Below are positions 1-64,000 of a stretch of 64,000 bases of DNA, piece by piece. The stretch comes from Ferribacterium limneticum (GTDB taxonomy: Bacteria > Pseudomonadota > Gammaproteobacteria > Burkholderiales > Rhodocyclaceae). The position numbers were made by a program, and so were the translations under genes. Within the stretch, counting starts at the first letter, position 1. Every line of letters begins with the position of its first letter. Location: the NCBI GenBank assembly GCA_049304775.1, contig JBAQOL010000014.1:11098-75097 (forward strand), given 5' to 3'. The notes below the pieces were generated by a model that was given only the letters and a program-made list of their open reading frames with translations, had not been told where the DNA came from and searched no databases.

Positions 1-2
1 GC

Positions 3-422
3 GTGGACCTGCTGGCCCTCAAGCCCTACTTGATCCGTGCCGCCGACACCGGCGTCAAGCGCGGCAGCATGGATCTGGAGATCCACTCGGTCGTCGCCAA
101 GGGCCGCCTCAACGCCCCCGGCATGCTGACCCTGCACGATCTCGAACTGAGCAGCAACGGCTCCTTCATGGGCATCCCCCAGGCCGCCGCCGTGGCGCTC
201 ATGAAGAGCCGGGAAGGCGCCATCCAGGTCCAGTTCACCCTCGACGGCGACATCAACGACCCACGCTTTTCCCTCAACGAACAGATGCTGATCCGCATCG
301 GGGCGGGCCTGGCGGAAAGTCTGGGGATCAGTTTCGAGGGGTTGACCCGGGGTGTCGGCGGGGCTGGCGGCAACGTCGTCCGGGGCCTGGGCGAGACGTT
401 CGGGAAGTTGCTCGGGCAGTAA
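3..422 (+). CDS. C-terminal fragment of a DUF748/AsmA-like protein (5' end outside window)
   Basis: ORF open at the left edge, stop TAA at 420-422. Sequence ...FTLDGDINDPRFSLNEQM... resembles DUF748 repeat units from memory only. Confidence 0.4.
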   Translation: MDLLALKPYLIRAADTGVKRGSMDLEIHSVVAKGRLNAPGMLTLHDLELSSNGSFMGIPQAAAVALMKSREGAIQVQFTLDGDINDPRFSLNEQMLIRIGAGLAESLGISFEGLTRGVGGAGGNVVRGLGETFGKLLGQ

Positions 423-451
423 GCTGGCTCACAAGACCGGATTCCCGATTC

Positions 452-488
452 CTACGGTCAACCGGAAAAAACGGCCAAAATTGAAATC
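452..488 (+). repeat. Dispersed ~40-bp repeat, copy 1 (CTACGGTCAACCGGAAAAAACGGCCAAAATTGAAATC)
   Basis: Read directly. Lies between convergent genes ending at 422 (+) and 505 (-). Near-identical to the 8 other copies listed. Confidence 0.9.
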
Positions 489-504
489 TTCGGCACGCTG
501 AAAA

Positions 505-1962
505 TCAGCGCGCCAGCCCCGCCGCCCACGCCTCGGCCGCCGGCCTGACGATTTCTATCCACGGTCCGGGGTTGATGCCGATGCCGACGATCATGACGAC
601 GAGCGCCACCAGCACGGCCCATTCGCGCGGACGGAGATCGCTGGCGTTGGCAACCGCCGCCCGTGTCACCGGGCCGAAAAACGCCTTGCGATACAGCGAC
701 AAAAATCCGCCGGCCGCGATGGAGAGGCCGAACAGCGCCGCCATGCCGGCGCCGGTATGGCTTTGCAGAGCAGCGATGATGAGCATGAATTCGCCGGGGA
801 AGCTGCTGGTGCCCGGCATGCCGACACCGGCCAGGCCACAGATCATGAAGCCGGTGGCGAGCATCGGCATGGTTTTGGCGGCGCCGCCCAGCGCGTTGAC
901 GTCGGTTGAGCCGGTGCGCTGGCGCAGGAATTCGAGCAGCACGAACGCCCCACCGGTTGCCACCGAGAAACTGAGCAGCAGCGACACCGCGCCTTGCGCC
1001 GCCTGCGCCGTGTAGGAAGCCAGCCCGAGCACGGCCAGCCCGACGTGGCAGATGCTGGCGTAGGCCAGGCCAACGCGCAGGTTGCTTTGGGCCAGCATGC
1101 CGACTGCCCCGTAGAGGATGGCGACGGTGCCCAGCCCGGCGAGCAGCCAGTGCAGGTCGAGCGCCGCCTGCGGCGCGAGCGGAATGGCGAAGCGGATCAG
1201 GCCGAAGGCGCCGAGCTTGAGGCCGACGATCAGGGCCGTCAGCGAACCAGGCGCGGCCAGCGCGAACTGCGGCAGCCAGGTGTGGAGCGGGACGAGCGGC
1301 ACCTTGACGCCGAAGCCGAGAAGGCAGAGCAGGAAAACGGCCGTTTGCGTAGCTCGCGGCAGCGGCGCGCCGAGCAGGACAGTCAGGTCGAAGGTCAGCA
1401 CCGGCTGGCTGGTGGCGAGGATGACGAAGGCGATGAGCAGCGGGATGCCGCCGGCCAGCATGATCAGGAAGTAACGCGTCGCTGCATGGGCGCTGCCGCC
1501 AGTCACGCCCCAGCGGCCGAGCAGGAAATAGAGCGGGACCAGCGTCAGCTCCCAGAAGACGAAGAACAACGCGGTATCGAGGGCACAGAAAATACCCAGC
1601 GTCGCCATCTGGAACAACAGCAGCAGGCTGTAATGCAGGCGCGGCGCGTCGGGCACCGCGTTCCAGCTGGCAACCAGCGAGCCGAGAAATAGCAGCGCAG
1701 TGGCCGGCAAAAAGAGCACGGAAATGCCGTCGACCGCGACGAGGTAGTGAATATTGAGGCTGGCGATCCAGCTCACCCGTTCGAGCAGCTGGAAGCGCGC
1801 CCCGGTCGGGTCGTAGGCGACCAGCGCGGCGGTGGCCAGGGCCAGCGTGACGAGCATAGTGAAGGCCACGACATGGCGCGTCGCCCGCGCCGGCAGCAGC
1901 CAGATCGCCGCGATGCCGCCGATTGGCAGGAACAGGAGCAGGGAGAGCAGCGGCAGGCTCAT
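505..1962 (-). CDS. NuoM/ND4/MrpD-type proton-conducting membrane subunit (PF00361-like), last gene of the dab-like operon
   Basis: Starts MSLPLLSLLLFLP (ATG 1962-1960) in an ATGA overlap with the upstream stop. Polytopic, with motifs VDGISVLF, FFVFWELTLVPLYFLLGRWG and VPLHTWLP typical of complex I subunit M/4. The 929-aa track ORF (505-3294) is an over-extension. Confidence 0.8.
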   Translation of the reverse strand: MSLPLLSLLLFLPIGGIAAIWLLPARATRHVVAFTMLVTLALATAALVAYDPTGARFQLLERVSWIASLNIHYLVAVDGISVLFLPATALLFLGSLVASWNAVPDAPRLHYSLLLLFQMATLGIFCALDTALFFVFWELTLVPLYFLLGRWGVTGGSAHAATRYFLIMLAGGIPLLIAFVILATSQPVLTFDLTVLLGAPLPRATQTAVFLLCLLGFGVKVPLVPLHTWLPQFALAAPGSLTALIVGLKLGAFGLIRFAIPLAPQAALDLHWLLAGLGTVAILYGAVGMLAQSNLRVGLAYASICHVGLAVLGLASYTAQAAQGAVSLLLSFSVATGGAFVLLEFLRQRTGSTDVNALGGAAKTMPMLATGFMICGLAGVGMPGTSSFPGEFMLIIAALQSHTGAGMAALFGLSIAAGGFLSLYRKAFFGPVTRAAVANASDLRPREWAVLVALVVMIVGIGINPGPWIEIVRPAAEAWAAGLAR

Positions 1963-3458
1963 CGCACGAACCTCGCCGCGGCCGCCTGGCTGGCCGTTTC
2001 GGTCAAGTACAGCCAGGGCTCGGTGAAGAAGCCGATGGCCAGCATGGCGGCCAGCGCGATGCCGCAGACGACGTATTCCATCGGCAGCGTGCGGTCGACA
2101 TCGTGGCCGCCGGCTTTGGCCTGCGACAGGAAGGCCCGCTGAAAAGCCCAGAGCAGGAAGCCGGCCGCCGCGACGTTGCCGAGAGCGGTCGCCACTGTCG
2201 GCAGGGCGCCGAATTTGTCGATGGAGGCTTCGAGAATCAGGTGAGCGGCATCGAAACCAGGCGTACCGGGCATGCCGACGATGGCCAGGCCGAAAGTCAG
2301 GAAGGCGATGGCGAGGAAGGGAATGCGCTCGAACAGGCCGGACAGTTCGTGCAGCTCGGTCGTCCCCGTGCGCCGGAAGACGAAGCCGACGATGAACCAC
2401 ATGCCGGTCACCGCCAGCCCGAAGTTGGCAGCGAGCAGCATGGCGCCCTGGATGCCCGACTCGTGCAGGCTGAACAGGCCGATGACGAGCAGGCTGGTGT
2501 GGCTGACCACGGCAAAGGCGAGCAGGCGGCGCAGGTTGCTTTGCTGGAAAGCCAGCGCCGCCGTGAAAAAGACGCCGGCCATGGCGAAACCGACGACGTA
2601 GGGCTGCCAGGTTTCGACCGCCGCCGGGGTCAGCGGCAGGACGAAACGCATCATGCCGTAGATGCCGACCTTGACGCCCACCATGAGCGCCGGGGCAACG
2701 GCGATCAGGCCGTGCTGGGCCATGTTGGGCAGCCAGCCGTGCAGCGGGAAGAGCGGCGTGCGCACGGCCAAGCCGTAGAACAGCAGGTAGAAGGCGGCCG
2801 TCTGGAACTTGCCGACCGGCACGGCGCCGACCAGATCGAAGAGATCGAAGCTCCACCGGCCGCCGGTCGCCTCGGCATGGCCCCAGCCGAGGACCAGGCA
2901 ACCAGCCGCGAAGAGCACCCAACCGAAGGCCTGATACTGGACGAAGCGCGCCAGCGCGTGGATTTCGGCCCGCGACGAAGCCCAGCGCCGGAGCAGGAAA
3001 ACCACCGCCCACAATTCGAGGGCGGAGAAGGCGGCGAACCACGCCACATTGACCGTGACCAGCATGCCGACCAGCCCGGCTTCGGCCAGCAGCAGCACGG
3101 CAAACAGCCGGCCCGGCGAGATCATGCCGCGGCTCATGCCGTACAGTGTCATGAGCAAAGTCAGCAGCGCAACGAGCAGCAAAAAGAGCAGGCTCAGGCC
3201 GTCGACCGCGACGTGGTAGGCCAGAGGCGCAAAGCGTTCGGCCAGTTGCAGGGCGGGCAGGGTCGGGTTGATGTGGCTGACGGCGACGATGCAAAGCAGC
3301 AGTTCGCCGAGCGCGAAGACCTTGCCGAGCGTGACGCCGGTGCGCCGCTCGTTGAGGGCATAGACCACCACCGCGCCGAGCAGCGGCAGCAGTTGCAGGG
3401 CGAGGAGCAGCGGCAGGCTCGCCTGCTCGGTCCAGAAGATTTCGGTCAGGCCGCTCAC
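1959..3458 (-). CDS. NuoM/NuoN/MrpD-type proton-conducting membrane subunit (PF00361-like)
   Basis: 499-aa polytopic protein ([26 protein letters not shown]). GTG start overlaps the dabB stop (GTGA); its stop overlaps the next start (ATGA). Confidence 0.8.
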   Translation of the reverse strand: MSGLTEIFWTEQASLPLLLALQLLPLLGAVVVYALNERRTGVTLGKVFALGELLLCIVAVSHINPTLPALQLAERFAPLAYHVAVDGLSLLFLLLVALLTLLMTLYGMSRGMISPGRLFAVLLLAEAGLVGMLVTVNVAWFAAFSALELWAVVFLLRRWASSRAEIHALARFVQYQAFGWVLFAAGCLVLGWGHAEATGGRWSFDLFDLVGAVPVGKFQTAAFYLLFYGLAVRTPLFPLHGWLPNMAQHGLIAVAPALMVGVKVGIYGMMRFVLPLTPAAVETWQPYVVGFAMAGVFFTAALAFQQSNLRRLLAFAVVSHTSLLVIGLFSLHESGIQGAMLLAANFGLAVTGMWFIVGFVFRRTGTTELHELSGLFERIPFLAIAFLTFGLAIVGMPGTPGFDAAHLILEASIDKFGALPTVATALGNVAAAGFLLWAFQRAFLSQAKAGGHDVDRTLPMEYVVCGIALAAMLAIGFFTEPWLYLTETASQAAAARFVR

Positions 3459-4981
3459 AAGATCACCACGAAAGTCGCCATCACGGCCATCATGAGGTAG
3501 CGCGGTTGTTCGAGCAGATTTTCCAGCGTCCGCAGGTAGGCGCCGGCCCGATGCATGAGCTTTTCGGCCGTGCCGCCCTTGCCGCGCAGGAGCAGGCGGT
3601 ATTCGATGCGTTGCAGGACATCCGAGGCCCAGGCCAGCAGACGCCCGGGCAGGCCGTCGGCAACGACCAGCGGGCGGTCGGCATGGACCGCCTTGCCCTG
3701 CCCCGGCTGGCCGATGGCGTGGTCGATGAAATGCTCTTCGAAGGCGTGGGCATCGCGCGAGAAAGATTCGGTTGGCTGGACGAACAAGGTATCGGCCAGC
3801 TTGTCGAGCCAGAAACGTTGCAGGGCGGCGGTGTACACCAACTGATTGTTACGCAGCCAGGCCGGCGGCGGAGGCGGCCGTTCACGGGTGATGACCAGCC
3901 ACGACGGCGCGACAAGGAAATGCCAGACGCGCCAGCCGGCATGCAGACAGAGATGGACCAGAGCCAGCGTCGTCCAGCCGAGACCGATGGAAACGAACAT
4001 CAGCGAGACCTGGAACAGCGTCGCGAAGATCAGCGCCGACTTGACGTCGGTCTGCACCAGGCCGCACAGCCAGGCGTAGATCGCCGTCAGCGCGCCGGCG
4101 ACGACGAGGCCGAACATGACGTCCGGCACCTGGACGAGCAGCGGTTCGAGACGCAGCATCAAATAGACGCCGGCATGGACCATGACGGCGCCGTAGAAGA
4201 TGGCCGACGACGGTGTCGGCCCTTCGAGCGCCTTGGTGATCCACGCCGAGAAAGGCAATTGCGCCGACTTGGCGAGTGCCGCGATGACGAAGCCGATGAC
4301 CAGCAACCGGTCATTGACGACACTGATCTGCGAGGCTTTCGAGAGCAGCGTCCACTCGAAACCGCCGAGCCATGTCGCGGCCAGCCCGAGGGCGAGCAAA
4401 AAGCCGGCATCGCCGCCGCGATTGGTGACAAAGGCGAACAGCGCGTTGCCGGTCGCCACCGGCCGATGCCAGGCGTAGCCGATGAGCAGGAAGGATGAGA
4501 CGCCGCACATTTCCCAGCCGACAAAGGCAAGCAACCCGTTGCCGGCGAGCAGGACGAGCTGGATGCCGGCCAGGAAGAAACTGAGGGCGATGAAGAAACG
4601 GTGGAAGCCGGCCTCGCGGTGCAGGTAGTTGGCCGAGAAACGCATGACCAGCCAGCCGATCAGGGCAGTCAGCGTACCCAGCGTCAGCGACAGCGGGTCG
4701 AGCATGAAGGAGAAGGTTGCCTCCCAGTTGCCGTTGCCGAACCAGTGGGCGAGGCGAAGGTGGCCGGGGGGGGCGTCGATCAGGGCCAACGTATCGATGG
4801 CCAGCATGAGGACCAGACCGCCGAAAGCGGCGAGCGACGACAGCCGGGCGGTTAGCGGCTCGGCGGCGTCGCCGGTGGCTGTGCCGAGCAGGACGCGGGC
4901 GGCGTTGATGACGACGGCGACGAGGGGCAGGACGGGGACGAGCCAGATCCAGTTGGGGAGAGTTTCGAGCAGGACCATCAT
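3455..4981 (-). CDS. dabB: NuoL-like antiporter-type subunit, DabB-type partner of DabA
   Basis: 508 aa. The N-terminal two thirds are NuoL/ND5-like (FVGWEMCGVSSFLLIGYAW, KSAQLPFSAWI). ATG overlaps the dabA stop (ATGA), with AAGGAG 7 nt upstream. Confidence 0.75.
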   Translation of the reverse strand: MMVLLETLPNWIWLVPVLPLVAVVINAARVLLGTATGDAAEPLTARLSSLAAFGGLVLMLAIDTLALIDAPPGHLRLAHWFGNGNWEATFSFMLDPLSLTLGTLTALIGWLVMRFSANYLHREAGFHRFFIALSFFLAGIQLVLLAGNGLLAFVGWEMCGVSSFLLIGYAWHRPVATGNALFAFVTNRGGDAGFLLALGLAATWLGGFEWTLLSKASQISVVNDRLLVIGFVIAALAKSAQLPFSAWITKALEGPTPSSAIFYGAVMVHAGVYLMLRLEPLLVQVPDVMFGLVVAGALTAIYAWLCGLVQTDVKSALIFATLFQVSLMFVSIGLGWTTLALVHLCLHAGWRVWHFLVAPSWLVITRERPPPPPAWLRNNQLVYTAALQRFWLDKLADTLFVQPTESFSRDAHAFEEHFIDHAIGQPGQGKAVHADRPLVVADGLPGRLLAWASDVLQRIEYRLLLRGKGGTAEKLMHRAGAYLRTLENLLEQPRYLMMAVMATFVVIL

Positions 4982-7900
4982 TTGGGCTCCTTGAAGCTCG
5001 CCATCGTCGGGAAAATAGCTCCCTCCCCGTCAAGGGGAGGGCTGGGGTGGGGATGGGTCAGCGGGGTTCCGTGCCCAAACCCATCCCCCTCCCTGCCTCC
5101 CCCTTGAAGGGGGAGGAGCGTAGTTGCCCTGGCCCCACCAAGAACAATCGCCGGCGCCAGCGCTTCCGACTCACCGGCGAACCAGTCGGCCGAGCGCCCC
5201 ACCTGCGGCAGCACTGCCGGACCGGACCACGGCAGCCAGCCGCGGCGCGGGCAGTAAAGCTCGATTGCTGCGGTCGACGGGGATTTTGCGGCCAAAACGA
5301 TCCATTCGTTGTTGATCAGTTCCTGCAGCGGCGGCTGGCGATTGAGGATGGCGGTCAGCACTTCGGGCGTCTGTTCGACGACGACGAGCAGGCGCATCGG
5401 CTCGTGGATTTCGACCATCTGCCAGGGCAGGCCGGTGCGCAAGTCCGAATCGGCGCCTTCCATGACGCCGAACAGGCCGGTGACGTTGTGGGTGATTTTC
5501 GAACCGCAGCCGAAATGTTCGTTATCGACCGTCGAGAAATAGTATTCGAGGGCGATGCCGGCGCCGACCGGTCCGGCGGCGAGCAGGATGCCTTCGACGA
5601 TGCTGCCGTCGTCATCGCTGGCCGGATCGTAGGAAATCAGGAAAACGCGGCGGTCGAGGAATAGGCCGCGACTCATTTCGCGCCGGCCGATGAAGGCTGC
5701 GGCGTTGGTAGCGTGGCCGAGTTCCGGCCGGGCCTGGGAAATATCGCTGGCCCGCCCGAGCATGTGCTGGCGGGCTTTCCACGGTGTCGGGCGCACTGGC
5801 GCCGAGGCCAGCCGGCGACAACGCTCTGCCGCATGCGCCCGGCAGGCTTCGCCGACTTGGGCCAGCAGGGTGTCGAGCGCCGCATGGAAACGCTCCGGCA
5901 CGGCTTCAAGGTCGTACCACTCGACGCCGTCGTCGCAGGTGTTGTGCTCGGCGGCGATGAACCAGCAGGTTTCGGGAACCAGAAAGCCATGCGCCGCCAG
6001 CCCGGCCCGGACTTCGGGACGATTGGCCATGGCCGCGAAAATCCGCGCATTCGGCCCGCCGTGCTTGCCGGAGCAGGCGCCGCAGTCGTAGGCAGAGAGG
6101 TGGGGATTGTTCTGGCTGCCCGAGCCGTGGCCGAAGAACAGGACGAGCGGGGCGAAATTGCCGGCCAGGCCGATCATGCGCAGGAAGTCTTCGACGTACT
6201 TGACCTGCTCGGCATCGGTCAGGCCCAGTTGCGGTTGCTCGGGCGTCGCCTCGGCTTGCTGCTCGGCGGTCAGGGCGAGGCGGGTGGCCAGCCGGCCGTC
6301 GTATTGTTCGCGCCAGCGCCGTGCCGTTTCGGCGAACCAGCCGGGGGCCAACGTCACCGCCGTCAGCGCGGCGATGGCCGGCAGGCTGCCGAGTGCAGTC
6401 AGAATCGGGCCGGCCACGGCGCGCCGGCGCGTCGCCTGATAGAAAAGTTCGCGCCAGTGCAGGCGCTTTTCGCGGCGGGCGGCGCGCTGGCCCTGTTCGA
6501 TTTCGCCGCCGACACCGCCCAGTTCGCGGACGAGTTGGGTCGGCCGCACGACAATCGGGCAGAGCGCCGTCTTTTCGGCATCGTCCAACCCCTGCCAGTA
6601 GATCGGCACGCCGAAGAAGCCGACGGCGCCATAGGTGACGATATCCGGTGCAACTTCTTCAAGATGGCGGCGCGTGCCCTCCTCGCGGTCGTCCATGCAC
6701 ATGACGACCTGGGCCGATGGCGTGGCCGGCCCGGTCTGGCGCGGATGGTTGGCGGTCAGCGCCGAGAAAAGCTGTTCGCGGTAATGACGTTCGTAGGCGA
6801 GCAGCCAGATCTGGCTGCGCTGCTCGGCAGTCAGGCTGCCGGCGCAGGATTGCAGGGCGACGACTTCTTCGCGGCTCAGCGTTTCGAGGTCAGCCAGCGT
6901 CAGGCCGAGCTGCCGGCACAGCGCGGCGAGTTGCCACGCGTCACCATGGGCTTGCGCCTTGCCGACGAGCGGCGCCACGGATTCCGCCAGGCGACACCAC
7001 TCATTTGCATCGACATGGCCGTTGCGCGCCAGATCGACGAGCCGCGCGGCGCGATCTTGCTTGGCTTCGGGAAGCCAGGGGGCATGGCGAATGTCGCGGA
7101 TGAGCAGTTCTTCCGGATGCTCGACGTAATAGGCCGGCAAATCGGCCAGTGTCGTCGGGCTGCCAGTCAGGCGCCGGATCAGATCGTCGGTGAGCAGCCG
7201 TTCGAGGAGGACACGGACGGCTAGGTAATCGATCATGGCGACCGGCGTGCCGTCGCCGCGTTGCGGGTTGCGGTCGCGCCACAGGAACATGCCGGACCAG
7301 CCGGGCAGTTCGAGGGACAGGCGCTGCAGGTAGCCATACCACAGGCTGTCGTCCGGCATCAGCCGGGGCAGTTCGTCGAGCAGAACGTCGATCGGGCTGT
7401 CCGGCAGATGCAGGATTTCGTCGCGAACGTTGGGCAACTCGTCCATTTCCCAAGCCAGATCGAGCCCGGCACTGGCCCGCCAGGCGGCGAAGAAGCCCTG
7501 ATCCTGCGCCGGATTGCGCCAGGCGGCGACACCGAGGTCGAGATGCGCCGCCAGATGCCGCTGCAGGATGCTGCGTACCCTTTCGAGGATGTCCTCATCG
7601 GCCAGGTGTTCGAGCAGGCCGCGCCATGTCCAGCCTTTGCCGACCCGCGCCTGCAAGACAGCCCAGCGGGCCGACGCCTGCGCCCGCCAGGGCTGCGCCT
7701 CCGGGCTGGACACCGATGCTACGGTCAACCGGAAAAAATGGCCAAAAATGAAATCTTCTGCCAGCCCGCCCTCGCGCTGCAGCCAGTCCAAACGGCTGGC
7801 ATCGGGCACTTCGTTGCCGGCCTGCAGACTGGCCAGGAGGATGTCGCGCCGGGTGAGCGCCCGCACGACCGGCAAATCCAGGTCGGCCAGGCCGAAATCG

Positions 7901-8163
7901 TCGAGGGCGGCGCTCAGGTCGTCGGCGCTGATGCGTCCGCTGGCCAGGCAGTCGCGGAATTTCGCTTCCGGCCACCAGGTCGTCGCCCCGGTCAGTGCAC
8001 TGGCCGCCGTCAGCGCTTCGGCGAAGGGCAGATGCTGGAAACCATGCAGGGTGTTGTGGTGCACGAAATCGCGGATCGGCGCCTGCGCCGGCAGCACATG
8101 CGTCAGATGCTCGACCCAGTGGGCCAGGCGGTCGCGGATGGGCAGGTCGTGTTCGGCGCTCAT
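4978..8163 (-). CDS. dabA: DUF2309/UPF0753 protein, DabA-type inorganic-carbon pump subunit
   Basis: N-terminus PIRDFVHHNTLHGF is typical of DUF2309. Beta-CA-like ligand motifs are present (MCMDDRE; GHGSGSQNNPHLSAYDCGACSG). Start taken at MSAEHD (ATG 8163-8161), 1 nt after the upstream stop. Confidence 0.85.
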   Translation of the reverse strand: MSAEHDLPIRDRLAHWVEHLTHVLPAQAPIRDFVHHNTLHGFQHLPFAEALTAASALTGATTWWPEAKFRDCLASGRISADDLSAALDDFGLADLDLPVVRALTRRDILLASLQAGNEVPDASRLDWLQREGGLAEDFIFGHFFRLTVASVSSPEAQPWRAQASARWAVLQARVGKGWTWRGLLEHLADEDILERVRSILQRHLAAHLDLGVAAWRNPAQDQGFFAAWRASAGLDLAWEMDELPNVRDEILHLPDSPIDVLLDELPRLMPDDSLWYGYLQRLSLELPGWSGMFLWRDRNPQRGDGTPVAMIDYLAVRVLLERLLTDDLIRRLTGSPTTLADLPAYYVEHPEELLIRDIRHAPWLPEAKQDRAARLVDLARNGHVDANEWCRLAESVAPLVGKAQAHGDAWQLAALCRQLGLTLADLETLSREEVVALQSCAGSLTAEQRSQIWLLAYERHYREQLFSALTANHPRQTGPATPSAQVVMCMDDREEGTRRHLEEVAPDIVTYGAVGFFGVPIYWQGLDDAEKTALCPIVVRPTQLVRELGGVGGEIEQGQRAARREKRLHWRELFYQATRRRAVAGPILTALGSLPAIAALTAVTLAPGWFAETARRWREQYDGRLATRLALTAEQQAEATPEQPQLGLTDAEQVKYVEDFLRMIGLAGNFAPLVLFFGHGSGSQNNPHLSAYDCGACSGKHGGPNARIFAAMANRPEVRAGLAAHGFLVPETCWFIAAEHNTCDDGVEWYDLEAVPERFHAALDTLLAQVGEACRAHAAERCRRLASAPVRPTPWKARQHMLGRASDISQARPELGHATNAAAFIGRREMSRGLFLDRRVFLISYDPASDDDGSIVEGILLAAGPVGAGIALEYYFSTVDNEHFGCGSKITHNVTGLFGVMEGADSDLRTGLPWQMVEIHEPMRLLVVVEQTPEVLTAILNRQPPLQELINNEWIVLAAKSPSTAAIELYCPRRGWLPWSGPAVLPQVGRSADWFAGESEALAPAIVLGGARATTLLPLQGGGREGDGFGHGTPLTHPHPSPPLDGEGAIFPTMASFKEPK
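5019..5118. repeat. GC-rich REP/BIME-like double-hairpin palindromic element inside the 3' end of dabA
   Basis: Left arm ctccctccccgtcaaggggagggctggggtggggatgggt and right arm acccatccccctccctgcctcccccttgaagggggaggag are imperfect reverse complements. Each arm contains its own CCCTCCCC/GGGGAGGG hairpin. Confidence 0.75.
7718..7755 (+). repeat. Dispersed ~40-bp repeat, copy 2, located inside the dabA coding sequence
   Basis: GCTACGGTCAACCGGAAAAAATGGCCAAAAATGAAATC, translated in dabA as EDFIFGHFFRLTVAS without breaking the frame. Confidence 0.9.
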
Positions 8164-8164
8164 G

Positions 8165-9610
8165 TCACGTCCCGAACAGGCGGGCGACCTGGCCGACACT
8201 GCCGGCGACCAGGTCGAGCAAGGGGGCCGGCCAGACGCCAAGGCCAACGATGCACAGCGCCAAAATCCCGGCCGCCACCGCTTCGGTCCGCGTCATGTCC
8301 GGCAGGTCCATGGGCTTGCCTTTCAGGCACAGGCGACCGATGACGCGCAGGCTGTAGGCGGCGCCGATAAGCATGGCGAGGCAGAGGATCAGCACCCAGC
8401 CACCCCAGCGCTGATAGCCGCCGACCAGCGCATGCAGTTCGGCGATGAAGCCGGCGCTGCCCGGCAGGCCGATCGCGGCGAGCAGGCCGAAAGCCGTGAA
8501 GAAGGCGAAGCGCGGCGCCTTGCCGAGCAGCGAACCGTAATCGGCCAGATCGCGGCTGTGGGTACGCTGGTAGAGCAGGCCGACGACGAGAAAGAGCAGG
8601 CCGGCGGTCAGCCCGTGCGCCACCATCTGCATGACGGCGCCAGTCAGGCCGGTGACGTTGAGCGTGGCGATACCGAGCAGTACGACACCCATGTGCGAGA
8701 TCGACGAGTAGGCGACCATCGCTTTCAAGTCCTGCTGCCGCCAGGCCAGGATGCCACCATAAAGCAGGCTGATGAAGGCGAGAATGACCAGCCAGTCCTG
8801 CGTCGCCAGCAGCGCGGCGGGCAATGTTTCGGCGGCGCGGATCAGCCCGTAGGCGCCCATCTTGAGCAGCACGCCGGAAAGCAGGATGGACACCGGGCTG
8901 GGCGCTTCGACGTGGGCCAGCGGCAGCCAGCCGTGCAGCGGAAAGACCGGCATCTTGACGCCGAAGCCGATGAAAAAGCCGGCAAAAATCAGCAATTGCG
9001 TATTGAGCGGCAGGCCACGCCCGCCTTCGGCCATGTCGGCCATGGCGAAACTGTGGCCAGGCGCCGCGTCATATAAGAAGAGTAGCGCGACGAGCATGAA
9101 CACCGAACCACCCAGCGTGTACAGAAAAAAGTTGAGCGCCGCGCGTTGCCGGTTCGGGCCGCCCAGCCGGTCGATCAGGAAGAACAGCGGCAGCAGCGTC
9201 GCTTCCCAGAAAACATAAAACAGTGACCAGTCGCGCGCCATGAAGACGCCGAACATCGCCGACTCGAGCAGCAGCACCAGCACGAAATAAAGTCGCGCCC
9301 CCGCTTCCATGCGCCGCGACATCAGCACGGCAATGAGCGACAGCAGCGCCGTGAGCAGCACCATGGCCAGCGAAATGCCATCGACGCCGAGCGCAAAATA
9401 GGAACCGAGCCGGCGGTTCCACGCCCTGCTCTCGAACATCTGCAGCGCCGGCCCGGCCGTGTCGAACTGCCCGGCCAGCCACAGCGAATAACCCAGCGCC
9501 CCCAGCGCAAAGGCCATCGCCACCTGCCACAGCGGCAGGGCGCGACGCACTGGCAGAACGGCCAGCAGGAGCGCGCCCACCACCGGCAGAAAAACCAGCA
9601 CCTTCAGCAT
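8165..9610 (-). CDS. NuoM/ND4-type proton-conducting membrane subunit (PF00361-like), first gene of the dab-like operon
   Basis: 481 aa ([36 protein letters not shown]). Stop lies 1 nt before the dabA ATG. Confidence 0.8.
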
Positions 9611-9810
9611 GTCCCGGCCCCTCCGCCAGTCTGCTCGGCTATCGTTATTTTCATGCCGTGATTATGCCAGCGACCCAGGCTTTGCGGACAGGCCGTGCCG
9701 CTTTCCGCCGGCGCCGTTCGGGCCGGAATAGCCGTTTGACACCTTATGCCAGCTTGGTTAAATTGCCTGCTCCCCCCACCCCACAAACCCATCAATACAA
9801 GGAGCTCCCC

Positions 9811-10410
9811 ATGGCCGTTCTCGTTGGCAAGCAAGCACCGGATTTCACCGCCACCGCCGTATATGGCAACAATGAAATAAAGGAACTGAAGCTCTCCTCC
9901 TTCAAGGGCAAGCCCGTCGTTCTCTTCTTCTATCCGCTCGACTTCACCTTCGTCTGCCCGTCCGAGCTGATCGCCTTCGATCATCGCCTGTGCGAATTCG
10001 AACAGCGCGGCGTCGAAGTCATCGGCGTCTCGATCGACTCGCAGTTCACCCACCTGGCCTGGAAGAACACCCCGGTCAAGGAAGGCGGCATCGGCCAGGT
10101 CGGCTACCCGCTGGTCGCCGACGTCAAGCACGACATCTGCCGCGCCTACGACGTCGAGCTCGAAGCCGCCGGCGTCGCCCTGCGCGGGTCCTTCCTGATC
10201 GACAAGAACGGCGTCGTCATGCACCAGGTCGTCAACATGCTGCCGCTCGGCCGCAACATCGACGAAATGCTGCGCATGGTTGACGCCCTGCAATTCTTCG
10301 AAGAGCACGGTGAAGTCTGCCCGGCCGGCTGGAGCAAGGGCAAACCCGGCATGACCGCGTCGACCGAAGGCGTTGCCGCCTACCTGGCCAAGAACGCCAA
10401 GAAACTGTAA
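9811..10410 (+). CDS. Typical 2-Cys peroxiredoxin (AhpC/Prx1 family)
   Basis: [12 protein letters not shown]...[14 protein letters not shown] (peroxidatic Cys) and ...HGEVCPAGW (resolving Cys). AAGGAG lies 6 nt upstream of the ATG at 9811. Confidence 0.9.
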
Positions 10411-10447
10411 CGGCGCATTTGCCCACGGACTGGGCATCGGCGACAAA

Positions 10448-10480
10448 AACCCGAGCGCCAATACGCCTCGGGTTTTTTTT
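10448..10480 (+). terminator. Rho-independent terminator after the peroxiredoxin gene
   Basis: aacccgag...ctcgggtt stem followed by a T8 run. Confidence 0.7.
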
Positions 10481-10545
10481 ATTGTAGTTTCGCGCGATTA
10501 CAGGATAAAATTTGGCGAATTTGTAATTTCAGCAAAGACAAGATC

Positions 10546-11133
10546 ATGGCCGATTCCGAATATCTCAGCACCAGGCAAGCAGCCCTCCGTCTGGGTGTTT
10601 CCTTGGGCACAGTTCAGAACATGGTTGAAAGCGGCGCGCTCGAAGCGTGGAAAACCGCCGGCGGACATCGCCGCATTCCGGTTGCATCGGTTGATGCCCT
10701 GCTCGCCCGTCGGCGCAACCTGACGCCAAGCGCTCAGGAATATGGCGGCCAGATCGAAATCCTCGTCGCCGAAGACGATCTGACCCTGCAGATGCTCTAC
10801 CAGATGACCGTCGATAGCTGGAACCTGCCAGTCAAACTGCGCATCGTTGCCAACGGTTTCGATGGCCTGCTGCAAGTCGGCCAGCGTGTCCCCGACATCC
10901 TGATCGCCGACCTCATGATGCCGGGCATGGACGGCTTCGAAATGATCCGCCGCCTGCGCGCCAATACCGATCTGGCCCGCATGGACATCATCGTCGTCAG
11001 CGCCATCGACCGCGAAGAGATTCTCGAACGCGGCCTGCCATCCGACATCACCATTTTCGGCAAGCCGATTCCCTTCCACGAAATCAAGGGATTCATCCTC
11101 GGCCGCCTGGCGGCTCGCCAGCGCAGCAACTAA
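10546..11133 (+). CDS. Response regulator: excisionase-type HTH (HTH_17) fused to a receiver domain
   Basis: N-terminus LSTRQAALRLGVSLGTVQNMVESGALEAWKTAGGHRRIP. The REC domain has ILVAEDD, ILIADLMMPGMDG and FGKP. Confidence 0.8.
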   Translation: MADSEYLSTRQAALRLGVSLGTVQNMVESGALEAWKTAGGHRRIPVASVDALLARRRNLTPSAQEYGGQIEILVAEDDLTLQMLYQMTVDSWNLPVKLRIVANGFDGLLQVGQRVPDILIADLMMPGMDGFEMIRRLRANTDLARMDIIVVSAIDREEILERGLPSDITIFGKPIPFHEIKGFILGRLAARQRSN

Positions 11134-11224
11134 AAAACAAATAATGACGCCGCCTGAAAAAATCGGGCGGACGATCACATTGCACCGCAATCCCGTCCAC
11201 TAAAAAAGATTCAGGAGACACACC

Positions 11225-12742
11225 ATGGGATTTTTTGGCAACAGCAGCGCACTCGAGAAGATTGACCGCGACATCGCGGCGATCGCTGACGGCAGCGCTG
11301 ACCTTTCGTACTCGGTAGGCCATGCCGGCAGCGATGCCGCCGGGCGCATTTCCGGCAACATCAACCGCTTTTTCAGCCGTGTCCGCGGCCTCATTTCACA
11401 TGCCCGCGAGCGCAGCGTCAGCATTGCTGCCGACGCCGCCCGGATGAACAGTCAGGTGCAGCAGACCGACGACGCCGTGCGCCGCCAGGAAGCCCTCGCC
11501 GCCAATGTCTTCGAGTCGAGCAACCTGGTCAATCAGGCGGTCAGTGAAGTGGCAAGGAATTCGGACGCCATCCAGGCATCGACCCAGAACAACCTCGACC
11601 TCGCCCAGCGCTCGCTGGAGCAGATGGAAACGGTGGCCTCGACCATGCGCTCGACCAACGCGCACATTGAGCATTTTTCGGCGACGGTGGCCGAACTGCA
11701 CACCAATTCTATGAAGATCGACCAGATCGTCTCACTGATCAACGATATTTCCGACCAGACCAATCTGTTGGCGCTCAATGCCGCCATCGAAGCCGCCCGG
11801 GCCGGCGAAGCGGGCCGCGGTTTTGCCGTGGTCGCCGACGAAGTGCGAAAACTGGCGGAAAAGGTCAAGACGGCAACCCAGGTCATCGGCCAGAACACGC
11901 AGTCGATGATCAACCTCGTCTCCGACACCTCAGCCAAGACACAGACCATCGTCGGCGAAGTGACGCGGGCCAATGGCTACATCGAAACCTCGGCCGCCGA
12001 CCTGACGACCATGGTTTCCGACTTCAAGCAGACCACCGAGCAGTTGTCGTCCATTTCGACCGCAATCTACAACCTGCGCGAGAGCAATCAGACGATCCAC
12101 CACGAAGTCGAAGGCATCCGCGATCATTCGCGCGATATTTCCGGGCGCATGAAACAGTGTCTGGATAGCGCCAAGACCCTGCGCGAATCGACCGAAGACC
12201 TGCAGTGCACGCTGGCCGATTTCCGCACCGGCAACAGCATGTTCGACACCCTGCACGACAAGTGCGCCGGCTTCCGCGACAACGTCGTTGCCGTGCTGCA
12301 GAAAATGGCCGACCGTGGGGTTAATGTCTTCGATCAGGCCTACAAGGAAATTCCCGGCTCCAACCCGAAGCGCTACACGACAGCTTACGACAATCAGTGC
12401 GATGCCGAACTGACCCGCATGTACGACGACCTGCTACGTGATGTACCCGGCCTGACCTATTCGCTGTCAGTCGACACCAACGGCTACGCGCCGGCCCACA
12501 ATGGCGTCTTCTCCAATCAACCGAGCGGCGACCCGGCTGTCGACCTGGTCAAATGCCGGCACAAGCGGATATTCAACGACCCGGTCGGCCTCAAGCTGGC
12601 CAAGAACCAGAAGTCCTCACTGTTCCAGACCTACGTCCGCGACACCGGTGAAATCCTGGCCGACCTCTCGATGCCCGTCCTGGTCGGCGGCCGCCACTGG
12701 GGTGCCGTGCGCATCGGCTTCAAGACCGATCTGGTCAAATAG
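11225..12742 (+). CDS. Soluble methyl-accepting chemotaxis protein with C-terminal Cache-like sensor domain
   Basis: No TM segment. Signalling hairpin [37 protein letters not shown]-terminal ~170 aa ends in [13 protein letters not shown], as in Cache domains. Confidence 0.8.
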
Positions 12743-12820
12743 AACCCTTCGCCGGAACCCGCGAGAAACAAGGGAACCCGCCGTGTGGCCAGACCACCGA
12801 CTTTTGCCCGCCGGGTGAAT

Positions 12821-12852
12821 AAAAAAGCCTCTTGCACGCAAGAGGCTTTTTT
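12821..12852. terminator. Bidirectional rho-independent terminator
   Basis: aaaaaAGCCTCTTGCacGCAAGAGGCTtttttt lies between convergent genes ending at 12742 (+) and 12900 (-). Confidence 0.8.
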
Positions 12853-12899
12853 CTGACTAATGATGCCATCCAGTCAGATGGCGTCATCAGACCGATGCT

Positions 12900-13595
12900 T
12901 CAGACGCCCATCCGACGGCGGCGGACCATGGCGCCAATCACGCCCAAGCCAGCGAGCAACATGGCGAAGGATTGGGGTTCCGGAACAGCCGTCACGTTGA
13001 TATCGAGGAGCACACTCTTCTTCTCGATAAACGCGTAACCGCTGTTAGGAACATAGGCACCGAGGATGTTTTCGATGCTGACCACGGCCTGGTCGGTGGC
13101 CAACTGACCGACGCTCGCCAAGGCGGTCCAGTTCGTCGTAGCAAGATTGGCGAACGAACTGCTGGTGACATTCAGCGGAGCAGTCGAGGCGATGCTGTTA
13201 GTCAAATTCACGTTGGCATTGACCAGATCCTGAACGCGCAACTGTCCAAGAACGGCCACTTCGCTACCGGTACCAATTTGGAAGTAATCACCCTTTTCGA
13301 CCAGGTTAAAACCAGTCAGCTGGTAACCAGCATCAGCGGTAATGGTCAGCGCAACGGTGGAATTGGTGAAGTCAAAGCCAGAGCTGGTTTGGGCGGAAAA
13401 ACCCGGAGTTCCACTCGGCGTAAATGCCAGATCACCCGAAGCGGTTAGCGTCGGAGTACCGAACAGGCCGAGAAGCGAGTCGTCAAAGCTGATGGTGTAG
13501 TTGCCGGCGTCCAGCGTCTGCGTTGCAGCCAGCGCACTGGTTGAGATCAAGGCCGTGGCGATTAGCGCGGCCAGCGGTTTGAGTTGATTGAACAT
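12900..13595 (-). CDS. PEP-CTERM sorting-domain secreted protein
   Basis: Signal peptide MFNQLKPLAALIATALISTSALA. C-terminus VPEPQSFAMLLAGLGVIGAMVRRRR. AGGAG lies 5 nt before the ATG at 13595. Confidence 0.85.
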   Translation of the reverse strand: MFNQLKPLAALIATALISTSALAATQTLDAGNYTISFDDSLLGLFGTPTLTASGDLAFTPSGTPGFSAQTSSGFDFTNSTVALTITADAGYQLTGFNLVEKGDYFQIGTGSEVAVLGQLRVQDLVNANVNLTNSIASTAPLNVTSSSFANLATTNWTALASVGQLATDQAVVSIENILGAYVPNSGYAFIEKKSVLLDINVTAVPEPQSFAMLLAGLGVIGAMVRRRRMGV

Positions 13596-13659
13596 TAGCA
13601 CTCCTGCACAGGACTAGTGGTTAAAGACATGTTCGCAAAGACAATGCAAACGGAATGTC

Positions 13660-13687
13660 ATACTAGCAGCAAAAATTCCAACGTCAA
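13660..13687 (-). promoter_or_regulatory. Putative sigma70 promoter for the PEP-CTERM gene
   Basis: On the minus strand: TTGACG, 16 nt, TAGTAT, in an AT-rich 265-bp intergenic region. Prediction by eye only. Confidence 0.3.
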
Positions 13688-13866
13688 TATTATTTTTGCA
13701 TAGCAATATGTCGCCACATAGCGACAATTACTTAATTTAATTGATTATTTTTAAAAATTGCGAAATATATGCTGCGTTGCAATATTTTTTATATATGACG
13801 ATGTCAGTGACCAACATTACAGTTCAACTAGTCCGCCGAGGAACTGGAAACCCAGGACAAGGCGAC

Positions 13867-14337
13867 TCAGGCGAACTGCGCCAGCAACTCTTTCAGGTAG
13901 TCGTCGGCGGTAGGTGTCCCCTCGGCCGGGGCCCAGGGAGCGCGTTCTGATTCGGCAATCGGCACGTAGGGACCGGCTTTGGCCTCGAAAAAGACGGTGC
14001 CCGGCTCCAGCGCAAGAACCGTATGGAAAACGCCATGCGGAATGTCGATGCCAATCGCCTCGCCGCCGGCCTGCAGCACGATGCTACGGTCAACGGCATT
14101 TTCGGCCCGAAAAATGACAATTCCGAGTCGCCCACTGACGACAAGCAATGTCTCATCCTTGTCGGGATCGAGGTGTCGGTGTGGAGCGACATACGATCCG
14201 GGCTCGATGGCAATCAGCAAACGGTGGGCCGGATAGGCATCCCCCGGATGAAAGTTGCGATTTTTGCGCAAGCGAGGCGCCTGTTCGGCTTCGGCAGTCA
14301 GGCTGGCGAGCAGAGCCCGGTCAATCAGCGTCGTCAC
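13867..14337 (-). CDS. WbuC-family cupin fold protein
   Basis: 156 aa with cupin His motifs (APHRHLDPDKDETLLVVSG, IPHGVFH). GTG start overlaps the dnaE stop (GTGA). Confidence 0.7.
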   Translation of the reverse strand: MTTLIDRALLASLTAEAEQAPRLRKNRNFHPGDAYPAHRLLIAIEPGSYVAPHRHLDPDKDETLLVVSGRLGIVIFRAENAVDRSIVLQAGGEAIGIDIPHGVFHTVLALEPGTVFFEAKAGPYVPIAESERAPWAPAEGTPTADDYLKELLAQFA

Positions 14338-17300
14338 GAATAGATAATTTCGACGTTTTCCGGTTGTAGCCAGCCCGACAAGGCTTCGAGCAGGGCGTCG
14401 TCAAGACGGACGCGCAGGGCGTTGCCAAGTTGCAGTTCGCACTCGGCGTCGGCATTGCGGTAGCGGACGCGCACGGCAGCGGTGCCGGGCGAGAAAGGCG
14501 TCAGCAATGACTTCAACTTGTGCGCGTCGGAATTGCCGTTCATTTTGAGCAGCAGATGTCGCGCGAAACGGGCACGCGCTTCGCCGAGCGTCATGAGCTT
14601 GTCGGCGGTCACGCTGTTGCCGCCGGAAAAATCGTCGTAGCGGACCTTGCCTTCGATGATCAGCACTTCGTCGGTGACTATCTTTGTGCGTTCGGCTTCA
14701 AAAAGTTCGTTGAAGACGGTGACTTCGATCATCCCGGTGCCATCGTCCAGTTGCACAAACAACATCTTGCCGCGCCGGGTCATCTGGGTGCGCACGCCGA
14801 CCACGACACCAGCCAGCGTGGTCAGCTCCTTGGACGGCTCCAGCCGGTTGAGCGGCCGACGGACGAAGCGCGACAACTCTTTCTTGCAGGTGTTGTAGGG
14901 ATGGCCAGAGAAGAAGAAGCCGAGCGCCGTCTTCTCTTCCATCAACTGCGTTTTTTCGTCCCACGGGCGAACGTTTACGTATTCCGGCGCATGTTCGTCG
15001 GCCACGTCGCCAACGTCAAACAAGCTGGTCTGCATGGCATTGCGTTCCAGCTGCTCGGCAAAATCCATGGCGATGCCGACGGTGGCCAGCAGCTTGCAGC
15101 GATCGGCACCCTTGCCCGGCGCGACCAGCGGCCCGATGGCGTCAAAGGCGCCGGCCTTGATCAGCGCCTCGGTGGTCCGCCGATTGACCATGCGCTTGTC
15201 GCAGCGCTGGCAGAAATCGAACAGATCCTTGAACGGGCCACCGGTCTCGCGGGCTTTGAGGATCACGTTCACCGCCTGCTCGCCGGTGCCCTTGACGGCG
15301 CCCAGACCGTAGCGGATGGTGCCGCGGTCGACCGGCTCGAAACGGTAATTCGAGACATTGACGTCCGGCCCGAGCACCTTGATCTTGTTGGCGATGGTGT
15401 CTTCATAAAAGATCTTCACCGAGTCGGTGTTGTCGAGATCGGAAGACATCGTCGCCGCCATGAAGGCCGCGCAGTGGTGGGCCTTGAGCCAGGCGGTGTG
15501 GTAGGTGACGACGGCGTAGGCGGCGGTGTGCGACTTGTTGAAGCCGTATTCCGCGAACTTGGTCATCAGGTCGAACAACTGCTCGGCGAGCGCCGGGTCG
15601 TAACCCTTCTGCTTGGCGCCGGCCGCGATGGTCTCGCGGTGCAGCGCCATTTCCTCGGCCTTCTTCTTGCCCATCGCGCGGCGCAGCATGTCGGCGCCAC
15701 CGAGCGTGTAGCCGCCGATGATCTGCGAAATCTGCATGACCTGTTCCTGATACACGATGACGCCGTAGGTCGGCGACAGGCAGGCGGTCAGGTCGGGGTG
15801 GAAATAGTCGATCTTCTGCTGGCCCTTTTTGCGCAGGATGAAGTCATCGACCATACCGGAACCAAGCGGGCCGGGACGATAGAGCGCGAGCACAGCGATG
15901 ATGTCTTCGAAACGGTCAGGCGCCAGTTTCTTGAGCAGCTTCTTCATGCCCTCCGATTCAACCTGGAAGATCGCCGTCGTGTTGGCATCCTTGAGAATCT
16001 GGTAGGCGGCGGGATCGGTGAAGCCGAGCGACATCAAATCGAGCTTCTCGCCGGTCATCCGGCGGATGTACTCGACGGCCAGCTCGATAATCGTCAAGTT
16101 GCGCAGGCCCAGAAAGTCGAACTTGACGAGGCCGACCTTCTCGACGTCGTCCTTGTCGAATTGCGAGACGGTCGAGGCATCGCTGCCCGTGGCCTGATAG
16201 ATCGGGCAGAAATCGGTGATCTTGCCCGGCGCGATGAGCACGCCGCCGGCGTGCATGCCGACGTTGCGCGTCAAATCCTCAAGCCGGCTGGCCAGGTCGA
16301 ACAGCTCGCGGACGGTTTCGCCATCGCCGTCGCCCTGCATCATTTCCTTGAGCTGCGGCTCCTGCTCCAGCGCCTCGGCCAGCGACACCGGCTTGTTCTG
16401 GACGATGGGGATGAGCTTGGAAATCCGGTCGCACATCGAATAGGGCAGGCCGAAGACGCGGCCGACGTCGCGGATCACCGCCTTCGACGACATCGTACCG
16501 AAGGTAGCAATCTGGCTCACCGCGTCGGCGCCGTAGTGCTGGCGCACGTACTCGATGACGCGCCAGCGGTTGTCCTGGCAGAAGTCGATGTCAAAGTCGG
16601 GCATCGACACCCGTTCCGGATTGAGGAAGCGCTCGAACAGCAGGGCGTAGGCCAGCGGGTCGAGGTCGGTAATGCGCAGGCTGTAAGCGACCAGCGAACC
16701 GGCGCCGGAACCCCGGCCTGGCCCGACCGGCACGCCGTTGTTCTTGGCCCAGTTGATGAAGTCGGCCACGATCAGGAAGTAGCCGGGGAAGCCCATCTGG
16801 AGAATGGTCTTGCACTCGAAGATAAGGCGCTCGTCGTATTCCGGCCGGCGCTGGGCGCGCACTTCCGGGTCCGGGTACAACTCGGCAAGGCGAACCTCCA
16901 GCCCTTTCTCCGCCTCATCGACCAGATATTCGCCAATAGTCATGCCCGGCGGAATCGGGAAATCGGGCAGGAAGTTCTTGCCCAGCGTCATCGTGATATT
17001 GCAGCGCCGGGCGATTTCCAGCGAGTTCTCAAGCGCTTCCGGCAGGTCGGCAAACAACTCGACCATGTCGGCCTGCGTCTTGAAATACTGCTCCTCGGTG
17101 TACAGCTTCGGCCGCCGCGTATCGCCCAGCACATAGCCTTCGGCGATGCAGACGCGGGCTTCGTGGGCGCGGAAGTCGTCGCGGTTGAGGAACTGGATCG
17201 GATGCGTGGCGACCAGCGGAATCCCCGTCTCGCCGGCCAGATCGGCCGTCTGCTGAACGATGGCTTCCTGCTGCGATTGACCGTAGCGCTGCACTTCCAG

Positions 17301-17813
17301 ATAAAACGCGCCGGGGAAAATCGCCTCCCAGGCCTTGGCCCGCTCGCCGGCCAGATCGAAATTGCCGTTCAACAGCGCTTCGCCGACATCGCCGAGATGC
17401 CCTCCGGACAAGGCGATCAGCCCGTCGCAGCCAACCTCGCCAAACCAGTCGCGATTGAGCTCGGCCCGGTCACGCCGGCCTTCGACCAGATAAGCCTTGC
17501 TCAGCAACTGGCACAACTGCTTGTAACCGGCGTTGTTGCGCGCCAGCAGCAGCAGGCGATAAGCATCGTCCGGCGATTCCGGATTGGCGATCCAGACATC
17601 CGCTCCGGCAATCGGCTTGACCCCCTTGCCGCGCGCCCCGGAATAAAACTTGACCAACCCGAACAGATTGCCCAGATCGGTCAGCGCCATGGCCGGCATG
17701 CCATCCCCCGCCGCGCGCTTGACGGCATCACCGATGCGCACGATGCCATCGGTGACGGAGTATTCGGAATGGAGGCGGAGGTGGACGTAGCGCGGCGAAT
17801 TCATGGGCGACAT
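14334..17813 (-). CDS. dnaE: DNA polymerase III alpha subunit
   Basis: 1159 aa. N-terminal PHP domain (YVHLRLHSEYSVTDG), GPGRGSGAGSLVAY, and a C-terminal OB fold. An alternative start lies at 17804. Confidence 0.95.
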   Translation of the reverse strand: MSPMNSPRYVHLRLHSEYSVTDGIVRIGDAVKRAAGDGMPAMALTDLGNLFGLVKFYSGARGKGVKPIAGADVWIANPESPDDAYRLLLLARNNAGYKQLCQLLSKAYLVEGRRDRAELNRDWFGEVGCDGLIALSGGHLGDVGEALLNGNFDLAGERAKAWEAIFPGAFYLEVQRYGQSQQEAIVQQTADLAGETGIPLVATHPIQFLNRDDFRAHEARVCIAEGYVLGDTRRPKLYTEEQYFKTQADMVELFADLPEALENSLEIARRCNITMTLGKNFLPDFPIPPGMTIGEYLVDEAEKGLEVRLAELYPDPEVRAQRRPEYDERLIFECKTILQMGFPGYFLIVADFINWAKNNGVPVGPGRGSGAGSLVAYSLRITDLDPLAYALLFERFLNPERVSMPDFDIDFCQDNRWRVIEYVRQHYGADAVSQIATFGTMSSKAVIRDVGRVFGLPYSMCDRISKLIPIVQNKPVSLAEALEQEPQLKEMMQGDGDGETVRELFDLASRLEDLTRNVGMHAGGVLIAPGKITDFCPIYQATGSDASTVSQFDKDDVEKVGLVKFDFLGLRNLTIIELAVEYIRRMTGEKLDLMSLGFTDPAAYQILKDANTTAIFQVESEGMKKLLKKLAPDRFEDIIAVLALYRPGPLGSGMVDDFILRKKGQQKIDYFHPDLTACLSPTYGVIVYQEQVMQISQIIGGYTLGGADMLRRAMGKKKAEEMALHRETIAAGAKQKGYDPALAEQLFDLMTKFAEYGFNKSHTAAYAVVTYHTAWLKAHHCAAFMAATMSSDLDNTDSVKIFYEDTIANKIKVLGPDVNVSNYRFEPVDRGTIRYGLGAVKGTGEQAVNVILKARETGGPFKDLFDFCQRCDKRMVNRRTTEALIKAGAFDAIGPLVAPGKGADRCKLLATVGIAMDFAEQLERNAMQTSLFDVGDVADEHAPEYVNVRPWDEKTQLMEEKTALGFFFSGHPYNTCKKELSRFVRRPLNRLEPSKELTTLAGVVVGVRTQMTRRGKMLFVQLDDGTGMIEVTVFNELFEAERTKIVTDEVLIIEGKVRYDDFSGGNSVTADKLMTLGEARARFARHLLLKMNGNSDAHKLKSLLTPFSPGTAAVRVRYRNADAECELQLGNALRVRLDDALLEALSGWLQPENVEIIYS

Positions 17814-17863
17814 TTTACCGCGGCCGGCCGGGGCATTTCTGTTTAAGTACGCCGAGGCGCGTT

Positions 17864-17901
17864 GCTATGGTCAACCGGAAAAAACGGGTAAATTTGAAAT
17901 C
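17864..17901 (+). repeat. Dispersed ~40-bp repeat, copy 3
   Basis: GCTATGGTCAACCGGAAAAAACGGGTAAATTTGAAATC, just upstream of dnaE. Confidence 0.85.
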
Positions 17902-17972
17902 AAGGAGTGCTGCACTTCATTCTTGAGATCGCCAAGCGATCAAAGAGCCAATGCTCTATTTATTGCAGAGTG

Positions 17973-17998
17973 CCAAAAAAAGGGCCCGAAGGCCCTTT
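17973..17998 (-). terminator. Rho-independent terminator of the PEP-CTERM gene 18028-18717
   Basis: The minus strand reads aagggccttcgggccctt followed by T8. Confidence 0.7.
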
Positions 17999-18027
17999 GC
18001 TACAAGCGATGGCTTGATAGCCGAAAA

Positions 18028-18717
18028 TCAATCCTGGCGGCGACGTCGGGCCATGCTGCCAACTACGGCCAGACCGGCGAGCAGCATTGCGTAGCTTTCG
18101 GGTTCCGGTACCGGTGCTGCCACAAAGCCGAAGCTAAGAGTGTTTTGGGGTTGGGCTGCGATGGTGGCAAACCCGCCCAATGGCCCACCATCAGTCAGCA
18201 GATGCAGCGTACCGCCCGTAACTAACAGCGTGGAGAAAGAACCCAAGGGGACAGTAGCAGCCCCACTAAAGTAGCCAACGGTTAATTCTGGTGCTGAAAT
18301 TGTTACCGTCCTGTCCAACCCGCCGCCAAACGCAATGCTCGGGGCGCCATCCACTGAAACCGAACCGCCAGCGGTCACACCAGTTAGTCCTCCAGCTTCA
18401 ACGAAAATGAGGTTACCGATGCTGGCAGTAAAGGCGCCGCTCAGGCTCCAGCCTGCCTTGGCAGAGATCGTGAAGTCAGGCAGTTGGAAAAGTGTAATTG
18501 GCAGACCAGAACTGCTGGCGTTCACACTATCGGGAATAGACCAGCCAAATCCCACAGAGCCAGCACCGCCGCTGGAATTAAAAGTCGGCCCACCAAAAAT
18601 GGTGCTGTCGTCGTAACTCACGGTGTATGAGCCGTAGTCAGCAGTCTGGATTGCAGCGTGGGCAGATGCCACGGTGGCAAGTGTGGCAATGGCCAAAACA
18701 AGTGATCGAATCTTCAT
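18028..18717 (-). CDS. PEP-CTERM sorting-domain secreted protein (paralogue of 12900-13595)
   Basis: Signal peptide ...ATVASAHA. C-terminus VPEPESYAMLLAGLAVVGSMARRRR. Shares the mature N-terminal pattern Q-T-x-D-x-G-x-Y-T-x-S-x-DDS with the first PEP-CTERM protein. GGAGGA SD. Confidence 0.85.
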   Translation of the reverse strand: MKIRSLVLAIATLATVASAHAAIQTADYGSYTVSYDDSTIFGGPTFNSSGGAGSVGFGWSIPDSVNASSSGLPITLFQLPDFTISAKAGWSLSGAFTASIGNLIFVEAGGLTGVTAGGSVSVDGAPSIAFGGGLDRTVTISAPELTVGYFSGAATVPLGSFSTLLVTGGTLHLLTDGGPLGGFATIAAQPQNTLSFGFVAAPVPEPESYAMLLAGLAVVGSMARRRRQD

Positions 18718-18970
18718 GCAAGCTCCTCCGAGTAAAATATTTAGGCAGCATGCAATATCCGTGCCGCATAGCTCATTGGTATTTTGTTACATGAAATTCA
18801 TATAGTTGCAATGCGATTATCATCTTCCCTGCACGGGATGCCGGCTCAATGTAAAGATATCCGACATGAATCTGCCCTGAAATGGTGCCGAATAGGCCTA
18901 AAAATCGGGACAGATCACGGCATCCCAGCGCGACGCCGTAAGCCCGCATCGTTTGGCTGCTCACAAGCCA

Positions 18971-19007
18971 ATTTCATTCTTGGCCGTTTTTTCTGGTTGA
19001 CCGTAGC
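18971..19007 (-). repeat. Dispersed ~40-bp repeat, copy 4 (reverse orientation)
   Basis: atttcattcttggccgttttttctggttgaccgtagc is the reverse complement of the consensus. Confidence 0.85.
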
Positions 19008-19182
19008 AACGGCTGATTTCTCGAGAAATCAGCGCCTATCCTGGCGCGCATCGGCCACCCGTTGCTCGCGTCTCCATGATTTCAGAACACCCCGTCGTCA
19101 GGCGCTCCGCTATGGAATGGGGCTCTCCTGCGGGGGTAAAATCAGCAAGCGTTAATAATCCCAACAAATATTGGAGACACTG

Positions 19183-19971
19183 ATGACCACCACCGAACCC
19201 CTCGTCCTGCGTACCGACCGCGCCGACGGCCTGACCACGCTGACCCTCAACCGTCCCGGCCAGTTCAATTCGCTGTCGAAGGACATGCTGAGCGCCCTGC
19301 AGGCTGAACTGGATGCCATCGCCGGATCGAACGGCGTGCGCGTCGTCGTCATCGCCGGGGCCGGCAAGGCTTTTTGCGCCGGCCACGATCTCAAGGAAAT
19401 GCGCGGCAATCACAGCAAGGAGTTCATGCAGGCGCTGTTCAAGCAGTGCGGCCAGCTCATGTTGACGATCACGCAGATGCCGCAGCCGGTCATCGCCCGC
19501 GTGCATGGCATCGCCACGGCGGCCGGCTGTCAGCTGGTGTCGATGTGCGATCTGGCGGTGGCGGCCGATGTTGCCAAGTTTGCCGTGTCGGGCATCAACG
19601 TCGGGCTGTTCTGTTCGACGCCGGCTGTCGGCCTGGCCCGCAACCTGGGCCGCAAGGCGGCGCTCGAAATGCTGCTCACCGGCGAGTTCATCGACGCCAT
19701 GGAAGCCCGCGCCAAGGGCCTGGTCAATCGCGTCGTGCCGCTCGATGCGCTGGATGCCGAAATCGAACGCTTGGCCGGCAACATCCTAGCCAAGAGCGCC
19801 GTCGCCATCCGCATGGGCAAGGGCATGTTCTACAAGCAGCTCGAAATGGGCCTGAGCGAGGCCTACGACTACGCTGGCGAAGTGATGGCCTGCAACATGA
19901 TGAGCGAAGATGCCGGCGAGGGCATCGACGCTTTCATGCAGAAGCGCAAGCCGGAATACAAAGGCTGCTGA
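19183..19971 (+). CDS. Enoyl-CoA hydratase/isomerase (crotonase) family protein
   Basis: VVVIAGAGKAFCAGHDLKEM and ATAAGCQLV are crotonase motifs. Start chosen at ATG 19183, 5 nt after GGAGA. Confidence 0.85.
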   Translation: MTTTEPLVLRTDRADGLTTLTLNRPGQFNSLSKDMLSALQAELDAIAGSNGVRVVVIAGAGKAFCAGHDLKEMRGNHSKEFMQALFKQCGQLMLTITQMPQPVIARVHGIATAAGCQLVSMCDLAVAADVAKFAVSGINVGLFCSTPAVGLARNLGRKAALEMLLTGEFIDAMEARAKGLVNRVVPLDALDAEIERLAGNILAKSAVAIRMGKGMFYKQLEMGLSEAYDYAGEVMACNMMSEDAGEGIDAFMQKRKPEYKGC

Positions 19972-22530
19972 TCACTCGGCCGGCTGCCAATCGACCGGCA
20001 GCAGATGGCGCGCCGGCCGGCCGATGTAGTAACCCTGGGCGCGTTGCACTTCGAGGCCGACCAGTTCTTCCAGGACCTCGGCCGACTCGACATATTCGGC
20101 CACCACGGTGATGCCCATGTCGCGCGCCAGCGAACGGATGCTGGTCACGAAGGTGCGGTCCTTCTCGCTGTTGAGCATGTTGGCGATGAAATCGCCCTCG
20201 ATCTTGAGATAGTGGATCGGGAAGCGACGCAGGTAGTGGAAGGATGAAAAGCCGGAGCCGAAATCGTCGATCGCCAGCTTGAAACCGTCGGCCTTGAGGT
20301 CATTGAGGAAACGTTCGAGCAACGACAGGTTTTTGACGGTATCGCGCTCGGTAATCTCGAAAACGATGTTCTGCGGCAAGATGCCGCTCTTCGTGACCAG
20401 ACGCCGCAGGTCGCGGGCAAATTCATTGAAGACCAGCGCCCGCGGCGACAGGTTGATGAAGATTTCGCCCTGGTGCCCCTGGGCCGCGAGGATGGTCAAG
20501 GCCTGTTCGATGACCAGCATGTCGAGCCGGTGGATGACCCCGATCTTTTCGGCAATTTCGACGAATTCGTCGGCGCGAATGATCTGGCCGTCAAGTTCGA
20601 TCCGGGACAACACTTCATAGGCCACGATCTTCCGTTCGGCAATATCGAGGATGGGCTGAAAGTAAGGCACGACGCGCTTCGCCTCGATGGCCTCGAGCAC
20701 CATGACGCTCTTCTGGGTGATGTCGCGGAATACCGAAACGATATCGTCCTGAGTCGGCACGGTGACCTGCCCTTTGCCGGCGGCCTTGGCCCGATACATC
20801 ATGTTGTCGGCAAAAAGCAGCAGATCCTTGGCGTTGTCGGCATGGTCGGGAAAAACCGCCAGGCCAATCGATGCCGTACCACGCACGTGGGCGTCCTGCG
20901 GCGTCACCACGTCGAGCGACTCGATCGCCTGGCGAACCCGCTCGGCGACCATGACCACCGCGTCGGCCTCGGCTTCCGGCAGGAGTACGACAAACTCGTC
21001 GCCGCCATAGCGGGCGAGGATGTCGCCATCGCGCAAGGCCTCCTGCACCTGGCGCGCCAGACGCTGGAGATAGGTATCGCCCACGGTATGGCCGTAGTTG
21101 TCATTGACCAGCTTGAAATTATCGAGGTCGATCAGCAACAAGCCGAAACTGTAGCCGTGACGCTGGGCCCGGCCAATTTCATAGGAGCTCAATTCCCAGA
21201 AAACACGCTGGTTGAACAGGTCGGTCAGCGGATCGCGGGTGGCGTAATACTCGAGGTCGCGGGTGTATTTGTAGATAGCCTTGACCGAGCCGACGACGTT
21301 GAGCAAGGTGGACAAAACGCTATCCATGACCAGGTAACGCGTCTCGTCTTCGAGTACACCGGCATGCACGCCTATGCCAACAATGCCGCCGATTTTCGGT
21401 TTATCGACAAAGAATGATTTGACGCGCAGCGCAACTTCATCCTCCGACAGTGCGACGGGCTCACTCTGCACGCCGGCCACATGGTGGTGGATATTGCACA
21501 CACCGATATCGCCGAAACTCGGCAAGCTGGCCAACTCCCGGCGAATATGCTGCTCCATCATGATGCGGGTAGGCTCGGTCACCGGCCCCAACCAGAAAAT
21601 CTCCAGATCGAACAGTTCGTCATCGATCTTGAAAATGGAGAACAGGGTGTGCGCCGGCAGCACGCTGTTGATGTCGACCAGCAGGCGCCCGACGTAGTCG
21701 CGCCAGTCGCGCACGACATCGGACGTAATGACGAATTTTTCGAGCAGGCCGATCTCGAAAGTCAAAATGTCCTTGTCGACGGCAATCGTTCTCAGCTTGC
21801 TCAACAAGCGGCCGAGCCCGGCAAAAACGCGATTGAGTTCAACAAAACCAAAGTCGTGGTCGGCAATGGCAATCCGACGCAAATCGCCGACCGCATTGAT
21901 CTGATCGAAATCTGCCTGGAGGCCATCGAGCGAACCTTCGATGCGCCGCCCGACCCACCACACGGCAGCGCCAGCCAGCAAGGCCGCCAACGGCACGAGC
22001 AGGGCAAAAGCCAGGTACAGGTCGCGCCGGGCATCGGCCAGCAGGCTGGCGTAGTCCTGGCGCACCTCGACGGCGCCGAGCACGGCACCGACCTCGGCAT
22101 TGCGGTGGCAGCGCAGACATTTGGCCTCGGCAACCAGCGGATAGATATGCCGGGCGTAATCAACCGTATCGAGTCGCAAGGGCTTGCCGCTGGCTATCAC
22201 GGTCTTGAGATCAGCATCGAATGGCGGCTGCTCGATTTCATCGTACAGATCGACCACAACCTGGCTGCGATAAATCTGCACCGTCAGCCCGTTTTCCTTG
22301 CCTGATTCGGCGATCGCCTGCAAAAAGGCATCCGCCTGGCTGCGTCGCCAACCCTGGCTCATCAACTGGTACATCGAGGCAAAGGTAATCCGGGTCGTCG
22401 CCTCGGAGGCGCGCGCCGCATTGGCCCGTACGACATTGTCAAAAATGCGATCGAGCGACCAATAGGCGCCACCGAAGAAAAGCGCCGCGACGACAGCCGA
22501 TGCGCCGAATACGAAATATTTAATCCGCAT
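19972..22530 (-). CDS. GGDEF-EAL c-di-GMP protein with periplasmic CxxCH (DUF3365-like haem-c) sensor domain
   Basis: N-terminal TM, then AKCLRCH, a second TM, RYGGDEFVVLL (GGDEF) and an EAL domain (YEVLSRI, DDFGSGFSS). Its stop codon abuts the stop of the convergent crotonase gene. Confidence 0.85.
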   Translation of the reverse strand: MRIKYFVFGASAVVAALFFGGAYWSLDRIFDNVVRANAARASEATTRITFASMYQLMSQGWRRSQADAFLQAIAESGKENGLTVQIYRSQVVVDLYDEIEQPPFDADLKTVIASGKPLRLDTVDYARHIYPLVAEAKCLRCHRNAEVGAVLGAVEVRQDYASLLADARRDLYLAFALLVPLAALLAGAAVWWVGRRIEGSLDGLQADFDQINAVGDLRRIAIADHDFGFVELNRVFAGLGRLLSKLRTIAVDKDILTFEIGLLEKFVITSDVVRDWRDYVGRLLVDINSVLPAHTLFSIFKIDDELFDLEIFWLGPVTEPTRIMMEQHIRRELASLPSFGDIGVCNIHHHVAGVQSEPVALSEDEVALRVKSFFVDKPKIGGIVGIGVHAGVLEDETRYLVMDSVLSTLLNVVGSVKAIYKYTRDLEYYATRDPLTDLFNQRVFWELSSYEIGRAQRHGYSFGLLLIDLDNFKLVNDNYGHTVGDTYLQRLARQVQEALRDGDILARYGGDEFVVLLPEAEADAVVMVAERVRQAIESLDVVTPQDAHVRGTASIGLAVFPDHADNAKDLLLFADNMMYRAKAAGKGQVTVPTQDDIVSVFRDITQKSVMVLEAIEAKRVVPYFQPILDIAERKIVAYEVLSRIELDGQIIRADEFVEIAEKIGVIHRLDMLVIEQALTILAAQGHQGEIFINLSPRALVFNEFARDLRRLVTKSGILPQNIVFEITERDTVKNLSLLERFLNDLKADGFKLAIDDFGSGFSSFHYLRRFPIHYLKIEGDFIANMLNSEKDRTFVTSIRSLARDMGITVVAEYVESAEVLEELVGLEVQRAQGYYIGRPARHLLPVDWQPAE

Positions 22531-22651
22531 TATTATTTACCCTCCCAGGTACGCGTGATTATCACAGAATCGGCTATGCAACAATGTGAGAAAACTGGGG
22601 AAATGAGCAAATTTCACCCCCCTCCAGGCAAGCCGGTTAAACTTCTGCCCC

Positions 22652-23755
22652 ATGCCGCTTCCCTATCGCCCCGTCTTGCTGTTTCTGTTCACCGCGGCGC
22701 TGGCCGGGGCTTTCTGGCGCGCCCCGACGCCCGGCGCAGCGGCATTCGCACCACCTCCGGCCGCCGCGGCATCGACATTGCCGGCCCTTTTCGTCAATGA
22801 AATGCTCTGGCGCGATGCGGGGTTGACGGCCGCCGCCCCCAACCTGACCGAATTGTCCGATGGCCGCATTGCCGCGGCCTGGCTGGCCGGCCCGGAGGAC
22901 GCGATGACCGTCCATTTCAGCGTGCGCGATCGTGGCGGCTGGCGTAGCACGGTGCAGGTCGCCACGCCCGAAAGCACGGCTGGCGGCACCTTTGCCCAGA
23001 TCGGCCGGCTCGGCAACCCTGTCCTCCATGCCGAAGGAAGCTGGCTGCATCTGTGGTACGCCAGCAGTACGCTGGGCACCTCGATCAACCACAGCGTGTC
23101 GACCGATGGCGGCAAGAGTTGGACGAAACCGGCCCGCCTGCAAACCTCGCCACTCGCCAATTTCGGCGGCGCCGTCCGCACCGCCCCCGTGCCGCTGGCC
23201 GACGGCGGACTGGGGCTGGCGATCGGCCACGACTTTATCGGCCAACACGGTGAATGGCTGCGCCTGTCGGCAACGGGCCAGATTCTCGACAAGGCTCGCC
23301 TGCCAGCCATAACCGCCACGCTGCAACCGGCCGCGGCCGCCCTTGATGATCAGCGAGCAATGGCCGTGCTGCGTGATGCCGGCCCGGCTCCAGGTTCGGT
23401 CCGGGTAGCGACGACGGACAATGGTGGCCAGCGCTGGCAGGCCGGCGAAGCCATCGCCGTGCCCAATCCGAACGCCTCCGTCGCCCTGCTGCGCCTGAAG
23501 AGCGGCCGCCTGCTGCTCGCCGGCAACCCGGCCAGCGGCCGGCAGGCCCTGCTGCTCTGGCTGTCGGCCGATCAGGGCAAAACCTGGCAGGAAGTCCGCA
23601 CCGTCGAAACCGCCCCCGACGGCGGCGCCGACTACGGCAACCCATCCCTGCTGCTCGGCCGCGACGGACGCATCCACCTTGCCTACGACTGGCGCCGGCA
23701 AGGCATCAAGCATGTCGTCTTCAGCGAAGCCTGGCTCGATGGAGGGCAGCCATGA
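22652..23755 (+). CDS. BNR/Asp-box repeat (sialidase-fold) exported protein
   Basis: Signal-like N-terminus. Asp-box motifs STDGGKSW, TTDNGGQRW and SADQGKTW. Confidence 0.7.
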   Translation: MPLPYRPVLLFLFTAALAGAFWRAPTPGAAAFAPPPAAAASTLPALFVNEMLWRDAGLTAAAPNLTELSDGRIAAAWLAGPEDAMTVHFSVRDRGGWRSTVQVATPESTAGGTFAQIGRLGNPVLHAEGSWLHLWYASSTLGTSINHSVSTDGGKSWTKPARLQTSPLANFGGAVRTAPVPLADGGLGLAIGHDFIGQHGEWLRLSATGQILDKARLPAITATLQPAAAALDDQRAMAVLRDAGPAPGSVRVATTDNGGQRWQAGEAIAVPNPNASVALLRLKSGRLLLAGNPASGRQALLLWLSADQGKTWQEVRTVETAPDGGADYGNPSLLLGRDGRIHLAYDWRRQGIKHVVFSEAWLDGGQP

Positions 23756-24309
23756 ACCTGCTGGCCGCCTACGGTCTACTCGCCCACGCCCTGATTTTCG
23801 GCGCCCTGACCGCGCTCGTGCCCTTCGGCGAGCTACGCGCCCGCGTCGCGCTGGCGGCGACGACGCTGGCCCTGGTGGTCGGCATTGCACCCGGCATGCA
23901 CGCCTTTTTTGGCACGCCATCGCTGACCCTCGTGGCGCTGGCCATCCTGCAATTGGCCGACAAAACGCCATCGCCGCTGGGCTACCGCCCGGCACTAGGC
24001 CTGCTCGTTTTCGCCATACCGTTCTATGCCGCCTCGCTCGGCTTCGGTTCCTTCGATCCGTATGCCCTCGGCTACCAGCCGACGCTATTGCTGGCCGCGC
24101 TGCTGCCGCTCGGTCTGGCCTTGTGGTGGAAGCGGCTCGACGTCTGGCTGGCGATTCTCGCCATCGACCTCGCCGGCTACGCCAGCGGCGTTTTCGCCAA
24201 CCTTTGGGATGTCCTGCTCGACCCACTGCTCGTGCTGCTGGCGCTGATTCTCGTCGTCCGCCAGATCACCATCCGCCGGCTGGCGACAAAAATCGGCAAC
24301 GCCGGCTGA
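23752..24309 (+). CDS. Hypothetical polytopic membrane protein, coupled to the BNR gene
   Basis: 185 aa with about 6 hydrophobic segments. ATGA overlap with the upstream stop. Confidence 0.6.
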   Translation: MNLLAAYGLLAHALIFGALTALVPFGELRARVALAATTLALVVGIAPGMHAFFGTPSLTLVALAILQLADKTPSPLGYRPALGLLVFAIPFYAASLGFGSFDPYALGYQPTLLLAALLPLGLALWWKRLDVWLAILAIDLAGYASGVFANLWDVLLDPLLVLLALILVVRQITIRRLATKIGNAG

Positions 24310-24315
24310 GTCAAC

Positions 24316-24339
24316 GAAAACGGGGGCCGAAGCCCCCGT
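24316..24339 (-). terminator. Hairpin terminator (T-run on the minus strand) after PEP-CTERM gene 24363-25346
   Basis: acgggggc-cgaa-gcccccgt; the minus strand continues with tttt. Confidence 0.55.
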
Positions 24340-24362
24340 CTGCCTCACTGAAAACCGGCGGA

Positions 24363-25346
24363 TCAGGCTGCCAGCTTCCTGCGGCGCGCCACGGCGCCGA
24401 GCAGACCAAGACCAGCCAGCAACATGGCGTAGGTTTCCGGCTCGGGAACTGGGGCGGCCAGCACGATCAGCCGCGAACGAGCCAGACTGTCGAGCACGCT
24501 GCCATCCTGCTCCTGCTCGGCTACCAGATAGATGATGCCCTTTTCGTCGATGGTCACGCCTTCGATTGCATTGTGCGGAACGATACCGGCCAGATCGAGG
24601 CTGCTCTTGATAACGCCGCTGCGGGTAACCTCAAGCAGGGTGTTCGAACCCAGGCTGAGAATCAGCAGGTTGTCTGCCGCCGTGGTACCGACCAGCGAAT
24701 TGACCCCGGAGAGCGTCTGCACGTCAGACAGCGTTACCAAACCGAGCGAGGCTGGGTTGAACAGTTGCGTCATGCTGGCCACGCCGCCGCCCGAGGCAAA
24801 GCTCAGGGTGCCACCAAGAATATCCTCCGGGAGCTCCTGCTTGACGGCAACGAAGCTGCCCCCGTTGCGCGCATCGTAGCTGATGCCTTCCATGCCGCTA
24901 TTGCCGACTGTGGCGTTGCTGATTGACACGCTGCTGCTGGCCAGACTGGCCGTACCACCAGCTGCGTAGCTGAAGCGATAGGCGTCGTAGAGGCGCTCTT
25001 CACCGACGACCAGGACGCCACCGCCCAGATAGGTCAGGCCTTCGGTGTCATGCTTGGTGCTGCCGGTTCCGGCCCAGTCGAAGTTCATGTAGCCGAGCGT
25101 CTGGCCGGTCTTGGAAATTTCGATGACGCCCGTACCTTCGTCGCCGACGAAGAACAGCGAGCCACGATCCTGAGCGTAGGTAACGGCCGAGGCTTCCAGG
25201 CCGGAAATGCCGCCACTCGTGCCGTTAAACGCATCCAGCGAGTAGATGCCGCTAACCGAGTAGCTGGCCAGATTCAGGGAATCGGCAGCGTGCGCGGCAA
25301 AGCTGCCGGCAGCGGCAAGGGCGAGAAACAGATGTTTGAGTTTCAT
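24363..25346 (-). CDS. PEP-CTERM protein with beta-propeller-like (SdiA-regulated/phytase-like) domain
   Basis: Signal peptide ...GSFAAHA. C-terminus VPEPETYAMLLAGLGLLGAVARRRK. The domain call is tentative and from memory of similar families. Confidence 0.75.
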   Translation of the reverse strand: MKLKHLFLALAAAGSFAAHAADSLNLASYSVSGIYSLDAFNGTSGGISGLEASAVTYAQDRGSLFFVGDEGTGVIEISKTGQTLGYMNFDWAGTGSTKHDTEGLTYLGGGVLVVGEERLYDAYRFSYAAGGTASLASSSVSISNATVGNSGMEGISYDARNGGSFVAVKQELPEDILGGTLSFASGGGVASMTQLFNPASLGLVTLSDVQTLSGVNSLVGTTAADNLLILSLGSNTLLEVTRSGVIKSSLDLAGIVPHNAIEGVTIDEKGIIYLVAEQEQDGSVLDSLARSRLIVLAAPVPEPETYAMLLAGLGLLGAVARRRKLAA

Positions 25347-25364
25347 GAGTTGTCCTTTCCCGGA

Positions 25365-26039
25365 TCAGCGTTGACGCTTGCGTGCCACGGCGCCGACAAC
25401 ACCAAGACCGGCCAGCAACATGGCGTAGGTTTCCGGCTCTGGAACGGCGGCGATGCTACCCGGCGAGCCGACTTCAATCGCGCTGTTGGCGGCCACGAAG
25501 GCACCGTTCGTGCCGACGACGCTGAGCTGGGAAACGGCCGAGTTGTTCAGGCCAGCGGCGTTGTCAAAGCTCTGGAAAGGCGAAGTCGAATCCGATGCAC
25601 CGAAGGTGACGTTGGCTTGCACGACGCCGGAGGCGTTGAAAATATTGAGCGCATCGTTGCTGGTGCTCAGGCCAATGCCCGAGCCACTGTAATAGCCAAC
25701 GGCCAGGCCGGCCGGAACGCTGCCGCCAAACCAGTTGGTCTTGAAGAGCTCGGTTTTGGCAGCATTGCCTTCAAGAAAAATCACCGACTGGCCAGCCGCA
25801 ATGCTGGTAATGCCGTTAAGGACCGCGGCAGCGCCAAACGAATTGGAACTGTCATCCACTTTCCAGCCGGTGATGTCGACCGCGCTACTACCGGTATTGG
25901 TCAGTTCGAACCAGTCGGCGCCTACCGGCGAATTGCCGCTGCTCCACGGAGCGACTTCGGTGATGGTAACGGCGGCGGACGCAGCAAACGAGGTGGCGGC
26001 CAACACAGCCGCGGCGAGGTAACGCAAAGAGTTGTTCAC
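25365..26039 (-). CDS. PEP-CTERM protein with lamin-tail-like domain
   Basis: ITEVAPWSSGNSPVGADWFELTNTGSSAVDITGWKVDD is typical of LTD domains. C-terminus VPEPETYAMLLAGLGVVGAVARKR. Confidence 0.75.
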   Translation of the reverse strand: MNNSLRYLAAAVLAATSFAASAAVTITEVAPWSSGNSPVGADWFELTNTGSSAVDITGWKVDDSSNSFGAAAVLNGITSIAAGQSVIFLEGNAAKTELFKTNWFGGSVPAGLAVGYYSGSGIGLSTSNDALNIFNASGVVQANVTFGASDSTSPFQSFDNAAGLNNSAVSQLSVVGTNGAFVAANSAIEVGSPGSIAAVPEPETYAMLLAGLGVVGAVARKRQR

Positions 26040-26288
26040 AATTGCTCCAATTTATTCGGAATAGGGAAAATGGCTCCCCGCGGCCGAACGCAACGTGAAC
26101 CGATACCGGCGGCCGGGGATTGTCCGAAGATTGGCGTGCGCACATTGCGCGCTTGTGACACAGGTCGCAAACGGCATAGTCCGAATGGATCAACGCTTGA
26201 TTTTTCGCGCGCAGAAACCGTGAAATTTCTCAGGTTTCACTGCGAAAACAAACCGGGAAGCGCAGCGCTTCGCCGGCGCGAGTCCCGG

Positions 26289-27089
26289 TTAACGGGTCAG
26301 CGCTTCGCTGATCAGGCGACGAATGCTGCCGGCCTCGAAAGGCTTGTCGCAGATGGCCGAAACGCCGGCCCGCTCGACGGCCGCGAGGCGGCCCATGTTC
26401 TGTTCGCTGGTTACCATGAGCACCGGCACCTCGGCCTGCCAGCTTTGCGTGCGGATGTATTCGGTCAGCTCGCGGCCATCCATTTCCGGCATGTTGTAGT
26501 CGGTAATGACCAGGTCGACCATGGCCTGCTCGAGGAGTGTCACAGCCTCTTTGCCATTGACCGCTTCGGTGATGCGCTCGATACCCAGCTCGGTGAGCAG
26601 GCGACGCAAATGGCGACGTGAGGCCAGGCTGTCATCGACGAGCAGGACGCGCAGGTTTTCGATTTCGGCGACGTCGAGATCTTCCGGCGGGTTCAGGTAA
26701 TCGGCAGCGGCATAGAGTGCGCGCGACAACTGCTGTTCGTTGAAAGGCTTGGCGACGATGCTGCAGGCGCCGGATTGGCGCACGGGTTCAAGCACCTGCG
26801 GCCGGGTTTCGCTGGAAACGAGAATGAATGGCACGGTTTCGAAATCAGCCTCGGCGCGCATGGCAGCGACCAGCTCGGTACCGGCCAGATCAGGCAGGTA
26901 GAGGCTGCTGATCACGATGACGTTCGCGCTTTCGACCTTGAGCGACGCCAGCGCGGCGCTAGCCGTGTCGACAACGGTGACTTTCTTGACCCCTTGATGC
27001 TCAAGCATCCGGCTGACCAGATGCGCCTGCATTTGCGATGGCTCGACCAGAATGATTGCCAAGTCAGCCAGCGAGGTTGTCATTGCCAT
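26289..27089 (-). CDS. Tandem-receiver (REC-REC) response regulator without output domain
   Basis: Second REC is canonical (VLLVDDS, VITDYNMPEMDG, CDKP). First REC lacks the acidic pair (ILVEPSQ). GGAG SD. Confidence 0.8.
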   Translation of the reverse strand: MAMTTSLADLAIILVEPSQMQAHLVSRMLEHQGVKKVTVVDTASAALASLKVESANVIVISSLYLPDLAGTELVAAMRAEADFETVPFILVSSETRPQVLEPVRQSGACSIVAKPFNEQQLSRALYAAADYLNPPEDLDVAEIENLRVLLVDDSLASRRHLRRLLTELGIERITEAVNGKEAVTLLEQAMVDLVITDYNMPEMDGRELTEYIRTQSWQAEVPVLMVTSEQNMGRLAAVERAGVSAICDKPFEAGSIRRLISEALTR

Positions 27090-27166
27090 ACGATCACTCC
27101 GGAACGAAGGGGAATGATCTCACTATAGCAGCCAGCAGGCGGCCGGGGGGCCACCTGCGCCAGCCT

Positions 27167-27259
27167 TTATCCGTGCAGACGGGCGGCGGCGCCGCTGGCC
27201 AGGAGTTCGCCAACGCGCTTGCCGCGGCCGTAACCGGAGTGATAAACGACGATGCTCAT
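27167..27259 (-). pseudogene. 30-codon remnant of a flavodoxin-like NAD(P)H:quinone oxidoreductase (WrbA-like N-terminus)
   Basis: MSIVVYHSGYGRGKRVGELLASGAAARLHG-stop. The ATG overlaps the pirin stop (ATGA). Full-length homologues are around 200 aa. Confidence 0.4.
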
Positions 27260-27963
27260 GCGACAGGCGGCAGGTCAAAGAGCAGGAATTCCGCTTCTTC
27301 ACTCGCCAAAAACTTGAGATCGGTTTCGTCGGCAATCTTGGCGCCGTCACCGGCATTTACGTTTTTGCCGTTTATTTCCAGTTGACCGTAGATAACGTGC
27401 ACATAGGCCAGCCGGCCGGCCGCCAAGCGGTAATCAATGCTTTCGCCGGGCGCCAGCAGGCTGGCCCACAGGCGCGCATCCTGGCCGATGGTCGTGCTGC
27501 CGTCGGCGCCGTCCGGCGAGGCAACGAGCCGCCAGCGGCCGCGCAGCTCGGCGAGCGGCAGGGCCTGCTGCTCGTAGCTGGCCGGCGTGCCGTGCTGCGC
27601 CGGCTCGATCCAGATTTGCAGCAGGTGCGTTTCTTCGTCGGCCGACGGGTTGGACTCGCTGTGCAGGATGCCCTTGCCGGCGCTCATGCGCTGCACTTCG
27701 CCGCGCCGGATCAAGCCGCCGTGGCCGAGGCTGTCTTTGTGCTCGAGCGTACCGGACAGGATATAGGTGACGATTTCCATGTCGCGATGGCCATGCCGGC
27801 CGAAACCGGCACCCGGGGCGACGCGGTCCTCGTTGATGACGCGCAGGGCGCCCCAGCCCATTTCGTCGGGGTCGTGATAATCGGCGAAGGAAAAACTGTG
27901 CTTGGCGCGCAGCCAGCCATGGTCGGCGTAACCGCGTGCGGCAGAAGGGCGAAGCTGGATCAC
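27256..27963 (-). CDS. Pirin family protein
   Basis: HGWLRAKHSFSFADYHDP...GFGRHGHRDMEIVTYILSGTLEHKDS. GTG start with AAGGAG 6 nt upstream. Confidence 0.9.
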   Translation of the reverse strand: MIQLRPSAARGYADHGWLRAKHSFSFADYHDPDEMGWGALRVINEDRVAPGAGFGRHGHRDMEIVTYILSGTLEHKDSLGHGGLIRRGEVQRMSAGKGILHSESNPSADEETHLLQIWIEPAQHGTPASYEQQALPLAELRGRWRLVASPDGADGSTTIGQDARLWASLLAPGESIDYRLAAGRLAYVHVIYGQLEINGKNVNAGDGAKIADETDLKFLASEEAEFLLFDLPPVA

Positions 27964-27998
27964 TGCAATCTCCTTGTGAATGAATCGTAATGATTAGT

Positions 27999-28017
27999 CA
28001 CCATAGTGTTTATGGTG
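27999..28017. promoter_or_regulatory. 7-5-7 inverted repeat (CACCATAgtgttTATGGTG), LysR-box-like, in the pirin upstream region
   Basis: Read directly. Lies between pirin and the divergent LysR remnant. Confidence 0.3.
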
Positions 28018-28215
28018 TTCAACAATAAACAGCGAATGCCCTCCGCCGTGGCCAAACAGGAAGGCGATCTCGGCATCACCTTATTTCTGCGCGAAGGGCG
28101 CAAGGCCACGCTCAACGACGCCGGGCGCCCCCGACAGGATGGCAAGGCGCTGCGCTGGTTCATCGATGAACTGTCCGATCACGACGTCACAAACGCGCTC
28201 ACTGCAGGTCTTTGA
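28006..28215 (+). pseudogene. Truncated LysR-family regulator remnant (part of the HTH only)
   Basis: ...PSAVAKQEGDLGITLFLREGRKATLNDAGR matches the end of the LysR wHTH (..LGxxLFxRxxRxxxLTxAG) but the ORF is only 69 codons. Divergent from pirin, a common LysR-pirin arrangement. Confidence 0.4.
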
Positions 28216-28289
28216 ATCAGTGATTTACCCTGTCCACACACGCCCCAGATAGTGCTATCGTGAAAGCATAATCAACAAAAAATGCAACA

Positions 28290-31200
28290 GTGGAAAAATC
28301 AGGACATGGCCCACTCGACAGCAGTCAACAAGGCCACTATCTCCCTCAGCTCCTGCTGAGCGAAGGTGGTGCCTGGTTCGCGCTCGGCCTCATTCTGGCC
28401 ATCACCGCCGGGCTCTACAGCTTTGTCCGGCAAAGCACCGAAGAACAGATTTACCAGCGCTTCCTCTATCGGGCCGAACAGGAACGCAGCATCCTGCTCT
28501 CCCGCCTCAATACCCATGCCCAGGTCCTGCGTGGGGCGGCGGCCTTCATTGAAGCGAGCGACAATGTCAATCGCGAAGAGTGGCACAGCTATGTGAGCAA
28601 CCTGCAACTGGCCAGAACCCTGCCCGGCATCCAGGCCACCGGTTATTCGCTGATGATCCACCCCCGCGAAAAGGCGGCCCACGAGCAAAGCATCCGAGCC
28701 GAGGGCTTTCCCGACTACACCATCAAACCCGGCGGCAAACGCGAACAGTACAGCAGCATCATTTTTCTCGAGCCATTCACCGAACTCAATCAGATTGCTC
28801 TCGGCTACGACATGGTCTCGGAACCGGTTCGCCGGCGCGCCATCGAACGGGCGCGGGACAACGGTGAGCCAGCCCTGTCGGGAAAAATCACCCTGCTCCA
28901 GGAAATCGGTCAGCAGGTCCAGCCCGGCTTCCTGATCTATATGCCCGTTTACCGGGCCGGCCAGCGCCGCGAGACCGTCGAGGAACGCCGGGCGGCTCTG
29001 CAGGGCTTGAGCTACGCGGCATTCCGGGCGCACGACCTGTTGTCCAGCGTAATCACCAAGGACAACAAGGATGTCGAGATCGAGCTCTACGACCTCGCCG
29101 TGGCACCGGAAAACCTGCTTTTTGACTCGCACGCCGGAAAAACGTCGGCGCGCGGCCGCCAGCACGTCACGCTGGCGATTGAATTTGGTGGTCACCAATG
29201 GGCTGCGCAACTGCACAGCCGCCCCGAATTCGACCGCATCACGTGGACGCCGTTGCCGCTCAGCATCGCCATCGGCGGCACCTTGAGCGGCCTCATGGCC
29301 TTTTTCTGGTTGCGCCGCAACGAGCGCTACAGGCGGCATATCACGGGCTACGCCGAGCGTTTGGGCAAGAACGAGAAGCGTCTGAGAACGCTGATCGACA
29401 CCCTTCCCGACATTGTCTGCCTGAAGGACGGCGAGGGCCGGTGGACCGAAGCCAACACCCTCCTGCTGCGCATGCTGGGCCTGAGCAACACCGATTATCG
29501 CGGCTCGACCAGCCAGGAGCTGGCGGCCTCGGGCAAATTCGACACGGCGCCGCTCGCCCTGCTCGAGGCTACGGACGAGGCGGTCTGGGCCAACGGCGAA
29601 CGCCTGCATGACGAACTGATTTTCCGCGACGACAAGGGCGGCGAGCAGGTTTTCGACGTCGCCAAAGTCCCCCTGTTTGGCACCGATGGCAGCCGCCAGG
29701 CGCTGGTCATGGTCGGCCACGACATCACGTCGCGCGTCCAGATCGAAAAGGAGCTGCGTTCGGCCGAACGCAAGTTCCGCGGTCTGGTCGAGCAGTCGCT
29801 GGCCGGGGTCTATATCATCCAGGGACAGTATTTTCGCTATGTGAATCCGTGGTTTGCCAAGGTTTTCGGCTACGACTCGCCGGAAGAAATCATCGACCGC
29901 GTCGCGGTCATCGATCTGGTTGCCCCGGAGGACCGGCAGAGGGTCATGGACAATGTCCGGCGCCGGGAAGGCGGTGAAATCGAGGCGCTGCATTACGGCT
30001 TTTCCGGTCTGCGCACGGATGGCGGCACGGTGGCCGTCGAGGTCTTCGGTACCGCCGTGGATTACGAAGGCCAGCCGGCGGTGATCGGGATCATCATCGA
30101 CATCTCCAAGCGCAAGCAGGCCGAGGCTGAATTGCAGGGTTACAGAGCGCACCTTGAGGAGCTTGTCGCCTCGCGCACGGCCGATCTCGAACTGGCCAAG
30201 GAGGCTGCCGAAACGGCCAATCGCGCCAAGAGCACCTTCCTCGCCAACATGAGCCACGAACTGCGCACGCCGATGAACGCGATCATCGGCCTGACGCACA
30301 TCCTGAGCCGGCGCAGCAGCGACCCGGAACAACGCGACAAGCTGGGCAAGATCGACAAGGCCGCCGGCCATCTGCTGTGCCTGCTCAACGATATTCTCGA
30401 CCTGTCGAAAATCGATGCCGAACGACTGACGCTGGAGCAAACGCCATTGCGCCTGGGCAGCATCATCGCCAACATTGAAAGCCTGGTCAGCGACAAAGTG
30501 GCGGCCAAGGGCCTGCAGTTGGAGCTCGACATCGACCCGCGGCTGGCCGGGACGGAGTTGCTCGGTGACCCCTTGCGCCTGCAGCAGATCTTGCTCAACG
30601 TGATCGACAACGCTGTCAAATTCACCGACCGGGGCCGCGTTTCAATCGGCGCCACGACGGCCGCCGAGACGGCGCGCACCCTGACCGCTCGCCTGGTCAT
30701 TCAGGATACCGGCATCGGCATCCCGCCCGAGGCGCAGGAGCGCATTTTCTCGCCTTTCGAACAGGCCGATGGATCAACCACCCGGCGCCATGGCGGAACG
30801 GGCCTCGGCCTGGCCATCGTCCGGCGACTGGTCCGGCTCATGAACGGCAGACTGGAGCTCAACAGCACGCCGGGCGAGGGCAGCACCTTCATTCTGACCG
30901 TCGCTTTCGACAAGGCAGCGCCCGAGACGGCCACGCCAGCCGGCGAGGCGGGCGCCACCGGGCTCGACAACTTCAGCGGCAAACGCGTGCTGCTGGCCGA
31001 AGATGACCCGATCAACCAGGAAGTGGCGCTCGAACTGCTGCAATGCCTGCCTGGCCTGGTCATCGATGTCGCCGACGACGGGGCCATCGCGCTCGAGCGC
31101 GCCGGCGAGACACGCTACGACCTGATCATCATGGACATGCAGATGCCGAACATGGATGGCCTGCTGGCGACCGCCGCCATCCGCCGCCTGCCCGGCTATG

Positions 31201-31361
31201 CAACGACCCCGATCCTGGCGATGACGGCCAATGCCTTTGCCGAAGACAAAGCGCGCTGCCTGGCAGCGGGCATGTCGGATTTCATCGCCAAGCCGGTCAA
31301 GCCGGAACTGCTCTACGCCAAGCTGGACCAGTGGCTGGGCGGCAAGGCCGAGTCGGCCTGA
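28290..31361 (+). CDS. CHASE-PAS-PAS hybrid sensor histidine kinase/response regulator
   Basis: TM, periplasmic CHASE-like region, TM, two PAS regions, HisKA ([16 protein letters not shown]), HATPase (GTGLGLAIV), and a C-terminal REC ([22 protein letters not shown]). GTG start uncertain. Confidence 0.85.
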
Positions 31362-31397
31362 TTTCGTTTTTGGGCGTTTTTTCCGGTTGACCGTGGG
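31360..31397 (-). repeat. Dispersed ~40-bp repeat, copy 5 (reverse)
   Basis: gatttcgtttttgggcgttttttccggttgaccgtggg begins at the last base of the kinase stop codon and fills most of the gap to the convergent parA-like gene. Confidence 0.85.
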
Positions 31398-31403
31398 AAT
31401 CGG

Positions 31404-32030
31404 CTACTCTGCCTCGACCCACTTGATGATCGCCTGCCATTGCTCGATATCGCGCTCGGCGCGCGACGGCGGCAGGTCGAAGATGGTCATGCCGGCGGCC
31501 GTGGCCTGGACATAGGTCTGGGTGTCGCGCAGGTAGGCCAGCACGGGCAGGTCGAAGGTGGCGAAGAAGCGTTCGAGTTCGCCGGCTGCACGGGTTCGCG
31601 CATCGACCCGCATGCCGATCACGGCGACGTCGGCCTTGCCTTTGCGCACGGCCTTTTCGGAGAGCAGTTCGGCCAGGAAATGGCGGGTCGCCAGCATGTC
31701 GAACATCGATGGCTGGACCGGCACGATGACCCGCGTCGACAGCTTGAGGACGCGTTCGAGCAGCTTGCCGTGCAGGCCGGCCGGGGTGTCGAGGACGACG
31801 TGTGTGGTGCCTTTGGGCGGCCGTGAGATCTTGTCTTCGCCAACCGCCCAGGTATCAATGGTGGGCAGGGCAAAGGGGCGCATGCCGAGCCATTCGCGCG
31901 ATGATTGCTGACGGTCGATATCGCCGAGCATCACCTCTTCACCCTTGTTGGCAAAATAGCCGGCCAGATTGGTCGCCAGCGTGCTTTTGCCCGAGCCGCC
32001 CTTGGGATTGGCGACGAGAAACGCTTTCAT
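31404..32030 (-). CDS. Orphan ParA/MinD-family ATPase
   Basis: Deviant Walker A: ANPKGGSGKSTLATNLA. 208 aa. Start overlaps the upstream stop by 4 nt. Confidence 0.8.
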   Translation of the reverse strand: MKAFLVANPKGGSGKSTLATNLAGYFANKGEEVMLGDIDRQQSSREWLGMRPFALPTIDTWAVGEDKISRPPKGTTHVVLDTPAGLHGKLLERVLKLSTRVIVPVQPSMFDMLATRHFLAELLSEKAVRKGKADVAVIGMRVDARTRAAGELERFFATFDLPVLAYLRDTQTYVQATAAGMTIFDLPPSRAERDIEQWQAIIKWVEAE

Positions 32031-33352
32031 GCTGCAGATTCCTTCTTGTCGAGAATATGGCGAACCAGATTGACGTGTTCGCGCAAGGTATAGGCCAGAT
32101 CGGTGAAGCCGAGCGGGATGTGCAGGGCGCTGGCCTCATCGTCGAGGGCATCGAGCCGGCTGCGATAGTCGGCCAGTTTGGCCGCATCGAAATGCAGCTT
32201 GAGGTCGTCTTCGAGGAATTTCAGTTCGCCGTAGATGCGGAACACCTTGGAGCGCACCCGCCAGTTGTAAATCGCCGGCGCCACCTTGAGCAGCGGGATG
32301 AGCAGCACGAAGACCGGGACCAGCATGACGATCAGCCGGTCGACCAGCACGGCCAGCCAGAACGGCAGGTAGCGCTGCAGGAAGGAGGGGCCGGACTTGA
32401 AGTGGCGTGCCGCCTCGGGCGACAGCGGCAGCATCTGGTCCATGTAGGACGGGAATTCGCCAGCATCCTGGAAGAAGCCGGATTTGCCATGCACCTCGCT
32501 GGCCGCCTGCAGGATCAGCGCCTGCAAGGCCGGATGGAGGTCGTCGCGGACGATCAGGTTGGCCGTCGGGGCCAGCACCTTGATGTCTTCCGGCGGGAAA
32601 TCGCGGACCAGATCGGCGACGCCCTGCGGAAAGGTCAGCTTGGTCAGGAAAGGAAAACGACGCTGATAGGCACGATCCTGGGCGAAGCTCATGAGCTTGA
32701 CGCCAGGCGAGCGGATCAGCACCTGGACGACCGGCGCCGTTTCGGCGGCGATGATGAAAGCGGCGTCGATCCGCCCCTGCTGCAGCTCTTCAGCCGCCGA
32801 CAGGCCAGCCAGCGGGACCAGATGCTTGCCGGCGGGAATTTCGTTGGCATCGAGCAACTGCTGCGCCAACTGGCGCACCCCTGAGCCTTCCTGGCCGATG
32901 GCGATGCGCTTGCCCTTGAGTTCGGTCAGGCGGGTCAGCACCTTGTCGCCGCGATAGAAGACCCAGACCGGCTCGTAAAAAAGGCTGCCGAGCGAGAGCA
33001 GGCCGGAATCATCCACGGCGTCGGGATCGGGGTTTGGCGGCACGACACCGCCCTGGACGAAGCCGATCTGCACTTCATCGTTTTTCAGACGATCCAGATT
33101 TTCCAGCGAACCGGCCGAGGTTCGGACCTCGAGCGTGATGCCGTTCTTGGCCAGGATGGTCGCGTAACGCTTGGCAAACTGGTAATAGGCGCCACTTTCG
33201 CTGCCCGTGCTGATGGCGATTTTCGTCGGCGGCGCCGGCTCAACGAACTGGTAGGCGACCGCGAAGCCGATGCCGGCGAGCAGGACGATCCACCAGGCGG
33301 TGGCGAACAGGTCGCGCAGCGAAAGCAGTCCTGCCTTGATCTTGGCCATCAT
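32027..33352 (-). CDS. TAXI-family (TRAP-type) solute-binding protein with N- and C-terminal membrane anchors and a cytoplasmic coiled-coil tail
   Basis: N-terminal TM, then ISTGSESGAYYQFAKRYATILAKNGITLEVRTSAGSLENL (TAXI signature), a late TM (FWLAVLVDRLIVMLVPVFVLLIPLL) and about 90 aa of helical tail. Confidence 0.75.
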   Translation of the reverse strand: MMAKIKAGLLSLRDLFATAWWIVLLAGIGFAVAYQFVEPAPPTKIAISTGSESGAYYQFAKRYATILAKNGITLEVRTSAGSLENLDRLKNDEVQIGFVQGGVVPPNPDPDAVDDSGLLSLGSLFYEPVWVFYRGDKVLTRLTELKGKRIAIGQEGSGVRQLAQQLLDANEIPAGKHLVPLAGLSAAEELQQGRIDAAFIIAAETAPVVQVLIRSPGVKLMSFAQDRAYQRRFPFLTKLTFPQGVADLVRDFPPEDIKVLAPTANLIVRDDLHPALQALILQAASEVHGKSGFFQDAGEFPSYMDQMLPLSPEAARHFKSGPSFLQRYLPFWLAVLVDRLIVMLVPVFVLLIPLLKVAPAIYNWRVRSKVFRIYGELKFLEDDLKLHFDAAKLADYRSRLDALDDEASALHIPLGFTDLAYTLREHVNLVRHILDKKESAA

Positions 33353-34323
33353 GGCAGCAGGATGGTGGAACCCGTGGTCAGGCGCGCCTCAAGGTCGCGA
33401 TGCGCCTGGGCGGCGTCCTTCAGGGCGTAGGTTTGATTGACCTCGATCTTGACCTGGCCGGAGACGACGACATCGAACAGCTCGCTGCCCAGCGCCACGA
33501 GATCTTCGCGCTTCGCCGTGTAATTCATGAGTGTTGGCCGGGTGACGAAGAGCGAGCCCTTTTGCGACAGCACGATGAGGTCGAGCGGCGGCACCGGGCC
33601 GGAGGCATTGCCGAACGAAACCATCATGCCCATGGGGCGCAGGCTGTCGAGCGAGCCGGCAAAGGTGTCCTTGCCGACGCCGTCATAGACCACGGCGACG
33701 CCTTCGCCGTTGGTGATTTCGCGCACGCGCTGTGCGAAATTCTCGGTGCTGTAGTTGATCACATGGTGGCAGCCGTGTGCCTTGGCCAGCTCGGCCTTGG
33801 CCGGCGAACCGACGGTGCCGATGACCGTCGCGCCGAGCGCCCGCGCCCACTGGCAGGCGATCAGCCCGACGCCGCCGGCGGCAGCCTGGATCAGCACGGC
33901 ATCGCCGGCTTGCACGCGGTAGGTTTTGCGCAGCAGGTAGGCCGCCGTCAGGCCTTGCAGCATCATCGCCGCGCCGGTTTCGAAAGAGATGGCGTCGGGC
34001 AGTTTGAGCAGGCGGTGCGCCGGGATGTTGCGGACTTCGGCGTAGGCGCCGAGCGGCCCGCCGGCGTAGGCGACGCGATCGCCGACCTTGAGTTCGCTGA
34101 CACCCTCGCCGACCGCCTCGACGACACCGGCGCCTTCCATGCCGATGCCGGAAGGCAGCGTGACTGGATAGAGGCCGGTGCGGTGATAGACGTCGATGAA
34201 ATTGAGGCCGACGGCATGGTGACGAACCGTCGCTTCGCCGGGGGCCGGCGCCGGCACCTCGACCGTTTCCCAGGACAGCACTTCCGGGCCGCCGTTTTGA
34301 TGAAGACGAATGGCGTAGGGCAT
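33349..34323 (-). CDS. qor: NADPH:quinone oxidoreductase (zeta-crystallin/MDR family)
   Basis: HAVGLNFIDVYHRTGLYP... and AAAGGVGLIACQWA. Confidence 0.85.
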   Translation of the reverse strand: MPYAIRLHQNGGPEVLSWETVEVPAPAPGEATVRHHAVGLNFIDVYHRTGLYPVTLPSGIGMEGAGVVEAVGEGVSELKVGDRVAYAGGPLGAYAEVRNIPAHRLLKLPDAISFETGAAMMLQGLTAAYLLRKTYRVQAGDAVLIQAAAGGVGLIACQWARALGATVIGTVGSPAKAELAKAHGCHHVINYSTENFAQRVREITNGEGVAVVYDGVGKDTFAGSLDSLRPMGMMVSFGNASGPVPPLDLIVLSQKGSLFVTRPTLMNYTAKREDLVALGSELFDVVVSGQVKIEVNQTYALKDAAQAHRDLEARLTTGSTILLP

Positions 34324-34401
34324 GGTGATCTCCTCGTTATCTGCTTATTTTTGCGAGATAACGAGGTTATCACCGTGCCGGCCGGCGATCTAGCTTCCGA
34401 C

Positions 34402-34438
34402 GATTTGAATTTTGGTCAAAATTTCCGGTTGACCGTGG
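34402..34438 (-). repeat. Dispersed ~40-bp repeat, copy 6 (reverse)
   Basis: gatttgaattttggtcaaaatttccggttgaccgtgg lies between uvrD and qor. Confidence 0.85.
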
Positions 34439-34455
34439 AAGTCGACCGGAAGCGC

Positions 34456-36600
34456 TCAAACCGGCGTCAGCTTGGCGTATTCCAGCGCCAGCCACTTCAT
34501 GCCGCTGCCGCCGAAATTGATCTGGACGCGCGCATCAGCACCGCGCCCTTCGGTGGATACGATGACGCCGATGCCGAACTTGGCGTGCTCGACCGTCTGC
34601 CCGATGCGCAGGCCACCGGCTGCCACCGGCTCGGCATAGCCGCCACCGAACGAGCCGAATGCCGGAAAAGCCGCCGCCGGCGCGGCTTTCTTGTTGAGCT
34701 TGAGCAGCAGTTGCTCGGGGATTTCATCGAGGAAGCTCGACGGCACGCAATACCGTGTCTGGCCATGCAGCATGCGGGTTTGCGCGCAGGAAACGTAAAG
34801 GCGCTGGCGGGCCCGGGTGACTGCGACATACATGAGCCGGCGCTCCTCCTCGAGCCCATCCTTGCCCTCGTTGATCGAGTTTTCGTGGGGAAACAGGCCC
34901 TGCTCGAGCCCGGTGATGAAAACCACGTCGAACTCCAGCCCCTTGGCGGCGTGCACCGACATGAGCTGCACCGCCTCCTGCCCCTCGCCAGCCTGATGCT
35001 CGCCGGCTTCCAGCGAGGCCAGGGTCAGGAAAGAGACTAGCGCGCCGCCTTCGCCGATGGCGCCTTCGTCGTCGACGAAGGTGGCGGCGGCGTTGATCAG
35101 TTCGTCGAGATTCTCCAGCCGATCCTGGCCTTCCTTGTCGGTCCGGTAATGCTGGGCCAGACCGGATTTTTCGATGATGTGCTCGACCATTTCCGGCAGC
35201 GGCAGACCTTCCGTTTCGACGCGCAGTTGCTCGATCAAGCGGATGAAAGCGCCGACCGTCTGGCCGGACTTGCCGGTCAGCGAAGCGGCTGCGTTATACA
35301 GGCTCGAATTGGTCTGATGCGCCGTCGCCTGCAGGTTTTCGAGGGAACGGGCACCGATGCCGCGGGTCGGGAAATTGACGACGCGCAGGAAAGCCGTGTC
35401 GTCGTCCGGATTACCGAGCAGGCGCAGATAGGCCAGCGCGTGCTTGATCTCCTGGCGCTCGAAGAAGCGCAGGCCGCCATAGACCTTGTACGGCACGTTC
35501 TTGGTAAACAGCTCGTTTTCGAGCACGCGCGACTGGGCGTTTGAGCGGTAAAGCAGGGCAATCTGCGTCGGCGAAATGCCGTCGCGGACCAGTTCGCGGA
35601 TTTCCTCGACGACAAAACGCGCCTCGTCGAGATCGGAATAAGCCTCGAAAGCACGGATCAGCTCGCCCTCGCCGGCATCGGTCCACAAATTCTTGCCGAG
35701 GCGCTCGCGGTTATTCTTGATGATGGCGTTGGCCGCCGTCAGGATATTGCCGTGCGAACGGTAGTTCTGCTCAAGGCGGATCACATTGTCGCCAGCGTAA
35801 TCGCGCTCGAAATCGCGCATGTTGCCGACTTCGGCGCCGCGGAAGGCGTAGATGCTCTGGTCGTCGTCACCGACGGCAAAGACCACGGCGCCGCCGCCCG
35901 CCAGCAGTTTGAGCCAGGCGTATTGCAGCTTGTTGGTGTCCTGCACCTCATCGACCAGGATGTAACGGAAGCGATCCTGATAGTGCTTGCGCAAAGGTTC
36001 GTTGCGCTGCAGCAATTCGTAGCAGCGCAACAACAGTTCGGCGAAGTCGACGACGCCCTCGCGGTTGCACTGGGTTTCATATTCGGCGTACAGCTCGACG
36101 CGTTTTTGCGTGTAGTTGTCGTAAACCTCGGCCTGCGCCGCCCGCACGCCCTGCTCTTTATGGGCGTTGATGAAATGACACAGCTCGCGCGGCGGGTATT
36201 TCTCGTCATCAACATTCAGGTTCTTGAGCAGACGCTTGACCATCGCCAGTTGGTCGGCCGAATCGAGGATCTGGAAGGTCTGCGGCAGCCCGGCCTCGCG
36301 GTAATGCGCCCGCAGCAGGCGGTTGCACAGGCCGTGGAAAGTGCCGATCCACATGCCGCGCGTGTTGATCGGCACGAGTGACGACAGCCGCGCCGTCATT
36401 TCCTTCGCCGCCTTGTTGGTGAAGGTCACGGCCAGTACGCCGTGCGGCCCGACCTGACCGGTGGACATGAGCCAGGCGATGCGCGTGGTCAGCACCCGGG
36501 TCTTACCGCTGCCGGCGCCGGCAAGAATCAGGGCGTGCACCGGCGGCAAGGTAACAGCCTGAAGTTGCGGCGAATTTAAGTTGGCAAGCAGATCGGACAT
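34456..36600 (-). CDS. uvrD: DNA helicase II (UvrD/Rep family)
   Basis: ILAGAGSGKTRVLTTRIAWL, VDEVQDTN and further SF1 helicase motifs. 714 aa. Confidence 0.9.
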   Translation of the reverse strand: MSDLLANLNSPQLQAVTLPPVHALILAGAGSGKTRVLTTRIAWLMSTGQVGPHGVLAVTFTNKAAKEMTARLSSLVPINTRGMWIGTFHGLCNRLLRAHYREAGLPQTFQILDSADQLAMVKRLLKNLNVDDEKYPPRELCHFINAHKEQGVRAAQAEVYDNYTQKRVELYAEYETQCNREGVVDFAELLLRCYELLQRNEPLRKHYQDRFRYILVDEVQDTNKLQYAWLKLLAGGGAVVFAVGDDDQSIYAFRGAEVGNMRDFERDYAGDNVIRLEQNYRSHGNILTAANAIIKNNRERLGKNLWTDAGEGELIRAFEAYSDLDEARFVVEEIRELVRDGISPTQIALLYRSNAQSRVLENELFTKNVPYKVYGGLRFFERQEIKHALAYLRLLGNPDDDTAFLRVVNFPTRGIGARSLENLQATAHQTNSSLYNAAASLTGKSGQTVGAFIRLIEQLRVETEGLPLPEMVEHIIEKSGLAQHYRTDKEGQDRLENLDELINAAATFVDDEGAIGEGGALVSFLTLASLEAGEHQAGEGQEAVQLMSVHAAKGLEFDVVFITGLEQGLFPHENSINEGKDGLEEERRLMYVAVTRARQRLYVSCAQTRMLHGQTRYCVPSSFLDEIPEQLLLKLNKKAAPAAAFPAFGSFGGGYAEPVAAGGLRIGQTVEHAKFGIGVIVSTEGRGADARVQINFGGSGMKWLALEYAKLTPV

Positions 36601-36851
36601 GAATTATTTCACAGAAAAATTATTACCAAAGGCGTAGAATGTCCGCCATAAAAAGCGGGAATGGAAAACTGGTCAGACCAATTTGTTGCGATTGTGCAAC
36701 GCAGCAAACGAAAGCGCACGGTTTTTTACACACCGCAAAAACTAGCCAAGTATACTTGGCAAAAAATATATTGCAGTGCACAAAACAATTTGCCCACAAG
36801 GCAGTCATACAGCAAGTAGCTACCGCTACAACGTAGTAAAGGAGAATCAGC

Positions 36852-37202
36852 ATGAACAGCATGAATGCACCGAAGATCCTGCCCTGGATCGCCCGCAAGG
36901 CCGGCATCAGCGACGAGCTCGCGCTCAAACTGTGGCGCCGCGCCGTCAGCGAAGCCGAGTATCTCACCGGCACAACCGAAGGCTCCGCCTACTACGGCCT
37001 GGCCGTCGATCGCTTCCTGACCATCGTCGAGGACGAAGTAGGCAACGTTCAATCCTGCAGTCTGGCTCCCGCTCCCCAGCTTTCCTGGATGTGGCGTCAC
37101 CAGTCCCGGATGTCCCTGCTCTCGCTGGCCGCCTCCCAGAATGCCTACCGTTACTGGCAGAACACCTGGGAAGGCATGTATCCGCAAAAAAAAGCGGCGT
37201 GA
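36852..37202 (+). CDS. Hypothetical protein
   Basis: 116-aa ORF with AAGGAGAA SD. No family recognised. Confidence 0.5.
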   Translation: MNSMNAPKILPWIARKAGISDELALKLWRRAVSEAEYLTGTTEGSAYYGLAVDRFLTIVEDEVGNVQSCSLAPAPQLSWMWRHQSRMSLLSLAASQNAYRYWQNTWEGMYPQKKAA

Positions 37203-37274
37203 CCGGGCAACGTTAAGTTGAATCCCGCCGATGCGGAGCGTGCAGGCTCCACATCGGCCCCGCCCGGTCACTGA

Positions 37275-40058
<2,784 letters not shown>

Positions 40059-40069
40059 GGAAAGCCGCC

Positions 40070-40597
40070 ATGCGTTCTCCGCTCCGTCTATTGCTCGCCC
40101 TGATTATCGCCGTCGCCCTCGCTGGCTGCGGCTTCCATCTGCGCGGCGTCGGCAGCGGCAACCTGCCCTACAAGGCGATGTACATCGCCTTGCCGGACAC
40201 AGCTGACGTCAATATCTGGCTGCAGCGCTACATCAAGGCCAGCGGCAGCACCGAGATTGTCGAGGACGCCAAGACGGCCGATGCCATCTTCCAGCAACTG
40301 GGCGACAGCCGCCTGAAGACGATCCTCAGCGTCAATGCTCAGGGTCGCGTGCGCGAATACCGGCTGCAAATGACCTACACCTTCCGCATCGTCAATCAGA
40401 AGGGGCAAGTGCTCGTCCCGCCCAACGAGGTGGCCCTGACCCGCGATATTTCCTTCGACGACTCGAACATTCTCGCCAAGGATCTCGAAGAAAACCTGCT
40501 CTGGCGTGACATGACCAATGATCTGGTCAACCAGATCATGCGCCGGCTGAGCATCATCAAACCGAAAAACCCCGACACAGCAGAAGACGACGAGTAA
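40070..40597 (+). CDS. lptE: LPS-assembly lipoprotein LptE
   Basis: Lipobox LAGCGFHLRG. Conserved leuS-lptE-holA order. Confidence 0.85.
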   Translation: MRSPLRLLLALIIAVALAGCGFHLRGVGSGNLPYKAMYIALPDTADVNIWLQRYIKASGSTEIVEDAKTADAIFQQLGDSRLKTILSVNAQGRVREYRLQMTYTFRIVNQKGQVLVPPNEVALTRDISFDDSNILAKDLEENLLWRDMTNDLVNQIMRRLSIIKPKNPDTAEDDE

Positions 40598-41604
40598 TGC
40601 TACTCAAGGGCGATCAGCTGGCGAGCCACCTCGAACGCGAACTGCGGCCGCTTTACGTTCTGTACGGCGACGACCCACTGCTGGTCATCGAAGCCGCAGA
40701 CGCCATCCGCGCCAAGTCGCGTCAGCAGGGCTACAGCGAACGCGAAGTGCTCACTGTGCTGCCGCAATTCGACTGGGGAACATTGCTGGCCGCCGGCGGC
40801 AACATGTCGCTGTTCGGCGATAAAAAATTGATCGACCTGCGCGTTCCGACCGGCAAGGTCGGCAAGGAAGGCAGCGCTGCGCTCCAGCAGTGGTGCCAGA
40901 ACCTGTCGATGGACAACCTGCTGCTGATCACCCTGCCCGAACTCGACTGGCGCGAGGAAAAGGCTGTCTGGTTCACCGCCCTGGTCAATGCCGGCGTCGC
41001 GATCAAACTCATGGCCCCGCCACTGGCCGAGTTGCCGGGCTGGATCGTCGGCCGCCTGCGTCGCCAGCAACAGAGCGCCGACCTCGAAAGCCTCAAGTTC
41101 ATCGCCGAGCGCGTCGAAGGCAACCTGCTCGCCGCCCACCAGGAAATCCAGAAACTCGGCCTGCTCTACCCGGCCGGCCAGCTCAGCATGGCGCAGATTC
41201 GCGATGCCGTTCTCAACGTCGCCCGTTACGACATCGACGGCCTGCGCGAAGCGCTGCTCTCGGGCGATCTCGCCCGCCTGACGCGGACGCTGGATGGCCT
41301 GATGCAGGAAGGCGAAGCGCCGCCGCTGGTGTTGTGGGCGATGAGCGAGGAAATCCGGGCGTTGACCATCATTCGCGCCGGCATGGATGCCGGCAAGCCG
41401 GTGGACATGCTGCTCAAGGATGCCAAGGTCTGGGGGCCGCGCGCCAATTCGGTGAAGAAGGCGCTACAACGGCTATCGACCGCAGGGCTCGAAGCGGCAC
41501 TGCAACATGCCGGCAAGATCGACCGACTGGCCAAAGGCATCGGTCACGGCAATATCTGGGAAGAATTCCTGCGGCTCGGCCTGCGCCTCACCGCCGTTAA
41601 ATAA
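40597..41604 (+). CDS. holA: DNA polymerase III delta subunit
   Basis: 335 aa. TAATG overlap with lptE. N-terminus LRPLYVLYGDDPLL is typical of HolA. Confidence 0.85.
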   Translation: MLLKGDQLASHLERELRPLYVLYGDDPLLVIEAADAIRAKSRQQGYSEREVLTVLPQFDWGTLLAAGGNMSLFGDKKLIDLRVPTGKVGKEGSAALQQWCQNLSMDNLLLITLPELDWREEKAVWFTALVNAGVAIKLMAPPLAELPGWIVGRLRRQQQSADLESLKFIAERVEGNLLAAHQEIQKLGLLYPAGQLSMAQIRDAVLNVARYDIDGLREALLSGDLARLTRTLDGLMQEGEAPPLVLWAMSEEIRALTIIRAGMDAGKPVDMLLKDAKVWGPRANSVKKALQRLSTAGLEAALQHAGKIDRLAKGIGHGNIWEEFLRLGLRLTAVK

Positions 41605-41856
41605 TCAAGCCGCCTTAGGGTCGGCGGCCTTGTCCTCTGGTGGCGCATCCGGCTCCAGATCTTCCCAGATACAGGTATGCTCCTGACGCACGTCGTGCAA
41701 GCCGGGCTTGTTCTTCTCCTGCACCAGGCACTCCCCTGAACATTCATCAGAAACCACCACCAGCTTCATCTCGGCGTCCACCTGCCGTTCGCCATCCCAG
41801 AAGCTACACGTAGCGCAGACCTTAACCTCGGTCGGCAAAATCAATTTTTCAGCCAT
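41605..41856 (-). CDS. Small Cys-rich hypothetical protein (83 aa)
   Basis: GAGGA SD. Cys pattern CATC...C...C...C with an acidic, Pro-rich tail. Stop codon abuts the holA stop. Confidence 0.5.
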
Positions 41857-41969
41857 CTTGTCCTCGACGGAAAGCCCTGTTGTCGTTGCGGATAAGAGTT
41901 TACCCGGTTCTAGAAGTTCCCACTTATTTGTCTGGCTATAATGTTCCTTTGCCCCGCACGAAGAACATC

Positions 41970-43226
41970 ATGGACATCAAGCATTACATGCAGACCGTCG
42001 GCCGTCAGGCCCGCGCTGCCTCGCGCCGTATCGCCGCGGCCTCGACGGCCGAAAAGAACGCCGCCCTGCTCGCCATCGCCGCCGCCATCCGGCGCGAAAA
42101 AGCTGCTCTGGTCGCCGCCAACCAGCAAGACCTTGCTGCCGCCCGCGCCACCGGGCTGGAAACCGCCATGCTCGACCGCCTGACGCTGACCGAAAAGGGC
42201 GTGGACAGCATGGCCGAAGGCGTCGAACAGGTCGCCAAACTGCCTGACCCGATTGGTGAAATGGGCGAGTTCAAATACCAGCCGTCCGGCATCCAGGTCG
42301 GCAAGATGCGCGTGCCGCTCGGCGTCATCGGCATCATTTACGAAGCCCGCCCGAACGTCACGGCCGACGCTGCCGCGCTGTGCCTCAAATCCGGCAACGC
42401 CGCCATCCTGCGTGGCGGCTCGGAAGCCATCCGCTCCAACCGCGCCATCGCTGCGCTGGTCCATGAGGGTCTGCAAGCCGCCGGCTTGCCGGCCGATGCC
42501 GTGCAGGTCATCGACACCACCGACCGCGCTGCCGTCGGCGAACTGATCACCATGCGCGAATTCGTCGATGTCATCGTGCCGCGCGGCGGCAAGGGCCTGA
42601 TCGCCCGCCTGCTGGCCGAATCGCGCGTACCGATGATCCAGCACCTCGACGGCAACTGCCACGTCTACCTCGAAGAGGAAGCCGATCCGAACAAGGCGCT
42701 CAAGATCGTCGAGAACGCCAAGACCCAGCGCTACGGCACCTGCAACACCGCCGAGTCGCTGCTCGTCGACCGTTCCGTGGCGGCCATGCTGTTGCCGCCG
42801 ATTGCCCACATGCTGACCAGCAAGGGGGTCGAGGTCCGCGGTTGCGCCGAAACCTGCGCCATCCTGCCGAACGCCGTCGCGGCGACGGAGGAGGATTACT
42901 ACACCGAGTTCCTGGCGCCGATAATCTCGGTCAAGGTGGTGGCCGGCATCGATGAAGCGATCGACCACATCAACAAATACTCGTCGCACCACAGCGAAGC
43001 GATCGTCACCGACAACCATCCGAAGGCCATGCGCTTCCTGCGCGAGGTCGACTCGGCCTCGGTCATGATCAATGCCTCGACGCGCTTCGCCGATGGTTTC
43101 GAATATGGCCTGGGCGCCGAAATCGGCATCTCGACCGACAAGATCCACGCCCGCGGCCCGGTCGGCCTGGAAGGACTGACCAGCCAGAAATGGATCGTTC
43201 TGGGTGACGGACACGTACGCGCTTGA
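41970..43226 (+). CDS. proA: Gamma-glutamyl phosphate reductase
   Basis: [19 protein letters not shown]... ALDH-fold protein of 418 aa. The track ORF start at 41880 is an upstream extension. Confidence 0.9.
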
Positions 43227-43244
43227 GGCCCATTATCGCGACAG

Positions 43245-43272
43245 AAAGCCCCGGCACCCCCGGGGCTTTTTT
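43245..43272 (+). terminator. Rho-independent terminator after proA
   Basis: agccccgg-caccc-ccggggct followed by T6. Confidence 0.75.
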
Positions 43273-43366
43273 GTCGCCGCCCTGAAGTCACCTCCACGAC
43301 ATTCGCATCAGCTAAGCAATATGTCATAAAATTGGCGCCGTTTTTTTGCCCAATAAAGGAATGCTG

Positions 43367-43825
43367 ATGGCTATCGCCTGGACCCCCAATCTCAACACCG
43401 GCATCAACGTCATTGATCAACAGCATCGGCAGATTGTCGATTACATCAACAACCTTGAAGCAGCCAACCTCATTATCGACAAGCGCAAGGTCAAGGAAAT
43501 CGTCGATTCCTGCGTCGACTACACGCTCTCGCATTTCGCCTTCGAGGAGAGCCTGCAGGAAGATGCGGGCTACCAATACGTCAAGGCACACAAGCGGGTG
43601 CATGAGCTGTTCACCCGCAAGGTCGGCGAGTACCAGGAACGCCTCAATTTGGGCGAGGATATCGGTAAAGAGTTGCATGACATGCTGGCCCGCTGGCTGG
43701 TCAGCCACATCAAACACGACGATGCCGACTATGTAAGCGCGGTGAAGACGAATATGATTTCGCTCATCGAGGAAAAGGAGACAAAAAAAGAAACGAAAGG
43801 CTGGTTCGCTCGTTTCTTCAAATAA
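43367..43825 (+). CDS. Bacteriohemerythrin
   Basis: [21 protein letters not shown] and HIKHDD are the hemerythrin His/Asp/Glu iron ligands. An alternative ATG lies at 43361. Confidence 0.85.
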
Positions 43826-43829
43826 ACCC

Positions 43830-45005
43830 ATGGCAAAAAACACATTTCACTGGGAAGACCCCTTCCTGCTTGACAGCCAACTTGCCGCCGACGAGCGGCA
43901 AGTCCGCAATGCCGCCCGCGATTTTGCCCAGAAGGCGCTGCAGCCGCGCATCCGCGACGCCTTCCGCAACGAGACGACTGACCCGGCGATCTACCGCGAA
44001 ATGGGTGACATGGGCCTGCTCGGCGCAACGCTGCCGCCGCAGTTCGGCGGCGCCGGGCTCAATTACGTTTCCTACGGGCTGATCGCCCGCGAGGTCGAGT
44101 ACGTCGACTCGGCCTACCGGACCCTGCTCAGCGTGCAGTCCTCGCTGACCATGGTGCCTATTTACGAATTCGGCTCCGACGAGCAGAAAGAGAAATACCT
44201 CAAGAAGCTCGGCAAGGGCGAGCTGATCGGCTGCTTCGGGCTGACCGAGCCGAACTCGGGCTCCGATCCATCCAGTGCCAGCACCGTCGCCCGCAGCGTG
44301 CCAGGGGGCTGGAAGATTTCCGGCCGCAAGACGTGGATCACCAATTCGCCGATTGCCGACATTTTCATCGTCTGGGCCAAGGACGACGCCGGCGCCTTGC
44401 GCGGCTTTATTCTCGAAAAAGGCATGGCCGGGCTGTCGGCGCCGGTCATCAACGGCAAGGTCAGCCTGCGCGCCTCGATCACCGGCGACATCGTCATGGA
44501 CGAGGTTTTCGTACCGACCGAGAACCAGTTGCCCAAGGCCAGCGGCCTCAAGGGGCCATTCACCTGCCTCAACTCAGCCCGTTTCGGCATTTCCTGGGGC
44601 GCCCTCGGCGCCGCGGAAGCCTGCTGGCACACGGCGCGGCAATACACGCTCGACCGCCAGCAGTTCGGCCGGCCGCTCGCCGCCACGCAGCTGATCCAGA
44701 AAAAGCTCGTCGACATGCAGGGCGAGATTGCGCTGGGCATCCAGGGTGCGCTACGCCTCGGCCGCATGATGGACGACGGCAGCGCGACGCCGGAACTGGT
44801 CTCGCTGATGAAGCGCAACAGCACCGGCAAGGCGCTCGAAATCGCCCGCAACGCCCGCGACATGCTGGGCGGCAACGGCATTTCCGATGAGTTCGGGGTG
44901 ATTCGCCACATGGTCAATCTGGAATCGGTGACGACCTACGAAGGCACGCACGACGTGCACGCGCTGATCCTCGGCCGGGCACAGACCGGCTTGTCGGCTT
45001 TTTGA
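43830..45005 (+). CDS. gcdH: Glutaryl-CoA dehydrogenase (acyl-CoA dehydrogenase family)
   Basis: [13 protein letters not shown]... [14 protein letters not shown]... [14 protein letters not shown]. Starts 4 nt after the hemerythrin stop. Confidence 0.85.
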
Positions 45006-45036
45006 ATTTTGGCCATTTTTTCCGGTCGACCGTAGC
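44999..45036 (-). repeat. Dispersed ~40-bp repeat, copy 7 (reverse); contains the gcdH stop codon
   Basis: tttttgaattttggccattttttccggtcgaccgtagc. The TGA at 45003-45005 lies inside the repeat consensus. Confidence 0.85.
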
Positions 45037-45054
45037 AATGACCACGGAGGCACC

Positions 45055-45546
45055 ATGAAAACCAACGCCTATCAAGCCATCGTCGCCGCGCCTGGATTCT
45101 CGCTCGGCGTCCAGTGCAGCGACGACGAAATCACCGGCATCGAATTCCTCGAACCGCGCCCGGAGCAAGCGCCGGCAACGCCACTGGCGGCCGAAGCAGT
45201 GCGTCAGCTCAAGGCCTACATCGCCGACCCGAGCTTCGTTTTTGGCCTGCCCCTGCGCCCGGCCGGCACCCATTTCCAGCGCCGTGTCTGGGAGCAGATT
45301 TCGGCCATTCCGAGCGGCCGGACCCACACCTACGGCGAAGTGGCGAAAAATATCAAGAATGCCCCGCGTGCCGTCGGCCAGGCCTGCGGCTCGAATCCCT
45401 ACCCGGTTGTCGTGCCGTGCCATCGCGTCGTCGCCACGGGCGGCGGGCTCGGCGGCTTTGCCCGCGAACGCGGCGGTTTCCTGCTCGACGTCAAACGCTG
45501 GCTACTGACGCATGAATCCAGCGAACTTGCCAGCAAACGCGGCTGA
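45055..45546 (+). CDS. ogt: Methylated-DNA-protein-cysteine methyltransferase
   Basis: YGEVAKNIKNAPRAVGQACGSNPYPVVVPCHRVV (PCHR active site). GGAGG SD. Confidence 0.85.
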   Translation: MKTNAYQAIVAAPGFSLGVQCSDDEITGIEFLEPRPEQAPATPLAAEAVRQLKAYIADPSFVFGLPLRPAGTHFQRRVWEQISAIPSGRTHTYGEVAKNIKNAPRAVGQACGSNPYPVVVPCHRVVATGGGLGGFARERGGFLLDVKRWLLTHESSELASKRG

Positions 45547-46432
45547 CCTCGCCGAGATCGACAATTTCTGCGACGCCCTGTGGCTGGAAGACGGCCTGGC
45601 CAAGGCGACGCTGAACAGCTATCGCTCCGACCTCGGCCGGCTCTCCCTGTGGCTGGCCAATAACGCCAACGAGCCGCTGCTCGACCTGCGCGAGACGACG
45701 CTGACCGGCTTCATCGCCCACCTCGCGAAACAAACCCGGGCCAGTTCGCAGGCCCGCTACCTATCGACGCTACGCCGCTTCTACCGCTGGCAGCTCGGCC
45801 GCGGCCGCATCGTCGCCGACCCGACGCTCAAGCTGGCCAACCCGAGCCGCCCGTCGCGCCTGCCCAAGGTCATGTCAGAAAAACAGGTCGAAGCCCTGCT
45901 CGACGCCCCCGATCTCGACACCCCGCTCGGCCTGCGCGACCGCGCCATGCTCGAAACCATCTACGCCACGGGCCTGCGCGTCTCGGAACTGGTCGGCCTT
46001 CGCCTGCACGAAGTCAGCCTCGCCGACGGCGTCCTGCGTGCGCTCGGCAAGGGCAGCAAGGAGCGCCTGGTGCCACTTGGTCAGCTGGCCATCGAGTGGA
46101 TCAAGCGTTACCTCAATGAAGCCAGGCCGGACATCCTCAACGGCCAGCAGAGCGACGACCTGTTCGTCACCGCGCGCGGCGGCGCCATGACCCGCCAGGC
46201 CTTCTGGCACCTGATCAAGCGCTACGCGCTGATCGCCGGCATCGCCCCGGAAAAACTGTCGCCGCACGTCCTGCGCCACGCCTTCGCGACCCACCTGCTC
46301 AACCACGGCGCCGATCTCCGCGTCGTGCAACTGCTGCTCGGCCACGCCGACATTTCGACAACCCAGATTTACACCCACGTCGCCCGCGAACGACTCAAGA
46401 CGCTGCACGCGGAGCACCATCCGCGCGGGTAA
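45512..46432 (+). CDS. xerD: Tyrosine recombinase XerD
   Basis: YRSDL... GLRVSELVGL... HVLRHAFATHLLNHGADLRVVQLLLGHADISTTQIYTHV. Confidence 0.85.
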   Translation: MNPANLPANAADLAEIDNFCDALWLEDGLAKATLNSYRSDLGRLSLWLANNANEPLLDLRETTLTGFIAHLAKQTRASSQARYLSTLRRFYRWQLGRGRIVADPTLKLANPSRPSRLPKVMSEKQVEALLDAPDLDTPLGLRDRAMLETIYATGLRVSELVGLRLHEVSLADGVLRALGKGSKERLVPLGQLAIEWIKRYLNEARPDILNGQQSDDLFVTARGGAMTRQAFWHLIKRYALIAGIAPEKLSPHVLRHAFATHLLNHGADLRVVQLLLGHADISTTQIYTHVARERLKTLHAEHHPRG

Positions 46433-46442
46433 AATCCCGGCC

Positions 46443-46934
46443 ATGAGCAAAGCCGAACACGCCCCCGAAACCCAGGCCACCAAGTTCCTCAAGGCGAACA
46501 AGGTGGCTTTTTCAACCCATCTCTACGCCTACGAGGAACACGGCGGCACCAAGGTGTCGGCGCGCGAACTCAATGTCGACGAACACGCGGTCGTCAAAAC
46601 CTTGATCTTCGAGGACGAGAACGCCAAGCCGCTGATCGTCCTCATGCACGGCGACTGCAAGGTTTCGACCAAGGAGCTGGCGCGGCAGATCGGCTGCAAG
46701 AAGGTCGAACCGTGCAAGCCGGAAGTCGCCAACCGCCACACCGGCTTCCTAGTTGGCGGCACCAGCCCGTTCGGCACCAAGAAAGCGATGCCGGTGCATA
46801 TCCAAAAAACCATCCTCGATCTGCCGCTGATCTACATCAACGGCGGAAAACGCGGCTTTCTCGTCGGCGTCCATCCGCACGACATCCTGCGCACGCTGCA
46901 GCCGAAAGTGGTCGAGGCGGCGCTCAAGGGCTGA
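46443..46934 (+). CDS. ybaK: Cys-tRNA(Pro)/Cys-tRNA(Cys) deacylase, YbaK family
   Basis: 163 aa with GFLVGGTSPFGTKK. Confidence 0.75.
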   Translation: MSKAEHAPETQATKFLKANKVAFSTHLYAYEEHGGTKVSARELNVDEHAVVKTLIFEDENAKPLIVLMHGDCKVSTKELARQIGCKKVEPCKPEVANRHTGFLVGGTSPFGTKKAMPVHIQKTILDLPLIYINGGKRGFLVGVHPHDILRTLQPKVVEAALKG

Positions 46935-47025
46935 TTGCCAATGACAATCGAGGGCATTTAAGCAATCGATTGGCGCTATAGACCGGCAGTTCGTAAAGTG
47001 GCACTCAAGACAAAGGAGCGCCACC

Positions 47026-47901
47026 ATGACCCAACTCGTTATCCAGCACTACGCCCGACCGACTGCCCGTCGCCATCTGTGGATAGGCATGGCGATGGCC
47101 GTTGTTGCCATCGCCTTCGGCATCGAACAGGCCGTCCACTGGCTGGCTGCCCACCCGATGGCCGCCAAGGGTCTTGAAGCCAGCCTGCTCGCTGGTGCAG
47201 CGACCGGGCTCGGCGCCATTCCCGTGCTCATGCTCCGCCGTCCGTCGGAACGACTGATGGCCCCGATGCTCGGTTTGGCCGGCGGCATGATGCTCGCCGC
47301 CAGTCTGTTCTCGCTCCTCGTCCCGGCCGTGCAGACGGTGATGGCCAGCGCTGCCGTGTGGTCGCTCGGCATCGCCACGGCTGGCGCCTTGCTGGCTGGC
47401 GTCGCGGCCATGCAGATGCTCGACCGCCGCTTGCCGCACGAGCACGTCGAGGAAGTCGAAAGCAGCGGCATGCAGCCCAACGTCGCTCTCGTCGTCGCCG
47501 CCATCGCCATCCACAACGTGCCGGAAGGTCTGGCCGTGGGCGTCGCCGCAGCAGCCGGGGCCGACCACGGCATGAGCCTCGGCATCGCCTTGCAGAACAT
47601 CCCGGAAGGCTGGATCGTCGCCAGCGCCATGGTGGCGCTCGGGGCGGCGCCCTTGCGGGCGGCCCTCATTGCACTTGGCACCGGCCTCGTCGAACCGGTC
47701 GGCGGCTTGTTCGGGGTCATCGCCAGCACCGTCGCCGGCGCCGCCTTGCCGATGGCGCTGGCCGCCGCAGCCGGAGCGATGCTCTGGGTGGTCAGCCACG
47801 AGATGATTCCCGCCTCGCACCAGCCGGGGCGAGTCGGTGCCGGGACTGCCGGTTTGGCAGGGGGTTTTGCCGTGATGACGGTGCTGGCGGCGGCGTTTTA
47901 G
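47026..47901 (+). CDS. ZIP family divalent-metal transporter
   Basis: HNVPEGLAVG and QNIPEGW motifs. Polytopic, 291 aa. Confidence 0.8.
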   Translation: MTQLVIQHYARPTARRHLWIGMAMAVVAIAFGIEQAVHWLAAHPMAAKGLEASLLAGAATGLGAIPVLMLRRPSERLMAPMLGLAGGMMLAASLFSLLVPAVQTVMASAAVWSLGIATAGALLAGVAAMQMLDRRLPHEHVEEVESSGMQPNVALVVAAIAIHNVPEGLAVGVAAAAGADHGMSLGIALQNIPEGWIVASAMVALGAAPLRAALIALGTGLVEPVGGLFGVIASTVAGAALPMALAAAAGAMLWVVSHEMIPASHQPGRVGAGTAGLAGGFAVMTVLAAAF

Positions 47902-47916
47902 CCGGGCCAGAGCATT

Positions 47917-47954
47917 CCCACGGTCAACCGGAAATTTTGGCCAAAATTGAAATG
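47917..47954 (+). repeat. Dispersed ~40-bp repeat, copy 8
   Basis: cccacggtcaaccggaaattttggccaaaattgaaatg contains the perfect palindrome AATTTTGGCCAAAATT. Lies between the convergent ZIP and folB genes. Confidence 0.85.
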
Positions 47955-47973
47955 GCCCGATGGGGGTAAACGC

Positions 47974-48324
47974 TCAGAGCGAGCGTTCGATAATCACGCC
48001 GACGCGCTTGACGCCCGGCATCATGCCGAGCTTGGCGACCGACACGCGGACCCAGTGCACGGCGAAAGTTTCCAGCACGTAGCTCGCCACATGCTCGGCC
48101 AGTGCCTCGATCAGATTGAAGTGTACGGCGGCCAAGTCGGCCCGCAGGCGCTCAACCACCACGGCGTAATCAACCGTGTCGCGGATGTCGTCGCTGGCCC
48201 CGGCTGAGGCCGTCGACACGCCAATTTGCAAAGAGATTTCGACCGTCTGCGGCATGGCCTTTTCGCGCGGATAAATGCCTATCCAGGTTTCAGCACGCAG
48301 TTCTTCGAGGAAAATGATGTCCAT
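47974..48324 (-). CDS. folB: Dihydroneopterin aldolase
   Basis: MDIIFLEELRAETWIGIYPREK...VEISLQIG. 116 aa from ATG 48324. Divergent from plsY, a conserved arrangement. Confidence 0.8.
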   Translation of the reverse strand: MDIIFLEELRAETWIGIYPREKAMPQTVEISLQIGVSTASAGASDDIRDTVDYAVVVERLRADLAAVHFNLIEALAEHVASYVLETFAVHWVRVSVAKLGMMPGVKRVGVIIERSL

Positions 48325-48399
48325 AGGGCGGTCGACCGCAGCAGCGGTGTAAAATTTGGCGCGATTGTACCCCAGCGACCAAAGCCACCTAAGCGCCCC

Positions 48400-48996
48400 A
48401 TGCAAATTGCCCTCGCCCTGATTGCCGCCTACCTGCTCGGCTCCGTTCCCTTCGCCATGATTTCCTCGAAGGTCTTCGGCCTGGCCGACCCGCGCACCTA
48501 CGGTTCGGGCAATCCCGGCGCCACCAACGTGCTGCGCAGCGGCAACAAGAAAGCCGCGCTATTCACCCTGCTCGGTGATGCGCTCAAGGGCTGGGCCGCC
48601 GTCTTCATTGCGCAGCAGATGGGCTTTTCGAGCACCGTCATCGGCCTCGTCGCGCTCGCCGTCTTCCTCGGCCATCTCTACCCGATTTTCCTCAAATTCA
48701 AGGGCGGCAAGGGCGTCGCCACCGCCGCCGGTGTGCTCATCGCCCTCGATCCGCTGCTCGGCCTGGCCGTCGCCGGCACCTGGCTGTTCATGGCCTATGC
48801 CTTCCGCTATTCATCGCTGGCCGCGGTCGTCGCCGCCGCCATGGCCCCGGTCATTTCCGTGCTGATGCACGGCGGCAATGGCCAGACGGTCGTCGTCGGC
48901 ATCCTCGGCATGGCTTTGATCGGCAAGCATTGGCAAAACATCCAGCGCCTGATGGCCGGCCAGGAATCGAAGATCGGCAGCAAGAAAAAGGCTTGA
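48400..48996 (+). CDS. plsY: Glycerol-3-phosphate acyltransferase PlsY
   Basis: AAYLLGSVPFAMI...GSGNPGATNVLRSG...KGGKGVATAAG. Confidence 0.9.
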   Translation: MQIALALIAAYLLGSVPFAMISSKVFGLADPRTYGSGNPGATNVLRSGNKKAALFTLLGDALKGWAAVFIAQQMGFSSTVIGLVALAVFLGHLYPIFLKFKGGKGVATAAGVLIALDPLLGLAVAGTWLFMAYAFRYSSLAAVVAAAMAPVISVLMHGGNGQTVVVGILGMALIGKHWQNIQRLMAGQESKIGSKKKA

Positions 48997-49017
48997 GGCC
49001 AAGGCCTCGCCACAACA

Positions 49018-49042
49018 ACGCCGGTTCGCCGGCGTTTTTTTC
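49018..49042 (+). terminator. Rho-independent terminator after plsY
   Basis: aacgccgg-ttcg-ccggcgtt followed by a T-run. Confidence 0.8.
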
Positions 49043-49162
49043 GTCGGCGCGATAGCCAATTCCAATCCATCGCATTCGATCATTCGATTGGAGCAATAAA
49101 TCCGCGCTGCCTACACTGGGCCAATCAGGTCATCACGACCCGAACCACTTCAGGAGGCCACC

Positions 49163-49255
49163 ATGATTTCGAATTTCATTGATCGCTGGTTCGACGAGCT
49201 GCTGGCATGGCAACCCTGCGTCGACATCCTGGCGACCCTGCCCGACAACTTCTGA
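49163..49255 (+). CDS. Possible 30-aa small ORF ([30 protein letters not shown])
   Basis: Strong SD AGGAGG 5 nt upstream. No homology recognisable by eye. Confidence 0.2.
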
Positions 49256-49320
49256 GCAATGAACCAAAACGGAGCGCCCCCGTCAAACGGTGCCTCCGAT
49301 CTCAACACCAAGGAAACCGC

Positions 49321-49821
49321 ATGAACCAAACCGTAACCCTCGGCGGCAACGCCATCACCATCGCCGGCAAATTCCCGCAAAAGGGCGACACGGCCCCCGC
49401 CTTCTCGCTGGTCGCCAAGGATCTCTCCGACGTCTCCCTCACCAGCTTCGCCGGCAAACGCAAGATCCTCAACATTTTTCCGAGCATCGACACGCCGACC
49501 TGCGCCACATCCGTCCGCCAGTTCAACGCCAAGGCGAGCGGATTGCCGAACGCCGTCGTCCTCTGCATCTCGGCCGACCTGCCCTTCGCCCAGGCCCGCT
49601 TTTGTGGTGCAGAAGGTCTCGATAACGTCGTCACCCTGTCCACCCTGCGCGGCCGCGAGTTCATCGAAGCCTACGGCGTCGCCATCACGAGCGGTCCGCT
49701 GGCCGGGCTGACTGCCCGCGCCGTCGTCGTCCTCGACGAAAACGACAAGGTCATCCACAGCGAACTGGTCGGCGAAATCAAGAACGAACCCGACTACGCC
49801 GCCGCCTTGGCCGCCCTCTGA
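49321..49821 (+). CDS. tpx: Thiol peroxidase
   Basis: [17 protein letters not shown] and [14 protein letters not shown]. 166 aa. Confidence 0.9.
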
Positions 49822-49830
49822 GACCAAGCC

Positions 49831-50050
49831 ATGCGTTCAGGCACCTTCGATGAATTCAGGATCAAGGCGCTCGCCGAAGGATTCGACGAGGTGCTTGAAC
49901 GCACCTTGCCGGCCGATGCCGTGCTCGATTCGCAAATCATCCGTTCGCGGTAAAAGCCCGCGTCGTACACGGCGAAATGTGGCGACGGTCGGTGCTGACA
50001 CGTGGCCCCTCAAGGCCGGCGCCACCTACTGTGTGGCCCGTCGGAACTGA
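49831..50050 (+). pseudogene. Decayed small cupin gene (frameshifted, internally deleted)
   Basis: Frame 1 reads MRSGTFDEFRIKALAEGFDEVLERTLPADAVLDSQIIRSR-stop. Downstream, VVHGEMW is in another frame and ..TVGADTWPLKAGATYCVARRN-stop in a third. Together they resemble a ~120-aa cupin family (from memory). Confidence 0.45.
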
Positions 50051-50062
50051 ACGGAGGCCACC

Positions 50063-50194
50063 ATGAGCAAGAAATGCTGCAAGCACCATCCGCCGTGCAA
50101 AGACTGCCCGAAGCTGAAAAAGAAGAAGAAAAAGAGCATCGCCACGGTCGACCGGAAATTTTGGCCAATTTTGAAATCGCTGCCTGACGATTAA
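50063..50194 (+). CDS. Possible 43-aa Cys/Lys-rich small protein (MSKKCCKHHPPCKDCPKLKKKKKKSIATVDRKFWPILKSLPDD)
   Basis: GGAGG SD 6 nt upstream. The last ~17 codons are encoded by repeat copy 9. Confidence 0.35.
   Translation: MSKKCCKHHPPCKDCPKLKKKKKKSIATVDRKFWPILKSLPDD
50141..50178 (+). repeat. Dispersed ~40-bp repeat, copy 9
   Basis: gccacggtcgaccggaaattttggccaattttgaaatc. Confidence 0.85.
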
Positions 50195-50260
50195 CGCCAA
50201 ACCTTGCGGCAGGGGGCGAATTGGAGAACACTGAGCGCCATCGCCCAGCGGACGCCAAGC

Positions 50261-51028
50261 ATGCACGCCCTTTCAGTTGAAGCGCTGTCCAGTTACTGGT
50301 CGGCCAACGAAATTGCCACCAACATCATCGTCTTCATGAACCTGGTCGGCGCCCTGCTGCTCGGTTTCATCCTTGGCTACGAACGCTCCTACCACGGCCG
50401 TGCCGCCGGCATGCGCACCTACGGCCTGGTCTGCGTCGCATCCTGCGCCTGCACGGTCATTGCCGGTTACCCCGGTTCCTGGTACGGCGGCGCCGCGCTG
50501 CTCCAGGCCGGTGGCGCCGCCGTTCCCATGCCGGATCCGACGCGGGTCATCCAGGGTATCGTCACCGGGGTCGGCTTCCTCGGCGCCGGCGTCATCATGA
50601 AGGAAGGCCTCAACATCAGCGGCCTGACCACCGCCGCCTCGATCTGGTCGGCATCGGTCATCGGCATCCTGGTCGGTATCGGTTTCTACGGCGCCGCCAT
50701 CCTGCTCACGCTGCTCTCGGCCGCTTGCATGCTCTATGTTTCCAAGCTCGAAGCCTGGCTACCATCGCGCCACGCCATCTCGGTCAGCCTGCGTTTCTTG
50801 CCTGAATTCATGCCACAGGAAGTCCACATCCGGAAAGCCCTGCTCGATATGGGCTACGAAGTGGCCGGTGGCTCGTTTTCCGTTGGCTACCATGGCCGCG
50901 CCCAGGAATGGCGTTTTGTCGCGGTAGCCCTCGGCCAGGGCATCGGCAAACCACTCGCCGAAATGCCCGTCAAGCTGATCGGACTCGACGGCGTCGACAG
51001 CTTCAACGTCGCCCACGCCCGGAATTAA
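50261..51028 (+). CDS. MgtC/SapB family membrane protein
   Basis: [27 protein letters not shown]... plus a C-terminal soluble domain. ATG at 50261. Confidence 0.8.
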
Positions 51029-52047
51029 CCGATCAAATCGCTCAACGGCCAGCGCGGCTGAATGGCAAAACTGCCCGCCGCCTTGGCCGGCGTTCCGGCC
51101 TGCAGGCGCAGGCAACCGGCCAGCGCGATCATTGCGCCGTTATCGGTGCAGAACTCCAGTTCCGGGTAATAAACGCTGAAGCGCTTGCGCCGTGCCTCGT
51201 CGTCCAGCGTCGCCCGCAACTGCTTGTTGGCACCGACACCGCCGGCCACCACCAGTTGCTTGAGGCCAGTCTGTTTCATCGCCTTGAGCGATTTCTTGAC
51301 CAGCACCTCGACGATGGCCTCCTGAAAAGCCCGCGCCGCATCGGCCTTGAACGTATCGCTCATGTCGTCGGCGTGCTCGCGGACCAGCGTCAACACCGCC
51401 GTCTTGAGCCCGGAAAAACTGAAACTCAGATCACCCGAATGCAGCATCGGCCGCGGCAATTCATAAACCCCCGGCGTGCCCGACTCAGCCAGCTTCGACA
51501 GCAAGGCACCGCCCGGATAGGGTAGGCCGAGCAGCTTGGCGCTCTTGTCGAAAGCCTCGCCCGCCGCATCATCCAGCGTCTCGCCGAGCAGTTCGTACTC
51601 GCCGACGCCGGTCACCCGCATCAATTGCGTGTGACCGCCAGAGACCAGCAAGGCGACAAACGGAAAGGTCGGCGGCGTAGCCGACAGCAGCGGCGACAAC
51701 AAATGCCCTTCGAGGTGATGCACCGGGATGGTCGGCTTGTCGATGGCCAGCGCCAACGCTTCGGCGAAGGCGCAGCCAACGAGCAGCGCCCCGGCCAGCC
51801 CCGGACCGCGCGTGTAGGCCACGGCATCGACCTCGTCGAGCGAACGCTTGCCCTGCGCCAGCGTCTCGCGCAAAAGCGGCACGACACGCCGGATGTGGTC
51901 GCGTGAGGCCAGTTCGGGGACGACACCGCCGTACTCGGCGTGCATCGCCACCTGCGAATGGAGGGCGTGCGACAAGAGGCCGGCTTCGCTGTCGTAGAGC
52001 GCAATACCGGTTTCGTCGCAGGAAGATTCAATACCAAGAACTAGCAT
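51025..52047 (-). CDS. tsaD: tRNA N6-adenosine threonylcarbamoyltransferase
   Basis: [19 protein letters not shown]... 340 aa from ATG 52047. The 3' end overlaps the mgtC-like gene by 4 nt. Confidence 0.9.
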
Positions 52048-52064
52048 GGCGCGGATTTTAACAC

Positions 52065-52094
52065 TTGGAACAACATGGTTTTTTCGCATATACT
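52065..52094 (+). promoter_or_regulatory. Putative sigma70 promoter of the rpsU operon
   Basis: TTGGAA, 18 nt, TATACT. By eye only. Confidence 0.3.
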
Positions 52095-52185
52095 GCTCGG
52101 CTACCCGCAAAGTCTGCGGAACAAATTTTGCGCGCACTGCCTTTCACTTGACCTGGCAGGCGCCTAACGGAAGGGGGTGATTTAT

Positions 52186-52398
52186 ATGCCAAACGTTCGT
52201 GTCAAGGAAAATGAGCCGTTCGAAGTTGCTATCCGCCGCTTCAAGCGCACCGTCGAAAAAACGGGTCTGCTGACCGAGCTGCGCGCCCGTGAGTTTTACG
52301 AAAAGCCCACCGCCGAGCGCAAGCGTAAGGCTGCCGCTGCTGTCAAACGCCAGCACAAGCGCCTCCGTAGCCTGACCCTGCCGCCGAAACTTTTCTAA
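52186..52398 (+). CDS. rpsU: 30S ribosomal protein S21
   Basis: [33 protein letters not shown]... Confidence 0.95.
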
Positions 52399-52471
52399 TC
52401 AGAAAAATTTCGCAGCACAAAAGAGCCGCCCGCCCAACAGCTGGCGGCTCTTTGCTTTAAGAAAGCCGAAA

Positions 52472-52918
52472 ATGAGTTTGAAAGCACGCATCACCGAAGA
52501 CATGAAGTCGGCAATGAAGGCCAAGGAAACGGCCAAGCTGAGCGCGATCCGTCTGCTGCTCGCCGCCCTCAAGCAAAAGGAAGTCGACGAGCGCGTCGAA
52601 CTTGATGATACCGCCGTCGTCGCCATCATCGAAAAGCTGACCAAGCAGCGCAAGGACAGCGTCACCCAGTACGAAGCTGCCGGTCGCCAGGAACTGGCCG
52701 ACGCCGAAAAATTTGAAATCGCCGTCCTCGCCGTCTACCTGCCGGAAAAAATGAGCACCGAAGAAACTGCCGCGGCGGTCGCCGCCGCTGTTGCTGCCAC
52801 TGGCGCCAAAGGCCCGGCCGACATGGGCAAGCTGATGGCAGTGCTCAAGCCGCAACTGGCCGGCAAGGCCGACATGGCCGAGGTTTCGAAACTGGTCAAA
52901 GCGGCGCTAGCCGGTTAA
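52472..52918 (+). CDS. GatB/YqeY domain protein
   Basis: MSLKARITEDMKSAMKAKE...LLLAALKQKEVDE. Conserved between rpsU and dnaG. Confidence 0.85.
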   Translation: MSLKARITEDMKSAMKAKETAKLSAIRLLLAALKQKEVDERVELDDTAVVAIIEKLTKQRKDSVTQYEAAGRQELADAEKFEIAVLAVYLPEKMSTEETAAAVAAAVAATGAKGPADMGKLMAVLKPQLAGKADMAEVSKLVKAALAG

Positions 52919-52933
52919 GCAGCGAGGCACGTC

Positions 52934-54670
52934 GTGATTCCGGATTCTTTTATCCAGGATCTGCTGGCCCGGGTCGACATCGTCGACCTGGTGGATGGCT
53001 ACGTGCCGCTCAAGAAAGCCGGCGCCAACTACGCCGCCTGCTGCCCTTTCCACAATGAAAAATCGCCGTCCTTTACGGTCAGCCCAACCAAGCAGTTCTA
53101 CCATTGCTTCGGCTGCGGCGCCCACGGCACGGCGATCAGCTTCGTCATGGAATACCAAGGACTCGGCTTCGTCGATGCCGTCAAGGACCTCGCCACTCGC
53201 GCCGGCATGCAGGTGCCGGAAAGCGAAGGGCGCAGCTTCAAGGACGAAAAGCCCGGCCAGACGCGGACGCTGATCGAGATCATGGCGCGCGCCGCGCAGT
53301 ACTACAAAGACCAGCTCAAGCAGTCGCCCAAAGCCATCGAATATTGCAAGAAACGCGGCTTGACCGGAGAAATCGCCGCCCGCTTCGGCATGGGCTACGC
53401 GCCGGATGGCTGGCAGAATCTGCAGGCAGTCTTCCCCGACTACAACGCCGACGAACTGAAGGTCGCCGGACTGGTCATCGAAAACGAGTCCGGCCGCCGC
53501 TACGACCGTTTCCGCGACCGCCTGATGATTCCAATCATCAATCCCAAGGGCGAGATCATCGCCTTCGGCGGCCGTATCATCGACCAGGGCGAACCGAAAT
53601 ACCTCAATTCGCCGGAAACACCGCTCTTCGAAAAGGGCCGCGAACTGTTCGGTCTGCCGCAAGCCCGTCAAACCCTGCGCGAAACCGACACGGCCATCGT
53701 CACCGAAGGCTACATGGACGTCATCGCCCTGGCCCAGAACGGCGTCGGCAATGCCGTCGCGACGCTCGGCACGGCAACGACGGCCACCCACGTCACCAAG
53801 CTGCTGCGCCAGGTCGACCGCATTGTTTTCTGTTTCGACGGCGACAACGCCGGGCGCAAGGCGGCGTGGCGCGCCCTGGAAAACTCACTGGAAGCATTGG
53901 CCGACAACAAGCGCCTCGGCTTCATTTTCCTGCCGCAGGAACACGACCCGGACAGCTACATCCGCGAATTCGGCAAGGAACAATTCGACCGGCAAGTCAT
54001 CCAGGCCATGCCGCTCTCCGACTTCCTGCTGCGCGAACTGGCCCAGCGCTGCGACCTGACCAGCTCGGAAGGCAAGGCGCAATTGATCTACGAAGCCAAA
54101 CCGCTGCTACTCAAGCTGCCAACGCCGTTGCTGCGCCTGCAGTTAGTCAAGCGACTTGCCGAAGCCAGCGGCTTTGCCCAGGGCGAAGTCGAGCGCCTGT
54201 GCGAACTCAAATCCTACACGCCGTCCGCCCCGCCCAAGGCCAAGCGGACCGCGCCGTCGCTGACCCGCAACCTGCTGCGCATCGTGTTGCACAAGCCTCA
54301 ACTGGCCAGTCAGCTGCCGATCGATCTTCTGCCAGACACCCCCGAGCGCGCCGCGCTGATTCGCCTGCACGACCTGGTCAGCGCCAACGATGATGCCAGC
54401 AGCTACGCCGGGTTACGTGAGCAATTGCGTGGCCAACCGGAGGAAAGCATGATCGAAAACGCCGCATCGGAACTTCTCGGCCAGCCGTTTGACGAAGATG
54501 AAGCAGACGAAGAGTTTCGCGACACCCTCGACAAGTTGCAGGAAGGCGGCCAGAAACGTGCTTTTGCCGAATTGCAGGCGAAAGCCCATCAATTTGGCGT
54601 GGCCGGACTCAGTGCTGCGGAAAAAATGGCTTACATACAACTGCTCAGCAAGCAAGCAAATCGCAGCTAA
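52934..54670 (+). CDS. dnaG: DNA primase
   Basis: Zinc ribbon CPFHNEKSPSFTVSPTKQFYHCFGCGAHG and a TOPRIM region (VTEGYMDVIAL). GTG start. Confidence 0.95.
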   Translation: MIPDSFIQDLLARVDIVDLVDGYVPLKKAGANYAACCPFHNEKSPSFTVSPTKQFYHCFGCGAHGTAISFVMEYQGLGFVDAVKDLATRAGMQVPESEGRSFKDEKPGQTRTLIEIMARAAQYYKDQLKQSPKAIEYCKKRGLTGEIAARFGMGYAPDGWQNLQAVFPDYNADELKVAGLVIENESGRRYDRFRDRLMIPIINPKGEIIAFGGRIIDQGEPKYLNSPETPLFEKGRELFGLPQARQTLRETDTAIVTEGYMDVIALAQNGVGNAVATLGTATTATHVTKLLRQVDRIVFCFDGDNAGRKAAWRALENSLEALADNKRLGFIFLPQEHDPDSYIREFGKEQFDRQVIQAMPLSDFLLRELAQRCDLTSSEGKAQLIYEAKPLLLKLPTPLLRLQLVKRLAEASGFAQGEVERLCELKSYTPSAPPKAKRTAPSLTRNLLRIVLHKPQLASQLPIDLLPDTPERAALIRLHDLVSANDDASSYAGLREQLRGQPEESMIENAASELLGQPFDEDEADEEFRDTLDKLQEGGQKRAFAELQAKAHQFGVAGLSAAEKMAYIQLLSKQANRS

Positions 54671-54716
54671 GTTGTGGTAAAATTTATGGTTTTCTCGAAT
54701 TCTATGGATCGTGTTC

Positions 54717-56693
54717 ATGGCTAAGGCAAAAGACCCCGTTAAGGAAGCCCCGAAGGCTCGCATCAGCAAGGCCAAGGAGAAGGCAGCCGAGAAGGCGCTG
54801 CTGCAAGGCCAGATGGCTGAAGCCCCCGAACCGCTCGACGCCGAAGCGCGCAAGACGCGCCTCAAGACGCTGATCAAGCTCGGCAAGGAGCGCGGCTACC
54901 TGACCTACGCCGAGATCAACGACCACCTGCCGGACGACGTGGTCGACGCCGAAAGTATCGAAGCGATCATTTCGACCTTCAGCGAAATGAGCATCCAGGT
55001 TTTCGACGAAGCCCCGGCTGCCGAAGACCTGCTGATGTCCGACACCGCTGCCGTTGCTGCCGATGACGAAGAAGTCGAAGCGCAAGCTGAACAGGCGTTA
55101 TCCACCGTCGATTCCGAATTCGGCCGCACCACCGACCCGGTCCGCATGTACATGCGCGAGATGGGTACTGTCGAACTCCTCACCCGCGAAGGCGAAATCG
55201 AGATCGCCAAGCGCATTGAGGAAGGCCTCAAGCACATGATCCAGGCGATTTCCGCCTGCCCGACCACGATTACCGACATTCTCGACATGGCCGCCAAGGT
55301 CGAGAACGACGAGATGCGCATCGACGAACTTGTCGATGGCCTGATCGACCCGAACGCCACCGAAGAAGTCGCCGCTGCTCCCGAAATGCCCGAAGCCGAT
55401 GAAGAGGAAACGGACGACGAGGATGAGGACGGCGACGGAGGTGCCGCCGGCGCTGCTTCCGCCTCGCTGCTGCAACTCAAGACCGATGCCCTGGAGCGTT
55501 TCAAGGCCATCAAGAGCGTGCATGCCAAGATGCAGAAGCTGCTGTCGAGCAAGGGCCCGCATGACAAGGCCTACCTCAAGCTGCAGCAGCAGATTTCGGA
55601 CGAACTGCTCAACATCCGCTTCACCTCGCGCTCGATCGAACGCCTGTGCGACAGCGTGCGCGGCATGGTCGAACAGATTCGCGGCTCCGAGCGCAAGATT
55701 CAGCAAATCTGCGTCGACCGCGTCAAGATGCCGCGTCCGCACTTCATCCAGACCTTTCCGGGCAAGGAAACGACGCTGGAGTGGGTGGACGCCGAAATCG
55801 CCTCCGCCCCCAAGACCTACCTGGCGATCCTGACCCGTTGCGCACCGGACATCAAGGAAGAGCAGAAGAAGCTGATCGCCCTCCAGGATCGCATCGGCAT
55901 TCCGCTCAAGGACCTCAAGGACATCAACAAGCAGATGTCCACCGGCGAAGCCAAGGCGCGTCGCGCCAAGCGCGAAATGACTGAGGCCAACCTGCGTCTG
56001 GTCATCTCGATTGCCAAGAAATACACCAACCGCGGCCTGCAGTTCCTCGACCTGATCCAGGAAGGCAACATCGGCCTGATGAAGGCGGTGGACAAGTTCG
56101 AATACCGTCGCGGCTACAAGTTCTCGACCTATGCCACGTGGTGGATCCGTCAGGCCATTACCCGCTCCATCGCCGACCAGGCGCGGACCATCCGTATTCC
56201 GGTGCACATGATCGAAACGATCAACAAGATGAACCGGATCAGCCGCCAGATTCTGCAGGAAACCGGTGCCGAACCGGATCCGGCGACGCTGGCCAAGAAG
56301 ATGGACATGCCGGAAGACAAGATCCGCAAGATCATGAAGATTTCCAAGGAGCCGATCTCCATGGAAACCCCGATCGGCGACGACGATGATTCCCACCTTG
56401 GCGATTTCATCGAAGACCAATTGACCCTGGCCCCGGCCGATGCGGCGATGTACTCCAGCCTGCGCGGCGTCACCAAGGAAATCCTCGACACGCTGACGAC
56501 GAGGGAAGCCAAGGTCCTGCGCATGCGTTTCGGCATCGAAATGAACACCGACCACACGCTGGAAGAAGTCGGCAAACAGTTCGACGTCACCCGCGAGCGT
56601 ATCCGTCAAATTGAAGCGAAGGCGCTGCGCAAACTGCGTCATCCGACCCGTTCCGACAAGCTGCGCAGCTTCCTGGACCAAAACGGCAATTAA
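54717..56693 (+). CDS. rpoD: RNA polymerase sigma-70 factor RpoD
   Basis: Acidic region 1.1/[42 protein letters not shown], and region 4 [24 protein letters not shown]. Confidence 0.95.
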
Positions 56694-56700
56694 GGTTTCC

Positions 56701-56777
56701 GGGCCTGTAGCTCAGTTGGTTAGAGCAGAGGACTCATAATCCTTTGGTCCACGGTTCAAGTCCGTGCGGGCCCACCA
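56701..56777 (+). tRNA. tRNA with CAU anticodon, probably tRNA-Ile2 (lysidine) rather than elongator Met
   Basis: Cloverleaf folded by hand: acceptor GGGCCTG/CGGGCCC, anticodon loop CTCATAA, T-arm CACGG-TTCAAGT-CCGTG, encoded CCA. The paired 1:72 excludes an initiator. C4-G69 and C5-G68 resemble E. coli ileX, which also lies downstream of rpoD. Confidence 0.85.
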
Positions 56778-56784
56778 TAAAAAC

Positions 56785-56817
56785 AAGGGGTTACAGAAAT
56801 GTAACCCCTTTGTTTTT
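56785..56817. terminator. Bidirectional hairpin terminator between the tRNA and the integrase gene
   Basis: aaggggttac-agaaat-gtaacccctt flanked by an A-run and a T-run. Confidence 0.7.
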
Positions 56818-56837
56818 GCCCATGGTTCAACAAAGGT

Positions 56838-57851
56838 TCAACCGGGATTTTGGGGCAGCAGGTTTAGCGGGTTCAGTCGCACCGCTTCTTCCAGGTGCTC
56901 CGGTGCCATGTGCGCGTAGGTCATGGTCATTCGTAGATCGCTGTGACCAAGTATCCGCTGCAGGGTCAGAATGTTCCCGCCGTTCATCATGAAATGGCTT
57001 GCGAACGTATGGCGCAATGCGTGGCTGAGCTGACCTTTCGGCAACGTTATCTCAGCCCTTGCTACACCCTCACGAAATGCTGCGTAGGCAGTCTCGAATA
57101 CACGATCTCCGATGCCATGCTTTTCCTTGTGCTCGCCGATCTCGCCGGCCAACTTAGGATCGATTGGCACAGCGCGAACCCTTCCCGATTTCGTTTTGGC
57201 AAACTGGATTCGGTTGTTCTGGAGTTGGCTAATCCGCAGATTTTCCCCTTCACTCCATCGAGCCCCTGTTGCCAGGCAAATTTTTGCAATAAGCATCACA
57301 TGCTCGTTTGTTGATTTGCCCAACGCAGTTAGAAGATCGGCTATCTGCTCCTGGCGAAGATAGGATAGCTCCCGCTCCTGGAGCTTGAAGGCTCGTAGCT
57401 TCTTGAGAGGGTTTTCCTTCTTCCAGTGCTCAAGCCGCTCCAGCTCGTTAAACATGGCCCGCGTGTAGGCCAAACGGCGATTCATTGTATTCGGCTCTAT
57501 GCCGGCGTCGATTTGCTGAGTTCTGTACTCTGCGAACATATCTGCCGTCACAGATTCCGCTCTGGGATTTCCCAGGGCCTCACAGATAGCTTTCAGGATT
57601 CGCTCACGCCGCACGCCGTCACGCAAACCGATGCCGTGATGCCGAAACCAAAGATCAACCAAATCCGACAATAGGCGGGAGTCTCGCTTAGGTGCCACCC
57701 AATCCGGCGCCTCCTGTACCTTCACGCGAATATGGCGCTCCCAGGCCATTGCTTCAGCCTTGGTCGGAAAAGTCTTTTTGACCCGCTTTCCGCTACGTCC
57801 GCCGGGCTGAATATTGACCTGCCAACCGGTTTTAACCTGCTTGATCGTCAT
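56838..57851 (-). CDS. Tyrosine-type phage integrase
   Basis: ATGARWSE (catalytic Arg) and HALRHTFASHFMMNGGNILTLQRILGHSDLRMTMTYAH (H-x-x-R...H...Y). Confidence 0.9.
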   Translation of the reverse strand: MTIKQVKTGWQVNIQPGGRSGKRVKKTFPTKAEAMAWERHIRVKVQEAPDWVAPKRDSRLLSDLVDLWFRHHGIGLRDGVRRERILKAICEALGNPRAESVTADMFAEYRTQQIDAGIEPNTMNRRLAYTRAMFNELERLEHWKKENPLKKLRAFKLQERELSYLRQEQIADLLTALGKSTNEHVMLIAKICLATGARWSEGENLRISQLQNNRIQFAKTKSGRVRAVPIDPKLAGEIGEHKEKHGIGDRVFETAYAAFREGVARAEITLPKGQLSHALRHTFASHFMMNGGNILTLQRILGHSDLRMTMTYAHMAPEHLEEAVRLNPLNLLPQNPG

Positions 57852-57906
57852 TTTTTTGTATGCTCAATTTCTAAGTTCGAGCTTTCGATCACTCTGACTA
57901 ATAGTC

Positions 57907-58455
57907 TTATCGTCGCTCTGCGTTTCGCTCCGCGACTAGTCTTTGTAGTTCTGCGTCATCATTGAGCACATCGCCATATCGAAGTGATCCGTCCGTATTA
58001 ACTGGAACTTCGTCTAATTCCACGAAAGCTTCTACAAACTTTTCAATATAGCCACGCACTATTTGTTCGCCATCACCAGAGTTGCGCTGAGATCCCAGTT
58101 TCTCATCGTTCAAAACAGCCAGCGCCTGAGTTGAGTTGAAGCTTTCGTCCAATTCAACTTTTCTAGCAAGCAAGCGCCCCGTGGTAGTACGCGCCTCATG
58201 ACTCGGAAGGCTGGCAGGAGGCGTGGTTTGACCTGCCTCTGGGTCATCAATACCCGTGACTAGCCAGAGGGCATATTCAGGCCACTGTCTCGCAAGTGCC
58301 TGAATCATGTGCTCATGAGCACGTTGTTTGCCATGCCAGAAATTTTTCCAATGTCCTGACGGAATGCCGGAAAGCTTCTCAAGGGTTGTGAATCGCTTTC
58401 GTTCGGGTAGCCAGTTTCCGATTACCCATCTCATCCGATCCGCGATTGTGCGCAT
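57907..58455 (-). CDS. Prophage repressor-like protein (putative immunity regulator)
   Basis: Divergent from the phage structural/replication genes. The N-terminal ~70 aa look HTH-like (TLEKLSGIPSGHWKNFWHGKQRAHEHMIQAL). GGAG SD before the ATG at 58455. Function inferred from position. Confidence 0.45.
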   Translation of the reverse strand: MRTIADRMRWVIGNWLPERKRFTTLEKLSGIPSGHWKNFWHGKQRAHEHMIQALARQWPEYALWLVTGIDDPEAGQTTPPASLPSHEARTTTGRLLARKVELDESFNSTQALAVLNDEKLGSQRNSGDGEQIVRGYIEKFVEAFVELDEVPVNTDGSLRYGDVLNDDAELQRLVAERNAERR

Positions 58456-58472
58456 GCTTGACTCCAATCATT

Positions 58473-58508
58473 TACCGTGTATTATTACCGTGGTAATCTT
58501 ACACGGTA
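58473..58508. promoter_or_regulatory. Nested palindromic operator in the prophage divergent control region
   Basis: TACCGTGTA (58473-58481) and TACACGGTA (58500-58508) are perfect inverted repeats flanking the ATTACCgtGGTAAT palindrome (58484-58497). Confidence 0.6.
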
Positions 58509-58528
58509 TCTTTTTTGGTTAGCTAATT

Positions 58529-58780
58529 ATGGCCGCATCTCTCGCAAAACTCCATCAGACGACCGCAGAGCCCATACCAGCGTTGCCTGAGGCAATGGCT
58601 GTTTCGATCCCGGTAGTCACAGTCGAAAAATTTTCAGCAATGACAGGGCTATCCATTCCTTGCATCGCCTCCGCCTGTGATCGCGGATTTTGGCCTGTAG
58701 TTCACGTCGGCCGACGCCGCCTAATCAATTTGGAAGCTCTGCGCCTTCAATGCATCGCCAAGGCACAGGAATTTCAATGA
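58529..58780 (+). CDS. Small DNA-binding (excisionase/AlpA-like) phage protein
   Basis: 83 aa; ...VTVEKFSAMTGLSIPCIASACDRGFWPVVHVGRRRLINLEAL resembles a winged-HTH excisionase. Start uncertain (weak SD). Confidence 0.5.
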   Translation: MAASLAKLHQTTAEPIPALPEAMAVSIPVVTVEKFSAMTGLSIPCIASACDRGFWPVVHVGRRRLINLEALRLQCIAKAQEFQ

Positions 58781-59055
58781 GCCACATTACCCGCCCGAAA
58801 TCCCTGGCCGAACGTCTGCAATGGATGGCCGACAACCTCCCGGGGTTCCGCGCGGAGCTCGATGCTCATGACGCGGCCCTTGCGCGTCTTGCCGCAGGCG
58901 TTGGTTGCCAAAACGCCCGTACCGCCCGCAGCGAAGCGAGGACGGAGCGGACGGATTTGGCGGCCAACTCCGCTTTTTTTGACGCACGCCAAACCCCGGA
59001 AGTTTTTCATCAGCGGCGCAGTAGCACCGCTGATGAGTCCGGTTTACAAGACTAA
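58777..59055 (+). CDS. Hypothetical phage protein
   Basis: 92 aa. ATGA overlap with the upstream gene. Confidence 0.5.
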   Translation: MSHITRPKSLAERLQWMADNLPGFRAELDAHDAALARLAAGVGCQNARTARSEARTERTDLAANSAFFDARQTPEVFHQRRSSTADESGLQD

Positions 59056-59069
59056 GCCCGTTTTACGCG

Positions 59070-60320
59070 ATGGCCATCGATACCGTGAAGCTCAGATCAC
59101 CTGAAATCGACGAAGGAACAGCCTGTTTCCTTGAGCGCCAATGCATCTTGAAGCAAGGCCTGGAGCTTGCCACCGGGGAAATTCTCTACGAATTCACCAC
59201 CGGCAACTTGGAAGGCTCCTGGGACTCGCGCATTTCCTTCAAGGTCTGCCGCGAAGACTGGGTCGCGAACCGCAGCGGCAAGCTTGAACAGATTTCCTGC
59301 AAGCCGTTCGTGCTGGTAGAGGCATCGATTCATAAGTTCTTCTACGGCCAAAACATCTACGGCAATCCGGTCAATTTTCAGCTCCTGTGCGAAATGTTCA
59401 TCAACATGCTCGGCGAAATGTTCGGCGGCAAGGATTACTCCATCTACGAACGGGCATTGCTTCTGCCCGATCCCGCCAAGTGGCAGGTGCGCCGTGTCGA
59501 TTGGGCTGAAATGTTCCGTCTCAATCAAGCAGCCCAGGCTGAATGGTTTCGCGCCCTCAAAAATTGCAAGTTCCCCCGCCGTGCGCTGAAAGAAGCCAAG
59601 TACGACACCGCCGTTCACTTCCCAGGGAAGTTCACAACGCTGCGCATCTACGGCAAAGGCGCCGAATTCAAGAAGCACGACCTACCGCGATTGCGGCACG
59701 CACTCATGGCGTACTCCATGAAGCAAATCAAGGAATGGCCAGGTAAAGCCCTGAGCGACCACACCACCTACACGTGGATCGAGAAAAAACTGACCGCGCT
59801 ACAGCGGCTCGCCAATAACCGCCTTCGGGCCGAAGTCCAAATCAACGCAGACAAGCTGCACCACGATTTCGCGGGGCGATACCCCCTCGTATCGGAAGTC
59901 ACCGATGAATATTTGATCTCCATCTTCAAGGACCAAATTTTCAAACTCCTGAAGGAAGGAAAGTCCGAAATGGAAACCGTCCGTACATACGACGCAGTAC
60001 AAGCCCGCCTGGCGCTTGTCGCCGGCCCTCGCTCGGCCAATAACCTGTTTGCCTTCTGGATGAAGCTGGCAGCACGCGGTGAAGAAGCCATTCGCCCTGA
60101 TTACTCAAAGGCCCAGTTCTACGCGAACCGCAAAAAGCTGATCGACGCCGGCATTAGCTGGAATAGTTCCGACGTTTTCATCGTTCCCCAAGATACCGCG
60201 CTGCCGCGCGATTTCCTGCCGCTGCCTTCTGACGTGCGGCGCTGCGTTGGCCGGGTTTCCGCCAACTCCATTTTCAATTACTGCCCGGTCGAGCAATACG
60301 ACCTCAGAAAAGCTGCTTAA
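59070..60320 (+). CDS. Filamentous-phage replication initiation protein (gene II/X family)
   Basis: MAIDTVKLRSP... 416 aa. Position and N-terminal pattern match the inovirus gII-like family (recognition from memory). Confidence 0.7.
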   Translation: MAIDTVKLRSPEIDEGTACFLERQCILKQGLELATGEILYEFTTGNLEGSWDSRISFKVCREDWVANRSGKLEQISCKPFVLVEASIHKFFYGQNIYGNPVNFQLLCEMFINMLGEMFGGKDYSIYERALLLPDPAKWQVRRVDWAEMFRLNQAAQAEWFRALKNCKFPRRALKEAKYDTAVHFPGKFTTLRIYGKGAEFKKHDLPRLRHALMAYSMKQIKEWPGKALSDHTTYTWIEKKLTALQRLANNRLRAEVQINADKLHHDFAGRYPLVSEVTDEYLISIFKDQIFKLLKEGKSEMETVRTYDAVQARLALVAGPRSANNLFAFWMKLAARGEEAIRPDYSKAQFYANRKKLIDAGISWNSSDVFIVPQDTALPRDFLPLPSDVRRCVGRVSANSIFNYCPVEQYDLRKAA

Positions 60321-60344
60321 CCAACCACCGAAAGGAAACACACC

Positions 60345-60683
60345 ATGTCCGCAGTTGCTGAAAAAACCTCGCCCACCCTGCCCAAGCTCCTTCCTGCGCA
60401 ATCGTTCCTCTCTGGTTTGATTGCCGGTCGCCGCCGTGTAAACGGTCAAAGCGGCTCGCTTTGGCTGACGGTGGTCAAGCTCCCCGCATCCGACGAGTTT
60501 TCCCACCCGGCCACCGTCGAGGTTCGCTCGCACAACCCGATTGGCGAAATCAACGACAAGTGGTCAGGTGTCGTATCCGTCACTGGCTACCCGCGTAGCT
60601 ACAACACCAAACCGGACCCGGAAACCGGCGAAATCAAATCCGTGAAGACTGCCCAGGTCGCACTCGAAGTCATTGAAGAATAA
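60345..60683 (+). CDS. Putative ssDNA-binding protein (gV-like)
   Basis: 112 aa immediately after rep, with AAAGGA SD. Beta-rich OB-like sequence. Assignment is mainly by position. Confidence 0.5.
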   Translation: MSAVAEKTSPTLPKLLPAQSFLSGLIAGRRRVNGQSGSLWLTVVKLPASDEFSHPATVEVRSHNPIGEINDKWSGVVSVTGYPRSYNTKPDPETGEIKSVKTAQVALEVIEE

Positions 60684-60696
60684 GGCTCGCGCGATC

Positions 60697-60942
60697 ATGT
60701 GGAATGGAATTGAATCAAATCACAACCGAATTGAATTGCCCATCAAGGATGCCATTTCGCTATCCGTGGAGAAACTTCCGTCCGCGCATGAAAGAAAAAA
60801 AGCAATTTATTTGCTCCTTTTTCACGTCGTCAATATTCTGCGGATAACACAGGGCGATGAGGTTGCTCGTATCTGCTTGGAGGTCGAGTTGGAGGATTTG
60901 AATAGCTGTTTGCCCGATGCTCCTTTGGTTTGCCTTCACTGA
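60697..60942 (+). CDS. Hypothetical phage ORF in an AT-rich patch
   Basis: 81 aa from ATG 60697 (the track ORF starts at TTG 60673). No TM, no SD. Local GC clearly lower than its neighbours. Confidence 0.35.
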   Translation: MWNGIESNHNRIELPIKDAISLSVEKLPSAHERKKAIYLLLFHVVNILRITQGDEVARICLEVELEDLNSCLPDAPLVCLH

Positions 60943-60968
60943 TAGGGCGTCGTTAGGAACTCGATTTA

Positions 60969-61238
60969 ATGCCAACAGGAAGCGTTCAGTCAGTACTCAC
61001 CTGCACCACTTCTGCCAACAAATGGCTGACGCAGGCGCCATGCCCATCGGGCCACTCCATCACGGTCACGCAGGCCTACCTACTCGACCCATCACAGAAG
61101 GCCATCTACGAAACACTCTCAGCCCCTTTCGATTACGCCTACGCATCAGGTGTTTGGGGGCTGGGATTTTCAAGTGTCGTTGTTCTTTATCTCGTCGCCC
61201 GGTCTGCCGGGACGATTCTCGATTTCATCAAACGGTGA
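60969..61238 (+). CDS. Hypothetical phage membrane protein
   Basis: 89 aa with one C-terminal TM (VWGLGFSSVVVLYLVARSAG). Confidence 0.5.
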   Translation: MPTGSVQSVLTCTTSANKWLTQAPCPSGHSITVTQAYLLDPSQKAIYETLSAPFDYAYASGVWGLGFSSVVVLYLVARSAGTILDFIKR

Positions 61239-61281
61239 AACCGTCGTGGCGGCTTCCACGATTCCTTTTCAGGAGAAAACC

Positions 61282-61506
61282 ATGTTTAAAAACCGTATCA
61301 ACGCAGTTCGTTCTTTGGTTGCTTCCGGCGCTGCCACTGTTGCAGGCGGCGCGATGGCCGCAGGCCCGGACCTGACCCCGCTGACCAGCGCCGTCGATTT
61401 CGGCACCGTCACTGTGGCGGTCCTGTCCATCGCCGGCATGCTCGCCGTCGTGTACGTGGCAGTCAAGGGCGCATCCATCGGCCTCGGCATGCTGCGCGGT
61501 CGCTAA
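61282..61506 (+). CDS. Inovirus major coat protein (g8p-like)
   Basis: AGGAGAAAACC-ATG. Signal peptide MFKNRINAVRSLVASGAATVAGGAMA. The 48-aa mature part has an acidic N-terminus, a hydrophobic core and a basic C-terminus (KGASIGLGMLRGR). Confidence 0.85.
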   Translation: MFKNRINAVRSLVASGAATVAGGAMAAGPDLTPLTSAVDFGTVTVAVLSIAGMLAVVYVAVKGASIGLGMLRGR

Positions 61507-61529
61507 CCAACAGCTCCAGCGACACGCCC

Positions 61530-61561
61530 GGGGGACGCCGCAAGGTTGTCCCCCATTTTTC
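61530..61561 (+). terminator. Rho-independent terminator after the major coat gene
   Basis: gggggac-gccgcaaggtt-gtccccc-attttt. This placement is typical of inoviruses. Confidence 0.75.
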
Positions 61562-61577
61562 TCACGCGAGGGCTTCC

Positions 61578-61667
61578 ATGACAACGAATGACCTTTGGTA
61601 CTTGCTGATTTTCGCCTGGGGCCTGGTGTCCGGCTGGGCCGTTATCAGCGGCTTGAAACCCCATTGA
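61578..61667 (+). CDS. 29-aa hydrophobic peptide (MTTNDLWYLLIFAWGLVSGWAVISGLKPH)
   Basis: GAGGG SD 5 nt upstream. The stop overlaps the g3p-like ATG (TGATG). Confidence 0.4.
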   Translation: MTTNDLWYLLIFAWGLVSGWAVISGLKPH

Positions 61668-63022
61668 TGACGGATTCCCGCATGCGAAAAATGTTTGTTT
61701 TGCTGATCTGTTTCCTGGTCTTGGTGCCCCGGGTCTTCGCCCAGGCACTGCCTGTTTCCCCTATGCAAAATGCGGTCTCGGGAGTCATGCAGCAGAAAAT
61801 GCTCTCCCGTGGATTCGCCGCAAATGATCCGCGCTTCGGTGCGACGCTCTCCCGGTCATCGAATGCTATCGCCGGGGTCGCCGGCACGGCCGCTGCAGTA
61901 ACGGTCGGCGCGGTCACAGCCCCTGGATGGGTATCGGTAGCAATTGCCGCCGGTATCGGTGCAGTGGTCACCTATGCGGTCACGCTCGGCATTGACGCCC
62001 TGGTCAATTGGCTTTTCCGTGCCGATGGCAAGATTGACCAATCGTCCTCAGCCAATCTCAGCTATGACGCTAACGGCTTTAATGCGGGCGATACCGTATG
62101 GGTCTATACCGACTTCGGCGGCGTTAAGCACTATGGCGGATCGCCTGAACCGCTGGCCCGCCAATTCCGCTACGACGACCTGGTACGCCAGGGCGTTACC
62201 AATCCCTCTGAGCCAACTTGCTTCGCCAACGGCACAGTTGGCTACTTCTGTGGGAACTACCAAGTAACCCTGACCGGCACCGCCCCGGTGACCTGCGGGC
62301 GTGGAATGCAAGCAATTGGTACGTCCTGCACAGCCTATTCCTACCCGTTGCCAACATCAGTACCGACGACAACCGGGCTGACCTTGCAACAAGCAATCAA
62401 CAATATTCCGGCAGCAGATCGCGACAAGCAGTTGAATCCCGCCCTACTTGCGGCCGTAGCTGACCAAGCATGGCGTAGTGCGGCAGCGCAGCCCGGCTAT
62501 GACGGCCTGCCCTACCAGGCATCTGATCCAATCACGCAGACCGACGCATCTCGCTGGCAAACTGCCAATCCAAATAGCTGGCCGAAGGTTTCTGACTTTG
62601 TGAATCCGCAAGCGACGCCCTCGGGCGGGACTGCCGCATCCCCTTGGGTGCTACCCAATACGGCGTCGCCGGTATCGAGCTACAGCCCCAGCACCTCGCC
62701 GCAGCAAACCACGTCGACCAATCCGAGCACACAGCCTGTTTCCAACCTCGGCCCCGATCCGGGCATCGGCCAGCCGACGCTAGAAGCGACGCCCACGGCG
62801 CAGCAAATCTTGCAGCCGATCCTCTCGCTATTTCCCGACCTGCGCTCGTACGTAGTCCCGTCACACTCCGGCGTTTGCCCCAAGCCATCGATGGATTTAT
62901 GGGGCAAGCACCTGGTGCTCGATGGCCATTGCAACCTTCTCGAAGACAACCGAGCGGCGATTCAAGCCGTCATGGCGATGGTCTGGGTAATGGTTGCCCT
63001 TTTCATCATTCTGGCTGCGTGA
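61667..63022 (+). CDS. Minor coat/adsorption protein (g3p-like)
   Basis: Signal peptide (MTDSR)MRKMFVLLICFLVLVPRVFA, a Ser/Thr/Pro-rich linker (SPSTSPQQTTSTNPSTQP) and a C-terminal TM anchor VMAMVWVMVALFIILAA. An alternative ATG lies at 61682. Confidence 0.7.
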   Translation: MTDSRMRKMFVLLICFLVLVPRVFAQALPVSPMQNAVSGVMQQKMLSRGFAANDPRFGATLSRSSNAIAGVAGTAAAVTVGAVTAPGWVSVAIAAGIGAVVTYAVTLGIDALVNWLFRADGKIDQSSSANLSYDANGFNAGDTVWVYTDFGGVKHYGGSPEPLARQFRYDDLVRQGVTNPSEPTCFANGTVGYFCGNYQVTLTGTAPVTCGRGMQAIGTSCTAYSYPLPTSVPTTTGLTLQQAINNIPAADRDKQLNPALLAAVADQAWRSAAAQPGYDGLPYQASDPITQTDASRWQTANPNSWPKVSDFVNPQATPSGGTAASPWVLPNTASPVSSYSPSTSPQQTTSTNPSTQPVSNLGPDPGIGQPTLEATPTAQQILQPILSLFPDLRSYVVPSHSGVCPKPSMDLWGKHLVLDGHCNLLEDNRAAIQAVMAMVWVMVALFIILAA

Positions 63023-63029
63023 GGTTCTG

Positions 63030-63323
63030 ATGTACGGGATTCTGCTATCCGCCTTCAACTCGGTACTTACCTTTGTTCTGCGGTCGGTGCTGGTGAAGTT
63101 TGTTCTGTTCTTTGGCCTCTTCTTCGTTACCACCGAATTCATTCAGGTGCTTTCTGCCTCGGGGCTTTTGCCATCCGCTGCATCGCTTTCTGGCGTTATG
63201 GGTGGCGTGCCTTCTGCGGTCTGGTACTTCCTCGATCTATTCAGCTTTTCGGTTGGCTTCTCCGCGTTGCTCTCAGCCTGGGTGACGCGTTTCATCATTC
63301 GTCGTATTCCTCTCATTGGGTGA
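63030..63323 (+). CDS. Minor coat protein (g6p-like, DUF2523-type)
   Basis: 97 aa with three hydrophobic segments. GAGG SD 5 nt upstream. Lies between g3p and zot. Confidence 0.6.
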   Translation: MYGILLSAFNSVLTFVLRSVLVKFVLFFGLFFVTTEFIQVLSASGLLPSAASLSGVMGGVPSAVWYFLDLFSFSVGFSALLSAWVTRFIIRRIPLIG

Positions 63324-63326
63324 CCC

Positions 63327-63410
63327 ATGCTTTTCTTCCTGACCTGCCTAATTACCGCTCCCCTGACCTGGCTGGCTTGTGAATGGATTTACAACCATCG
63401 CCGGGGCTGA
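63327..63410 (+). CDS. Possible 27-aa hydrophobic peptide (MLFFLTCLITAPLTWLACEWIYNHRRG)
   Basis: Fills the gap between the g6p-like and zot genes exactly. No clear SD. Confidence 0.25.
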   Translation: MLFFLTCLITAPLTWLACEWIYNHRRG

Positions 63411-63413
63411 CCC

Positions 63414-64000
63414 GTGCCGATCAATGTCTATACCGGGCTGATGCGTTCCGGAAAGTCCTACGAGGTTGTCAGCCAGGTAATTTTGGAGGCCATCGCCCAG
63501 GGGCGCCGGGTTGTCACCAATGTGGACGGCATCGATAGCGAGCTGGTCCGGGCTTATGTCGCCGACAAGCGCAAGCTGCCGATGGAACAACTCGGGCAGA
63601 TCGCGCACGTCACCAACGAGGATGTGTTCAAGCCCGACTTCCTCCCGTACTACGACGACGCCAAAACCGCGCATACCGATACGATTGTGCAGCCCGGCGA
63701 CCTGGTTGCCATAGATGAAGCATGGCGTTTCTGGGGCACCGACTGCAAGCTGCTCAAGCAGCACAAATCGTTTTTCCTGGAACATGGGCACTTCACCCAC
63801 CCAGAATCCGGCGTGGCCTGTGACCTGGTGCTGATGATTCAGGACATGGGCACCCTGCATCGCTTCGTTAAAAACGTCGTAGCCTTCTCGTTTCGCACCC
63901 ACAAGAAGATTTCGTTCGGGCTGAGCAACACCTATTCGGTCGTTATGTGGGAAGGCTCGAAGATGAACAAGCAGACCCGCATCGGTGATTGGGTCCGGCG
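63414..64000 (+). CDS. Zot/g1p-like assembly ATPase (3' end beyond window)
   Basis: Translated by hand because the ORF is open at the window end and absent from the track: VPINVYTGLMRSGKSYEVV (Walker A) ... LVAIDEAWRFW (Walker B). GTG start directly after an in-frame TGA. Confidence 0.85.
   Translation, partial: MPINVYTGLMRSGKSYEVVSQVILEAIAQGRRVVTNVDGIDSELVRAYVADKRKLPMEQLGQIAHVTNEDVFKPDFLPYYDDAKTAHTDTIVQPGDLVAIDEAWRFWGTDCKLLKQHKSFFLEHGHFTHPESGVACDLVLMIQDMGTLHRFVKNVVAFSFRTHKKISFGLSNTYSVVMWEGSKMNKQTRIGDWVR

Follow-up and report, generated by a model that had tools for sequence, protein, structure and literature searches.

A conserved five-gene operon joins a DabA homologue to four complex-I-type antiporter-like subunits in Ferribacterium limneticum

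Introduction

Work is under way to engineer DAB CO2 pumps into crops and industrial microbes, and their coupling mechanism is still debated; two structures reported in 2026 assign different roles to the DabA hairpin. In the two-subunit form, DAB2/MpsAB (DabB-DabA; PDB 9rd0), the NuoL-like DabB2 has 15 transmembrane (TM) helices, retains the TM7 Lys/Asp pair and the TM11 His residues, and carries Ile at the position matching the TM5 Glu, uncoupled from a neighbour; restoration of the Glu impairs function (bioRxiv 10.64898/2026.03.13.711513). E444 in the DabA2 finger is essential for DAB2. An earlier sequence-only reading of the locus studied here described the characterised DABs as two-component, which is incomplete, as DAB1 (DabA-DabC-DabB; Thermocrinis albus cryo-EM, H. 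neapolitanus Hneap_0907-0909) is a heterotrimer with DabC beside DabB at the NuoM position (bioRxiv 10.64898/2026.05.01.722082). For DAB1, proton motive force (PMF)-coupled vectorial CO2 hydration has been proposed.

Similar in concept are the cyanobacterial NDH-1MS/MS' complexes, in which a CO2-hydrating cap (CupA/CupB) sits on an L-type and an M-type subunit (NdhF3/NdhD3). Chains of PF00361 modules also make up the complex I arm (NuoL-M-N) and the Mrp antiporter (MrpA-MrpD), and both arms require small subunits (NuoA/J/K or MrpB/C/E/F/G). Prior literature on arrangements in which NuoM-type genes accompany a dabA-like gene was found to consist only of a 2017 remark that NuoM genes lie beside some ybcC/nuoL pairs.

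Results

Five intact open reading frames on the minus strand of the 64-kb stretch of DNA that was analysed (the window) form a genuine, tightly packed operon, in the order g1 (8165-9610, 481 aa), dabA (4978-8163, 1061 aa), g3 (3455-4981, 508 aa), g4 (1959-3458, 499 aa; called M*) and g5 (505-1962, 485 aa). The spacers are +1, -4, -4 and -4 nt; direct reading of the junctions gives TGAcATG, with its 1-nt spacer, between g1 and dabA, followed by ATGA, GTGA and ATGA overlaps, in agreement with the spacing of 0-4 nt noted previously. The ATG of g1 is preceded at 8 nt by a GGAGGGG Shine-Dalgarno sequence, and the intergenic region that holds it (9611-9808), as read from the sequence, is common to g1 and a divergent peroxiredoxin gene; no Rfam element was found in this region, and a consensus scan confirmed no minus-strand promoter upstream of g1. 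At the other end, the consensus scan placed a terminator-like hairpin with a T-run 11 nt past the g5 stop (474-494, minus strand), a weak candidate with three GC pairs whose position is its sole support. The window contains no further PF00361 gene. Low-sensitivity searches bore out the earlier statement that RuBisCO, carboxysome genes and small Nuo subunits are not visible: a motif scan of the window found no RuBisCO or BMC-shell motifs, and tblastn with NuoJ/K gave no match across the window and 161 loci. RuBisCO and carboxysome genes were also missing within ±10 kb of every locus.

The family assignments made from the letters alone hold in both Pfam (PF10070, PF00361) and NCBIfam searches. 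DabA matches PF10070 with 797 bits over the full profile (1-747 of 747) and DabA2 (9rd0_A) at E=3.5e-69. Its Zn ligands C489 and D491 (CMDDR), H679 (GHGS) and C694 (DCGAC), in motifs that the sequence-only reading had picked out, align with the ligands of the solved DabA2, and their columns are invariant in 15 homologues. A hydrophobic hairpin spans approximately residues 585-610 (hydropathy peak 587-608), the position of the DabA2 finger residue E444 is occupied by Thr within a weakly aligned stretch, and the predicted structure, with a pLDDT of 55.6, is of too low quality to be informative. The protein is 100% identical to an NCBI protein labelled 'MAG: Ferribacterium limneticum'.

At the dabA/g3 junction, comparison with three loci that lack it (L002, L006 and L008) delimited a GC-rich palindromic REP/MITE-like insertion of ~140 nt (approximately 4990-5120), with inverted arms at 5018-5058 and 5079-5119 and an internal terminator-like hairpin and T-run (5041-5021). 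The insertion adds 49 residues to DabA as a strain-specific tail (1013-1061), and its core recurs at the same junction in one other locus (L080). Because this palindrome lies at the 3' end of dabA, the ATGA overlap between dabA and g3 in this strain is not the ancestral junction. Across loci the dabA/g3 spacing is -4 nt in 54 of 74, and the same overlaps prevail.

The g3 product (PF00662 and PF00361) had been called DabB; it is an atypical DabB, closer to NuoL/NdhF than to DabB2. NCBIfam NuoL models score 218-233 bits against 127 bits for the NdhF3 model, the best model being NuoL over residues 10-360 only, and an hhalign alignment to E. coli NuoL covers residues 9-355 only. In a PDB sequence search NdhF/ND5/NuoL rank first, with 169 bits for NdhF and 74 bits for DabB2. 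The core of the AF2 model is confident, and its best Foldseek match is NuoL/ND5 (rmsd ~2 Å over ~353 columns). The protein ends after TM11: residues 345-490 are devoid of TM-grade hydropathy and are predicted by AF2 to contain helices but no TM bundle, so that the TM12-15 of DabB, which wrap the DabA elbow/finger in both solved structures, are missing. What follows is a helical, hydrophilic tail of ~150 aa (AF2 pLDDT <50) and a short conserved hydrophobic C-terminus; the likeness of the tail to the NuoL lateral helix is without statistical support. All 72 orthologues share E157, R188, D191, K238, H347 and R351, and 62 of them have H343. Both NuoL ion pairs are retained; along the proton path the TM7 Lys (K238) and the TM11 His are kept, and Arg (R351) invariably replaces the TM11 Lys. 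Since E157, R188, D191 and K238 are invariant and the matching Glu is Ile in DabB2, g3 seems built to communicate with an adjacent module. A TM12 Lys/Asp is also lacking, which leaves the periplasmic half of a g3 proton path without explanation.

The remaining three proteins are NuoM-type PF00361 subunits (232 bits for g1), and TIGR01972 (NuoM) is the best model for g1, g4 and g5 with 478, 269 and 397 bits, respectively, against a cut-off of 263.8 bits; the best-scoring MrpD-annotated NCBIfam models reach only 144, 105 and 128 bits. PDB sequence searches rank NuoM/ND4/NdhD first for both g1 and g4. The NuoM residue set (TM5 Glu, TM7 Lys, TM8 Lys and TM12 Glu) is complete in g1 and g5 and incomplete in g4. 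In g1 these four residues and a His are invariant in 77 orthologues, and all five NuoM channel residues of g5 are invariant in 65; the 100% conservation argues for g1 and g5 being working channels under selection. In a neighbour-joining (NJ) tree g1 clusters with E. coli NuoM (support 0.75). Of the two NuoM/ND4-type genes described earlier downstream of g3, g5 is canonical and g4 is not: across 70 orthologues of g4, Ala, Gly, Leu, Thr or Val stands in place of the TM5 Glu, TM7 carries Arg throughout and the TM12 Glu is replaced by Ala or Val; K263, H320, D403 and H406 are invariant. The protein is also the most conserved of the five among close relatives, and it clusters with the M* gene that comes third in the sister operons described below (support 0.60), where 44 of 47 share its TM7 Arg. 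Judged by these residue patterns, g4 is a conserved, rewired form of NuoM.

To survey the arrangement, the 80 best DabA loci of GTDB species genomes, with DabA identities of 87 to 42%, were combined with 14 further metagenome loci. The five-gene order recurs in more than 90 bacterial loci, spanning Beta- and Gammaproteobacteria and Magnetococcales, and no sufficiently complete locus of the clade departs from the order, strand and near-zero spacing of g1-dabA-g3-g4-g5, with g1 and g5 present in all complete ones. The sequence-only reading had named non-conserved adjacency as a ground for refutation, and the adjacency proves conserved. The flanks vary, and no flanking gene is conserved outside Azonexaceae. 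Hosts include Azonexaceae, Accumulibacter, sulfur oxidisers, symbionts and Magnetococcales, and many are heterotrophs; two variants (L161 and L063) have other module numbers. In the DabA NJ tree, which contains 97 five-gene-type and 59 three-gene-type loci, the five-gene loci form a single clade whose sister clade carries a three-gene dabA-L'-M* operon (metagenome loci L083-L162; apparently the COGNAT 'clade C', PMC5700660). These sister operons share the dabA-then-L order, an L' limited to NuoL TM1-11 with the E/R/D/K/H/R pattern of g3, and a third gene with the TM7 Arg and lost TM5 Glu of g4; they differ in lacking g1 and g5, in an L' tail that is ~50 aa shorter without a hydrophobic end, and in a more degenerate M* (TM8 Lys replaced by His, Gln or Met).

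Compared with the solved pumps, the cluster represents a larger, widespread and so far uncharacterised kin of the two- and three-subunit DABs. It resembles DAB1 in a long DabA, at ~1000 aa, whose gene lies upstream of a NuoL-like gene, a β-carbonic-anhydrase (CA)-type Zn site, a candidate membrane-inserting elbow, a further membrane subunit that would occupy the NuoM place beside the NuoL-like one, and PMF-coupled vectorial CO2 hydration as the proposed function. Here, however, that neighbour is the full-length NuoM-type g4, accompanied by two canonical NuoM-type subunits; DabB1 has TM12-15 and the TM11 Lys, neither of which is found in g3 with its invariant Arg; and the order is M-A-L-M*-M rather than A-C-B. 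Assignment to the DAB1 subtype was rejected, as there is no small non-Pfam DabC gene, dabA and g3 overlap or abut, and the next gene is a full-length PF00361 gene. With DAB2 it shares DabA homology, identical Zn ligands and the TM7 and TM11 residues of the NuoL-like partner, but the B-A gene order is reversed, g3 has the TM5 Glu and 11 TM helices plus a tail, and a counterpart of DabA2 Glu444 is not evident. An NDH-1MS CO2-uptake complex was likewise rejected: CupA is unrelated to DabA, none of the five proteins has a Cup/Chp family match in Pfam, where DabA matches PF10070 alone, g3 scores lower with NdhF3 than with NuoL, and the cyanobacterial complex is redox-driven with small membrane subunits. 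The full NuoM set of g1 and g5 and the superposition of the g3 core on NuoL recall the complex I arm and Mrp, yet the L-type subunit is truncated, and an N-type module, NuoA/H/J/K, MrpB/C/E/F/G and a redox arm are all missing. Respiratory complex I was excluded because NuoA/H/J/K genes cannot fit into junctions of only -4 to +1 nt, no flanking gene is conserved beyond Azonexaceae and the low-sensitivity tblastn gave no NuoJ/K match, and an Mrp (CPA3) antiporter because only PF00361/PF00662 domains occur and the MrpA/MrpD models fall far below NuoL/NuoM.

Discussion

The five proteins probably make up a single membrane complex, a vectorial carbonic anhydrase of the DAB type that is enlarged by a four-module complex-I-like arm and coupled to the PMF; that they assemble physically, in which order and ratio, and which ion moves in which direction, is what we infer from the patterns above. 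DabA would be the cytoplasmic Zn β-CA-like head that hydrates CO2 to HCO3-, with its hydrophobic hairpin inserted beside g3, where the TM12-15 displaced by this hairpin in the solved DABs are simply absent. The NuoL residues kept in g3 may hand charge sideways to a neighbouring module, g4 would sit at the NuoM position as a connector, and g5 and g1 would serve as fully canonical NuoM-type proton channels. Inward H+ flow through the arm, driven by the PMF, might then gate the buried active site to make hydration one-way; this mechanism has been proposed for DAB1 and DAB2, and here each CO2 would have more coupling sites. In favour of a single complex, besides the family and active-site matches, the tight spacing, the conserved order, the single DabA clade and the residue patterns described above, are the placement of DabC in DAB1 and the g3 tail, which measures 161 aa here and ends in a conserved hydrophobic stretch, against ~109 aa with no anchor in the sister clade, where there is a single M*. 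Against it, this cluster encodes no small Nuo/Mrp subunits, the g3 tail is modelled with low confidence, Thr aligns, if weakly, with the essential E444 of the DabA2 finger, g3 lacks a TM12 Lys/Asp, and several H+ per CO2 seem to exceed the energy need of bicarbonate accumulation. A role in a CO2-concentrating mechanism is not indicated, because RuBisCO and carboxysome genes are lacking within ±10 kb and many hosts are heterotrophic. More tentatively, with slightly less than even confidence, all five might constitute a free-standing complex-I-type arm (truncated L, M* and two canonical M) driven or gated by a non-redox CA head; the four chained modules under a CA cap that the sequence-only reading suggested are likewise tentative.

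An unlikely alternative is that DabA-g3-g4 is the working pump and that g1/g5 are a co-expressed separate module or dispensable, for example independent H+/cation channels or an antiporter pair balancing the pH/charge load of CO2 hydration. The sister clade, with dabA-L'-M* only, would make g1 and g5 additions to a self-sufficient core, and g1 is encoded on the opposite side of dabA and lies nearer to true NuoM than g4 and g5 do; the variants with other module numbers point the same way. However, no complete locus of the clade lacks g1 or g5, both of which are translationally coupled to the genes beside them, the longer, anchored g3 tail is confined to the five-gene type, and from complex I and Mrp, NuoM-type subunits are not known to function by themselves.

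Distinctly less probable is a mainly Mrp-like Na+/K+ cation/proton transporter serving ion homeostasis, with DabA supplying or sensing H+/HCO3-, by analogy with the role in Na+ transport argued for S. aureus MpsAB. PF00361 subunits are common to Mrp, hosts are often heterotrophs, no carbon-fixation genes are linked to the cluster, and MpsAB is reported, as cited in bioRxiv 10.64898/2026.03.13.711513, to complement Na+-transport defects; in the same preprint, however, DAB2 was shown neither to need nor to move Na+. The NuoM-over-MrpD scores of all three M-type subunits and the missing MrpA C-terminal domain and MrpB/C/E/F/G also count against it. Chance adjacency or a decaying nuo/mrp remnant beside a dabAB pair, to which the unusual composition and the disruption tolerated at the dabA/g3 insertion might point, is effectively refuted by intact reading frames, order and spacing kept down to ~40% DabA identity within one DabA clade, and invariant functional residues.

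If the single complex is real, no earlier case would exist of several antiporter modules in a chain being coupled to a reaction as simple as hydration, and it would provide a minimal system, free of redox chemistry, in which to study how antiporter-like modules couple laterally over a long range. With no redox arm or small subunits, it is a candidate minimal system for sideways energy transfer, a long-standing complex I question. Together with the sister clade and the DabC of DAB1, it would trace a series between the full chain and the two-subunit DAB, readable in either direction, that links DAB evolution to Mrp/complex I. The g3 Glu lost in DabB2, the absence of TM12-15, the g4 connector and the intact g1/g5 channels offer natural contrasts for DAB models. 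Given its occurrence in Accumulibacter and in many sulfur oxidisers and symbionts, the cluster may also bear on the inorganic-carbon physiology of communities in wastewater and sediment. These questions are directly testable because cultured hosts exist, among them Dechloromonas denitrificans ATCC BAA-841, Azonexus fungiphilus DSM 23841, A. hydrophilus DSM 23864 and A. caeni KACC11481.

Organization and borders of the operon

The five open reading frames, all intact and arranged head-to-tail on the minus strand, bear out the five-gene operon described in the sequence-only reading, as do the Pfam and NCBIfam matches and the tight junctions. From 5' to 3', they comprise g1 (8165–9610; 481 aa; PF00361), dabA (4978–8163; 1061 aa), whose carbonic anhydrase-like product matches PF10070 over its full length (797 bits), g3 (3455–4981; 508 aa; PF00662 and PF00361), g4 (1959–3458; 499 aa; PF00361) and g5 (505–1962; 485 aa; PF00361). 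The NuoM model TIGR01972 ranked first in NCBIfam for g1, g4 and g5 (478, 269 and 397 bits, respectively), and a NuoL model ranked first for g3, with the match confined to its first ~360 residues; searches of PDB sequences agreed with these assignments of the membrane subunits. The successive junctions read TGAcATG, ATGA, GTGA and ATGA, and the operon is bordered upstream by a divergent peroxiredoxin gene and downstream by a weak terminator-like hairpin 11 nt past the g5 stop codon. No further PF00361 genes were present in the 64 kb, and a low-sensitivity motif check of the same stretch found no RuBisCO or carboxysome-shell (BMC) motifs, in agreement with the earlier observation that no such genes were visible. 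An Rfam scan of positions 1–11500 returned no riboswitch or leader, only sub-threshold matches to miRNA hairpins on a palindromic insert near the 3' end of dabA. A MAG of Ferribacterium limneticum (Azonexaceae) encodes a protein identical to the DabA of the window.

Three plus-strand genes upstream lie outside the conserved module: the peroxiredoxin gene (9809–10410), a gene for a 195-aa protein (10546–11133) with synteny limited to Azonexaceae, whose relative in locus L001 contains HTH_17 and response regulator domains by Pfam, and a gene for a 505-aa protein (11225–12742) resembling, by eye, a methyl-accepting chemotaxis protein.

Conservation of the five-gene order

The first neighbourhood came from a homologue 63% identical to the window's DabA. 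When GTDB species, each represented by a single genome, were scanned with a DabA alignment, at least 582 DabA loci were obtained, of which the best 80 were kept. Every one of these 80 with sufficient contig carried g1-dabA-g3-g4-g5 on a single strand, and the protein at each position had its counterpart in the window as its best match, with DabA identity to the window ranging from 87% down to 42%. The hosts included Azonexaceae, Accumulibacter, Methyloversatilis, Thiobacillus, Sulfurimicrobium, Acidiferrobacterales, Sedimenticolaceae, Thiothrix, Thiohalophilus, one bivalve symbiont and Magnetococcales. Beyond the synteny within Azonexaceae, no conserved neighbour was found among regulators, PII, SulP, carbonic anhydrase, RuBisCO and carboxysome genes, and RuBisCO and BMC motifs were absent from the loci; five-residue β-carbonic anhydrase motif matches near the loci were dismissed as chance. 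Since the flanks are not conserved beyond Azonexaceae, the five genes form a unit, and the adjacency is meaningful; the earlier interpretation as one operon is thus supported by an order that is kept while the flanks vary. In all loci the junctions mostly overlap or abut, the dabA/g3 junction being −4 nt in 54 of 74, counts that are indicative but inexact since start-codon choice was biased to short gaps.

Sister operons and variant loci

The DabA family comprised ~1756 representatives at 50% identity (E ≤ 1e-30); the five-gene clade could not be sized from this representative search, in which scores slid from 971 to 505 bits without a gap. When metagenomes were scanned with long DabAs of greater divergence, 14 five-gene loci were added, together with a large three-gene set consisting of dabA, an L-type gene and one M-type gene, without g1. 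In a neighbour-joining tree of 156 DabAs the root separated 97 five-gene-type from 59 three-gene-type sequences, and the seeming exceptions within the five-gene clade were artefacts of the ORF heuristic. The sister clade was represented by 47 loci within L083–L162 (for example, L087:7893–13905), arranged as dabA-L'-M*, in which L' is likewise NuoL TM1–11 only and M* is a full-length, degenerate NuoM-type protein. This form differs from the CO2 hydration pump DAB1 in having no small DabC and in its gene order, and seems to be as uncharacterised as the five-gene form.

In a Thiothrix MAG (L063, 8448–23183) the order was g1-dabA-g3-dabA-g3-g4-g5, the dabA-g3 pair being duplicated in tandem within the operon; its second DabA is just 39% identical to the window's. 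A metagenome contig (L161:3003–15586) encodes g1, dabA, a long ORF resembling g3, two genes resembling g5 and another resembling g1, and the number of modules is therefore not always four.

Divergence of the membrane subunits

To judge from their residues, the three NuoM-type subunits are not equivalent. The TM5 Glu, TM7 Lys, TM8 Lys, conserved His and M-specific TM12 Glu were all present in 77 of 77 g1 orthologues and 65 of 65 g5 orthologues. In g4 the TM5 Glu is gone, the TM7 Lys is always Arg and the TM12 Glu is replaced by Ala or Val; K263, H320, D403 and H406 showed no exceptions among orthologues, and g4 was the best conserved of the five proteins among close relatives, so that its changes look like rewiring, not decay. 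In the sister operons, the third gene has the g4-type TM7 Arg in 44 of 47 loci and has likewise lost the TM5 Glu; in the M-type tree it grouped with g4 at a bootstrap of 0.60 (0.04 with g5 and 0.00 with g1), and E. coli NuoM grouped with g1 (0.75). The mutual identity of g1, g4 and g5 is only 30–32%, which makes them old lineages.

The remaining membrane subunit, g3, is by its alignment a NuoL cut down to TM1–11. In hhalign it aligned to E. coli NuoL over residues 9–355, and the AF2 core was confident, with NuoL, ND5 and NdhF as top structural matches (~2 Å over ~353 columns); the DabA model built from 15 close homologues reached pLDDT 55.6 and pTM 0.43 and was left out of the fold search. Past TM11, g3 continues as a helical hydrophilic tail of ~150 residues, modelled at pLDDT < 50 and ending in a conserved hydrophobic stretch, RYLMxAVMATFVVIL. 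Measured from the TM11 His, the tail spans 161 aa in g3 versus ~109 aa, unanchored, in L', the truncation point being alike. As the loss of four helices keeps the topology, a cytoplasmic position is predicted for the tail. In complex I, the lateral helix of NuoL runs on this same side. Homology of the tail to this helix (HL/TM16) was considered on the by-eye likeness of RFWLDKLADTLFVQP to NuoL FDWLYDKVFVKPF and not upheld: the hhalign match is confined to residues 1–364 and a tail HMM scored NuoL no better than 500 shuffles. The likeness is taken as a topological analogy only. Both NuoL ion pairs are kept in g3 (E157/R188 and D191/K238). In DabB2 this Glu is reported to be replaced by Ile, and its restoration to halve function (10.64898/2026.03.13.711513); the Glu kept in g3 fits a module with a neighbour to couple to.

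Relation to known systems and a model for the complex

DAB1 is a heterotrimer in which DabC, without channel residues and half as large as NuoM, sits at the NuoM place beside NuoL (10.64898/2026.05.01.722082), and DAB2 is a heterodimer of DabA and DabB (10.64898/2026.03.13.711513); in both, TM12–15 of DabB are displaced by a DabA hairpin. In contrast, TM12–15 are missing from g3. The full-length PF10070 match and the Zn ligands of a DabA were found in the window system, whereas DabB TM12–15 and DabC features, the defining small subunits of complex I and Mrp and the Cup protein of NDH-1MS-type systems were not; on this combination it is placed in the DabA family, with predicted DAB-like working, as a distinct architectural variant. 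A 2017 note, COGNAT, states in one sentence that ybcC (dabA) upstream of a nuoL homologue has NuoM and SulP genes as frequent neighbours (PMC5700660); beyond it, no published description of the five-gene form was found in the literature on DUF2309, PF10070, DabA/NuoM and YbcC/COG3002/UPF0753.

We consider it fairly probable that the five proteins form a single complex, in which DabA would be the head, g3 the coupling module, g4 the connector at the NuoM position, and g5 and g1 functioning proton channels, with the proton-motive force driving CO2 hydration in one direction. A chain architecture is plausible. Several points pose problems for this mechanism: the Glu of the DabA2 finger is not evident in the window's DabA, g3 has no obvious periplasmic half-channel, the small subunits are absent from the cluster, and multiple protons per CO2 seem excessive. 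Since carbon-fixation genes are not linked and many hosts are heterotrophs, the single complex may serve bicarbonate supply or a pH-related role rather than a carboxysomal CO2-concentrating one. Separate action of g1 and g5 beside a dabA-g3-g4 core, which the three-gene sister operons would suit, is unlikely; g1 and g5 kept their places in all complete loci of the clade. An Mrp-like role in ion homeostasis we regard as less likely still, the small Mrp subunits being missing. Assembly of the cluster by chance, or its decay, is hardly credible beside the conserved order and the invariant functional residues.

Insertions at the dabA/g3 junction

A ~140-nt GC-rich palindromic REP/MITE-like insert lies at ~4990–5120, at the minus-strand 3' end of dabA. 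It is read through in frame, adding 49 residues to DabA and replacing the g3 N-terminus, and it contains a terminator-like hairpin (5041–5021) that could reduce g3–g5 expression in this strain; the close relatives L002, L006 and L008 are without it. Inserts at this junction, palindromic or other, recur in unrelated lineages (L080, L063, L058, L003, L067 and L128), and the other three junctions of these loci stay tight. Insertions may land preferentially at this junction, or it may mark a point at which expression diverges. L080 (junction at 7600–7845) shares the core CCCCTTCAAGGGGGAGG with the window; in L063 the junction lies at 13210–13930, and the insert of L128 is AT-rich and 942 nt long.
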